Below are positions 1-64,000 of a DNA stretch of 64,000 bases, piece after piece. A model generated the notes under the pieces. It ran no database searches. It was not told where the DNA came from and saw nothing but the letters and a program-made list of their open reading frames with translations. This DNA comes from Escherichia coli (GTDB lineage: Bacteria; Pseudomonadota; Gammaproteobacteria; Enterobacterales; Enterobacteriaceae): the NCBI RefSeq assembly GCF_044647545.1, contig NZ_CP172818.1; one strand, written 5' to 3'. Numbering within the stretch: position 1 is the stretch's first letter; the number at the start of each line of letters is the position of its first letter. The position numbers and the translations under genes were made by a program.

Positions 1-602
1 CTCAGGTCGAAGTCGACGCTAACGATCCGGCATTCCTCAACCCGACCAAGCCGATCGGTTCGTTCTTTACCGAGCAAGAAGCAGAGCAACTGACAAAACA
101 GGGTTACACTCTGAAAGAAGATGCTGGTCGCGGCTATCGTCGTGTTGTTGCTTCACCAAAACCGGTTGATATTATTGAAAAAGAGACGGTAAAAGCGCTG
201 GTAGAAGCAGGCCAGGTAGTGATCACCGTTGGCGGTGGTGGCATTCCCGTTATTCGTGAAGGTAACCATCTGCGCGGTGCCAGTGCGGTTATCGATAAAG
301 ACTGGGCCAGCGCCCGTTTAGCAGAAATGATTGATGCCGATATGCTGATCATTCTGACTGCGGTAGAAAAAGTGGCCATTAACTTCGGTAAAGAGAATGA
401 ACAGTGGCTCGATCGCCTGTCATTAAGTGATGCTGAACGCTTTATCGAAGAAGGTCATTTTGCGAAAGGTTCTATGCTGCCTAAAGTGGAAGCTGCCGCC
501 TCGTTTGCTCGCTCTCGCGCAGGTCGTGAAGCACTGATTACCGTATTGAGCAAAGCGAAAGAAGGGATTGAAGGCAAAACCGGAACGGTGATTTGTCAGT
601 AA
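1..602 (+). CDS. yqeA: carbamate kinase-like protein, C-terminal part (gene starts upstream of window; codon phase starts at position 3)
   Basis: Open frame runs from window edge to stop at 600-602; product has the carbamate kinase C-terminal signature (GGGGIPV...); sits where yqeA lies upstream of yqeB in E. coli. Confidence 0.8.
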   Translation, partial: QVEVDANDPAFLNPTKPIGSFFTEQEAEQLTKQGYTLKEDAGRGYRRVVASPKPVDIIEKETVKALVEAGQVVITVGGGGIPVIREGNHLRGASAVIDKDWASARLAEMIDADMLIILTAVEKVAINFGKENEQWLDRLSLSDAERFIEEGHFAKGSMLPKVEAAASFARSRAGREALITVLSKAKEGIEGKTGTVICQ

Positions 603-640
603 TTTAGGCCGGATGGGTAATACCATCCGGCCATTTTCAT

Positions 641-2266
641 TTAAGCCACTTCCAGCACTTCTTTTGTCGCTTTAACGCCCTGATGCATCAACATCATTAA
701 CGCCTCAAGTACGCCGCCGCCAATCGCCCGGGCTTTATCAGAAACGCTGGTGAAATCAGCCGTTTCACCACGAGGATCGATATCACCAATTTTAAAACCA
801 CCGACCACTGCCAGTCCGTCGTTCAACAAGCCACGCACCATCCCCGTCAACGGTGCTTTAATTTCATGCTCACCAATCCAGGCAATCACATCGCCCTCTT
901 TCACCAGATCGCCTAATTTCACGTTGGATCGCATAATGCCTGCAGCAGGAGCACGGATCACCCGTCGGGTGGTATGCCCCATAATATTGCCGGGAACACC
1001 GGTATTCTCCTGCGCACAACCAGAGTAAATCACCTGACCGAGCCAGTGCCCGCGATTTGTTTCAATTACCGCATGACAATCCTTCCCTGCAGTAAAGCCC
1101 GGCCCAAGCGCGATTGTTACTGGTGCCATATCTGCCCGCGTTCCCAAATTCTGTTTCGCCAGAATAGCGTCCACCACGCAAAGCGGTTTCAGTTCATCAA
1201 GCAATGAACAGGTGGGATCTACCATCACAGGGATGAATCCGCGTTCGGTAAGTTTCATCGCTTCCGCAGAGCTGGTTGCCAGGCGGGCGGTGACGCCTTC
1301 GACCGTCATTTCGCCATCGAACACGGCCTGGGCAAACGCCACGGTACAACGAATCACTGTCGGTTTTTCCACTTCCAACATGATCACTTTAAAACCCGCA
1401 TGATACAGACGTAGCGCTACACCACTGGCGATATCCCCCGCACCGCGAATCACCACCAGCTGGTGTCCGGAAGGATGAGAAGGCTTCATCATCAGCCCAC
1501 CCGGCGCGTTATTTTTCACCTGTAATATTTCTGCCAGCACGCTGATGGCGATCTCCTGCGGCGTTTCCGCACCTATGTTGTAACCAACGGGCGCATGTAA
1601 ACGGGCAATATGTTCTTCAGCCACGCCTTTCTCACGCAATTGACGCAGGAAAAGCTGAACCTTGCGACGACTTGCCAGCAACCCCAGCCATGCAATGGGC
1701 TGTTCAATGAGTTTGTCGAGGGCTTCACGATCCTGATTATTCGTGGCAATCAGGACAAAATTATCAGGGCGAATATCCAGTGCTTCCACTGCCGCACCAA
1801 ACGACTCAGCATAGAGAAGCGTGGTTGATGGTGGGAATAGTTCAGGATTGAGGCTTTCGCGATAAATATCAGCAACGGCAATATCAAATCCTAATAGCGC
1901 CGCACTCTGGGCTATCGCCCGGTTGACATGCCCCGCGCCAATCAACACCAGACGTGGACGCATACCATGGACGCTGATAAATACTGACATTGCACCTCCA
2001 CAATCTGACCCGACAGCATCCGCACCGTTACGAGCCATACGTCCATGGAATAATCGCGGCTTACGTTCCTGCAATGCCTGAAGCGACTCTTCAATCACCT
2101 TCCGCTCAACCATTCCGCCACCAATTGTACCGACGATAGAGCCATCGGCGCGCACTAACATTTGTGCAGAATGGCGGGGAGTCGAGCCTCGGCTATCAAC
2201 AATTTGCGCCATCGCAAACGGACAATTTTGCTCTTCGAGTTTTGCAGCCTCTGTGAAAATATTCAT
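641..2266 (-). CDS. yqeB: XdhC/CoxI-family molybdenum hydroxylase accessory protein YqeB
   Basis: 541-aa ORF, same length as E. coli YqeB; recognised by sequence and by position next to yqeC. Confidence 0.9.
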   Translation of the reverse strand: MNIFTEAAKLEEQNCPFAMAQIVDSRGSTPRHSAQMLVRADGSIVGTIGGGMVERKVIEESLQALQERKPRLFHGRMARNGADAVGSDCGGAMSVFISVHGMRPRLVLIGAGHVNRAIAQSAALLGFDIAVADIYRESLNPELFPPSTTLLYAESFGAAVEALDIRPDNFVLIATNNQDREALDKLIEQPIAWLGLLASRRKVQLFLRQLREKGVAEEHIARLHAPVGYNIGAETPQEIAISVLAEILQVKNNAPGGLMMKPSHPSGHQLVVIRGAGDIASGVALRLYHAGFKVIMLEVEKPTVIRCTVAFAQAVFDGEMTVEGVTARLATSSAEAMKLTERGFIPVMVDPTCSLLDELKPLCVVDAILAKQNLGTRADMAPVTIALGPGFTAGKDCHAVIETNRGHWLGQVIYSGCAQENTGVPGNIMGHTTRRVIRAPAAGIMRSNVKLGDLVKEGDVIAWIGEHEIKAPLTGMVRGLLNDGLAVVGGFKIGDIDPRGETADFTSVSDKARAIGGGVLEALMMLMHQGVKATKEVLEVA

Positions 2267-2313
2267 ACCAACCTCAATGGATATCCTTTCAGTAACCCGG
2301 AATACCCGGGCCG

Positions 2314-3084
2314 CTAATTCACAAATCTGCGCGCGATTGCAGGATGTTCTTGTATATCGCCCAGCCAGATTGCCTCTACGTTGTGTTGTTGCAGCGGTTG
2401 AAGGAGCTCGCTTTGCGCAATCGCATTCTCACATTGAGAAAAACGGTTAATGAACCAGACTCGCCGACAACCTTGCGGTACGTTTTTAAACGCCCCCTGA
2501 GGGTGGCGAACCAGCGCAACGAGATCGCTCAGTTGCAAGGGTGCATCAGGTGTTAACCCAGTAATATCAGCAAACTGCGACCAGCGATGGACATTTTCTG
2601 TGCTCACTTTCGCACCCAAAATATGTCCTCCCATCACAGCAATCACGCAGCAACTGCTTTTAGGTATGCAAGGTTCGTGCTCATCAGGCGCTTTTAACGG
2701 CATTCCACGCGAGCCATCTGCTTCAATGAGAATTACGTCACACTCTGGTCGTTGTACCAGTGCATCAATCGCTTCTGGCGTAAATCCCTGCACTTTTCCC
2801 TGATTCGCTTTCCAGCTGTGAAAACAAAATGAAATGGGGGATATAAAAGACGCATGAGGAAGCATGGCGGGATCACGACAGAAAACCACGGGCCAGTGAG
2901 ATGTTGGCATAAACATATGTGTCGTCGTAGTGATTAATACACGCCTGCCGCTCGCCTGGAACAGTTCTGCCAGCCAAAAAAGCAAGCTGGTTTTCCCCCC
3001 AGCACCAACAACAGAAATCACAGTGGGACGTTTCTGCGCGCCTAAATCAATGAATAATGCCGATGGGTCAATTATACTTTTCAC
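2314..3084 (-). CDS. yqeC: selenium-dependent molybdenum hydroxylase system protein YqeC
   Basis: 256-aa ORF with P-loop-like GAGGKTS motif; length and context match YqeC. Confidence 0.9.
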   Translation of the reverse strand: MKSIIDPSALFIDLGAQKRPTVISVVGAGGKTSLLFWLAELFQASGRRVLITTTTHMFMPTSHWPVVFCRDPAMLPHASFISPISFCFHSWKANQGKVQGFTPEAIDALVQRPECDVILIEADGSRGMPLKAPDEHEPCIPKSSCCVIAVMGGHILGAKVSTENVHRWSQFADITGLTPDAPLQLSDLVALVRHPQGAFKNVPQGCRRVWFINRFSQCENAIAQSELLQPLQQHNVEAIWLGDIQEHPAIARRFVN

Positions 3085-3187
3085 GCGTCTTTATGGACCT
3101 CTCTGGGATAAATTATCCCCAACTTAATCCATCAGGAAGTAACGCAATTATCAGGCGTTATTAGCCCCTATAAATAATGGAACCACT

Positions 3188-3766
3188 ATGTCAGCCATCG
3201 ACTGTATAATTACCGCTGCCGGATTATCATCAAGAATGGGGCAATGGAAAATGATGTTACCCTGGCAACAGGGAACAATTCTTGATGCAAGTATCAAAAA
3301 TGCGTTGCAGTTTTGTAGCCGAATTATTTTAGTCACCGGCTATCGTGGTAATGAACTGCACGAACGTTATGCGAACCAGAGTAATATCACTATTATCCAC
3401 AACCCAGATTATGCGCAGGGTTTACTGACATCAGTAAAGGCCGCAGTACCCGCGGTGCAAACAGAACATTGTTTTCTCACCCACGGTGACATGCCAACCC
3501 TCACCATCGATATTTTTAGAAAAATCTGGCCGTTACGTAATGATGGCGCAATACTGCCACTCCATAATGGCATCCCCGGCCATCCGATTTTAGTGTCAAA
3601 ACCATGCCTGATGCAGGCAATCCAGCGACCCAATGTCACCAATATGCGTCAGGCACTCCTTATGGGAGAACATTATTCCGTCGAAATAGAAAATGCAGAA
3701 ATAATTTTAGATATTGATACTCCTGACGACTTTATTACAGCGAAGAAAAGGTATACTGAAATTTAG
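3188..3766 (+). CDS. mocA: molybdenum cofactor cytidylyltransferase
   Basis: 192-aa ORF matching MocA (YgfJ) in length and MobA-like N-terminal motif. Confidence 0.9.
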   Translation: MSAIDCIITAAGLSSRMGQWKMMLPWQQGTILDASIKNALQFCSRIILVTGYRGNELHERYANQSNITIIHNPDYAQGLLTSVKAAVPAVQTEHCFLTHGDMPTLTIDIFRKIWPLRNDGAILPLHNGIPGHPILVSKPCLMQAIQRPNVTNMRQALLMGEHYSVEIENAEIILDIDTPDDFITAKKRYTEI

Positions 3767-3990
3767 AAAACGTAGTTAAACGATTGCGTTCAAATATTTA
3801 ACCCCTCCTGTACTCTTTATCATAATGATAAGGAATCACTGATTTTGAGAAAAGAGAAAAAGTGATAAATGGGCTGGCAATAATAATTTTCAGGAGTGAT
3901 TTTAATTCTCATTTGGCACCTGTGAGTTCATTCACAAAAAGCCATTAAGTTTCGAGCCGCCTCACATTTTTTTATATTTCCCGCCAAACC

Positions 3991-4006
3991 TGGCAAGAGT
4001 GGTGCG
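3991..4006 (+). promoter_or_regulatory. candidate sigma-54 (-24/-12) promoter element upstream of ygfK
   Basis: TGGCA at 3991-3995 with TGC at 4003-4005, giving GG and GC at consensus spacing; about 80 bp upstream of the ygfK start; -12 region is imperfect. Confidence 0.25.
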
Positions 4007-4087
4007 ATTGTTGCTCTATCCCCCTAAACCACCGGATTTCTCAACACCGGTCACTCAATGATATCTGTATAAGCTAAGGAGAGGGTT

Positions 4088-7000
4088 ATGGGGGATATTA
4101 TGCGTCCCATTCCGTTTGAGGAACTTTTGACGCGCATATTTGATGAATACCAACAACAACGCTCAATCTTTGGTATTCCCGAGCAACAGTTTTACTCACC
4201 CGTAAAAGGTAAAACTGTTAGCGTCTTCGGTGAAACCTGTGCCACTCCCGTCGGCCCTGCCGCTGGTCCGCACACGCAGCTCGCGCAAAATATTGTCACT
4301 TCCTGGCTGACTGGCGGACGCTTCATCGAACTAAAAACCGTCCAAATTCTTGACCGCCTGGAGCTGGAAAAGCCCTGTATCGATGCCGAAGACGAGTGCT
4401 TTAACACCGAATGGTCTACCGAATTTACCCTGCTTAAAGCCTGGGATGAATACCTCAAAGCCTGGTTTGCCCTGCACCTTCTCGAAGCGATGTTCCAGCC
4501 TTCTGATTCCGGTAAATCGTTCATCTTTAATATGAGCGTCGGTTACAACCTCGAAGGTATTAAGCAACCGCCGATGCAACAGTTCATCGACAATATGATG
4601 GACGCATCTGACCATCCGAAATTCGCTCAATATCGCGATGCACTTAATAAGCTACTCCAGGATGAGGCATTTTTAGCCCGCCACGGATTGCAGGAAAAAC
4701 GCGAAAGCTTGCAAGCCTTACCCGCTCGCATCCCCACCAGCATGGTACAAGGTGTTACCCTCTCCACCATGCACGGCTGTCCTCCGCATGAAATCGAAGC
4801 CATTTGTCGCTACATGCTGGAAGAAAAAGGACTCAACACCTTTGTGAAACTTAACCCGACCTTACTGGGGTATGCGCGTGTTCGTGAGATCCTCGATGTC
4901 TGCGGTTTCGGTTACATAGGCTTAAAAGAAGAGTCATTTGATCACGACCTCAAGCTGACGCAAGCGCTGGAAATGCTGGAACGCCTGATGGTACTGGCAA
5001 AAGAAAAATCACTCGGCTTTGGCGTAAAACTGACTAACACTCTCGGCACCATCAACAATAAAGGCGCACTGCCTGGTGAAGAGATGTATATGTCAGGCCG
5101 TGCGCTGTTCCCGCTCTCCATCAATGTTGCAGCAGTTCTCTCTCGCGCCTTTGACGGCAAACTGCCCATTTCTTATTCCGGTGGTGCCAGTCAGCTGACT
5201 ATCCGCGATATTTTTGATACTGGTATTCGCCCTATTACTATGGCAACCGACCTGCTGAAACCTGGCGGCTATCTGCGCTTAAGTGCCTGCATGCGCGAGC
5301 TGGAAGGCTCCGACGCCTGGGGGCTTGACCATGTTGACGTCGAACGACTGAACAAACTGGCAGCAGACGCGTTAACCATGGAATACACTCAGAAACACTG
5401 GAAGCCAGAAGAGCGTATTGAAGTGGCAGAAGACCTGCCGCTGACCGACTGCTACGTTGCACCGTGCGTTACTGCTTGCGCCATTAAACAGGATATTCCG
5501 GAATACATCCGTCTGCTTGGCGAACACCGCTATGCCGACGCACTGGAACTCATCTACCAACGCAACGCCCTGCCCGCCATTACCGGTCATATTTGCGATC
5601 ACCAGTGCCAATACAACTGTACCCGCCTGGATTACGACAGTGCGCTGAATATCCGCGAACTGAAAAAAGTCGCGCTGGAAAAAGGTTGGAATGAATATAA
5701 GCAACGCTGGCACAAACCAGCCGGTTCTGGTTCACGCCATCCGGTTGCCGTGATTGGTGCAGGTCCGGCGGGTCTGGCAGCAGGTTACTTCCTTGCCAGA
5801 GCGGGCCATCCGGTTACGCTGTTTGAACGCGAAGCCAATGCGGGCGGCGTGGTGAAAAATATCATTCCTCAGTTCCGTATTCCTGCAGAGTTAATTCAGC
5901 ACGATATCGATTTTGTTGCCGCTCACGGCGTGAAATTTGAGTATGGCTGCTCACCCGATCTGACCGTTGAACAGTTAAAAAATCAGGGCTTCCACTATGT
6001 TCTGATTGCCACCGGCACTGATAAAAATAGCGGTGTGAAACTGGCGGGCGACAACCAAAATGTCTGGAAATCACTCCCCTTCCTGCGTGAATACAACAAG
6101 GGCACAGCGCTCAAGCTGGGCAAACATGTGGTCGTTGTCGGGGCGGGTAACACCGCAATGGACTGCGCTCGTGCGGCGTTACGCGTTCCAGGCGTAGAAA
6201 AAGCAACGGTCGTTTACCGTCGTTCACTGCAAGAGATGCCAGCATGGCGCGAAGAGTATGAAGAAGCGTTGCACGACGGCGTGGAGTTCCGTTTTCTGAA
6301 TAATCCGGAACGTTTCGATGCTGATGGCACCTTAACCTTGCGCGTTATGTCGCTTGGCGAACCTGATGAGAAAGGTCGTCGCCGTCCGGTTGAAACCAAC
6401 GAAACAGTAACGCTGCATGTAGACAGCCTGATCACCGCCATTGGTGAACAGCAGGATACTGAAGCCCTGAATGCAATGGGCGTGCCGCTGGACAAAAACG
6501 GCTGGCCAGACGTCGACCATAATGGCGAAACGCGTCTGACTGACGTCTTTATGATCGGCGACGTACAGCGCGGACCATCCTCCATTGTCGCTGCTGTCGG
6601 AACCGCGCGTCGGGCGACCGATGCAATCCTGAGTAGGGAAAATATCCGTTCCCACCAGAACGATAAATACTGGAACAACGTCAATCCGGCGGAAATCTAT
6701 CAACGTAAAGGCGATATCTCTATCACTCTGGTGAACAGTGACGATCGTGACGCGTTTGTCGCCCAGGAAGCCGCACGCTGCCTTGAATGTAACTACGTTT
6801 GCAGCAAGTGTGTGGATGTCTGCCCGAACCGCGCCAACGTCTCCATTGCGGTTCCTGGCTTCCAGAACCGTTTCCAGACGCTGCATCTCGATGCCTACTG
6901 CAACGAATGCGGCAACTGCGCCCAATTCTGCCCGTGGAACGGTAAACCGTACAAAGACAAAATCACCGTCTTCAGCCTGTCGCAAGACTTTGATAACAGC

Positions 7001-7186
7001 AGCAACCCAGGCTTCCTTGTGGAAGATTGCCGGGTACGAGTACGTCTGAATAACCAAAGCTGGGTGTTAAACATCGACAGCGAAGGTCAGTTCAACAACG
7101 TACCACCGGAGCTGAACGATATGTGCCGCATTATTAGCCATGTCCACCAGCATCATCATTATCTGCTGGACCGCGTGGAGGTGTAA
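4088..7186 (+). CDS. ygfK: putative Fe-S / FAD-NAD(P)-binding oxidoreductase subunit (GltD-like), YgfK
   Basis: 1032-aa ORF, same length as E. coli YgfK; GAGPAG dinucleotide-binding motif and cysteine clusters; preceded by RBS AAGGAGAGGG. Confidence 0.9.
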   Translation: MGDIMRPIPFEELLTRIFDEYQQQRSIFGIPEQQFYSPVKGKTVSVFGETCATPVGPAAGPHTQLAQNIVTSWLTGGRFIELKTVQILDRLELEKPCIDAEDECFNTEWSTEFTLLKAWDEYLKAWFALHLLEAMFQPSDSGKSFIFNMSVGYNLEGIKQPPMQQFIDNMMDASDHPKFAQYRDALNKLLQDEAFLARHGLQEKRESLQALPARIPTSMVQGVTLSTMHGCPPHEIEAICRYMLEEKGLNTFVKLNPTLLGYARVREILDVCGFGYIGLKEESFDHDLKLTQALEMLERLMVLAKEKSLGFGVKLTNTLGTINNKGALPGEEMYMSGRALFPLSINVAAVLSRAFDGKLPISYSGGASQLTIRDIFDTGIRPITMATDLLKPGGYLRLSACMRELEGSDAWGLDHVDVERLNKLAADALTMEYTQKHWKPEERIEVAEDLPLTDCYVAPCVTACAIKQDIPEYIRLLGEHRYADALELIYQRNALPAITGHICDHQCQYNCTRLDYDSALNIRELKKVALEKGWNEYKQRWHKPAGSGSRHPVAVIGAGPAGLAAGYFLARAGHPVTLFEREANAGGVVKNIIPQFRIPAELIQHDIDFVAAHGVKFEYGCSPDLTVEQLKNQGFHYVLIATGTDKNSGVKLAGDNQNVWKSLPFLREYNKGTALKLGKHVVVVGAGNTAMDCARAALRVPGVEKATVVYRRSLQEMPAWREEYEEALHDGVEFRFLNNPERFDADGTLTLRVMSLGEPDEKGRRRPVETNETVTLHVDSLITAIGEQQDTEALNAMGVPLDKNGWPDVDHNGETRLTDVFMIGDVQRGPSSIVAAVGTARRATDAILSRENIRSHQNDKYWNNVNPAEIYQRKGDISITLVNSDDRDAFVAQEAARCLECNYVCSKCVDVCPNRANVSIAVPGFQNRFQTLHLDAYCNECGNCAQFCPWNGKPYKDKITVFSLSQDFDNSSNPGFLVEDCRVRVRLNNQSWVLNIDSEGQFNNVPPELNDMCRIISHVHQHHHYLLDRVEV

Positions 7187-7188
7187 TC

Positions 7189-8517
7189 ATGTTGATTCTG
7201 AAGAATGTCACCGCAGTGCAGTTACACCCGGCGAAAGTGCAGGAAGGCGTTGATATCGCCATCGAAAATGATGTGATTGTCGCTATCGGCGATGCCCTGA
7301 CGCAACGCTACCCCGATGCCAGCTACAAAGAGATGCATGGTCGGATTGTGATGCCGGGAATTGTCTGCTCGCATAACCATTTTTACTCGGGACTTTCCCG
7401 CGGAATTATGGCAAATATCGCCCCCTGCCCGGATTTCATCTCAACGCTGAAAAATCTCTGGTGGCGGCTCGATCGCGCCCTTGATGAAGAGTCGCTCTAT
7501 TACAGCGGACTGATTTGTTCCCTGGAAGCGATTAAGAGCGGATGTACATCGGTTATCGATCACCATGCCTCTCCAGCCTATATCGGCGGGTCACTCTCCA
7601 CATTGCGCGACGCATTTTTAAAAGTTGGCCTGCGCGCGATGACCTGTTTTGAAACTACTGACCGTAACAGCGGCATCAAAGAGTTGCAGGAAGGTGTAGA
7701 AGAAAACATCCGCTTCGCCCGTCAGATTGATGAGGCGAAGAAAGCAGCAACCGAGCCGTATCTGGTGGAAGCACATATCGGCGCTCACGCGCCGTTTACC
7801 GTGCCGGATGCCGGTCTGGAGATGCTGCGTGAAGCCGTGAAAACCACAGGTCGTGGTTTGCATATTCACGCTGCGGAAGACCTTTACGACGTTTCCTACA
7901 GTCACCACTGGTACGGCAAAGACCTACTGGCACGACTGACGCAATTCGATCTCATCGACAGCAAAACGCTGGTCGCTCATGGGCTGTACTTGTCGAAAGA
8001 TGACATCACCCTACTCAATCAGCGCGATGCGTTCCTGGTGCATAACGCCCGTTCAAACATGAACAACCATGTCGGCTACAACCATCACCTTAGCGACATC
8101 CGCAATCTGGCGTTGGGAACGGACGGCATTGGTTCGGACATGTTTGAAGAGATGAAATTTGCCTTCTTTAAACATCGCGATGCGGGTGGCCCGCTGTGGC
8201 CTGACAGTTTTGCCAAAGCACTGGCTAACGGCAACGAACTGATGAGCCGCAACTTTGGCGCGAAATTTGGGCTTCTGGAAGCCGGTTACAAAGCCGATTT
8301 AACCATTTGCGATTACAACTCGCCGACGCCGCTGCTGGCAGACAATATCGCCGGGCATATCGCTTTCGGTATGGGCTCAGGCAGCGTTCACAGCGTGATG
8401 GTCAATGGTGTGATGGTCTATGAAGACCGTCAGTTTAACTTCGATTGCGATTCCATTTATGCGCAAGCCAGAAAAGCCGCTGCCAGTATGTGGCGTCGGA
8501 TGGATGCGCTGGCATAA
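7189..8517 (+). CDS. ssnA: putative aminohydrolase / chlorohydrolase SsnA
   Basis: 442-aa ORF, amidohydrolase-like HxH metal motif (CSHNHFY); starts 3 bp after ygfK stop. Confidence 0.9.
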   Translation: MLILKNVTAVQLHPAKVQEGVDIAIENDVIVAIGDALTQRYPDASYKEMHGRIVMPGIVCSHNHFYSGLSRGIMANIAPCPDFISTLKNLWWRLDRALDEESLYYSGLICSLEAIKSGCTSVIDHHASPAYIGGSLSTLRDAFLKVGLRAMTCFETTDRNSGIKELQEGVEENIRFARQIDEAKKAATEPYLVEAHIGAHAPFTVPDAGLEMLREAVKTTGRGLHIHAAEDLYDVSYSHHWYGKDLLARLTQFDLIDSKTLVAHGLYLSKDDITLLNQRDAFLVHNARSNMNNHVGYNHHLSDIRNLALGTDGIGSDMFEEMKFAFFKHRDAGGPLWPDSFAKALANGNELMSRNFGAKFGLLEAGYKADLTICDYNSPTPLLADNIAGHIAFGMGSGSVHSVMVNGVMVYEDRQFNFDCDSIYAQARKAAASMWRRMDALA

Positions 8518-8521
8518 ATAA

Positions 8522-8552
8522 CAGCTCCCCTCTTCTTTCAGAGAAGAGGGGA
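8522..8552 (+). other. intra-operon stem-loop between ssnA and ygfM
   Basis: Inverted repeat CCCCTCTTCT...AGAAGAGGGG directly after the ssnA stop and before the ygfM RBS. Confidence 0.4.
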
Positions 8553-8567
8553 AATTAAGGAAAGACG

Positions 8568-9347
8568 ATGATTGAACAATTTTTCAGACCCGACTCTGTC
8601 GAACAAGCGCTGGAACTGAAGCGCCGCTACCAGGATGAAGCCGTCTGGTTCGCCGGGGGCAGTAAACTCAACGCCACACCAACCCGTACCGATAAAAAGA
8701 TTGCCATATCCTTACAGGATCTGGAACTGGACTGGGTTGACTGGGATAACGGTGCATTGCGGATTGGCGCGATGTCTCGCTTGCAAACACTGCGTGATGC
8801 ACGGTTTATTCCTGCAGCACTGCGTGAGGCTCTCGGCTTTGTCTACTCTCGCCATATTCGTAATCAGTCGACCATTGGTGGTGAAATCGCCGCCCGGCAG
8901 GAAGAGTCGGTGCTGCTTCCCGTCCTGCTGGCACTGGATGCTGAACTGGTTTTTGGCAACGGCGAAACGCTGTCAATCGAGGACTACCTGACCTGCCCAT
9001 GCGATCGCCTGCTAACCGAAATTATCATTAAAGATCCGTATCGCACCTGTGCGACCCGCAAAATTAGCCGTTCTCAGGCTGGGTTAACGGTAGTAACGGC
9101 AGCCGTTGCGTTAACCGATCACGACGGTATGCGAATTGCGTTGGATGGCGTGGCCAGTAAAGCACTGCGTCTGCACGATGTCGAAAAACAAAACCTGGAA
9201 GGCGATGCCCTTGAACAGGCTGTCGCCAACGCCATTTTCCCGCAGGAAGATTTGCGGGGCAGCGTGGCCTATAAACGCTATATCACGGGAGTTCTGGTAG
9301 CCGACCTGTATGCCGACTGCCAACAGGCTGGGGAGGAAGCCGTATGA
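8568..9347 (+). CDS. ygfM: FAD-binding subunit of xanthine-dehydrogenase-like molybdoenzyme
   Basis: 259-aa ORF matching YgfM length; overlaps xdhD start by 4 bp. Confidence 0.9.
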   Translation: MIEQFFRPDSVEQALELKRRYQDEAVWFAGGSKLNATPTRTDKKIAISLQDLELDWVDWDNGALRIGAMSRLQTLRDARFIPAALREALGFVYSRHIRNQSTIGGEIAARQEESVLLPVLLALDAELVFGNGETLSIEDYLTCPCDRLLTEIIIKDPYRTCATRKISRSQAGLTVVTAAVALTDHDGMRIALDGVASKALRLHDVEKQNLEGDALEQAVANAIFPQEDLRGSVAYKRYITGVLVADLYADCQQAGEEAV

Positions 9348-12214
9348 TCATCCACTTTACTTTAAATGGCGCGCCTCAGGAGCTGACCGTTAATCCTGGT
9401 GAAAACGTGCAAAAGCTGTTGTTTAACATGGGAATGCACTCTGTACGCAACAGTGATGATGGCTTCGGGTTTGCCGGTTCTGACGCAATAATCTTTAACG
9501 GTAATATCGTTAACGCGTCCTTGCTTATCGCCGCACAGTTAGAGAAGGCAGATATTCGTACCGCAGAGTCTCTGGGCAAATGGAACGAGTTAAGTCTGGT
9601 TCAACAGGCAATGGTTGATGTTGGCGTGGTGCAGTCTGGTTATAACGATCCAGCTGCGGCTCTGATTATCACCGATCTTCTCGATCGCATTGCCGCACCT
9701 ACCCGCGAAGAGATCGACGACGCGCTTTCTGGTTTGTTCAGCCGCGATGCAGGCTGGCAACAATACTATCAGGTCATTGAACTGGCGGTTGCACGTAAAA
9801 ATAATCCGCAGGCCACCATTGATATCGCTCCGACTTTCCGCGATGACCTTGAAGTCATTGGTAAGCATTATCCTAAAACTGATGCCGCGAAAATGGTGCA
9901 GGCGAAACCCTGCTATGTTGAAGACCGCGTAACGGCTGACGCCTGCGTCATTAAAATGTTACGTAGCCCACACGCTCACGCACTGATTACTCATCTGGAT
10001 GTCAGCAAAGCTGAAGCCTTACCGGGCGTCGTTCACGTTATTACTCACCTGAATTGCCCGGATATTTACTATACCCCGGGTGGTCAGAGCGCACCGGAAC
10101 CGTCACCGCTTGACCGCCGAATGTTCGGCAAGAAAATGCGTCACGTCGGCGATCGCGTTGCTGCGGTAGTAGCCGAAAGTGAAGACATTGCGCTCGAAGC
10201 ACTGAAGCTCATCGACGTTGAATATGAAGTGCTTAAGCCAGTAATGTCGATTGACGAGGCAATGGCGGAAGATGCGCCTGTGGTGCACGATGAACCGGTG
10301 GTGTATGTTGCTGGTGCGCCAGATACTCTGGAAGATGATAACAGCCATGCAGCCCAGCGCGGCGAGCATATGATCATCAACTTCCCGATCGGTTCTCGCC
10401 CACGCAAAAATATCGCTGCCAGTATTCATGGTCATATTGGCGATATGGACAAAGGCTTTGCCGATGCCGATGTGATCATTGAGCGAACCTATAACTCAAC
10501 GCAGGCGCAGCAGTGCCCGACTGAAACACATATCTGCTTTACCCGTATGGACGGCGATCGTCTGGTTATCCACGCCTCCACCCAGGTACCATGGCACTTA
10601 CGCCGCCAGGTCGCGCGCCTCGTGGGCATGAAACAACATAAAGTTCATGTCATTAAAGAGCGAGTTGGCGGCGGTTTTGGTTCCAAACAGGACATCCTGC
10701 TGGAAGAAGTGTGCGCCTGGGCAACCTGCGTGACCGGGCGTCCGGTACTGTTCCGCTACACCCGTGAAGAAGAGTTTATTGCTAACACCTCTCGTCACGT
10801 CGCGAAAGTCACCGTCAAACTGGGCGCGAAAAAAGATGGTCGCCTGACGGCAGTGAAGATGGATTTCCGCGCCAACACTGGCCCTTACGGCAACCACTCA
10901 CTCACCGTACCGTGTAACGGACCGGCGCTGTCGCTGCCGTTATATCCGTGCGATAACGTCGATTTCCAGGTCACCACCTACTACAGCAACATTTGCCCAA
11001 ATGGTGCTTATCAGGGTTATGGCGCACCGAAAGGTAACTTCGCTATCACCATGGCATTAGCGGAACTGGCTGAACAGTTACAGATCGACCAACTGGAAAT
11101 TATCGAACGTAACCGGGTACACGAAGGGCAAGAGCTGAAAATTCTCGGTGCAATCGGTGAAGGTAAAGCGCCGACCTCCGTTCCTTCCGCCGCCAGCTGC
11201 GCACTGGAAGAGATCCTGCGTCAGGGTCGCGAGATGATCCAATGGTCTTCACCAAAACCACAAAACGGTGACTGGCACATCGGTCGTGGCGTCGCCATTA
11301 TCATGCAGAAATCAGGGATCCCAGATATCGATCAGGCTAACTGCATGATCAAACTGGAATCAGACGGTACCTTTATCGTTCATTCTGGCGGTGCGGATAT
11401 TGGTACTGGTTTGGATACTGTGGTGACGAAACTGGCAGCAGAAGTGCTGCACTGCCCACCGCAGGACGTGCATGTTATCTCTGGTGATACCGATCATGCA
11501 CTGTTTGATAAAGGCGCATATGCCTCGTCCGGTACTTGCTTCTCGGGTAACGCGGCGCGTTTGGCAGCGGAAAATCTGCGGGAGAAAATTCTTTTCCACG
11601 GTGCGCAAATGTTGGGTGAGCCAGTGGCAGATGTTCAACTAGCAACGCCGGGCGTCGTTCGCGGCAAGAAAGGCGAAGTTAGTTTCGGGGATATTGCCCA
11701 TAAAGGCGAAACCGGCACCGGCTTTGGTTCACTGGTGGGAACTGGCAGTTATATCACGCCTGATTTCGCCTTCCCGTATGGCGCGAACTTCGCTGAAGTT
11801 GCCGTCAACACGCGTACGGGTGAAATCCGCCTGGATAAATTCTACGCCTTGCTGGATTGCGGTACACCGGTCAATCCAGAGTTAGCGTTGGGACAAATCT
11901 ACGGTGCCACCCTTCGTGCAATCGGCCACAGTATGAGCGAAGAAATCATTTATGACGCCGAAGGTCACCCGTTAACGCGTGATTTACGCAGTTACGGCGC
12001 ACCGAAAATTGGTGACATTCCGCGTGATTTCCGCGCTGTGCTGGTGCCGAGCAACGATAAAGTCGGCCCATTCGGGGCGAAATCGATCTCGGAAATCGGT
12101 GTAAATGGCGCAGCTCCGGCGATTGCTACCGCAATTCACGATGCCTGCGGCATCTGGTTACGCGAATGGCATTTCACACCGGAGAAAATACTCACCGCGC
12201 TGGAAAAAATATAA
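9344..12214 (+). CDS. xdhD: molybdopterin-binding hypoxanthine oxidase-like subunit XdhD
   Basis: 956-aa ORF matching XdhD length; N-terminal 2Fe-2S-like region followed by aldehyde oxidase/xanthine dehydrogenase-type domain. Confidence 0.9.
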   Translation: MIIHFTLNGAPQELTVNPGENVQKLLFNMGMHSVRNSDDGFGFAGSDAIIFNGNIVNASLLIAAQLEKADIRTAESLGKWNELSLVQQAMVDVGVVQSGYNDPAAALIITDLLDRIAAPTREEIDDALSGLFSRDAGWQQYYQVIELAVARKNNPQATIDIAPTFRDDLEVIGKHYPKTDAAKMVQAKPCYVEDRVTADACVIKMLRSPHAHALITHLDVSKAEALPGVVHVITHLNCPDIYYTPGGQSAPEPSPLDRRMFGKKMRHVGDRVAAVVAESEDIALEALKLIDVEYEVLKPVMSIDEAMAEDAPVVHDEPVVYVAGAPDTLEDDNSHAAQRGEHMIINFPIGSRPRKNIAASIHGHIGDMDKGFADADVIIERTYNSTQAQQCPTETHICFTRMDGDRLVIHASTQVPWHLRRQVARLVGMKQHKVHVIKERVGGGFGSKQDILLEEVCAWATCVTGRPVLFRYTREEEFIANTSRHVAKVTVKLGAKKDGRLTAVKMDFRANTGPYGNHSLTVPCNGPALSLPLYPCDNVDFQVTTYYSNICPNGAYQGYGAPKGNFAITMALAELAEQLQIDQLEIIERNRVHEGQELKILGAIGEGKAPTSVPSAASCALEEILRQGREMIQWSSPKPQNGDWHIGRGVAIIMQKSGIPDIDQANCMIKLESDGTFIVHSGGADIGTGLDTVVTKLAAEVLHCPPQDVHVISGDTDHALFDKGAYASSGTCFSGNAARLAAENLREKILFHGAQMLGEPVADVQLATPGVVRGKKGEVSFGDIAHKGETGTGFGSLVGTGSYITPDFAFPYGANFAEVAVNTRTGEIRLDKFYALLDCGTPVNPELALGQIYGATLRAIGHSMSEEIIYDAEGHPLTRDLRSYGAPKIGDIPRDFRAVLVPSNDKVGPFGAKSISEIGVNGAAPAIATAIHDACGIWLREWHFTPEKILTALEKI

Positions 12215-12223
12215 GTAATAAAT

Positions 12224-12253
12224 GGCCGCTTCGGCGGCCTGTTTCTCTGTTTG
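12224..12253 (+). terminator. Rho-independent terminator after xdhD
   Basis: GGCCGC-TTCG-GCGGCC hairpin followed by a T-rich run (TGTTTCTCTGTTT). Confidence 0.6.
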
Positions 12254-12378
12254 GACGATGACTAAATAGTGACTGCGAAAATGAGATAAGCCGTTCTCAA
12301 GGCGTCCTGCGCCCCAAATTCGTGGGAATTTATTTTACTAATTCAGATGATCAAATTTACTTTAAAAGGAGTGAAGGG

Positions 12379-13779
12379 ATGTCTGATATAAACCATGCAG
12401 GTTCTGACCTTATATTTGAACTGGAGGATCGCCCTCCCTTTCATCAGGCTCTCGTAGGTGCCATTACCCATCTGTTGGCAATTTTCGTTCCGATGGTAAC
12501 CCCCGCGTTAATCGTGGGTGCGACCTTACAGCTTTCCGCTGAAACAACTGCCTATCTTGTTTCTATGGCGATGATCGCCTCTGGTATTGGTACCTGGTTA
12601 CAAGTAAACCGCTACGGCATCGTCGGTTCTGGTCTTCTCTCAATTCAGTCAGTCAATTTTTCATTTGTTACGGTCATGATTGCGCTGGGCAGCAGCATGA
12701 AAAGCGACGGTTTTCACGAAGAGTTAATCATGTCGTCGCTCCTCGGCGTCTCCTTCGTTGGCGCATTTCTGGTTGTCGGATCTTCATTTATCCTGCCCTA
12801 TTTACGTCGGGTTATTACGCCTACCGTCAGCGGTATTGTGGTACTGATGATCGGCTTAAGCCTGATTAAAGTCGGCATTATCGATTTTGGTGGAGGATTT
12901 GCAGCCAAAAGCAGCGGTACGTTCGGCAATTACGAACATCTCGGCGTTGGTTTATTGGTTTTAATTGTGGTGATCGGCTTTAACTGCTGTCGCAGTCCGT
13001 TGCTACGCATGGGAGGGATCGCCATTGGGCTATGTGTCGGCTATATCGCATCGTTATGCCTGGGCATGGTGGATTTCAGCAGTATGCGCAATTTGCCGTT
13101 AATCACCATCCCGCATCCGTTCAAATACGGCTTTAGTTTTAGCTTCCATCAGTTCCTGGTGGTTGGCACGATTTATCTGCTTAGCGTGCTGGAAGCAGTC
13201 GGCGATATCACCGCCACGGCAATGGTTTCCCGCCGCCCCATTCAGGGGGAAGAGTATCAGTCCCGACTGAAAGGCGGCGTGCTGGCAGATGGTCTGGTTT
13301 CTGTTATCGCCTCCGCTGTCGGATCATTACCATTAACCACGTTTGCGCAAAATAATGGGGTTATTCAGATGACTGGCGTCGCTTCACGTTATGTCGGGCG
13401 AACCATCGCGGTAATGCTGGTTATCCTCGGCTTGTTTCCGATGATTGGCGGCTTCTTCACAACCATACCCTCGGCAGTTCTGGGAGGCGCAATGACGTTG
13501 ATGTTTTCCATGATTGCCATCGCTGGGATTCGCATCATCATCACCAACGGATTAAAGCGGCGTGAAACACTTATTGTCGCCACTTCTTTAGGTTTAGGGC
13601 TTGGCGTCTCCTACGATCCCGAAATTTTTAAAATATTGCCAGCCTCTATTTATGTATTAGTTGAAAACCCTATTTGTGCTGGCGGGTTAACTGCGATTTT
13701 ATTAAATATTATCCTCCCTGGTGGCTACCGACAGGAAAACGTTCTGCCTGGTATTACCTCAGCGGAAGAGATGGATTAA
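12379..13779 (+). CDS. xanQ: xanthine permease (NCS2/NAT family)
   Basis: Start chosen at the ATG after RBS AAGGAGTGAAGGG, giving 466 aa starting MSDINHAG; the longer 485-aa ORF in the track is an upstream extension. Confidence 0.9.
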   Translation: MSDINHAGSDLIFELEDRPPFHQALVGAITHLLAIFVPMVTPALIVGATLQLSAETTAYLVSMAMIASGIGTWLQVNRYGIVGSGLLSIQSVNFSFVTVMIALGSSMKSDGFHEELIMSSLLGVSFVGAFLVVGSSFILPYLRRVITPTVSGIVVLMIGLSLIKVGIIDFGGGFAAKSSGTFGNYEHLGVGLLVLIVVIGFNCCRSPLLRMGGIAIGLCVGYIASLCLGMVDFSSMRNLPLITIPHPFKYGFSFSFHQFLVVGTIYLLSVLEAVGDITATAMVSRRPIQGEEYQSRLKGGVLADGLVSVIASAVGSLPLTTFAQNNGVIQMTGVASRYVGRTIAVMLVILGLFPMIGGFFTTIPSAVLGGAMTLMFSMIAIAGIRIIITNGLKRRETLIVATSLGLGLGVSYDPEIFKILPASIYVLVENPICAGGLTAILLNIILPGGYRQENVLPGITSAEEMD

Positions 13780-13793
13780 CAGTAAAGGAGTCA

Positions 13794-15113
13794 ATGATGT
13801 CAGGAGAACACACGTTAAAAGCGGTACGAGGCAGTTTTATTGATGTCACCCGTACGGTCGATAACCCGGAAGAGATTGCCTCTGCGCTGCGGTTTATTGA
13901 GGATGGTTTATTACTCATTAAACAGGGAAAAGTGGAATGGTTTGGCGAATGGGAAAACGGAAAGCATCAAATTCCTGACACCATTCGCGTGCGCGACTAT
14001 CGCGGCAAACTGATAGTACCGGGCTTTGTCGATACACATATCCATTATCCGCAAAGTGAAATGGTGGGGGCCTATGGTGAACAATTGCTGGAGTGGTTGA
14101 ATAAACACACCTTCCCTACTGAACGTCGTTATGAGGATTTAGAGTACGCCCGCGAAATGTCGGCATTCTTCATCAAGCAGCTTTTACGTAACGGAACCAC
14201 CACGGCGCTGGTGTTTGGCACTGTTCATCCGCAATCCGTTGATGCGCTGTTTGAAGCCGCCAGTCATATCAATATGCGTATGATTGCCGGTAAGGTGATG
14301 ATGGACCGCAACGCACCGGATTATCTGCTCGACACTGCCGAAAGCAGCTATCACCAAAGCAAAGAACTGATCGAACGCTGGCACAAAAATGGTCGTCTGT
14401 TGTATGCGATTACGCCACGCTTCGCCCCTACCTCATCTCCTGAACAGATGGCGATGGCGCAACGCCTGAAAGAAGAATATCCGGATACGTGGGTACATAC
14501 CCATCTCTGTGAAAACAAAGATGAAATTGCCTGGGTGAAATCGCTTTATCCTGACCATGATGGTTATCTGGATGTTTACCATCAGTACGGTCTGACCGGT
14601 AAAAACTGTGTCTTTGCTCACTGCGTCCATCTCGAAGAAAAAGAGTGGGATCGTCTCAGCGAAACCAAATCCAGCATTGCTTTCTGTCCGACCTCCAACC
14701 TTTACCTCGGCAGCGGCTTATTCAACTTGAAAAAAGCATGGCAGAAGAAAGTTAAAGTGGGCATGGGAACGGATATCGGTGCCGGAACCACTTTCAACAT
14801 GCTGCAAACGCTAAACGAAGCCTACAAGGTATTGCAATTACAAGGCTATCGCCTCTCGGCATATGAAGCATTTTACCTGGCCACGCTCGGCGGAGCGAAA
14901 TCTCTGGGCCTTGACGATTTGATTGGCAACTTTTTACCTGGCAAAGAAGCTGATTTCGTGGTGATGGAACCCACCGCCACTCCGCTACAGCAGCTGCGCT
15001 ATGACAACTCTGTTTCTTTAGTCGACAAATTGTTCGTGATGATGACGTTGGGCGATGACCGTTCGATCTACCGCACCTACGTTGATGGTCGTCTGGTGTA
15101 CGAACGCAACTAA
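13794..15113 (+). CDS. guaD: guanine deaminase
   Basis: 439-aa product starting MMSGEHTLKA after RBS AAAGGAG; amidohydrolase HxH motif. Confidence 0.9.
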   Translation: MMSGEHTLKAVRGSFIDVTRTVDNPEEIASALRFIEDGLLLIKQGKVEWFGEWENGKHQIPDTIRVRDYRGKLIVPGFVDTHIHYPQSEMVGAYGEQLLEWLNKHTFPTERRYEDLEYAREMSAFFIKQLLRNGTTTALVFGTVHPQSVDALFEAASHINMRMIAGKVMMDRNAPDYLLDTAESSYHQSKELIERWHKNGRLLYAITPRFAPTSSPEQMAMAQRLKEEYPDTWVHTHLCENKDEIAWVKSLYPDHDGYLDVYHQYGLTGKNCVFAHCVHLEEKEWDRLSETKSSIAFCPTSNLYLGSGLFNLKKAWQKKVKVGMGTDIGAGTTFNMLQTLNEAYKVLQLQGYRLSAYEAFYLATLGGAKSLGLDDLIGNFLPGKEADFVVMEPTATPLQQLRYDNSVSLVDKLFVMMTLGDDRSIYRTYVDGRLVYERN

Positions 15114-15148
15114 TAATAAAACTTTAACATCCTCGTGAGGACATCATT

Positions 15149-16516
15149 ATGTCTGGAGACATCCTACAAACACCGGACGCACCAAAGCCACAGGGCGCGC
15201 TGGATAATTATTTTAAAATTACCGCTCGTGGCAGTACCGTTCGTCAGGAAGTACTGGCTGGCTTAACGACCTTTCTGGCCATGGTTTATTCCGTTATCGT
15301 CGTTCCGGGAATGCTGGGCAAAGCAGGTTTTCCTCCCGCAGCTGTGTTTGTTGCCACCTGTCTGGTCGCGGGCTTCGGCTCGTTGCTGATGGGGTTATGG
15401 GCCAATTTGCCAATGGCGATTGGTTGCGCGATTTCCCTGACGGCGTTTACCGCATTCAGTCTGGTACTCGGGCAACAAATTAGCGTTCCTGTCGCACTGG
15501 GCGCGGTCTTTCTGATGGGCGTCATCTTCACCGCCATTTCCGTAACCGGTGTGCGTACCTGGATCTTACGTAATTTACCGATGGGGATAGCTCACGGTAC
15601 AGGTATCGGTATCGGCCTGTTTCTGCTGCTGATTGCTGCTAACGGTGTGGGAATGGTTATCAAAAACCCGATTGAAGGCTTGCCGGTGGCGCTCGGTGCG
15701 TTTACCTCCTTCCCGGTGATGATGAGCTTGCTGGGGCTGGCGGTCATCTTCGGTCTGGAAAAGTGCCGCGTACCCGGCGGGATCTTGTTGGTGATTATTG
15801 CCATCTCGATCATCGGCTTAATCTTTGATCCAGCGGTGAAGTACCACGGTCTGGTGGCGATGCCCAGTCTGACTGGCGAAGATGGTAAGTCGCTGATTTT
15901 CAGCCTCGATATTATGGGGGCACTCCAGCCAACTGTACTTCCGAGTGTACTGGCATTGGTGATGACCGCAGTGTTCGACGCCACTGGTACCATCCGTGCC
16001 GTCGCCGGTCAGGCGAATTTGTTAGATAAAGACAACCAGATCATCAACGGCGGTAAAGCCCTGACCAGTGACTCAGTAAGTTCAATATTCTCCGGCCTGG
16101 TGGGCGCAGCGCCCGCAGCGGTTTATATCGAATCAGCGGCAGGAACCGCCGCCGGGGGTAAAACAGGGTTAACCGCAACCGTAGTGGGGGCGTTATTCCT
16201 GCTGATTCTGTTCTTATCACCGCTGTCATTTTTGATCCCTGGTTACGCCACTGCACCCGCTCTGATGTACGTAGGTTTGCTGATGTTAAGTAACGTCTCG
16301 AAGCTGGATTTCAATGATTTTATTGACGCTATGGCTGGCCTGGTGTGTGCCGTGTTCATCGTTCTGACTTGTAATATCGTTACCGGTATTATGCTGGGCT
16401 TTGTGACACTGGTCGTAGGCCGCGTCTTTGCACGCGAATGGCAAAAGCTGAATATTGGTACGGTGATCATTACTGCCGCACTTGTCGCATTTTACGCGGG
16501 TGGTTGGGCAATCTAA
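15149..16516 (+). CDS. ghxQ: guanine/hypoxanthine permease (AzgA-like NCS2)
   Basis: 455-aa polytopic membrane protein, length and sequence match GhxQ (YgfQ). Confidence 0.9.
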
Positions 16517-16521
16517 TAGAT

Positions 16522-16553
16522 TCTCCGCGCCTTTCAGCGCGGAGATTTCTTTC
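16522..16553. terminator. bidirectional stem-loop between convergent ghxQ and ygfS
   Basis: TCTCCGCGC-CTTTCA-GCGCGGAGA inverted repeat flanked by T/A runs in the 35-bp convergent spacer. Confidence 0.55.
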
Positions 16554-17043
16554 ACAGAGGATTCTCACCGCTGGCAACAATACGCTGCTGGCGGACTCGC
16601 CTGAGTTCTCTTTCAGTAAGCAACTGCAGCGCCTGTGTTGGGCAAGATTCAACGCAGGCTGGCCCCTCTTCCCGCTGTTCACAGAGATCGCATTTCACGA
16701 TTTGTTGCCGGGTATCCCCCGGCAACGACTGAATGGTGATCATTCCAAACGGGCACGCACTCACGCAACTCTGACAGCCAATACAACGGGCAGAATTGGT
16801 CTGCACCACCTGCTCGCCCATCGTCAGCGCCCCCACGGGGCAAGCGCTAACACAAGGGGCGTTTTCACACTGATGGCACATCACCGGCGCACTGATGCTG
16901 TCCAGTCGCTGTACCTTCAGCCGGGGTAAAAAGACATCGGCATTCAACTCCTGTTCTGAAGGGTGAGCGACCACACAGGCTACTTCACAAGTACGGCAGC
17001 CAATACAGTCAGCCGGATTAACGATAATTAACGATTTCATCAC
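16552..17043 (-). CDS. ygfS: 4Fe-4S ferredoxin-type oxidoreductase subunit
   Basis: About 162-aa ORF with several CxxCxxCxxxCP motifs; overlaps ygfT stop by 4 bp. Confidence 0.85.
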
Positions 17044-18959
17044 GATGCCTTCGTATCAAACAGAGTTAACATATCGCGCGCCGCCTGCCTTCCTGCGGCC
17101 ATTGCAGTGACAACCAGATCCGCGCCATGAACAGCATCACCACCAGCAAAGACTTTTTTCAGATGCGTCTGGGTAGGTAAATACCCGACGTCACCGGTTT
17201 GAATCAGGCCCCATTTATCGAGTTTAATTCCGCTGCCCTGCAACCACGGCATGGCATGCGCCTGGAAACCAAAGGCCATAATGAGAACATCGGCGGGCAA
17301 TTCAAACTCTGAACCCGCTACCGGACGAGGACGACGGCGACCATCCGGCCCCGGCTCACCCATGGCGGTACGAATCAGGCCCACCGCAGTTAAACGCCCA
17401 TCTTCGTCACAAGCGATATATTGCGGCTGAACATTGAATTGAAACTCGACACCTTCCTCGCGCGCATTGACCACCTCTTTGCGCGAGCCCGGCATACTGA
17501 CTTCATCACGACGATACGCGCAGGTCACGCTGGCGGCATTGAGGCGGATGGAAGTCCGCAAACAATCCATGGTCGTATCGCCACCGCCCAATACCACGAC
17601 TCGCTTACCTTCCACATCCGTCAGCGGATACTCTTCAGACTCCGGCAATCCCATGAGCTGGCGGGTATGGGCCGTCAGGAACGGTAGAGCCTGAATGACA
17701 CCGGGCACATCTTCATGCGGCAGATCTGCTCGCATCATCCCGTAAGTCCCCACGCCGATGAAAACTGCATCATATTCAGAAGTTAAATCGCTAAAGGTAA
17801 TATCGCGGCCAATTTCACAGTTAAGATGAAAGTCGATTCCCATTGCGGTGAATATCTCTCGCCGCTGGCTTAAGACTGTTTTATCGAGTTTGAAAGGAGG
17901 AATGCCAAAAGTCAGCATACCGCCAATTTCTGGATGACGATCAAAGACATCAACCTGAACTCCCGCGCGCACCAGGATATCAGCACACCCTAATCCTGCA
18001 GGCCCAGCGCCAATCACCGCCACTTTTTCGCTACGGGGAACCACCATGCTGACATCGGGACGCCAGCCCATCGCCAACGCAGTATCGGTGATGTAGCGTT
18101 CCAGATTCCCGATAGAGACTGCGCCAGAGTGATCTTTCAAAGTACATGCGCCTTCACAAAGACGGTCCTGTGGGCAAACTCTGCCGCAGATTTCGGGTAA
18201 GGAACTGGTCTGGTGGCAAAGTTCTGCCGCTTCAATAATCTTTCCTTCCTGTACCAGACGGATGTAATCCGGAATAGCGTTATGCAGCGGGCAATGCCAG
18301 TTGCAGTTAGCTTTTTCGGCACAATAAACACAGCGGTCACTCTCATAAGTCGCTTGTTGTGGATCCAGCCCGCAATAGATTTCGCCAAAGTGGGTTTTCC
18401 GTTCACTCGCTGAAATTTTATCTGCGCCTTTACGCGAGTTAATGGGAAGCAACGCTGCACTGCGAGATGGCTGAGCGTCTGATGACGCTTTTCCTGCTGC
18501 CGTTTTGCGCTGGCGGGCCACCTTTATCTGCTGCAACCCTTTATCGTCCATCAGCCGTAACGCCTGTGTTGGACAGACTTCAATACAGGCTTGCGTGCCG
18601 GAACTGCGCTGGTTACAAAGGTCGCATTTCTGCGCAATCGTATCGACCATCTCAACGACGCCAAAGGGGCAAGCGATTGCGCATCTTTTACAACCAATAC
18701 ATTTTTGCTCGTCCAGTTGTACGCTATCGGGCTGGAAAGTCAGAGCATTAACCGGACAAGCCGTAACGCAAGGGGCATTGTTGCAGTGATGGCAGGCCAC
18801 CGGATTCGCAGCCTGGCCTTTCCCTACAACGTGGATACGTGGTCGAAAGTCACTGTGACTCAGCGGCCAGTTTTCTTGATTATGTGCCATCGCACAGGCA
18901 ATTTCACAAGCATGACAGCCTATACATTCCGCAGCTTCAGCAGCGATAAACTTATTCAT
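17040..18959 (-). CDS. ygfT: Fe-S / FAD-NAD(P)-binding oxidoreductase (GltD-like) YgfT
   Basis: 639-aa product from the MNKFIAAE start; ferredoxin-like cysteine clusters plus GAGPAG motif. Confidence 0.85.
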
Positions 18960-19310
18960 TTGCATCCCTTTCATTTAATGAGTTATGTCTTCTCAAATTT
19001 CGCGATGCAATAAATGGGCATATATTAGGTAGCATGACCGATTTAATTATAATTTTGCGACTGAGTTCAAATTATTGCCCCTCAATCTGTGCCGCTTTCA
19101 TTATTTCAACATTGCCGAACAAAAGAGAGCTAACCAGATAAAAACGATTAAATACGAGAGTGCGACATGCCAGAATGATTAATGAAATATCAATATGAGA
19201 AAATTACAGATAATTCCATTGTCAGGTTCTCTTCTCATTTTCGTGTTTTAACCACGATTATGTGATTGCCTCCGCAATTCCTGTCTCTAACTCCCCTTCC
19301 TCGCAAAAAC

Positions 19311-19326
19311 TGGCACTCCACGAGCA
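19311..19326 (+). promoter_or_regulatory. candidate sigma-54 (-24/-12) promoter upstream of uacT
   Basis: TGGCAC at 19311-19316 and GCA at 19324-19326 with consensus GG-N10-GC spacing, about 70 bp upstream of the uacT ATG. Confidence 0.3.
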
Positions 19327-19394
19327 TGTGTTTAGACAGTTTCATGAACGTAAACGGTTGCTTTTTACTCTGGCGAGCGAAAGGAGAAACACTG

Positions 19395-33051: not shown

Positions 33052-33073
33052 AGAAGATAGTCGAATCAGTGAA

Positions 33074-35947
33074 TTACTGGTATTCGCTAATCGGTACGCA
33101 GGAGCAGAACAGGTTACGGTCGCCGTAAACATCATCCAGACGTTTCACTGTCGGCCAGTATTTGTCTGCCACGCCTGCCGGGAATACCGCAACTTCACGG
33201 CTGTACGGATGCGCCCACTCGGCGACCAGTTCGCTCTGAATGTGCGGCGCGTTCACCAGCGGGTTATCTTCCAGCGGCCAGACACCGGCTTTCACCTGGT
33301 CAATTTCTGCGCGGATAGCCAGCATCGCGTCGATAAAGCGATCCAGTTCCACTTTGCTTTCAGATTCAGTCGGTTCAACCATCAGCGTACCCGCCACCGG
33401 GAACGACATGGTCGGCGCGTGGAAACCGTAGTCGATCAGACGCTTGGCAATATCCAGTTCGCTGATGCCGGTTTCTTCTTTCAGCGGGCGAATATCGAGA
33501 ATACATTCGTGCGCCACGCGACCGTCGCGACCGGTATACAGCACCGGGAAGGCATCCTGCAGGCGGCTGGCAATATAGTTGGCGTTAAGAATTGCCACCT
33601 GGCTTGCTTTTTTCAGCCCTTCTGCGCCCATCATGCGGATGTACATCCAGCTGATTGGCAGAATGGATGCGCTACCGAACGGTGCCGCAGAAACCGCGCC
33701 CTGACGGGTTAACATGCCTTCAATTTGTACCACGCTATGACCTGGCACAAACGGTGCCAGATGCGCTTTCACGCCGATCGGTCCCATACCAGGGCCGCCG
33801 CCACCGTGCGGAATGCAGAAAGTTTTATGCAGGTTAAGGTGCGAGACGTCCGCGCCAATAAAGCCCGGTGAGGTGATGCCGACCTGGGCGTTCATGTTCG
33901 CGCCATCAAGGTAAACCTGACCGCCGAACTGATGCACGACTTCACACACTTCACGGATCGTTTCTTCATACACGCCGTGGGTGGAAGGATAGGTCACCAT
34001 GATACAGGAGAGGTTATCGCCCGCCTGTTCCGCTTTCGCGCGCAGATCAGTCAGATCGATGTTGCCGTTTTTATCACACGCCACAACCACCACCTGCATT
34101 CCTGCCATATGTGCAGAAGCGGGGTTAGTTCCGTGCGCAGAAGCCGGGATCAGGCAGATATCACGATGCCCTTCGTTGCGGCTTTCATGATAATGACGAA
34201 TCGCCAGCAGGCCCGCGTATTCGCCCTGTGCGCCAGAGTTCGGCTGCATACAAACGGCGTCGTAACCGGTCAGTTTCACCAGCCAGTCAGCCAGCTGCGC
34301 AATCATCTGCTGATAACCTTCGGCCTGCTCCGGCGGGCAGAACGGGTGCAGTTCGGCAAATTCCGGCCAGGTGATTGGGATCATCTCGGCGGCGGCGTTC
34401 AGTTTCATGGTGCAGGAACCCAGCGGGATCATCGCCTGATTCAGCGCCAGATCTTTACGCTCCAGCGAGTGCATATAGCGCATCATTTCGGTTTCGCTGT
34501 GGTAGCGATTAAACACCGGATGGGTGAGGATTTCGACGTCGCGCAGCATCGCAGGCTGAATAGAGCGGCTGTCGTGAGCCACGTCTTTGTCCAGCGTGTC
34601 GATGTCCAGGCCGTGGTTATCCCCCAGCAGTACGCTGAAAAGCTGCATCACGTTTTCACGCGTGGTGGTTTCATCAAGGGTGATCCCAACCGCGTTCAGG
34701 ATATCGCTACGCAGGTTGATTTCAGCCGCTTCGGCACGCGCCAGTACGCCCGCCTTGTCTGCCACTTCCACACACAAAGTGTCGAAATAGTGCGCATGAC
34801 GCAGTTTCAGACCTTTTTGTTGCAGGCCCGCCGCCAGGATATCGGTCAGACGGTGGATGCGGTTAGCGATACGTTTCAGGCCAACCGGGCCGTGATAAAC
34901 GGCATACAGGCTGGCGATGTTTGCCAGCAGTACCTGGGAAGTACAAATGTTGGAGTTCGCTTTCTCACGGCGAATATGTTGCTCGCGAGTCTGCATCGCC
35001 ATGCGCAGAGCGGTATTGCCAGCTGCATCTTTCGATACACCGATAATACGGCCCGGCATTGAGCGTTTGTATTCATCTTTCGCCGCAAAGAATGCTGCGT
35101 GTGGGCCACCGTAGCCCATCGGCACACCGAAGCGTTGCGCCGAACCAAAGACAATATCCGCGCCCTGTTTACCCGGCGCAGTTAACAGCACCAGCGCCAT
35201 AATATCGGCGGCGACACTGACCACAATTTTGCGTGATTTCAGTTCGCTGATGAGCGCAGTGTAGTCGTGGATTTCACCGGTTGTGCCAACCTGCTGTAAC
35301 AGCACGCCGAAGACGTCCTGATGGTCGAGCACTTTTTGCGCGTCATCGACAATCACTTCAAAACCAAAGGTTTCAGCACGAGTACGGACCACATCGAGCG
35401 TTTGCGGATGAACGTCAGAAGCAACGAAGAAGCGGTTGGCATTTTTCAGTTTGCTGACGCGTTTCGCCATCGCCATTGCTTCGGCGGCAGCAGTGGCCTC
35501 GTCCAGAAGAGAGGCAGAGGCCATATCCAGCCCGGTCAAATCCAGCGTTACCTGCTGGAAGTTGAGCAGTGCTTCAAGGCGGCCCTGGGAGACTTCAGGT
35601 TGATACGGAGTATACGCGGTATACCAGCCCGGATTTTCCAGCATGTTACGCAGAATAACCGGCGGTAGCTGCACGGCGGTGTAACCCATGCCGATGTAAG
35701 ACGTGAAGCGTTTATTGCGACTGGCAATAGCCTTGAGTTCCGCCAGCGCGGCGTATTCGGTCGCCGGTGCGCCAACCTGCGGCGGGGTCGCAAGCTGAAT
35801 ATCTTTCGGCACAATCTGGCCGGTCAGCGCGTTTAACGATTGTGCGCCAACGGCATTCAGCATTTCTTGCTGTTGCGCGGCGTCCGGTCCGATATGGCGT
35901 TCAATAAAAGCGCCGCTGTTTTCAAGCTGGCTTAACGTCTGTGTCAT
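33074..35947 (-). CDS. gcvP: glycine dehydrogenase (decarboxylating), P protein
   Basis: 957-aa product from the [10 protein letters not shown] start; the 985-aa track ORF is an upstream extension. Confidence 0.95.
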
Positions 35948-36065
35948 GAGCGATGGTTCCTGAAACGTGCAGTGAATTGTGAACCTCTCTCCTTGCGAAG
36001 AGAGTGAGGGTGAGGCGTAAAAGTTCCTCACCCTGATCCTCTCCCGCAGAAGAGGAATAAAGCCG

Positions 36066-36455
36066 TTACTCGTCTTCTAACAATGCTTCGTATGCGGTCG
36101 CATCCAGCAGTGATTCCAGTTCGCTTTCATCGCTGGCTTTGATTTTAAAGATCCAGCCGCCTGCATACGGTTCGCTGTTCACCAGTTCCGGGGAATCGCT
36201 CAGTGCGTCGTTTACCGCCACGATTTCACCGCTTACTGGCGCATAAATGTCTGACGCCGCTTTTACTGATTCGGCAACCGCGCAGTCATCGCCCGCGCTA
36301 ACCGTTGCGCCCACTTCCGGCAGGTCAACAAACACCATATCGCCTAACAGCTCCTGGGCATGTTCGGTGATACCAACGGTGTAAGTGCCGTCGGCTTCTT
36401 TACGCAGCCATTCGTGTTCTTTGCTGTATTTCAGTTCTGCTGGTACGTTGCTCAT
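36066..36455 (-). CDS. gcvH: glycine cleavage system H protein
   Basis: 129-aa lipoyl-carrier protein. Confidence 0.95.
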
Positions 36456-36478
36456 CAATCAATCTCCAAAAAAGTAAA

Positions 36479-37573
36479 TCACGCGACGGCTTTACCGTTA
36501 CGCACAAAAACAGGTTTCGTCACTTTAACCGGCATTTCACGGTTGCGAATTTGTACAATCGCTGTTTCACCAATACCTTCCGGCACGCGCGCCAGCGCAA
36601 TGCTGTAACCCAGCGTCGGGGAGAAAGTACCGCTGGTGATAATGCCTTCATGCTGGTTGCCCTGCGCATCGGTAAAGCGTACCGGCAGTTCATTACGCAG
36701 CACGCCTTTTTCGGTCATCACCAGACCAACCAGTTTTTCTGTGCCATGCTCACGCTGCACTTCCAGGGCTTCACGACCGATGAAGTCACGATCTGCCGGT
36801 TCCCAGGCGATAGTCCAGCCCATATTGGCGGCTAAAGGAGAGATGGTTTCGTCCATCTCCTGACTATAAAGATTCATACCCGCTTCCAGACGCAGCGTGT
36901 CACGCGCGCCCAGGCCGCATGGCTTAACGCCCGCTTCCACCAGCGCGCGCCAGAAATCCGCCGCTTTTTCATTGGGCAGCGCAATTTCATAGCCCGCTTC
37001 ACCGGTATAACCAGTGGTGGCAATAAACAGATCGCCCGCCTGCACGCCAAAGAACGGTTTCATCCCTTCCACCGCCTGACGCTGGGCGTCATTAAACAGT
37101 GTGGCAGCTTTTGCCTGCGCATTCGGCCCTTGTACGGCGATCATGGAAAGGTCATCACGAACGGTAATTTCGATGCCGAAAGGTTCAGCGTGTTGGGTAA
37201 TCCAGGAGAGGTCTTTTTCGCGGGTGGCGGAGTTAACAACGAGGCGGAAGAAATCTTCAGTAAAGTAGTAGACGATGAGGTCATCTATCACACCGCCAGA
37301 GGCATTCAACATCCCCGAGTAAAGGGCTTTGCCGCTTTTGGTGAGTTTCGCCACATCGTTCGCCAGCAGATAACGCAGAAACTCCCGAGTGCGGCTGCCG
37401 CGAAGATCGACGATGGTCATATGTGACACATCAAACATTCCGGCATCGGTACGTACCGCATGATGTTCGTCGATTTGCGAACCGTAATGCAGCGGCATCA
37501 TCCAGCCGTGGAAATCCACCATGCGAGCGCCGCAAAGCGTGTGTTGTTCGTACAAAGGAGTCTGTTGTGCCAT
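36479..37573 (-). CDS. gcvT: aminomethyltransferase, glycine cleavage T protein
   Basis: 364-aa product from the [11 protein letters not shown] start. Confidence 0.95.
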
Positions 37574-37940
37574 CTTGTCCTCATTGAATAAGCGGGGCTG
37601 ACAACTTTTCCATGGCGAAATTATCACCACGAAACCCAGCATCGGAGCCACTCCCGGTCCCCAACGCAATCGTTCTCTTTTGCCTGAACTTACCACCGAA
37701 ACAGACTGTTAACCATAAGGTAAAATTGATCATCACATTAGCTTATGGTTAAAAAATGCAAAAATCGCAACAGAATAAAAAACCAAAAAATGAACAAATC
37801 TCTATATAAAGATAAACAGATGAGAAAGTTAATTTGATTAATGCAATATTAAGAACTAAAAAAATGTCAAAAAACACTAAATCAAAAAATCATGACATTA
37901 GAAAATATAATGCGAAAACGGAGGTGAAATTAGTTTATTT
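37574..37940 (-). promoter_or_regulatory. AT-rich gcvTHP upstream control region
   Basis: About 370 bp of very AT-rich DNA upstream of gcvT; E. coli gcv is known to have a long upstream control region (GcvA, Lrp, PurR, CRP); individual sites not resolved here. Confidence 0.5.
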
Positions 37941-37943
37941 CAA

Positions 37944-37977
37944 ATGAGGAAAATCTCCCGGCGAAAAAACCGGGAGA
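37944..37977 (-). terminator. Rho-independent terminator downstream of ubiI
   Basis: Minus-strand TCTCCCGG-TTTTTTCG-CCGGGAGA hairpin followed by a U-rich tract. Confidence 0.6.
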
Positions 37978-38020
37978 TGAAAGTGTGATGGGTATCAAAT
38001 AAACAACAGAGGAGAAATTT

Positions 38021-39223
38021 TTAACGCAGCCATTCAGGCAAATCGTTTAATCCCATTGCCTGGCGGATAAGTTGTGGTTTAACGCCAGGAAGCGTGTCGG
38101 CCAGTTTTAAACCAATATCACGCAGCAATTTTTTCGCCGGATTGGTACCGGAAAACAGATCGCGGAATCCCTGCATACCAGCCAGCATCAGCGCCGCACT
38201 GTGCTTACGGCTACGCTCATAGCGACGCAGGTAAATGTACTGCCCGATGTCTTTACCCTGACGATGCAACCGTTTCAGTTCAGCAATCAGCTCTGCAGCA
38301 TCCATAAAGCCGAGATTTACCCCCTGCCCCGCCAGCGGGTGAATAGTATGCGCGGCGTCGCCCACCAGCGCCAGACGGTGTGCGGCAAACTGGCGCGCAT
38401 AACGCCCCGTTAGCGGGAACACCAGGCGCTCACTTTCAACCTTGCATAAGCCCAGGCGATTATCAAAAGCGATATTTAACGCGCGATTAAATTCGTCTTC
38501 GCCTGCCTGCTGCATCCGCTGCGCTTCCTCTGGCGACAGTGACCAGACAATCGAGCAAAGATGCGGATCGCTAAGCGGCAAAAAGGCCAGAATGCCTTCG
38601 CCATGAAAAACCTGCCGCGCCACCGCATCATGCGGTTCTTCCGTGCGAATGGTCGCTACCAGCGCGTGATGCTGATAATCCCAGAAAGTCAGCGGAATAT
38701 CGGCTTTGTTGCGCAACCAGGAATTAGCGCCGTCCGCGCCAATCACCAGACGCGCCGTTAACATACTGCCATCTTTCAACGTCAGGAAGGTTTCATTTTC
38801 TCCCCAGGCGACCTGCTGTAATTCTGCGGGGGCCAACAGAGTGATATCTGACGACTGCTGCGCTTTGTTCCACAGCGCGTAGTGAATCACCGAGTTTTCA
38901 ACGATATGCCCAAGATGGCTATAGCCCATGCTTTGATCGTCAAACGAAATGTGACCAAAACTGTCTTTGTCCCACACTTCCATACCGTGATAACAACTGG
39001 CCCTACGAGAGAGAATGTCCTGCCAGACGCCAAGACGGGTGAGTAATTTTTCGCTGGCGGCATTGATAGCCGAAACGCGCAGTTGTGGTGGTGCATCCGC
39101 CGCCAGAGGTTCCGGTACGCGCTGCTCCAGTACGGCAACGCGTAAGCCGCTACCCTGCAAGCCGCAGGCAACCGCCAGCCCCACCATGCCGCCGCCAACA
39201 ATGGCTACATCAACACTTTGCAT
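38021..39223 (-). CDS. ubiI: 2-octaprenylphenol hydroxylase (FAD monooxygenase)
   Basis: 400-aa ORF matching UbiI (VisC); N-terminal GxGxxG. Confidence 0.92.
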   Translation of the reverse strand: MQSVDVAIVGGGMVGLAVACGLQGSGLRVAVLEQRVPEPLAADAPPQLRVSAINAASEKLLTRLGVWQDILSRRASCYHGMEVWDKDSFGHISFDDQSMGYSHLGHIVENSVIHYALWNKAQQSSDITLLAPAELQQVAWGENETFLTLKDGSMLTARLVIGADGANSWLRNKADIPLTFWDYQHHALVATIRTEEPHDAVARQVFHGEGILAFLPLSDPHLCSIVWSLSPEEAQRMQQAGEDEFNRALNIAFDNRLGLCKVESERLVFPLTGRYARQFAAHRLALVGDAAHTIHPLAGQGVNLGFMDAAELIAELKRLHRQGKDIGQYIYLRRYERSRKHSAALMLAGMQGFRDLFSGTNPAKKLLRDIGLKLADTLPGVKPQLIRQAMGLNDLPEWLR

Positions 39224-39245
39224 TGTTTATTCCTTAAAACCGCCT

Positions 39246-40424
39246 TCAACGCGCCACCCACCCGAGGGTGCGCTGCGCCAGCACATCGCGTGCTGGGGTG
39301 AATAATTCCATTGCCATCAGCCCGATGTTGCGCCCGACAACCAGCGGCCCCCAACGGTTGGCAAAAAGATGTACAAGGCTGTCCGTGACGCCGATGGTTG
39401 CTTCGCGATCGCGCTGTCGACGCTGCTGATAACGGCACAATACGCCGTAATCACCCATGTCTTCTCCGCGCTCCTGCGCCTGAGTCAGGGTTTCCGCAAG
39501 GCTCATGACATCTCGCATACCGAGGTTGAACCCTTGCCCGGCAATCGGGTGCAGAGTTTGCGCCGCATTGCCCACCAGCACGGTACGATGGGTAATAGGT
39601 CTGGCGGCGCGGGTTAACGCCAGCGGATAAGCACTGCGTTTACCAGCGTGGGTAATTTTCCCAAGTCGCCAACCAAAGGCCGACTGGAGTTCACGGCAAA
39701 ACTTCTCGTCGCTCCAAGACAGTACCTCTTCGCGCCGTTCCAGTGGATGACACCAGACCAGCGAACAGCGTCCGTCAGACATCGGCAACATCGCCAGCGG
39801 GCCATATTGTGTAAAGCGTTCAAAAGCGCGCCCTTCATGCGCAACGGAAGTCGCAACGTTGGCAATCACAGCCAGTTGTTCGTAAGGCTCCTGCTGCCAG
39901 TCAACGCCGCACACGGTGGCTAACGCTGAATGGGTGCCATCAGCGGCTACCAGCACGCAGCCCGTCAGCGTCTCGCCACTCTCCAGCGTCACTTCAACGT
40001 GACTCTGAGTACGGGCAACGTTAGCCACGCGATCAGGACAATGCAGCGTTACGCCAGGTGCTTTGCGCAGCAATGCAAACAGCCGTTGCCCGACATTATG
40101 CAATTCGACAACCTGCCCCAGCGCCGCCAGTTGGTAATCTTCTGCGGCGAGGGTGACGAATCCGGCATGACCACGATCGCTGACATGCACGGTAGTGATG
40201 GCGGTTGCGCAATCAGCCAGAGATTGCCAGACGCCGATGCGCGCCAGTTGCTGACAGGTACCCGCCGCCAGCGCAATAGCCCGTCCATCAAAGCCCGGAT
40301 GAGCATGTGACTCTGGCGCAGTCGCTTCAATCAAATGTACCGGCAGCGCCCCGTGACTTAACCGGGAAATAGCCAGCGCCAGCGTCGCGCCCGCCATGCC
40401 GCCACCGACGATGATTACGCTCAT
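39246..40424 (-). CDS. ubiH: 2-octaprenyl-6-methoxyphenol hydroxylase
   Basis: 392-aa FAD monooxygenase paralogous to ubiI. Confidence 0.92.
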   Translation of the reverse strand: MSVIIVGGGMAGATLALAISRLSHGALPVHLIEATAPESHAHPGFDGRAIALAAGTCQQLARIGVWQSLADCATAITTVHVSDRGHAGFVTLAAEDYQLAALGQVVELHNVGQRLFALLRKAPGVTLHCPDRVANVARTQSHVEVTLESGETLTGCVLVAADGTHSALATVCGVDWQQEPYEQLAVIANVATSVAHEGRAFERFTQYGPLAMLPMSDGRCSLVWCHPLERREEVLSWSDEKFCRELQSAFGWRLGKITHAGKRSAYPLALTRAARPITHRTVLVGNAAQTLHPIAGQGFNLGMRDVMSLAETLTQAQERGEDMGDYGVLCRYQQRRQRDREATIGVTDSLVHLFANRWGPLVVGRNIGLMAMELFTPARDVLAQRTLGWVAR

Positions 40425-41746
40425 TGCTTTCTCGCAGCAGCCATCAACGCTTCGATTTCTTCCGGCTTTTTCACCACGCTGGCGGTGAGGTTTTCGTTGC
40501 CGGTTTCGGTAATCACAATGTCGTCTTCAATACGAATGCCGATACCGCGATATTGTTCTGGCACTTCTGCATCCGGCGCAATATACAGACCAGGCTCTAC
40601 GGTCAGTACCATCCCCGGTTCCAGAATACGCGAGCGATCCTGACCATAAACACCAACGTCATGAACATCCAGTCCTAACCAGTGGCTAAGGCCATGCATA
40701 AAGAAAGGACGATGGGCGTTCTGAGCGATCAGTTCATCAACATCACCTTTCAGGATGCCGAGTTTTACCAGGCCGCTAACCATGATGCGCACCACTTCAC
40801 CAGTGACTTCCTGCATGGAAGTTCCCGGACGATACAGCCGCAGGCTGGTTTCAAGAGACTCCAGCACAATGTCGTAGATTTCACGCTGGGCCAGGGTGAA
40901 TTTGCCGTTGACCGGGAAGGTGCGGGTAATATCGCCCGCGTAACCTTTGTATTCACAACCCGCGTCAATCAACACCAGGTCACCGTCGCGCAGTTCACTC
41001 TCGTTTTCGGTGTAGTGCAGAATGCAGCCATTTTCACCGCTGCCGACAATGGTGTTATAGGAAGGATAGCGCGCACCGTGGCGGTTAAATTCGTGGTGAA
41101 TTTCGCCTTCCAGGTGGTACTCGAACATTCCCGGACGGCATTTTTCCATCGCCCGGGTATGCGCCAGGGCGGTGATTTCCCCCGCGCGGCGAAGTACGGC
41201 AATCTCTTCTGGTGATTTGAACAGGCGCATTTCATGAACAATGGGACGCCAGTCGATCATCGTTGCCGGGGCAGTGAGATTCTGTCGCGAGCCTTTACGC
41301 AGCTTTTCCAGCGCGCTGTTCACGATTTCATCAGCATAGGTATATTCGCCCTGAGCGTGATAAACCACATCCAGACCATTAAGCAGTTGATAAAGTTGCT
41401 GATTGATTTCGCTGAATGCCAGTGCGCGGTCAACGCCCAGTTTCTCTGGCGCGGCATCCTGGCCTAAGCGACGACCAAACCAGATCTCTGCCGTCAGGTC
41501 GCGAACGCGGTTAAACAAAACGCTGTGGTTATGAGTGTCGTCGCTTTTAATCAGCACCAGCACCGCTTCCGGTTCGTTAAAGCCGGTGAAGTACCAGAAG
41601 TCACTGTTCTGACGATAGGGGTATTCGCTGTCGGCGCTACGTGTTACTTCTGGTGCAGCAAAAATCAGCGCGGCGCTGCCGGGTTGCATTTGCTCCACCA
41701 GGGCCTGACGGCGACGCTGAAACTCTTGCCGGGATATCTCACTCAT
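40421..41746 (-). CDS. pepP: Xaa-Pro aminopeptidase (aminopeptidase P II)
   Basis: 441-aa product from the MSEISRQEFQ start; the 512-aa track ORF is an upstream extension. Confidence 0.92.
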   Translation of the reverse strand: MSEISRQEFQRRRQALVEQMQPGSAALIFAAPEVTRSADSEYPYRQNSDFWYFTGFNEPEAVLVLIKSDDTHNHSVLFNRVRDLTAEIWFGRRLGQDAAPEKLGVDRALAFSEINQQLYQLLNGLDVVYHAQGEYTYADEIVNSALEKLRKGSRQNLTAPATMIDWRPIVHEMRLFKSPEEIAVLRRAGEITALAHTRAMEKCRPGMFEYHLEGEIHHEFNRHGARYPSYNTIVGSGENGCILHYTENESELRDGDLVLIDAGCEYKGYAGDITRTFPVNGKFTLAQREIYDIVLESLETSLRLYRPGTSMQEVTGEVVRIMVSGLVKLGILKGDVDELIAQNAHRPFFMHGLSHWLGLDVHDVGVYGQDRSRILEPGMVLTVEPGLYIAPDAEVPEQYRGIGIRIEDDIVITETGNENLTASVVKKPEEIEALMAAARKQ

Positions 41747-41771
41747 AACACTCTCCTTACGTTTTTTGTTT

Positions 41772-42350
41772 TTAGTGTAGAGTCGGTTTTTGTACTTCTG
41801 GCGCGGTCGGTTGCGGATGAGTAAAGGTGTCGTGGCATAACAGCGCGGCAACACGAACGTATTCGATGATCTCTTCAAGCGACATTTCAAGCTCTTCCTG
41901 ATCTTCGTCTTCGTCGTAGCCCAGCTGCGCGATGTTACGCAGATCGTCGATGGCTTCACCGGTTTCTCCGGTCACTTTGTCCAGCTTCGGTTGCGTAACG
42001 CCAAGACCAAGCAGGAAGTGATTGACCCAACCTGCCAGCGCATCAGCCCGATCGAAAACGCTGACATCATCGCCATCAGGCAGATAAAGCTGAAAAAGGA
42101 AGCCGTCATCCTGCAGGGCATCGCTGGTGGCAGAGTGCATTTTACGCAGTGCCTGTGCCAGCTCATGACCGAAAGCCATGCCTTCGTTCGTCAGGTCGTG
42201 AAGTAGCGGCAGCCATGAGCTGTCATCGTTACCGCCACATATCATCCCACTGATTAAACCATGCATCTCAGCAGGGGTCAGACCCGTCCCTTGTTGGTTC
42301 AGATACTGGTTCATTTCGTTGTAACCAGGCATTTCGTTCTGTATAGACAT
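41772..42350 (-). CDS. ygfB: UPF0149 family protein YgfB
   Basis: 192-aa ORF heading the ygfB-pepP-ubiH-ubiI gene string. Confidence 0.85.
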
Positions 42351-42451
42351 AAGCATTCGTCGTCAAAGGGAGGAATATTCATGATATGCTACCACTTTGG
42401 GCCCTGGTGGACCAGAAAAGGGCTTGTCTCTTCTCATCAGGGTAGCTATAG

Positions 42452-42847
<396 letters not shown>

Positions 42848-42888
42848 CACTTTTCGGTTTACTGTGGTAGAGTAACCGTGAAGACAAA

Positions 42889-43074
42889 ATTTCTCTGAGA
42901 TGTTCGCAAGCGGGCCAGTCCCCTGAGCCGATATTTCATACCACAAGAATGTGGCGCTCCGCGGTTGGTGAGCATGCTCGGTCCGTCCGAGAAGCCTTAA
43001 AACTGCGACGACACATTCACCTTGAACCAAGGGTTCAAGGGTTACAGCCTGCGGCGGCATCTCGGAGATTCCCT
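42889..43074 (+). ncRNA. ssrS: 6S RNA
   Basis: Sequence ATTTCTCTGAGATGTTCGCAAGCGGGCCAGTCCCC...GGCATCTCGGAGATTCCC recognised as E. coli 6S RNA; ends are approximate. Confidence 0.9.
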
Positions 43075-43146
43075 TCTTATCTGGCACCAGCCATGACGCA
43101 ACTACCCGAACTCCCACTGACATTATCCCGACAAGAAATCCGCAAA

Positions 43147-43695
43147 ATGATTCGGCAACGTCGTCGTACGTTAACGCCGGAACAACAGCAGGAAATGGGT
43201 CAACAAGCCGCTACCCGGATGATGACTTATCCCCCGGTGGTGATGGCACATACGGTCGCTGTATTCCTCTCTTTTGATGGCGAACTCGACACCCAGCCAC
43301 TCATAGAACAACTCTGGCGCGCCGGTAAGCGCGTATATCTTCCAGTTTTGCATCCCTTTAGTGCCGGTAATTTGCTGTTCCTGAATTACCATCCGCAAAG
43401 CGAACTGGTGATGAACAGGTTGAAGATCCATGAGCCAAAACTGGATGTGCGTGACGTGCTACCCCTTTCCCGATTAGACGTGTTGATCACACCGCTGGTC
43501 GCCTTTGATGAGTACGGTCAGCGCCTGGGAATGGGCGGTGGTTTTTATGATCGGACCTTACAAAACTGGCAGCACTATAAAATGCAACCGGTGGGTTATG
43601 CGCATGATTGTCAGTTGGTGGAAAAACTCCCCGTTGAAGAGTGGGATATCCCTCTTCCTGCGGTGGTTACACCGTCGAAAGTCTGGGAGTGGTAA
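43147..43695 (+). CDS. ygfA: 5-formyltetrahydrofolate cyclo-ligase
   Basis: 182-aa product from MIRQRRR; an in-frame alternative start at 43093 would give 200 aa; lies immediately 3' of 6S RNA. Confidence 0.85.
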   Translation: MIRQRRRTLTPEQQQEMGQQAATRMMTYPPVVMAHTVAVFLSFDGELDTQPLIEQLWRAGKRVYLPVLHPFSAGNLLFLNYHPQSELVMNRLKIHEPKLDVRDVLPLSRLDVLITPLVAFDEYGQRLGMGGGFYDRTLQNWQHYKMQPVGYAHDCQLVEKLPVEEWDIPLPAVVTPSKVWEW

Positions 43696-43720
43696 GGGCG
43701 ACACACCTGCATCGCCCTGA

Positions 43721-43749
43721 TTGACATCGTTGATTCTTTAACCTAATTT
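43721..43749 (+). promoter_or_regulatory. sigma-70 promoter of sibC (TTGACA-17 bp-TAATTT)
   Basis: Perfect -35 hexamer at 43721-43726 and -10-like hexamer at 43744-43749. Confidence 0.55.
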
Positions 43750-43756
43750 AGTGAGT

Positions 43757-43897
43757 AAGGGTAAGGGAGGATGACTCCTCCCCTGAGACTGACTGTTAAT
43801 AAGCTGGGAAACTTATGAGTAACAGTACAATCAGTATGATGACAAGTCGCATCATAACCCTTCTCCTTCAAGCCCTCGCTTCGGTGAGGGCTTTACC
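43757..43897 (+). ncRNA. sibC: SibC antitoxin sRNA of a type I toxin-antitoxin
   Basis: Antisense to the ibsC ORF; internal hairpins GGGAGG...CCTCCC and GCCCTCGCTTCGGTGAGGGC; boundaries inferred from the promoter and terminal hairpin. Confidence 0.6.
43796..43855 (-). CDS. ibsC: type I toxin IbsC (19-aa hydrophobic peptide)
   Basis: Minus-strand ORF ATGATGCGACTTGTCATCATACTG... translating to MMRLVIILIVLLLISFPAY, the Ibs-family signature. Confidence 0.75.
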   Translation of the reverse strand: MMRLVIILIVLLLISFPAY

Positions 43898-44030
43898 GTT
43901 ACAGCCCCATGCTGCCCTGCCATCGTAAATCCCCATTAAATAAACACAACGCATTGATCTGACTTTGATTTATTTTCTGGAGCAGACTCGCAAAGTAGAA
44001 TGCGCAATGCGGCAACGGTGTGGAGAAGGG

Positions 44031-44063
44031 ATAAAAAAATCGGGCAAGTCAGTGACCTGCCCG
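44031..44063 (-). terminator. Rho-independent terminator downstream of serA
   Basis: Minus-strand CGGGCAGGTCACTGACTTGCCCG hairpin followed by ATTTTTTTAT. Confidence 0.6.
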
Positions 44064-44084
44064 TTAATTTTCAGAGAAGGGGAA

Positions 44085-45317
44085 TTAGTACAGCAGACGG
44101 GCGCGAATGGTACCCGGAATAGCTTTCATTGCCTGCAGCGCTTTTTCGGCAACGTCTTCGTCGGCTTCAATATCAATAACTACATAACCCATCTGGGCGG
44201 AAGTTTGTAGATATTGCGCGGCGATGTTGACGCCCTGCTCGGCAAAAATTTTGTTGAGCGCAGTTAGCACGCCCGGACGGTTTTCGTGGATGTGCATCAG
44301 ACGACGCCCACCGTGCAGTGGCAGCGAGACTTCCGGGAAGTTCACCGCAGAGAGCGTTGAGCCATTGTCAGAATACTTGATCAATTTACCCGCAACTTCC
44401 AGGCCGATATTCTCCTGCGCTTCCTGAGTCGAACCGCCAATGTGTGGCGTCAGAAGGACGTTGTCGAATTCACACAGCGGAGAGGTAAATGGATCGCTAT
44501 TGGTTGCCGGTTCCGTCGGGAATACGTCGATTGCCGCCCCCGCCAGATGTTTGCTCGCCAGCGCGTCACACAGCGCCGGAATATCCACCACAGTACCGCG
44601 CGAAGCATTAATCAGCAGCGAGCCGGGCTTCATTAGTGAAATCTCTTTCGCACTCATCATATTTTTGGTGGACGGATTCTCTGGTACATGCAGACTCACC
44701 ACATCGCTCATATTCAGCAGGTCAGAAAGATGCTGTACCTGAGTGGCGTTGCCCAGCGGCAGTTTGTTTTCAATATCATAAAAGTAAACATACATTCCCA
44801 GCGATTCAGCCAGAATGCCCAATTGAGTACCAATATGACCATAGCCGATGATACCCAGCTTTTTGCCGCGCGCTTCAAAAGAACCCGCCGCCAGTTTGTT
44901 CCACACGCCACGGTGCGCTTTAGCATTGGCTTCCGGCACGCCGCGCAATAGCAGCAGCAGTTCGCCAATCACCAGCTCCGCAACAGAGCGCGTATTTGAG
45001 AACGGTGCGTTAAATACCGGGATACCGCGTTTTGCCGCCGCATCCAGATCAACCTGGTTTGTTCCGATACAGAAACAGCCAATAGCGACCAGTTTTTCTG
45101 CGGCGTTGATCACGTCTTCAGTCAGATGGGTACGGGATCGCAGGCCGATGAAGTGGGCATCGCGGATGGATTCTTTTAATTGTTCATCATCCAGCGCGCC
45201 TTTGTGAAATTCGATGTTGGTGTAACCCGCTGCACGAAGGCTTTCAAGCGCCTTTTGGTGCACGCCTTCTACCAGCAGAAACTTAATCTTGTCTTTCTCC
45301 AGCGATACCTTTGCCAT
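44085..45317 (-). CDS. serA: D-3-phosphoglycerate dehydrogenase
   Basis: 410-aa ORF with NAD-binding GxGxxG and C-terminal ACT domain. Confidence 0.95.
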   Translation of the reverse strand: MAKVSLEKDKIKFLLVEGVHQKALESLRAAGYTNIEFHKGALDDEQLKESIRDAHFIGLRSRTHLTEDVINAAEKLVAIGCFCIGTNQVDLDAAAKRGIPVFNAPFSNTRSVAELVIGELLLLLRGVPEANAKAHRGVWNKLAAGSFEARGKKLGIIGYGHIGTQLGILAESLGMYVYFYDIENKLPLGNATQVQHLSDLLNMSDVVSLHVPENPSTKNMMSAKEISLMKPGSLLINASRGTVVDIPALCDALASKHLAGAAIDVFPTEPATNSDPFTSPLCEFDNVLLTPHIGGSTQEAQENIGLEVAGKLIKYSDNGSTLSAVNFPEVSLPLHGGRRLMHIHENRPGVLTALNKIFAEQGVNIAAQYLQTSAQMGYVVIDIEADEDVAEKALQAMKAIPGTIRARLLY

Positions 45318-45572
45318 TTACCCAATCCTGTCTTTTGAAATGTTGTGTGCGGATTTGCATCCGCCTTTCAACATATCAAAAAATAATATTGCGGCAATAT
45401 GAACGTTTGCGTCGCGATGTTGAGGAAATATCACGCAAAGGTATTTCTTGGATGAATATGCTGGTTTAGAGGATTTATTTAGAGCAATCGACAATAGCCA
45501 GGTAAAAACGTGACACATGTCACCAAATTTAATGAAGAGAATTTTTTTAACGGGGGAGGTTCCCCCGTCAGA

Positions 45573-46232
45573 TCATTTCACAATGGTTTTGACACCGTCA
45601 GGTGTGCCAATCAGCGCAACGTCCGCGCCACGGTTAGCAAACAAGCCAACAGTCACCACGCCAGGAATCGCATTTATGGCGTTTTCCATCGCTATCGGGT
45701 CAAGGATTTCCATGCCGTGGACGTCGAGGATCACGTTGCCGTTATCGGTCACCACGCCCTGACGGTATTCCGGACGACCGCCCAGTTTCACCAGCTGGCG
45801 CGCCACTGCACTACGTGCCATCGGGATAACTTCTACTGGCAGCGGGAATTTGCCCAGAATATCAACCTGCTTGGAGGCGTCGGCAATACAGATAAATTTT
45901 TCCGCAACCGAAGCAATGATTTTTTCACGGGTCAGCGCCGCGCCGCCGCCTTTGATCATTTGCATGTGGCCGTTGATTTCATCTGCGCCATCAACGTAGA
46001 TGCCAAGGCTGTCGACTTCGTTGAGATCAAAAACGTGAATGCCGAGGCTTTTCAGTTTTTCAGTGGAAGCATCTGAACTGGAAACGGCCCCTTCAATCTG
46101 GCCTTTCATTGTACCGAGCGCGTCAATAAAGTGTGCGGCGGTGGAACCTGTACCTACACCAACAATGGTGCCGGGCTGAACATACTGAAGTGCCGCCCAT
46201 CCTACTGCTTTTTTCAATTCATCCTGGGTCAT
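45573..46232 (-). CDS. rpiA: ribose-5-phosphate isomerase A
   Basis: 219-aa product from the [10 protein letters not shown] start. Confidence 0.95.
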
Positions 46233-46287
46233 GATCGTTTCGCCTGTGGTATGAAATTTCACACGCATTATATACAAAAAAAGCGAT

Positions 46288-46518
46288 TCAGACCCCGTTG
46301 GCAAGCCGCGTGGTTAACTCATCCATAAAATATCGCGCAATGGCGGGCATCCCCTTTCGCCCGGCAAATAAAGCATACAACGGTCTGGGTATGCCGCTCC
46401 ACGGTGCAAACAGGCGCACCAGTTCACCGTTCGCAAGCCCCTGTTTACAGGCAAATTGAGGCAATAACGCCACGCCATTCAACCCAACCGGGACGCGAAC
46501 TCGCCGAGCAAAATGCAT
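46288..46518 (-). pseudogene. yqfE: LysR-family regulator remnant (C-terminal fragment only)
   Basis: 76-codon frame resembling the C-terminal co-inducer domain of a LysR regulator; no N-terminal HTH region upstream. Confidence 0.6.
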
Positions 46519-46584
46519 TAGCGCAAATCCCTGATCTTATTACACAAGTATTTAATCATTATCTTTAATATAAAAGGAGTTATT

Positions 46585-46845
46585 ATGTCTATTAAGCAAA
46601 ATTTATTTGCCGCATTATTTCTTTGCACTCTCACAGGACACGCATTTGCCGCAACCGAGATACACAAACCGGACAATAATCTTGAACAGTTATCAAAAGT
46701 GAGCATGTCCACACACAATAGCAATCCAGCGGGCGTTGAAAGCCAAATCAAAAGAGAAAGCGGAAGAGTTACAAGCCAGCAATTACTACATCAGTTCTTT
46801 CTCCGTAAAAATTATATCCACGCCACTGTAATTTTCTATAAATAG
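46585..46845 (+). CDS. hypothetical small secreted protein (86 aa, predicted signal peptide)
   Basis: ATG preceded by strong RBS AAAAGGAG; N-terminal hydrophobic stretch ending in AFA; AT-rich; no recognised homolog. Confidence 0.4.
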   Translation: MSIKQNLFAALFLCTLTGHAFAATEIHKPDNNLEQLSKVSMSTHNSNPAGVESQIKRESGRVTSQQLLHQFFLRKNYIHATVIFYK

Positions 46846-47528
46846 CCCCTCTGTTTAACGGAAGCATGGAATTATTCCATGCTCCTCTGCCAAAATGAAA
46901 TAAAAAATGAAAAAAGCTAATCTTACAGGTACGTTGGTTTGCTTTGTCGCATGCCTTATTTTTTTGTCGTCCGGTGATATTTTTCGTGAAAAGCCAATCG
47001 CTCTAATATGGTTCCTTCGACAAAACATACTCTTTTTTACGGGAACTCTTGCGTGGTGTCTGATGACGCTGACGATGTGTTTATCGTTGCGTTCATCATG
47101 GCTTAACAAAGTGCTGGGCGGTCTGGATAAAGTATGGCGAATCACATAAGTGGGCAGGAATATGCGCCATAGCGTTTGCTTTCGCCCACTGGCTGGATGA
47201 AAAATTACCCCAGTTATTCGTCGCCTTTGGCTGGCTTACTCACCCTGGTAAAATCGTTGATATTAACCTGACGCCAGTACAAGAAAATTGGCTTCATGCG
47301 GGACTGTTAGCGGGTGAATGCGCAATGTTTATTATTATAGCGATGGTTTGCGTATCTCTTAGCAAAAGAGTTCCCTATCATTTATTTCATCTTGTTCACC
47401 GTTTGTTCCCCGTCTTTTATCTGGCAATTGCCTTTCATGTGTTTACTGCTTTGTTTAAATCATACTGGTGGAACTCCTGCTGCGTATTTATTAATTTTAA
47501 TTACTATTCCGGGCGTCTTTGCGGCTTT

Positions 47529-47537
47529 CATTTCGCT
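47529..47537. repeat. IS1 target-site duplication, left copy (CATTTCGCT)
   Basis: Identical 9-mer directly flanks both IS1 ends. Confidence 0.8.
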
Positions 47538-47552
47538 GGTAATGACTCCAAC

Positions 47553-47942
47553 TTACTGATAGTGTTTTATGTTCAGATAATGCCCGATGACTTTGTCATG
47601 CAGCTCCACCGATTTTGAGAACGACAGTGACTTCCGTCCCAGCCTTGCCAGATGTTGTCTCAGATTCAGGTTATGTCGCTCAATGCGCTGAGTGTAACGC
47701 TTGCTGATTACGTGCAGCTTTCCCTTCAGGCGGGATTCATACAGCGGCCAGCCATCCGTCATCCATACCACGACCTCAAAGGCCGACAGCAGGCTCAGAA
47801 GACGCTCCAGTGTGGCCAGAGTGCGTTCACCGAAGACGTGCCACAACCGTCCTCCGTATCCTGTCATACGCGTAAAACAGCCAGCGCTGACGTGATTTAG
47901 CACCGACGTAGCCCCACTGTTCGTCCATTTCAGCGCAGACAA
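47553..47942 (-). CDS. insB: IS1 InsB-like transposase C-terminal ORF
   Basis: 129 aa ending ...[54 protein letters not shown]; overlaps the insA-like ORF in a different frame. Confidence 0.7.
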
Positions 47943-48252
47943 TCACATCACTGCCCGGCTGTATGCGCGAGGTTACCGACTGCGGCCTGAGTTTTTTAAT
48001 AAAGTGACGTAAAATCGTGTTGAGGCCAACGCCCATAATGCGGGCGGTCGCCCGGCATCCAACACCATTCATGGCCATATCAATGATTTTCTGGTGTGTA
48101 CCGGGTTGAGAAGCGGTGTAAGTGAACTGCAGTTGCCATGTTTTACGGCAGTGAGAGCAGAGATAGCGCTGATGTCCGGCAGTACTTTTACCGTTACGCA
48201 CCACGCCTTCAGTAGCTGAGCAGGAGGGACAACTGATGGAGATGGAAGCCAC
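47827..48252 (-). CDS. insA: IS1 InsA-like ORF, continuing in frame into the N-terminal part of InsB (141 aa)
   Basis: Starts [40 protein letters not shown] (InsA zinc-finger/HTH) and runs past the usual A6C slippery region. Confidence 0.7.
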
Positions 48253-48307
48253 GGGAGCACCTCAAAAACACCATCATACACTAAATCAGTAAGTTGGCAC
48301 CATTACC

Positions 48308-48316
48308 CATTTCGCT
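48308..48316. repeat. IS1 target-site duplication, right copy (CATTTCGCT)
   Basis: Identical 9-mer directly flanks both IS1 ends. Confidence 0.8.
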
Positions 48317-49082
48317 GCTGAAATTCAAACGGTAGTAAAAACAAGCATCAGGCTACCATTAAAAACATTGTTAACCATCCAGGACAAATTACCGAAGTCA
48401 CCCTGGAACTGGAACATGCCATCGACTATTCTCCGGGGCAGTTTGCATTCTTAACGTTCGCACACAGTAAAGAATCTCACCCTTTTACTATCGCTTCATA
48501 CACCAAAGAGAAGAACACGTTGCGCTTTGCCATCAAAAATTTAGGGGATTATACCTCTACCCTTGCATCCTCGATAAAAATCGGCCAGTCCGCCTTCGTT
48601 GAAGGGCCATGGGGAAAGTTTGATTTAGACTCTCCCTTGCTCCCACCAGGTCTGGATAGCAGGAGGCATCGGCATTACCCCCTTTATCGCCCAGCTTGAG
48701 TATCGTAAACATCATGGCGCGTCCTCTGTTCCTGTGGATCTCTGGTATTACGTCAGCCGAAGCGAGGATGCCTGGTATGTTGATAAACTGACCTCACTTT
48801 GTGCCCAGGCCAGGGTCACACTGCATCTGCTTGATGCGCATAAAGGTGAGCGCCTACAGGCGCACTATCTTACTGATAAAATAGCAAATAAAGGTGACAC
48901 CCATTTCTGGTTTTGCGGCCCACAGAGTTTTGCCAAAGCGCTCAGCAAAGGGTTATATGAAAATGGGATTGCCAGCCAAAACTTCCATTACGACCGTTTT
49001 TGTATGCGTTAAATGCTCTGTACCCAACGCAAAATTGTGTCATAGTGCAGGAAAAAGCATTTACCAGGAGCAGACAACAGCA

Positions 49083-49976
49083 ATGAAACGCCCGGACTAC
49101 AGAACATTACAGGCACTGGATGCGGTGATACGTGAACGAGGATTTGAACGCGCGGCACAAAAGCTGTGCATTACACAATCAGCCGTCTCACAGCGCATTA
49201 AGCAACTGGAAAATATGTTCGGGCAGCCGCTGTTGGTGCGTACCGTACCGCCGCGCCCGACAGAACAAGGGCAAAAACTGCTGGCACTGCTACGCCAGGT
49301 GGAGTTGCTGGAAGAAGAGTGGCTGGGCGATGAACAAACCGGTTCGACTCCGCTGCTGCTTTCACTGGCGGTCAACGCCGACAGTCTGGCGACGTGGTTG
49401 CTTCCGGCGCTGGCTCCTGTGTTGGCTGATTCGCCTATCCGCCTCAACTTGCAGGTAGAAGATGAAACCCGCACTCAGGAACGTCTGCGCCGCGGCGAAG
49501 TGGTCGGCGCGGTGAGTATTCAACATCAGGCGCTGCCGAGTTGCCTTGTCGATAAGCTCGGTGCGCTTGACTATCTGTTCGTCAGCTCAAAACCGTTTGC
49601 CGAAAAATATTTCCCTAACGGCGTAACGCGTTCGGCATTATTGAAAGCACCTGTGGTCGCCTTTGACCATCTTGACGATATGCACCAGGCCTTTTTGCAG
49701 CAAAACTTCGATCTGCCCCCAGGCAGCGTACCGTGCCATATCGTTAATTCTTCAGAAGCGTTCGTACAACTTGCTCGCCAGGGCACCACCTGCTGTATGA
49801 TCCCGCACCTGCAAATCGAGAAAGAACTGGCCAGCGGCGAACTGATTGACTTAACGCCGGGGCTATTTCAACGCCGGATGCTCTACTGGCACCGCTTTGC
49901 TCCTGAAAGCCGCATGATGCGTAAAGTCACTGATGCGTTGCTCGATTATGGTCACAAAGTCCTTCGTCAGGATTAA
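49083..49976 (+). CDS. argP: LysR-type transcriptional regulator ArgP (IciA)
   Basis: 297-aa product from the [15 protein letters not shown] start; the 360-aa track ORF is an upstream extension. Confidence 0.93.
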
Positions 49977-50179
49977 TCCATCAAATAATGCCTGATAGCA
50001 CATATCAGGCGTTATCCTCACTTCTTTTTGTATTCCTTGAATCACATCACAAAATAGACAAATCTCAGGCGGCAAAAAACGACGTCTGAATGCATTTTTT
50101 TTGCTGGCGACAAACCCACGTAAAAAGCTCACCGTAAGCGCAAATACCCTCATTTTGATTGCGTTTTACGGAGCAAATA

Positions 50180-52323
50180 ATGTCTAACGTGCAGGAGTGG
50201 CAACAGCTTGCCAACAAGGAATTGAGCCGTCGGGAGAAAACTGTCGACTCGCTGGTTCAGCAAACCGCGGAAGGGATCGCCATCAAGCCGCTGTATACCG
50301 AAGCCGATCTCGATAATCTGGAGGTGACAGGTACCCTTCCTGGTTTGCCCCCTACGTTCGTGGCCCGCGTGCCACTATGTATACCGCCCAACCGTGGACC
50401 ATCCGTCAGTATGCTGGTTTTTCAACAGCAAAAGAGTCCAACGCTTTTTATCGCCGTAACCTGGCCGCCGGGCAAAAAGGTCTTTCCGTTGCGTTTGACC
50501 TTGCCACCCACCGAGGCTACGACTCCGATAACCCGCGCGTGGCGGGCGACGTCGGCAAAGCGGGCGTTGCTATCGACACCGTGGAAGATATGAAAGTCCT
50601 GTTCGACCAGATCCCGCTGGATAAAATGTCGGTTTCGATGACCATGAATGGCGCAGTACTACCAGTACTGGCGTTTTATATTGTCGCCGCAGAAGAGCAA
50701 GGTGTTACACCCGATAAACTGACCGGCACCATTCAAAACGATATCCTCAAAGAGTATCTTTGCCGCAACACCTATATTTACCCGCCAAAACCGTCAATGC
50801 GTATTATCGCAGACATCATCGCCTGGTGTTCCGGCAACATGCCGCGATTTAATACCATCAGTATCAGCGGTTACCATATGGGTGAAGCGGGTGCCAACTG
50901 CGTGCAGCAGGTAGCATTTACGCTCGCTGATGGGATTGAGTACATCAAAGCAGCAATCTCCGCCGGGCTGAAAATTGATGACTTCGCTCCTCGCCTGTCG
51001 TTCTTCTTCGGCATTGGCATGGATCTGTTTATGAACGTCGCCATGTTGCGTGCGGCACGTTATTTATGGAGCGAAGCGGTCAGTGGATTTGGCGCACAGG
51101 ATCCGAAATCACTGGCGCTGCGTACCCACTGCCAGACCTCAGGCTGGAGCCTGACTGAACAGGATCCGTATAACAACGTTATACGCACCACCATTGAAGC
51201 ACTGGCTGCAACGCTGGGCGGTACTCAGTCACTGCATACCAACGCCTTTGATGAAGCGCTTGGTTTGCCTACCGATTTCTCAGCACGCATTGCCCGCAAT
51301 ACCCAGATCATCATTCAGGAAGAATCAGAACTCTGCCGCACCGTCGATCCACTGGCCGGATCCTATTACGTTGAATCGCTGACCGATCAAATCGTCAAAC
51401 AAGCCAGAGCCATTATCCAACAGATCGACGAAGCCGGTGGCATGGCGAAAGCGATCGAAGCAGGTCTGCCAAAACGAATGATCGAAGAGGCCTCAGCGCG
51501 CGAACAGTCGTTGATCGACCAGGGCAAGCGTGTCATCGTTGGTGTCAACAAGTACAAACTGGATCACGAAGACGAAACCGATGTACTTGAGATCGACAAC
51601 GTGATGGTGCGTAACGAGCAAATTGCTTCGCTGGAACGCATTCGCGCCACCCGTGATGATGCCGCCGTAACCGCCGCGTTGAACGCCCTGACTCACGCCG
51701 CACAGCATAACGAAAACCTGCTGGCTGCCGCTGTTAATGCCGCTCGCGTTCGCGCAACGCTTGGTGAAATTTCCGATGCACTGGAAGCGGCATTTGACCG
51801 TTATCTGGTGCCAAGCCAGTGTGTTACCGGCGTGATTGCGCAAAGCTATCATCAGTCTGAGAAATCGGCCACCGAGTTCGATGCCATTGTTGCGCAAACG
51901 GAGCAGTTCCTTGCCGACAATGGTCGTCGCCCGCGCATTCTGATCGCCAAAATGGGCCAGGATGGGCACGATCGCGGCGCGAAAGTGATCGCCAGCGCCT
52001 ATTCCGATCTCGGTTTCGACGTAGATTTAAGCCCGATGTTCTCTACACCTGAAGAGATCGCCCGCCTGGCAGTAGAAAACGACGTTCACGTAGTGGGCGC
52101 ATCTTCACTGGCTGCCGGTCATAAAACGCTGATCCCGGAACTGGTCGAAGCGCTGAAAAAATGGGGACGCGAAGATATCTGCGTGGTCGCGGGTGGCGTC
52201 ATTCCGCCGCAGGATTACGCCTTCCTGCAGGAGCGCGGCGTGGCGGCGATTTATGGTCCAGGTACGCCTATGCTCGACAGCGTGCGCGACGTACTGAATC
52301 TGATAAGCCAGCATCATGATTAA
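50180..52323 (+). pseudogene. scpA: methylmalonyl-CoA mutase ScpA (Sbm) with a 1-nt frameshift near 50348-50352
   Basis: First 57 codons in one frame (ORF 50159-50593), the rest including the conserved [22 protein letters not shown] in the -1 frame (ORF 50377-52323); span is 1 nt short of a 714-aa ORF; C-terminal B12-binding region present. Confidence 0.75.
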
Positions 52324-53311
52324 TGAAGCCACGCTGGCAGAAAGTATTCGCCGCTTACGTCAGGGTGAGCGTGCCACGCTCGCCCAGGCCATGACGCTGG
52401 TGGAAAGCCGTCACCCGCGTCATCAGGCGCTAAGTACGCAACTGCTTGATGCCATTATGCCGTTCTGTGGTAACGCCCTGCGACTGGGTGTTACCGGCAC
52501 ACCCGGCGCGGGGAAAAGTACCTTTCTTGAAGCCTTTGGCATGTTGTTGATTCGTGAGGGACTAAAGGTTGCGGTTATTGCGGTCGATCCCAGCAGCCCG
52601 GTCACTGGCGGTAGCATTCTCGGAGATAAAACCCGCATGAATGATCTGGCGCGTGCCGAGGCGGCGTTTATTCGCCCGGTACCCTCCTCCGGTCATCTGG
52701 GCGGTGCCAGTCAGCGAGCGCGGGAATTAATGCTGTTATGCGAAGCGGCGGGTTATGACGTAGTGATTGTCGAAACGGTTGGCGTCGGACAGTCGGAAAC
52801 GGAAGTCGCCCGCATGGTGGACTGTTTTATCTCGTTGCAAATTGCCGGTGGCGGCGATGATCTGCAGGGCATTAAAAAGGGGCTGATGGAAGTGGCAGAT
52901 CTGATCGTTATCAACAAAGACGATGGCGATAACCATACCAATGTCGCCATTGCCCAGCATATGTACGAGAGTGCCCTGCATATTCTGCGACACAAATACG
53001 ACGAATGGCAGCCACGGGTTCTGACTTGTAGCGCACTGGAAAAACGTGGAATCAATGAGATCTGGCACGCCATCATCGACTTCAAAACCGCGCTAACTGC
53101 CAGTGGTCGTTTGCAACAAGTACGGCAACAACAATCAGTGGAATGGCTGCGTAAACAAACCGAAGAAGAAGTACTGAATCACCTGTTCGCGAATGAAGAT
53201 TTCGATCGCTATTACCGCCAGACGCTTTTAGCGGTCAAAAACAATACGCTCTCACCGCGCACCGGCCTGCGACAGCTCAGTGAATTTATCCAGACGCAAT
53301 ATTTTGATTAA
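52316..53311 (+). CDS. argK: methylmalonyl-CoA mutase-associated G-protein (MeaB-like GTPase)
   Basis: 331-aa ORF with P-loop GTPGAGKST; overlaps scpA stop by 8 bp. Confidence 0.92.
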
Positions 53312-53321
53312 AGGAATTTTT

Positions 53322-54107
53322 ATGTCTTATCAGTATGTGAACGTTGTCACTATCAACAAAGTGGCGGTCATTGAGTTTAACTATGGCCGAAAACTTAATG
53401 CCTTAAGTAAAGTCTTTATTGATGATCTTATGCAGGCATTAAGCGATCTCAACCGGCCGGAAATTCGCTGTATCATTTTGCGCGCGCCGAGTGGATCCAA
53501 AGTCTTCTCCGCAGGTCACGATATTCACGAACTGCCGTCTGGCGGTCGCGATCCGCTCTCCTATGATGATCCGTTGCGTCAAATCACCCGCATGATCCAA
53601 AAATTCCCGAAACCGATCATTTCGATGGTGGAAGGTAGTGTTTGGGGTGGCGCATTTGAAATGATCATGAGTTCCGATCTGATTATCGCCGCCAGTACCT
53701 CAACCTTCTCAATGACACCTGTAAACCTCGGTGTCCCGTATAACCTGGTCGGCATTCACAATCTGACCCGCGACGCGGGCTTCCACATTGTCAAAGAGCT
53801 GATTTTTACCGCTTCGCCAATCACCGCCCAGCGCGCGCTGGCTGTCGGCATCCTCAACCATGTTGTGGAAGTGGAAGAACTGGAAGATTTCACCTTACAA
53901 ATGGCGCACCACATCTCTGAGAAAGCGCCGTTAGCCATTGCCGTTATCAAAGAAGAGCTGCGTGTACTGGGCGAAGCGCACACCATGAACTCCGATGAAT
54001 TTGAACGTATTCAGGGGATGCGCCGCGCGGTTTATGACAGCGAAGACTACCAGGAAGGGATGAACGCTTTCCTCGAAAAACGTAAACCTAATTTCGTTGG
54101 TCATTAA
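53322..54107 (+). CDS. scpB: methylmalonyl-CoA decarboxylase (crotonase fold)
   Basis: 261-aa product from the MSYQYVNVVTINK start. Confidence 0.92.
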   Translation: MSYQYVNVVTINKVAVIEFNYGRKLNALSKVFIDDLMQALSDLNRPEIRCIILRAPSGSKVFSAGHDIHELPSGGRDPLSYDDPLRQITRMIQKFPKPIISMVEGSVWGGAFEMIMSSDLIIAASTSTFSMTPVNLGVPYNLVGIHNLTRDAGFHIVKELIFTASPITAQRALAVGILNHVVEVEELEDFTLQMAHHISEKAPLAIAVIKEELRVLGEAHTMNSDEFERIQGMRRAVYDSEDYQEGMNAFLEKRKPNFVGH

Positions 54108-54130
54108 TCCCTGCGAACGAAGGAGTTAAA

Positions 54131-55609
54131 ATGGAAACTCAGTGGACAAGGATGACCGCCGATGAAGCGGCAGAAATTATCCAGCATAACGACATGGTGG
54201 CATTTAGCGGCTTTACCCCAGCGGGTTCGCCGAAAGCCTTACCCACCGCGATTGCCCGCAGAGCTAACGAACAGCATGAGGCCAAAAAGCCGTATCAAAT
54301 TCGCCTGCTGACGGGGGCGTCAATCAGCGCCACCGCTGACGATGTACTTTCTGACGCCGATGCTGTTTCCTGGCGTGCGCCATATCAAACATCGTCCGGT
54401 TTACGTAAAAAGATCAATCAGGGCGCGGTGAGTTTCGTTGACCTGCATTTGAGCGAAGTGGCGCAAATGGTCAATTACGGTTTCTTCGGCGACATTGATG
54501 TTGCCGTCATCGAAGCATCGGCACTGGCACCGGATGGTCGAGTCTGGTTAACCAGCGGGATCGGTAATGCGCCGACCTGGCTGCTGCGAGCGAAGAAAGT
54601 GATCATTGAACTTAATCACTATCACGATCCGCGCGTTGCAGAACTGGCAGATATTGTGATTCCTGGCGCGCCACCGCGGCGCAATAGCGTGTCGATCTTC
54701 CATGCAATGGATCGCGTCGGTACCCGCTATGTGCAAATCGATCCGAAAAAGATTGTCGCCGTCGTGGAAACCAACTTGCCTGACGCCGGTAATATGCTGG
54801 ATAAGCAAAATCCCATGTGCCAGCAGATTGCCGATAACGTGGTCACGTTCTTGTTGCAGGAAATGGCGCATGGGCGTATTCCGCCGGAATTTCTGCCGCT
54901 GCAAAGTGGCGTGGGCAATATCAATAATGCGGTAATGGCGCGTCTGGGGGAAAACCCGGAAATTCCTCCGTTTATGATGTATTCGGAAGTGCTACAGGAA
55001 TCGGTGGTGCATTTACTGGAAACCGGCAAAATCAGCGGGGCCAGCGCCTCCAGCCTGACAATCTCGGCCGATTCCCTGCGCAAGATTTACGACAATATGG
55101 ATTACTTTGCCAGCCGCATTGTGTTGCGTCCGCAGGAGATTTCCAATAACCCGGAAATCATCCGTCGTCTGGGCGTCATCGCTCTGAACGTCGGCCTGGA
55201 GTTTGATATTTACGGGCATGCCAACTCAACGCACGTAGCCGGGGTCGATCTGATGAACGGCATCGGCGGCAGCGGTGATTTTGAACGCAACGCGTATCTG
55301 TCGATCTTTATGGCTCCGTCGATTGCTAAAGAAGGCAAGATCTCAACCGTCGTGCCAATGTGCAGCCATGTTGATCACAGCGAACACAGCGTCAAAGTGA
55401 TCATCACCGAACAAGGGATCGCCGATCTGCGCGGTCTTTCCCCGCTTCAACGCGCCCGCACTATCATTGATAATTGTGCACATCCTATGTATCGGGATTA
55501 TCTGCATCGTTATCTGGAAAATGCGCCCGGCGGACATATTCACCACGATCTTAGCCACGTCTTCGACTTACACCGTAATTTAATTGCAACCGGCTCGATG
55601 CTGGGTTAA
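54131..55609 (+). CDS. scpC: propionyl-CoA:succinate CoA-transferase
   Basis: 492-aa ORF matching ScpC (YgfH). Confidence 0.92.
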   Translation: METQWTRMTADEAAEIIQHNDMVAFSGFTPAGSPKALPTAIARRANEQHEAKKPYQIRLLTGASISATADDVLSDADAVSWRAPYQTSSGLRKKINQGAVSFVDLHLSEVAQMVNYGFFGDIDVAVIEASALAPDGRVWLTSGIGNAPTWLLRAKKVIIELNHYHDPRVAELADIVIPGAPPRRNSVSIFHAMDRVGTRYVQIDPKKIVAVVETNLPDAGNMLDKQNPMCQQIADNVVTFLLQEMAHGRIPPEFLPLQSGVGNINNAVMARLGENPEIPPFMMYSEVLQESVVHLLETGKISGASASSLTISADSLRKIYDNMDYFASRIVLRPQEISNNPEIIRRLGVIALNVGLEFDIYGHANSTHVAGVDLMNGIGGSGDFERNAYLSIFMAPSIAKEGKISTVVPMCSHVDHSEHSVKVIITEQGIADLRGLSPLQRARTIIDNCAHPMYRDYLHRYLENAPGGHIHHDLSHVFDLHRNLIATGSMLG

Positions 55610-56502
55610 TGGTTTGTCCCGTCACGATCTTCAGCAATATGCTGAAGCATCGTGGCGGTATAACGATGATTTCTGATTGAATAAAGATATTCCTGCATAT
55701 ACATCGGCCTGTGCGGCGCATCAAAATATTTCAGCGTTGCCGGATTCACCAGTCGCCAGGCAAAATGCGGGATCACCGTCAGAAAATGTCCGCGCTCCAC
55801 GGCGCTGATTTTGGCCATAAAACTGTAGGGACGATAAATAATGGTGGGATTGATCCCACAAGGTCGCATATTCGCATCAATCATTGCTTCGAAGTTAGCC
55901 CGGTTCTGAAAGCGCATTTGCAGCCAGGGTAGCTCCTGAAGCAGCTCTTGCTCTTGTCGCTCTTCATAACGGCGAGAAACGAGAAAGCCCAATCGCAGCG
56001 GTGGTAGTTCACTGATAGTCAGGTTTTCCAGTTCCTGAACTCGTGCAGATACATGCTGTGGGGAGATAATAAAATCTAACTGACGGTCAAAAAGATTATC
56101 GATAACGCCGTTTTCGCTGAACTCAACTGGCTGGGCGGTCACGCCTTCATACTTATCTCCGAGACTAATCAACTGATCGAAAATAATTGTCGGATAAGTA
56201 TTATCTATGCCAATCACAATTTCTCGTGAACGACGCCCTGAGTTATGGATTTCATTATCAATCGCAGAAAGTCGTTGATAAACCGGGAACAGTTTTTGAT
56301 ACAGTTCCTGTCCGGCTTTATTGAGGCTGATATTATTATCTTTGCGGGTAAATAGCGTATAGCCAATTTGTTCTTCCAGCGCGGCAATGCTTTTACCAAA
56401 TGGCGAAGCCGTCATATGGATTTTTTCTGCCGCCCGGGCAATATTATTGGTTTGCGCTAATAAAATGAAATTGCGCATCTTTTTCGAAATAAAAATGTCC
56501 AT
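55606..56502 (-). CDS. ygfI: LysR-family transcriptional regulator
   Basis: 298-aa ORF with N-terminal HTH; convergent with scpC, 4-bp overlap. Confidence 0.88.
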   Translation of the reverse strand: MDIFISKKMRNFILLAQTNNIARAAEKIHMTASPFGKSIAALEEQIGYTLFTRKDNNISLNKAGQELYQKLFPVYQRLSAIDNEIHNSGRRSREIVIGIDNTYPTIIFDQLISLGDKYEGVTAQPVEFSENGVIDNLFDRQLDFIISPQHVSARVQELENLTISELPPLRLGFLVSRRYEERQEQELLQELPWLQMRFQNRANFEAMIDANMRPCGINPTIIYRPYSFMAKISAVERGHFLTVIPHFAWRLVNPATLKYFDAPHRPMYMQEYLYSIRNHRYTATMLQHIAEDRDGTNH

Positions 56503-56669
56503 ACCCCCTCCCCCGCATCCTTGTCCGCTTAACCGTTTCAGTCAGCCTATCCTTGATGAAACCGCGAGCAAAGATAGGTGATTACGTCATGGTTTTACAG
56601 AAAATTACAGAAAAAGGAGGCAATATCGGGTAAAGGCATTAGCCCGACGAATACGTCGGGCTACAAATA

Positions 56670-57410
56670 TTATTGTGCTGCAGGTGTTTTAGCGGGTTGT
56701 TGATCCACAGGTTCTAACTGGAAGACCACATCGACCTGATCATCAAACTGAATAGCGGCCTGCTCGTAAGTTTCCTGGGCGGACACCGGCGCGGCATCGG
56801 CTTTCATCATCCGCACCATTGGGCTGGGCTGATAGTTGGAAACATGGTAGCGCACGCTATATACCGGCCCCAGTTTACGATGAAAGCCGTTCGCCAGTTC
56901 CTGCGCCTGATGAATCGCGTTATCAATCGCTGCCTTACGCGCTTTGTCTTTATAGGCATCCGGCTGCGCCACGCCCAGCGACACAGAACGAATTTCGTTA
57001 AGACCCGCCTTCAGCGCGCCATCCAGCAAGGAATTCAGTTTGTCTAACTGACGGAGCGTGACTTCCACCGTTCTCACAGCACGGTAGCCTTTCAGGATAC
57101 TTTTACCATCCTGATAATCATAATCTGGCTGGGTGCGTAAGTTCGCTGAGCTGATATCTTTTTTCGCGATCTGATTGAGTTCAAGGAAGGAAATGTATTG
57201 TGCGACGCGCTCATCCGCCTGTTTCTTGGCAGTAGCGGCATCCTTCGCGGCCACGTTGACTTCAATCGCAAGAGTGGCAATGTCTGGCACCGCATCCACG
57301 CTTGCCGTACCGGAGGTGACAATATGCGGTCCATCCGGCAATTCGTTAGCCTGCGCTGCCATCCCGCTAATACCCATTAATGCCGCCAGGGCGATAACTT
57401 TGAACTTCAC
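56670..57410 (-). CDS. yggE: periplasmic SIMPL/DUF541-family protein YggE
   Basis: 246-aa ORF with signal peptide. Confidence 0.88.
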   Translation of the reverse strand: MKFKVIALAALMGISGMAAQANELPDGPHIVTSGTASVDAVPDIATLAIEVNVAAKDAATAKKQADERVAQYISFLELNQIAKKDISSANLRTQPDYDYQDGKSILKGYRAVRTVEVTLRQLDKLNSLLDGALKAGLNEIRSVSLGVAQPDAYKDKARKAAIDNAIHQAQELANGFHRKLGPVYSVRYHVSNYQPSPMVRMMKADAAPVSAQETYEQAAIQFDDQVDVVFQLEPVDQQPAKTPAAQ

Positions 57411-57502
57411 GTTAGTCTCTCCGTGTTAATTGACTTGCCCAAAATTCAGGACCTCTGGAGGCAAGCTTAGCGCCTCTGTTTTATTTTTCCATCAGATAGC
57501 GC

Positions 57503-58138
57503 CTAACTGAACAAGGCTTGTGCATGAGCAATACCGTCTCTCGCCAGCTGCAAGGCAATAAACCACATAACACATCCCACTACCAGATTGATAATGCGTT
57601 GTGATTTTGCCGTGCGCAGGCGCGGTGCCAGCCAGGCTGCGAGAATAGCCAGACCAAAGAACCACAGGAAAGAGGCGCTAATTGTCCCGAGCGCAAACCA
57701 ACGTTTTGGTTCGACGTCAAGCTGCCCACCAAGGCTGCCCAGTACAACAAAAGTATCCAGGTAAACATGCGGATTCAGCCAGGTCACTGCCAACATGGTG
57801 GCGATAATTTTCCATCTGCCTTGCTTCAGGACTTCGGCACTGGCTAACTCAATATTACTGCTCATTGCTGTTTTAAAAGCGCCAAAACCATACCACAGCA
57901 AGAAGGCTACGCCGCCCCAGGTGACCAGCGCCAGCAACCACGGCGACTGCATCAATAACGCACTGCCACCAAAAATCCCGGCGCAAATCAGGACCAAATC
58001 GCTGATAGCGCAAAGTAAGGCAATCATAATGTGGTACTGACGACGAATGCCCTGATTCATCACAAAAGCATTTTGTGGACCGAGCGGTAGGATCATAGCC
58101 GCCCCAAGCGCAAGACCTTGAAAGTAATAAGAAAACAC
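57503..58138 (-). CDS. argO: arginine exporter (LysE family)
   Basis: 211-aa membrane protein matching ArgO. Confidence 0.9.
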
Positions 58139-58276
58139 GTTGGATATTCCGAATTAAGTATCTGATGCAGAGACTATATCGCGGGATTGTTATTAGCGGA
58201 AATTGATAATATTAATTGGCAATCAGAAAAACTAATAAGAGAGAGGCCAGAGAGTATTATCTGGCCTCAGCGTTGA

Positions 58277-59137
<861 letters not shown>

Positions 59138-59271
59138 TCAATATTCCTTTTCAACTGACTCAAAATGGAGAAATACACTCCGCCGCCTTATGACGGGCAG
59201 TCTGACAAGGGTAAACAATAAAGCATAATTTTGCCAAATAGATCACAGATTTCTCATCTGTATCCTCTGGC

Positions 59272-59296
59272 GAAAAAAAGACCCGCAGAGCGGGCC
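59272..59296 (-). terminator. Rho-independent terminator downstream of fbaA
   Basis: Minus-strand GGCCCGC-TCT-GCGGGTC hairpin followed by TTTTTTT. Confidence 0.7.
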
Positions 59297-59320
59297 TTGA
59301 GATAAGCAGAAAGGAATGAC

Positions 59321-60400
59321 TTACAGAACGTCGATCGCGTTCAGTTCCTGGAATGCTTTTTCCAGACGAGCGATCATCGAAGTCTGACCGGCACGCAGCC
59401 ATACGCGCGGATCGTAGTATTTCTTGTTCGGCTGATCTTCGCCTTTCGGGTTACCCAGCTGACCCTGCAGGTAAGCTTCGTTCGCTTTGTAGTAGTTCAG
59501 AACGCCTTCCCAGGTTGCCCATTGGGTATCGGTATCGATGTTCATTTTCACTACGCCGTAGCTTACGGAGTCTTTGATTTCCTGAGCAGTAGAACCGGAA
59601 CCACCGTGGAATACGAAGTTCAGGCTGTTGTGCGGCAGGTTGTGTTTCTTAGAAACATATTCCTGAGAATCACGCAGGATGGTCGGAGTCAGAACCACGT
59701 TACCCGGCTTGTAAACACCGTGTACGTTACCGAAGGACGCTGCGATGGTGAAACGCGGGCTGATTTTGCTCAGCTCGGTATACGCATAATCAACGTCTTC
59801 CGGCTGGGTGTACAGTGCAGAAGCGTCCATGTGGCTGTTGTCCACGCCGTCTTCTTCACCACCGGTGCAACCCAGTTCGATTTCCAGAGTCATGCCGATT
59901 TTGGACATGCGCTCCAGGTATTTAGAGCAGATTTCGATGTTCTCTTGCAGAGATTCTTCAGACAGGTCGATCATGTGAGAAGAGAACAGCGGCTTGCCGG
60001 TAGCTGCGAAGTGTTTTTCACCAGCGTCCAGCAGACCGTCGATCCACGGCAGCAGTTTCTTCGCGCAGTGGTCGGTGTGCAGGATAACCGGAACACCATA
60101 ATGTTCAGCCATCTGGTGAACGTGATGCGCACCAGAGATCGCGCCCAGGATAGCAGCACCCTGCGGAACGTCAGATTTCACGCCTTTACCAGCGATAAAG
60201 GAAGCACCACCGTTGGAGAACTGAACGATAACCGGCGCTTTAACTTTAGCAGCGGTTTCCAGCACGGCGTTGATGGAGTCAGTACCGACGCAGTTTACTG
60301 CTGGCAGTGCGAAGTTGTTTTCTTTTGCTACCTGGAAAACTTTCTGTACGTCATCACCAGTGATTACGCCAGGTTTTACGAAATCAAAAATCTTAGACAT
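59321..60400 (-). CDS. fbaA: fructose-bisphosphate aldolase class II
   Basis: 359-aa product from the MSKIFDFVKPGV start. Confidence 0.95.
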   Translation of the reverse strand: MSKIFDFVKPGVITGDDVQKVFQVAKENNFALPAVNCVGTDSINAVLETAAKVKAPVIVQFSNGGASFIAGKGVKSDVPQGAAILGAISGAHHVHQMAEHYGVPVILHTDHCAKKLLPWIDGLLDAGEKHFAATGKPLFSSHMIDLSEESLQENIEICSKYLERMSKIGMTLEIELGCTGGEEDGVDNSHMDASALYTQPEDVDYAYTELSKISPRFTIAASFGNVHGVYKPGNVVLTPTILRDSQEYVSKKHNLPHNSLNFVFHGGSGSTAQEIKDSVSYGVVKMNIDTDTQWATWEGVLNYYKANEAYLQGQLGNPKGEDQPNKKYYDPRVWLRAGQTSMIARLEKAFQELNAIDVL

Positions 60401-60613
60401 GTCTCTTGTCCTGTATCGTCGGGCCTTATACTCGTCATACTTCAAGTTGCATGTGCTGCGTCTGCGTTCGCTCACCCCAGTCACTTACTTATGTAAGCTC
60501 ATGGGATTCACTCTCTTGTCGCCTTCCTGCAACTCGAATTATTTAGAGTATGAAAAAGTGCGTGCTTTAAAAGCGCGCTGCAACAAGGGCAGGTTTCCCT
60601 GCCCTGTGATTTT

Positions 60614-61777
60614 TTACTTCTTAGCGCGCTCTTCGAGCATCGCTACTGCAGGCAGTACTTTACCTTCCACGAATTCGAGGAATGCGCCGCCGCCAGTGGA
60701 GATGTAGGAGATTTTGTCAGCAATGCCGAACAGGTCGATTGCTGCCAGAGTGTCGCCGCCGCCAGCGATGGAGAACGCTTCGCTGTCTGCGATAGCGTTA
60801 GCCACGATTTCAGTACCTTTGCGGAAGTTCGGGAATTCGAACACGCCAACCGGACCGTTCCACAGAATGGTTTTCGCATTCTTCAGGATTTCAGCCAGTT
60901 CCTGAGCGGAAGCATCACCGATATCCAGGATCTGCTCGTCAGCTTTCACATCGTTAACAGATTTCAGGGTAGCCGGTGCAGTTTCAGAGAACTCAGTTGC
61001 TACACGAACATCAGACGGAACCGGGATGTTGCAGGTGGTCAGCAGACGTTTTGCTTCGTCAACCAGATCAGCTTCGTACAGGGATTTACCCACATCGTGG
61101 CCTTGTGCCGCGATAAAGGTGTTAGCGATACCACCACCAACAATCAGCTGGTCAGCGATTTTAGACAGGGAGTCCAGAACGGTCAGTTTGGTAGATACTT
61201 TAGAACCACCAACGATAGCCACCATCGGGCGAGCAGGTTCTTTCAGTGCTTTACCCAGCGCGTCCAGTTCAGCTGCCAGCAGCGGGCCTGCGCACGCAAC
61301 GTCAGCGAATTTACCGATACCGTGAGTAGAAGCCTGCGCGCGGTGAGCAGTACCGAATGCGTCCATTACGAACACGTCACACAGTGCAGCGTATTTTTTG
61401 GACAGGGTTTCGTCGTCTTTCTTCTCGCCTTTGTTGAAGCGAACGTTTTCCAGAACAACCAGTTCACCTTCAGCAACGTCAACGCCGTCGAGGTAATCTT
61501 TAACCAGACGAACCGGGTTAGACAGTTTGTCTTTCAGGTAGTTAACAACCGGCAGCAGAGAGAATTCTTCGTTGTACTCGCCTTCGGTAGGACGACCCAG
61601 GTGGGAAGTTACCATCACTTTTGCGCCTTGTTTCAGGGCCAGTTCGATGGTCGGCAGAGAAGCACGGATACGCGCGTCGCTGGTTACTTTCCCGTCTTTT
61701 ACTGGTACGTTCAGATCCGCACGGATAAATACACGTTTCCCAGCAAGATCCAGATCGGTCATCTTAATTACAGACAT
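60614..61777 (-). CDS. pgk: phosphoglycerate kinase
   Basis: 387-aa product from the [25 protein letters not shown] start. Confidence 0.95.
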
Positions 61778-61826
61778 GGTGAATCCTCTCGTTGATTCTA
61801 AAAGTTTTGCAGACGCTGCTTGCGTC

Positions 61827-62846
61827 TTACCTGAAAGCAACAGTAGCCATAGCTAACGTCGTGTCGAGCATTCGGTTAGCAAAGCCCCATTCGTTATCGC
61901 ACCAGACCAACGTTTTGATCAGGTGTGCGCCACTGACCCGGGTTTGAGTGCCATCGACAATGGCACTGTGCGGATCGTGGTTAAAATCTACAGAGACCAA
62001 CGGCAATTCCGTATAGTCAACTATACCATGAAATGCACCTTGTGCTGCTTTTTGCAGCAACAGGTTGACTTCATTGGCTTTTACAGGTTTCTTCACCGTC
62101 ACGCTTAAATCGATTGCCGTCACATTTATGGTTGGCACACGTACCGCAATCGCTTCAAAGCGATCGTTAAATTGCGGAAAAAATCGTGTGATACCGGCGG
62201 CCAGTTTAGTATCGACCGGAATGATCGACTGGCTGGCTGCCCGGGTGCGACGCAGGTCAGGATGGTATGCATCAATAACCTGTTGATCGTGCATGGCGGA
62301 GTGAATTGTGGTCACAGTGCCGGACTCAATACCGTACGCATCATCTAACAATTTGATGACGGGAATTATGCAATTCGTGGTACAGGAAGCGTTAGAAACG
62401 ATGCGGTGTTCCGCACGAAGTTGATCCTGATTGACGCCGTAAACAACGGTCGCGTCGAGATCGTTACTGCCAGGATGTGAAAAGAGCACTTTTTTAGCCC
62501 CGGCGGCAATGTGTGCTTCACCATGCTCGCGGGAGCCATATACGCCGGTGCAGTCGAGGACTACATCAACGCCAAGTTCACGCCAGGGGAGCGATTGCAG
62601 TGAACGTTCATGCAATACACGGATGGCGTCATCACCAACAAAAAGTTGATTGCGTTCCTGTCGTACTTCCCATGCAAAACGGCCATGGCTGGTGTCATAT
62701 TTCAACAAATGCGCCATGCCCGCAGCATCCGCCAGTTCGTTGATTGCCACCACGGTAATTTCCGCCCGGCGTCCGGATTCATACAAAGCACGAACCACAT
62801 TACGCCCGATGCGACCGAAGCCATTTATCGCTACGCGTACGGTCAT
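61827..62846 (-). CDS. epd: D-erythrose-4-phosphate dehydrogenase
   Basis: 339-aa product from the [15 protein letters not shown] start; GAPDH family. Confidence 0.93.
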
Positions 62847-63130
62847 AGATCTCCTGCAAGGTTTTCCCTGAGCAAATTTGCCAGACAGAGTAATCCAGCA
62901 AATCGTCCGGGGAAACCTTACCTGTCGCAAACTGCGACTGATTGGTTAATTGTCGAACATTTAATCGACTGAAACGCTTCAGCTAGGATAAGCGAAACGT
63001 GGAATAAAAGGAATGTTTGTCCAGCCGAAGAAGACATTTATCTGACTCACATCACACTTTTATCCCCTTTTGTGGGAAGCTTTATTCCAGGCTGGCGTAA
63101 TAATAACCCTGCAATAACTGGAATAAATTG

Positions 63131-63844
63131 TCAGCTTGTGAAGTAATACCGGCCTTCTTCAGTCATCTCTACTATCAGATTGGCCTGACGACTATTCATC
63201 AGCACACGCTCGACATTGGGGCCATCGGTTCGGGCATAAAATGCTTCGGCTTCTTGCCGCGATAATCCTCCCGCAATTTTACGACTAATCAAGCGCTCCC
63301 GCAGAATTTGAGCAGGTGCATGAATAAAAATAGAAAAATCGCAGAAAGATGCCAATTCCTGCCACTTTTCATCATCCAGTAATAGCCAGTTTCCTTCGAC
63401 GATGACGAGTGGTGCGGTAACGTGCAACGCATCTTCAACAGGATCATGCTTTTGTCGATCGTACTGCGGCCACGTACAATCCCCTTCCACGACCTGGCGC
63501 AGATTTTCCGCCAGTTTCGCAACGTCAAATGTCTCTGGTGCGCCTTTGAAGGGGCGCAATTGATGCGCATCCAGCCAGCTATTGTAATGGTGAAAACCAT
63601 CCATCGGTAGCGTCTGAATAGCGGGCAGTTCCGGGTCTTGTTGCGCGATATATTCCCAGAAGGTGGTTAGGGTAGATTTACCCGTCCCCGGCGGAGCGCA
63701 AAGAAAAACCACCGTACGCCGCTGCGGATTTACCGTCTGTAAGGCCGCCAACATGTGCAGCAACGGTTTATGTACATTTTCAATCTCTTCGTTCTGGTAC
63801 TGTGCCTGTATCTTCAGCCCATTCACCGTTAATTCAATTTTCAC
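63131..63844 (-). CDS. yggC: P-loop nucleoside/pantothenate-kinase-like protein YggC
   Basis: 237-aa ORF with Walker A GTGKST; apparently a non-ATG (GTG) start. Confidence 0.85.
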   Translation of the reverse strand: MKIELTVNGLKIQAQYQNEEIENVHKPLLHMLAALQTVNPQRRTVVFLCAPPGTGKSTLTTFWEYIAQQDPELPAIQTLPMDGFHHYNSWLDAHQLRPFKGAPETFDVAKLAENLRQVVEGDCTWPQYDRQKHDPVEDALHVTAPLVIVEGNWLLLDDEKWQELASFCDFSIFIHAPAQILRERLISRKIAGGLSRQEAEAFYARTDGPNVERVLMNSRQANLIVEMTEEGRYYFTS

Positions 63845-64000
63845 GGCGTTAATTCCTTTAAGGTGGTCGTTACTGCCAGCGTCAGCGCCGTTTTGACCAT
63901 CCCGCTAAAACGCGCCTCTGACCAGACGGCGAAATCGGCGAACTTCATCGCTTTCAATGCGTCATAGAGCGTCGCATTGCGGGTTATGCTATTGACGTTG

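Follow-up and report, generated by a model that had tools for sequence, protein, structure and literature searches.

The closest described system to the locus studied here is the Escherichia coli mutase ScpA, or Sbm ('sleeping beauty mutase', b2917), which belongs to the sbm-ygfD-ygfG-ygfH operon. This operon is hardly expressed, and cobalamin (B12) is not synthesised by E. coli (PMC3850637). In the 64,000-nucleotide stretch of E. coli DNA that we analysed, hereafter the window, the gene has the same locus, neighbours and start codon. It differs from the K-12 gene in that, as deposited, a single missing C interrupts its frame at codon 58/59. The two also differ in how P57-P58 is written, since K-12 has CCG-CCC and consequently no six-C run, whereas the lineage of the window has CCC-CCC. 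Judged from these genomes, an unbroken six-C run is a feature of some E. coli lineages only.

The gene is scpA (sbm), encoding the adenosylcobalamin-dependent methylmalonyl-CoA mutase of the sbm-meaB-scpB-scpC operon. When one C was added in silico, we obtained a 714-aa protein identical to ScpA of ECONIH1, with 4 of 714 residues differing from those of K-12 ScpA. This repaired protein matches the Pfam families MM_CoA_mutase (PF01642, residues 28-539, E 4e-235) and B12-binding (PF02310, residues 586-701, E 9e-20), and aligns with the human MUT structures 2XIJ and 8GJU (928 bits) from residue 6 onwards. Since the mutase domain spans residues 28-539 and the alignment with the human enzyme begins so early, the codon 58/59 break lies inside the catalytic domain. 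Downstream are genes for a MeaB-type GTPase, a methylmalonyl-CoA decarboxylase and a CoA transferase, as in the described operon, and meaB, scpB and scpC are all intact and identical to those of ECONIH1. The gene assignment made in the first-pass annotation is correct. The coordinates are collected in Table 1, including those of a DGHDRG sequence conforming to DxHxxG, which we take to be the cobalamin-binding motif.

The start codon of scpA is the ATG at 50180, opening MSNVQEWQQLANKELS, and frame 0 is correct through L56, P57 and P58, read as TTG CCC CCT at 50345-50353. This frame is terminated by TGA after 137 codons, giving a 137-aa product, and the conserved block of 24 residues is found in the frame starting at 50182, that is the -1 frame, whose stop is at 52321-52323. 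The whole span from 50180 to 52323 has 2144 nt, or 715x3 minus 1 (714 codons and a stop, short by one), and the CCCCC tract is the sole run of four or more C within 50301-50420. The sequence as deposited therefore holds no uninterrupted full-length scpA frame, the break falling at 50348-50353. All this agrees with the first-pass annotation, which had reported a 1-nt frameshift near the 5' end of the gene, a conserved block in the -1 frame and a span 1 nt short of a 714-codon ORF, and had mapped the break to the 5-C tract. The nearest relatives have C6 there. The longest ORF called in the -1 frame begins at ATG 50377 (M67) and has 648 aa; no Shine-Dalgarno-like sequence was found upstream of that ATG. 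The TGA of frame 0 overlaps the in-frame ATG at 50590 (M138 of intact ScpA) as ATGA, at 50590-50593.

Table 1. Coordinates of scpA, its disrupted frames and the neighbouring genes in the window.
Feature	Position	Strand	Remarks
argP (iciA)	49083..49976	+	upstream neighbour, intact
scpA codons 1-58, original frame	50180..50353	+	MSNVQ...LPGLPP
C5 homopolymer, site of the 1-nt deficit	50348..50352	+	relatives C6 (CCCCCC), K-12 CCGCCC
Remainder of scpA, Y59 to stop	50353..52323	+	-1 frame, identical to ECONIH1 ScpA
Out-of-frame continuation of frame 0	50354..50593	+	79 aberrant codons, ends at TGA 50591-50593
DGHDRG (DxHxxG), residues 595-600	51961..51978	+	part of the Pfam B12-binding domain; motif intact in the -1 frame
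meaB (argK/ygfD), GTPase	52316..53311	+	intact, 8-nt overlap between its start and the scpA stop
scpB (ygfG), methylmalonyl-CoA decarboxylase	53322..54107	+	intact
scpC (ygfH), propionyl-CoA:succinate CoA transferase	54131..55609	+	intact

Among its relatives scpA is a full-length ORF, and it is disrupted in the window. The closest of them (ECONIH1, MS6198 and about a dozen others) are 99.9% identical to the window over 20 kb and all have CCCCCC. Over the 4.6 kb of argP-scpA-meaB, there are no SNPs between the window and either ECONIH1 or FDAARGOS_497, the sole difference being the 1-nt gap. Since the nearest relatives differ only at that base, the break is not a chance pattern. The comparison with scpA of other strains, which the first-pass annotation had proposed, gave CCCCCC for ECONIH1 and FDAARGOS_497 and CCGCCC for K-12, where it lies in an in-frame 714-codon gene with the same start; the reference is thus not an identical sequence read from a different start, as that annotation had allowed.

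We found the exact 82-nt C6 haplotype in 301 complete RefSeq E. coli genomes and its C5 version in 3 of 5422, namely B1.H1.1 (Poland) and two isolates of a single Bangkok submission that holds several unrelated strains. The three records, NZ_CP146571.1 (V8956_RS01835), NZ_CM142673.1 (ACYTVL_RS06285) and NZ_CM142671.1 (ACYTVJ_RS21405), share with the window the C5 allele, its 81-nt context and the 2144-nt span, and in all three PGAP labels scpA a 'frameshifted' pseudogene. In 4.6 kb, 8, 77 and 23 SNPs, respectively, separate them from the window, and none has the rpiA-argP island that is present in the window. Because their backgrounds are set apart by these SNPs and by the missing island, the C5 events (or errors) in the three carriers are independent, and no clade shares the lesion by inheritance. 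In each carrier scpA is the only frameshifted gene within 40 kb, a status that does not discriminate between systematic error and real mutation; our search found no literature giving the platform of these three assemblies.

The exact products of the broken scpA were then looked up in a collection of 15 billion proteins. The collection has 38 contigs with the 648-aa ORF that begins at M67, and one with the 137-aa frame-0 peptide. We read the tract in 11 contigs carrying an otherwise identical scpA allele and found that its length varies in 10 of them: C4 in L014, C5 in L013, L015, L018, L021, L022 and L023, C7 in L017 and L020, and C8 in L016. In L019 the frame is broken by an unrelated +T, 9 nt downstream of the tract. 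Five contigs belong to one background (0-1 SNP from B1.H1.1 or from each other), and they display C4, C5, C5, C7 and the +T. Such scatter within one background is not the behaviour of a fixed allele.

Extra indels, mostly in other homopolymers and accompanied by few SNPs or none, occur within a few kb in 6 of the 11 variant contigs, while in the other 5 the tract is the sole difference from the intact reference. For example, L014 has further indels at C5>C4, A6>A5, T8>T6 and T3>T2, L016 (GCA_012977915.1) has A6>A7 beside C6>C8, L018 has an additional C5>C4, and L015 (GCA_029964605.1), a 5.1-Mb contig with C5 and 0 SNPs against ECONIH1, has T8>T7. Three short contigs start inside homopolymers, either A5 at about 50121 or T8 at about 50095, and their assembly graphs branched there. 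Over 5.2 kb the Logan contig L022 (ERR15284546) matches the window exactly, C5 included, but it begins inside the A5 run, which suggests homopolymer-noisy reads, and it therefore gives no independent accurate confirmation of C5.

When the blocks of the collection that hold the broken ORF, or the intact 714-aa product of the same allele, were classed by their longest contig, which is only a proxy for sequencing platform, the broken form was unevenly distributed (Table 2). The 20 kb-1 Mb class, which we assume to be typical of short-read draft assemblies, has 2 broken blocks in 5559 (0.036%), against 4 in 272 (1.47%) above 1 Mb (Fisher OR 41, P=6.5e-5) and 38 in 920 (4.1%) at 2-10 kb (Fisher OR 120, P=1.8e-30). 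Tract-length variants thus follow assembly type, with a strong association, rather than lineage. Of the two blocks in the 20 kb-1 Mb class, one has C5 on a contig of 27.7 kb and the other C8 on a contig of 368 kb; since they sit in a short-read-like size class, some tract variants may be real, at about 0.04%.

Table 2. Blocks with broken and intact scpA by length of the longest contig.
Longest contig	Broken	Intact	Broken share
2-5 kb	20	276	6.8%
5-10 kb	18	606	2.9%
10-20 kb	6	981	0.6%
20-50 kb	1	1792	0.056%
50-200 kb	0	2711	0%
0.2-1 Mb	1	1054	0.095%
over 1 Mb	4	268	1.5%

The explanation that we favour, and consider likely, is that the C5 of the window is a homopolymer-length sequencing or assembly error. 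The lineage writes P57-P58 as CCC-CCC, a run of six C of which the deposited sequence retains five, and the undercall of the run would have passed through consensus or polishing uncorrected, the assembly being long-read or otherwise prone to homopolymer noise. The organism itself would then possess an intact 714-codon scpA, with no biological event at the tract. The first-pass annotation had left two alternatives standing, a genuine inactivation of this cryptic operon and a homopolymer error; both are formally possible, and the evidence clearly shifts the weight towards error.

We favour error because C5 is private to the window against more than 10 near-identical C6 relatives (99.9% over 20 kb), and because it is rare (3/5422) with an apparent batch effect, two of the three carriers coming from the one Bangkok submission. 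It is also favoured because the tract scatters from C4 to C8, even within one background, because the share of broken scpA depends on assembly type, and because carriers show co-occurring homopolymer indels and three short contigs begin in homopolymers. The window's own make-up argues in the same direction, since it carries many private indels and few SNPs and is contiguous through an IS1. In the region, only one G/C run other than the scpA tract reaches 6 nt or more. What is seen is therefore what a homopolymer error would produce: a change of one nucleotide in a run (C6 to C5), private against near-identical genomes, and associated with assembly type rather than lineage (OR 41 and 120). Read-level homopolymer accuracy has been given as 74% for R9.4.1 and 85% for R10.4.1 (PMC11610603). 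The tract is preceded, at a distance of 4 nt, by a Dcm site (CCTGG, 50339-50343). We rejected methylation at this site as the trigger of an error, given that current R10.4.1 models are reported to reach about 99% accuracy at CCWGG (PMC11610603), and it is a lead only for older chemistries.

The window runs without a gap through the IS1 at which the Logan contig L017 ends. Because of this contiguity its source would be a long-read or finished assembly, which would place it in the class with 1.5% broken scpA. That the window belongs to this error-prone class, and that its C5 would be one such error, is a statistical argument.

Several other features of the window bear on its quality. Over 46750-48628 the window carries 13 gap openings and 4 SNPs that set it apart from all close relatives, a dense private cluster that affects every gene there: a DUF1471 gene, a ferric-reductase-like gene, the IS1 and a FAD-binding oxidoreductase gene. 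In the DUF1471 gene, a +1 at 46750 is followed by a -1 at 46804, the frame being regained after 54 nt. We considered whether the cluster might reflect a different haplotype that really exists, or a different isoform of IS1, and rejected both, as no exact match was found among 226 copies of the island or about 74,000 copies of IS1; the cluster looks like a locally unpolished or low-quality assembly patch. At 46480/46481 there is a private deletion of 1346 bp relative to ECONIH1 (record 3396129-3397474), which removes most of a LysR-family regulator gene and an FMN-dependent NADH-azoreductase gene. No microhomology was found at the junction, and since it adjoins the indel cluster, the deletion may have arisen in joining the assembly and not in the organism. 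At 33008-33010, directly behind the bglA stop, the window lacks about 98 bp, a REP-like palindromic element, that all close relatives have; this gap, too, is private.

Private small intergenic changes were also observed at 605 (-AA), at 30358 (-C) and at 59264-59267 (a 7-nt complex change, 10 nt to 3 nt), and all three adjoin strong hairpins that are terminator- or REP-like. With the 98-bp gap they make up four scattered private indels besides that in scpA, every one of them beside strong hairpins in the intergenic 8.3% of the region (P about 5e-5 under uniform error), a placement that fits context-specific error and also a selection-filtered set of real changes. Some private indels of the window lie at short runs, whereas its T8, A6, A/T7 and second C6 runs are correct. 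Outside the 46750-48628 cluster, only 2 SNPs separate the window from the tight clade, and such an excess of indels over substitutions matches no natural mutation spectrum. Besides the C6 at 2995, the correct runs are ten A/T runs of 7 together with an A6 and a T8 that immediately precede scpA, and the assembly of the window therefore probably has no general homopolymer problem.

Two further broken genes were noted in the window. The urate/proton symporter gene uacT (19395-20833) is split into overlapping ORFs at 19266-20489 and 20393-20833; its sequence is that of ECONIH1, in which PGAP calls it 'frameshifted'. Because the break is common to both, uacT is probably a real pseudogene, unlike scpA. 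At about 47530-48300, the IS1 lies within a ferric-reductase/FAD-binding oxidoreductase gene and cuts it in two; in L016 (GCA_012977915.1) this single gene is intact, with 441 aa. This insertion is common to ECONIH1-like strains, and at least 80% of the island-plus-IS1 stretch is covered in only 33 complete genomes.

The principal rival to an error is a genuine recent pseudogene, in which replication slippage on C6 would have deleted one C in the window strain, and we regard it as unlikely. A real loss would be tolerated in an operon that is hardly expressed, in a species making no cobalamin (PMC3850637), and mononucleotide runs of at least 5 nt are genuine indel hot spots (PMC8510543). The remaining long homopolymers of the window are correct, and its other private indels lie in intergenic sequence or in the IS1-split island, a pattern of purifying selection. 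Furthermore, the three RefSeq genomes in which PGAP calls scpA frameshifted have no other frameshifted gene in 40 kb, and two variant blocks do occur within the 20 kb-1 Mb contig class. However, variants in that class amount to only 0.036%, about 40-fold below the class of the window, and C5 is private against its many near-identical relatives. The presence of C4, C5 and C7 within one clonal background, and the excess of private indels over SNPs in the window, with no natural spectrum, also speak against a pseudogene.

It is also conceivable, but in our judgement very improbable, that the C6 run in lineages that went from CCG-CCC to CCC-CCC is a real slip-strand hot spot, at which the mutase would repeatedly be turned off (C5, C7) and perhaps turned back on, so that part of the C4-C8 variation would be biological. 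Least probable of all is a functional role of the tract, either as a site of recoding by a -1 ribosomal slip or, in CCCCCC lineages, as a slip-strand ON/OFF phase switch of the mutase. For recoding, tRNA-Pro would slip -1 from CCU (50351-50353) to CCC (50350-52), read TAC and regenerate the wild-type LPPYV, and a single-tRNA -1 slip on C-CCC-CCU would indeed give the native sequence. We rejected programmed -1 frameshifting at scpA, since the tract, read as G_CCC_CCU, offers no slippery X_XXY_YYZ heptamer, the 96 nt downstream of it form no more stable a fold than shuffled sequences do (z = -0.38) and the site is not conserved, scpA being in frame in essentially all of roughly 5400 complete E. 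coli genomes and C5 occurring in 3. As to a phase switch, tract lengths from C4 to C8 do exist in public assemblies, but the length polymorphism tracks assembly type and not lineage (0.036% at 20 kb-1 Mb) and the tract has only 6 nt.

If the deletion were real, the product would be a 137-aa protein with 58 native and 79 aberrant residues and no mutase, and the conversion of succinyl-CoA to methylmalonyl-CoA would be lost. Restart at M138 or M67 would at best yield an N-terminally truncated protein without the start of the catalytic domain. The genes meaB, scpB and scpC would be intact but might be affected by polarity, which termination-reinitiation at the ATGA of 50590-50593 could soften by keeping ribosomes on the message. 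No phenotype would be expected in ordinary culture, where loss of scpA should be free of cost. Biologically, even a real deletion would be minor: a further case in which E. coli loses a B12-dependent operon that it barely expresses and does not need in culture.

The consequences for annotation are of another kind. The CCCCCC at scpA codons 57-58 is a site at which run length is recurrently miscalled in public E. coli assemblies, and the 'frameshifted scpA' calls in at least three RefSeq complete genomes (NZ_CP146571.1, NZ_CM142673.1 and NZ_CM142671.1) are probably spurious, given that tract variants depend on assembly type. Caution is thus warranted in counting scpA pseudogenes, and in scoring pan-genome presence and absence, from long-read-only assemblies, and any scpA 'frameshift' that a long-read E. 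coli assembly places at this C run deserves distrust until accurate reads have been consulted. Whether it is an error or a pseudogene, the scpA finding is an ordinary one.

The window itself contains a conserved, real recoding site in prfB (about 23201-24299, - strand), whose well-known programmed +1 frameshift, marked by an in-frame stop, is annotated as such, in contrast to scpA. To our knowledge, known G/C contingency tracts are longer than six bases, and the scpA tract has neither the long repeat nor the platform-independent polymorphism of a phase-variable contingency locus. The closer likeness is to the residual homopolymer errors of long-read bacterial assemblies. Although the window departs from a general long-read homopolymer error in that its T8, A7/T7 and second C6 runs are correct, it shows, as such assemblies do, a 1-nt contraction of a G/C run private to one assembly. 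The tract variants are overrepresented both in contigs over 1 Mb and in highly fragmented ones, and several carriers have indels at further homopolymers.
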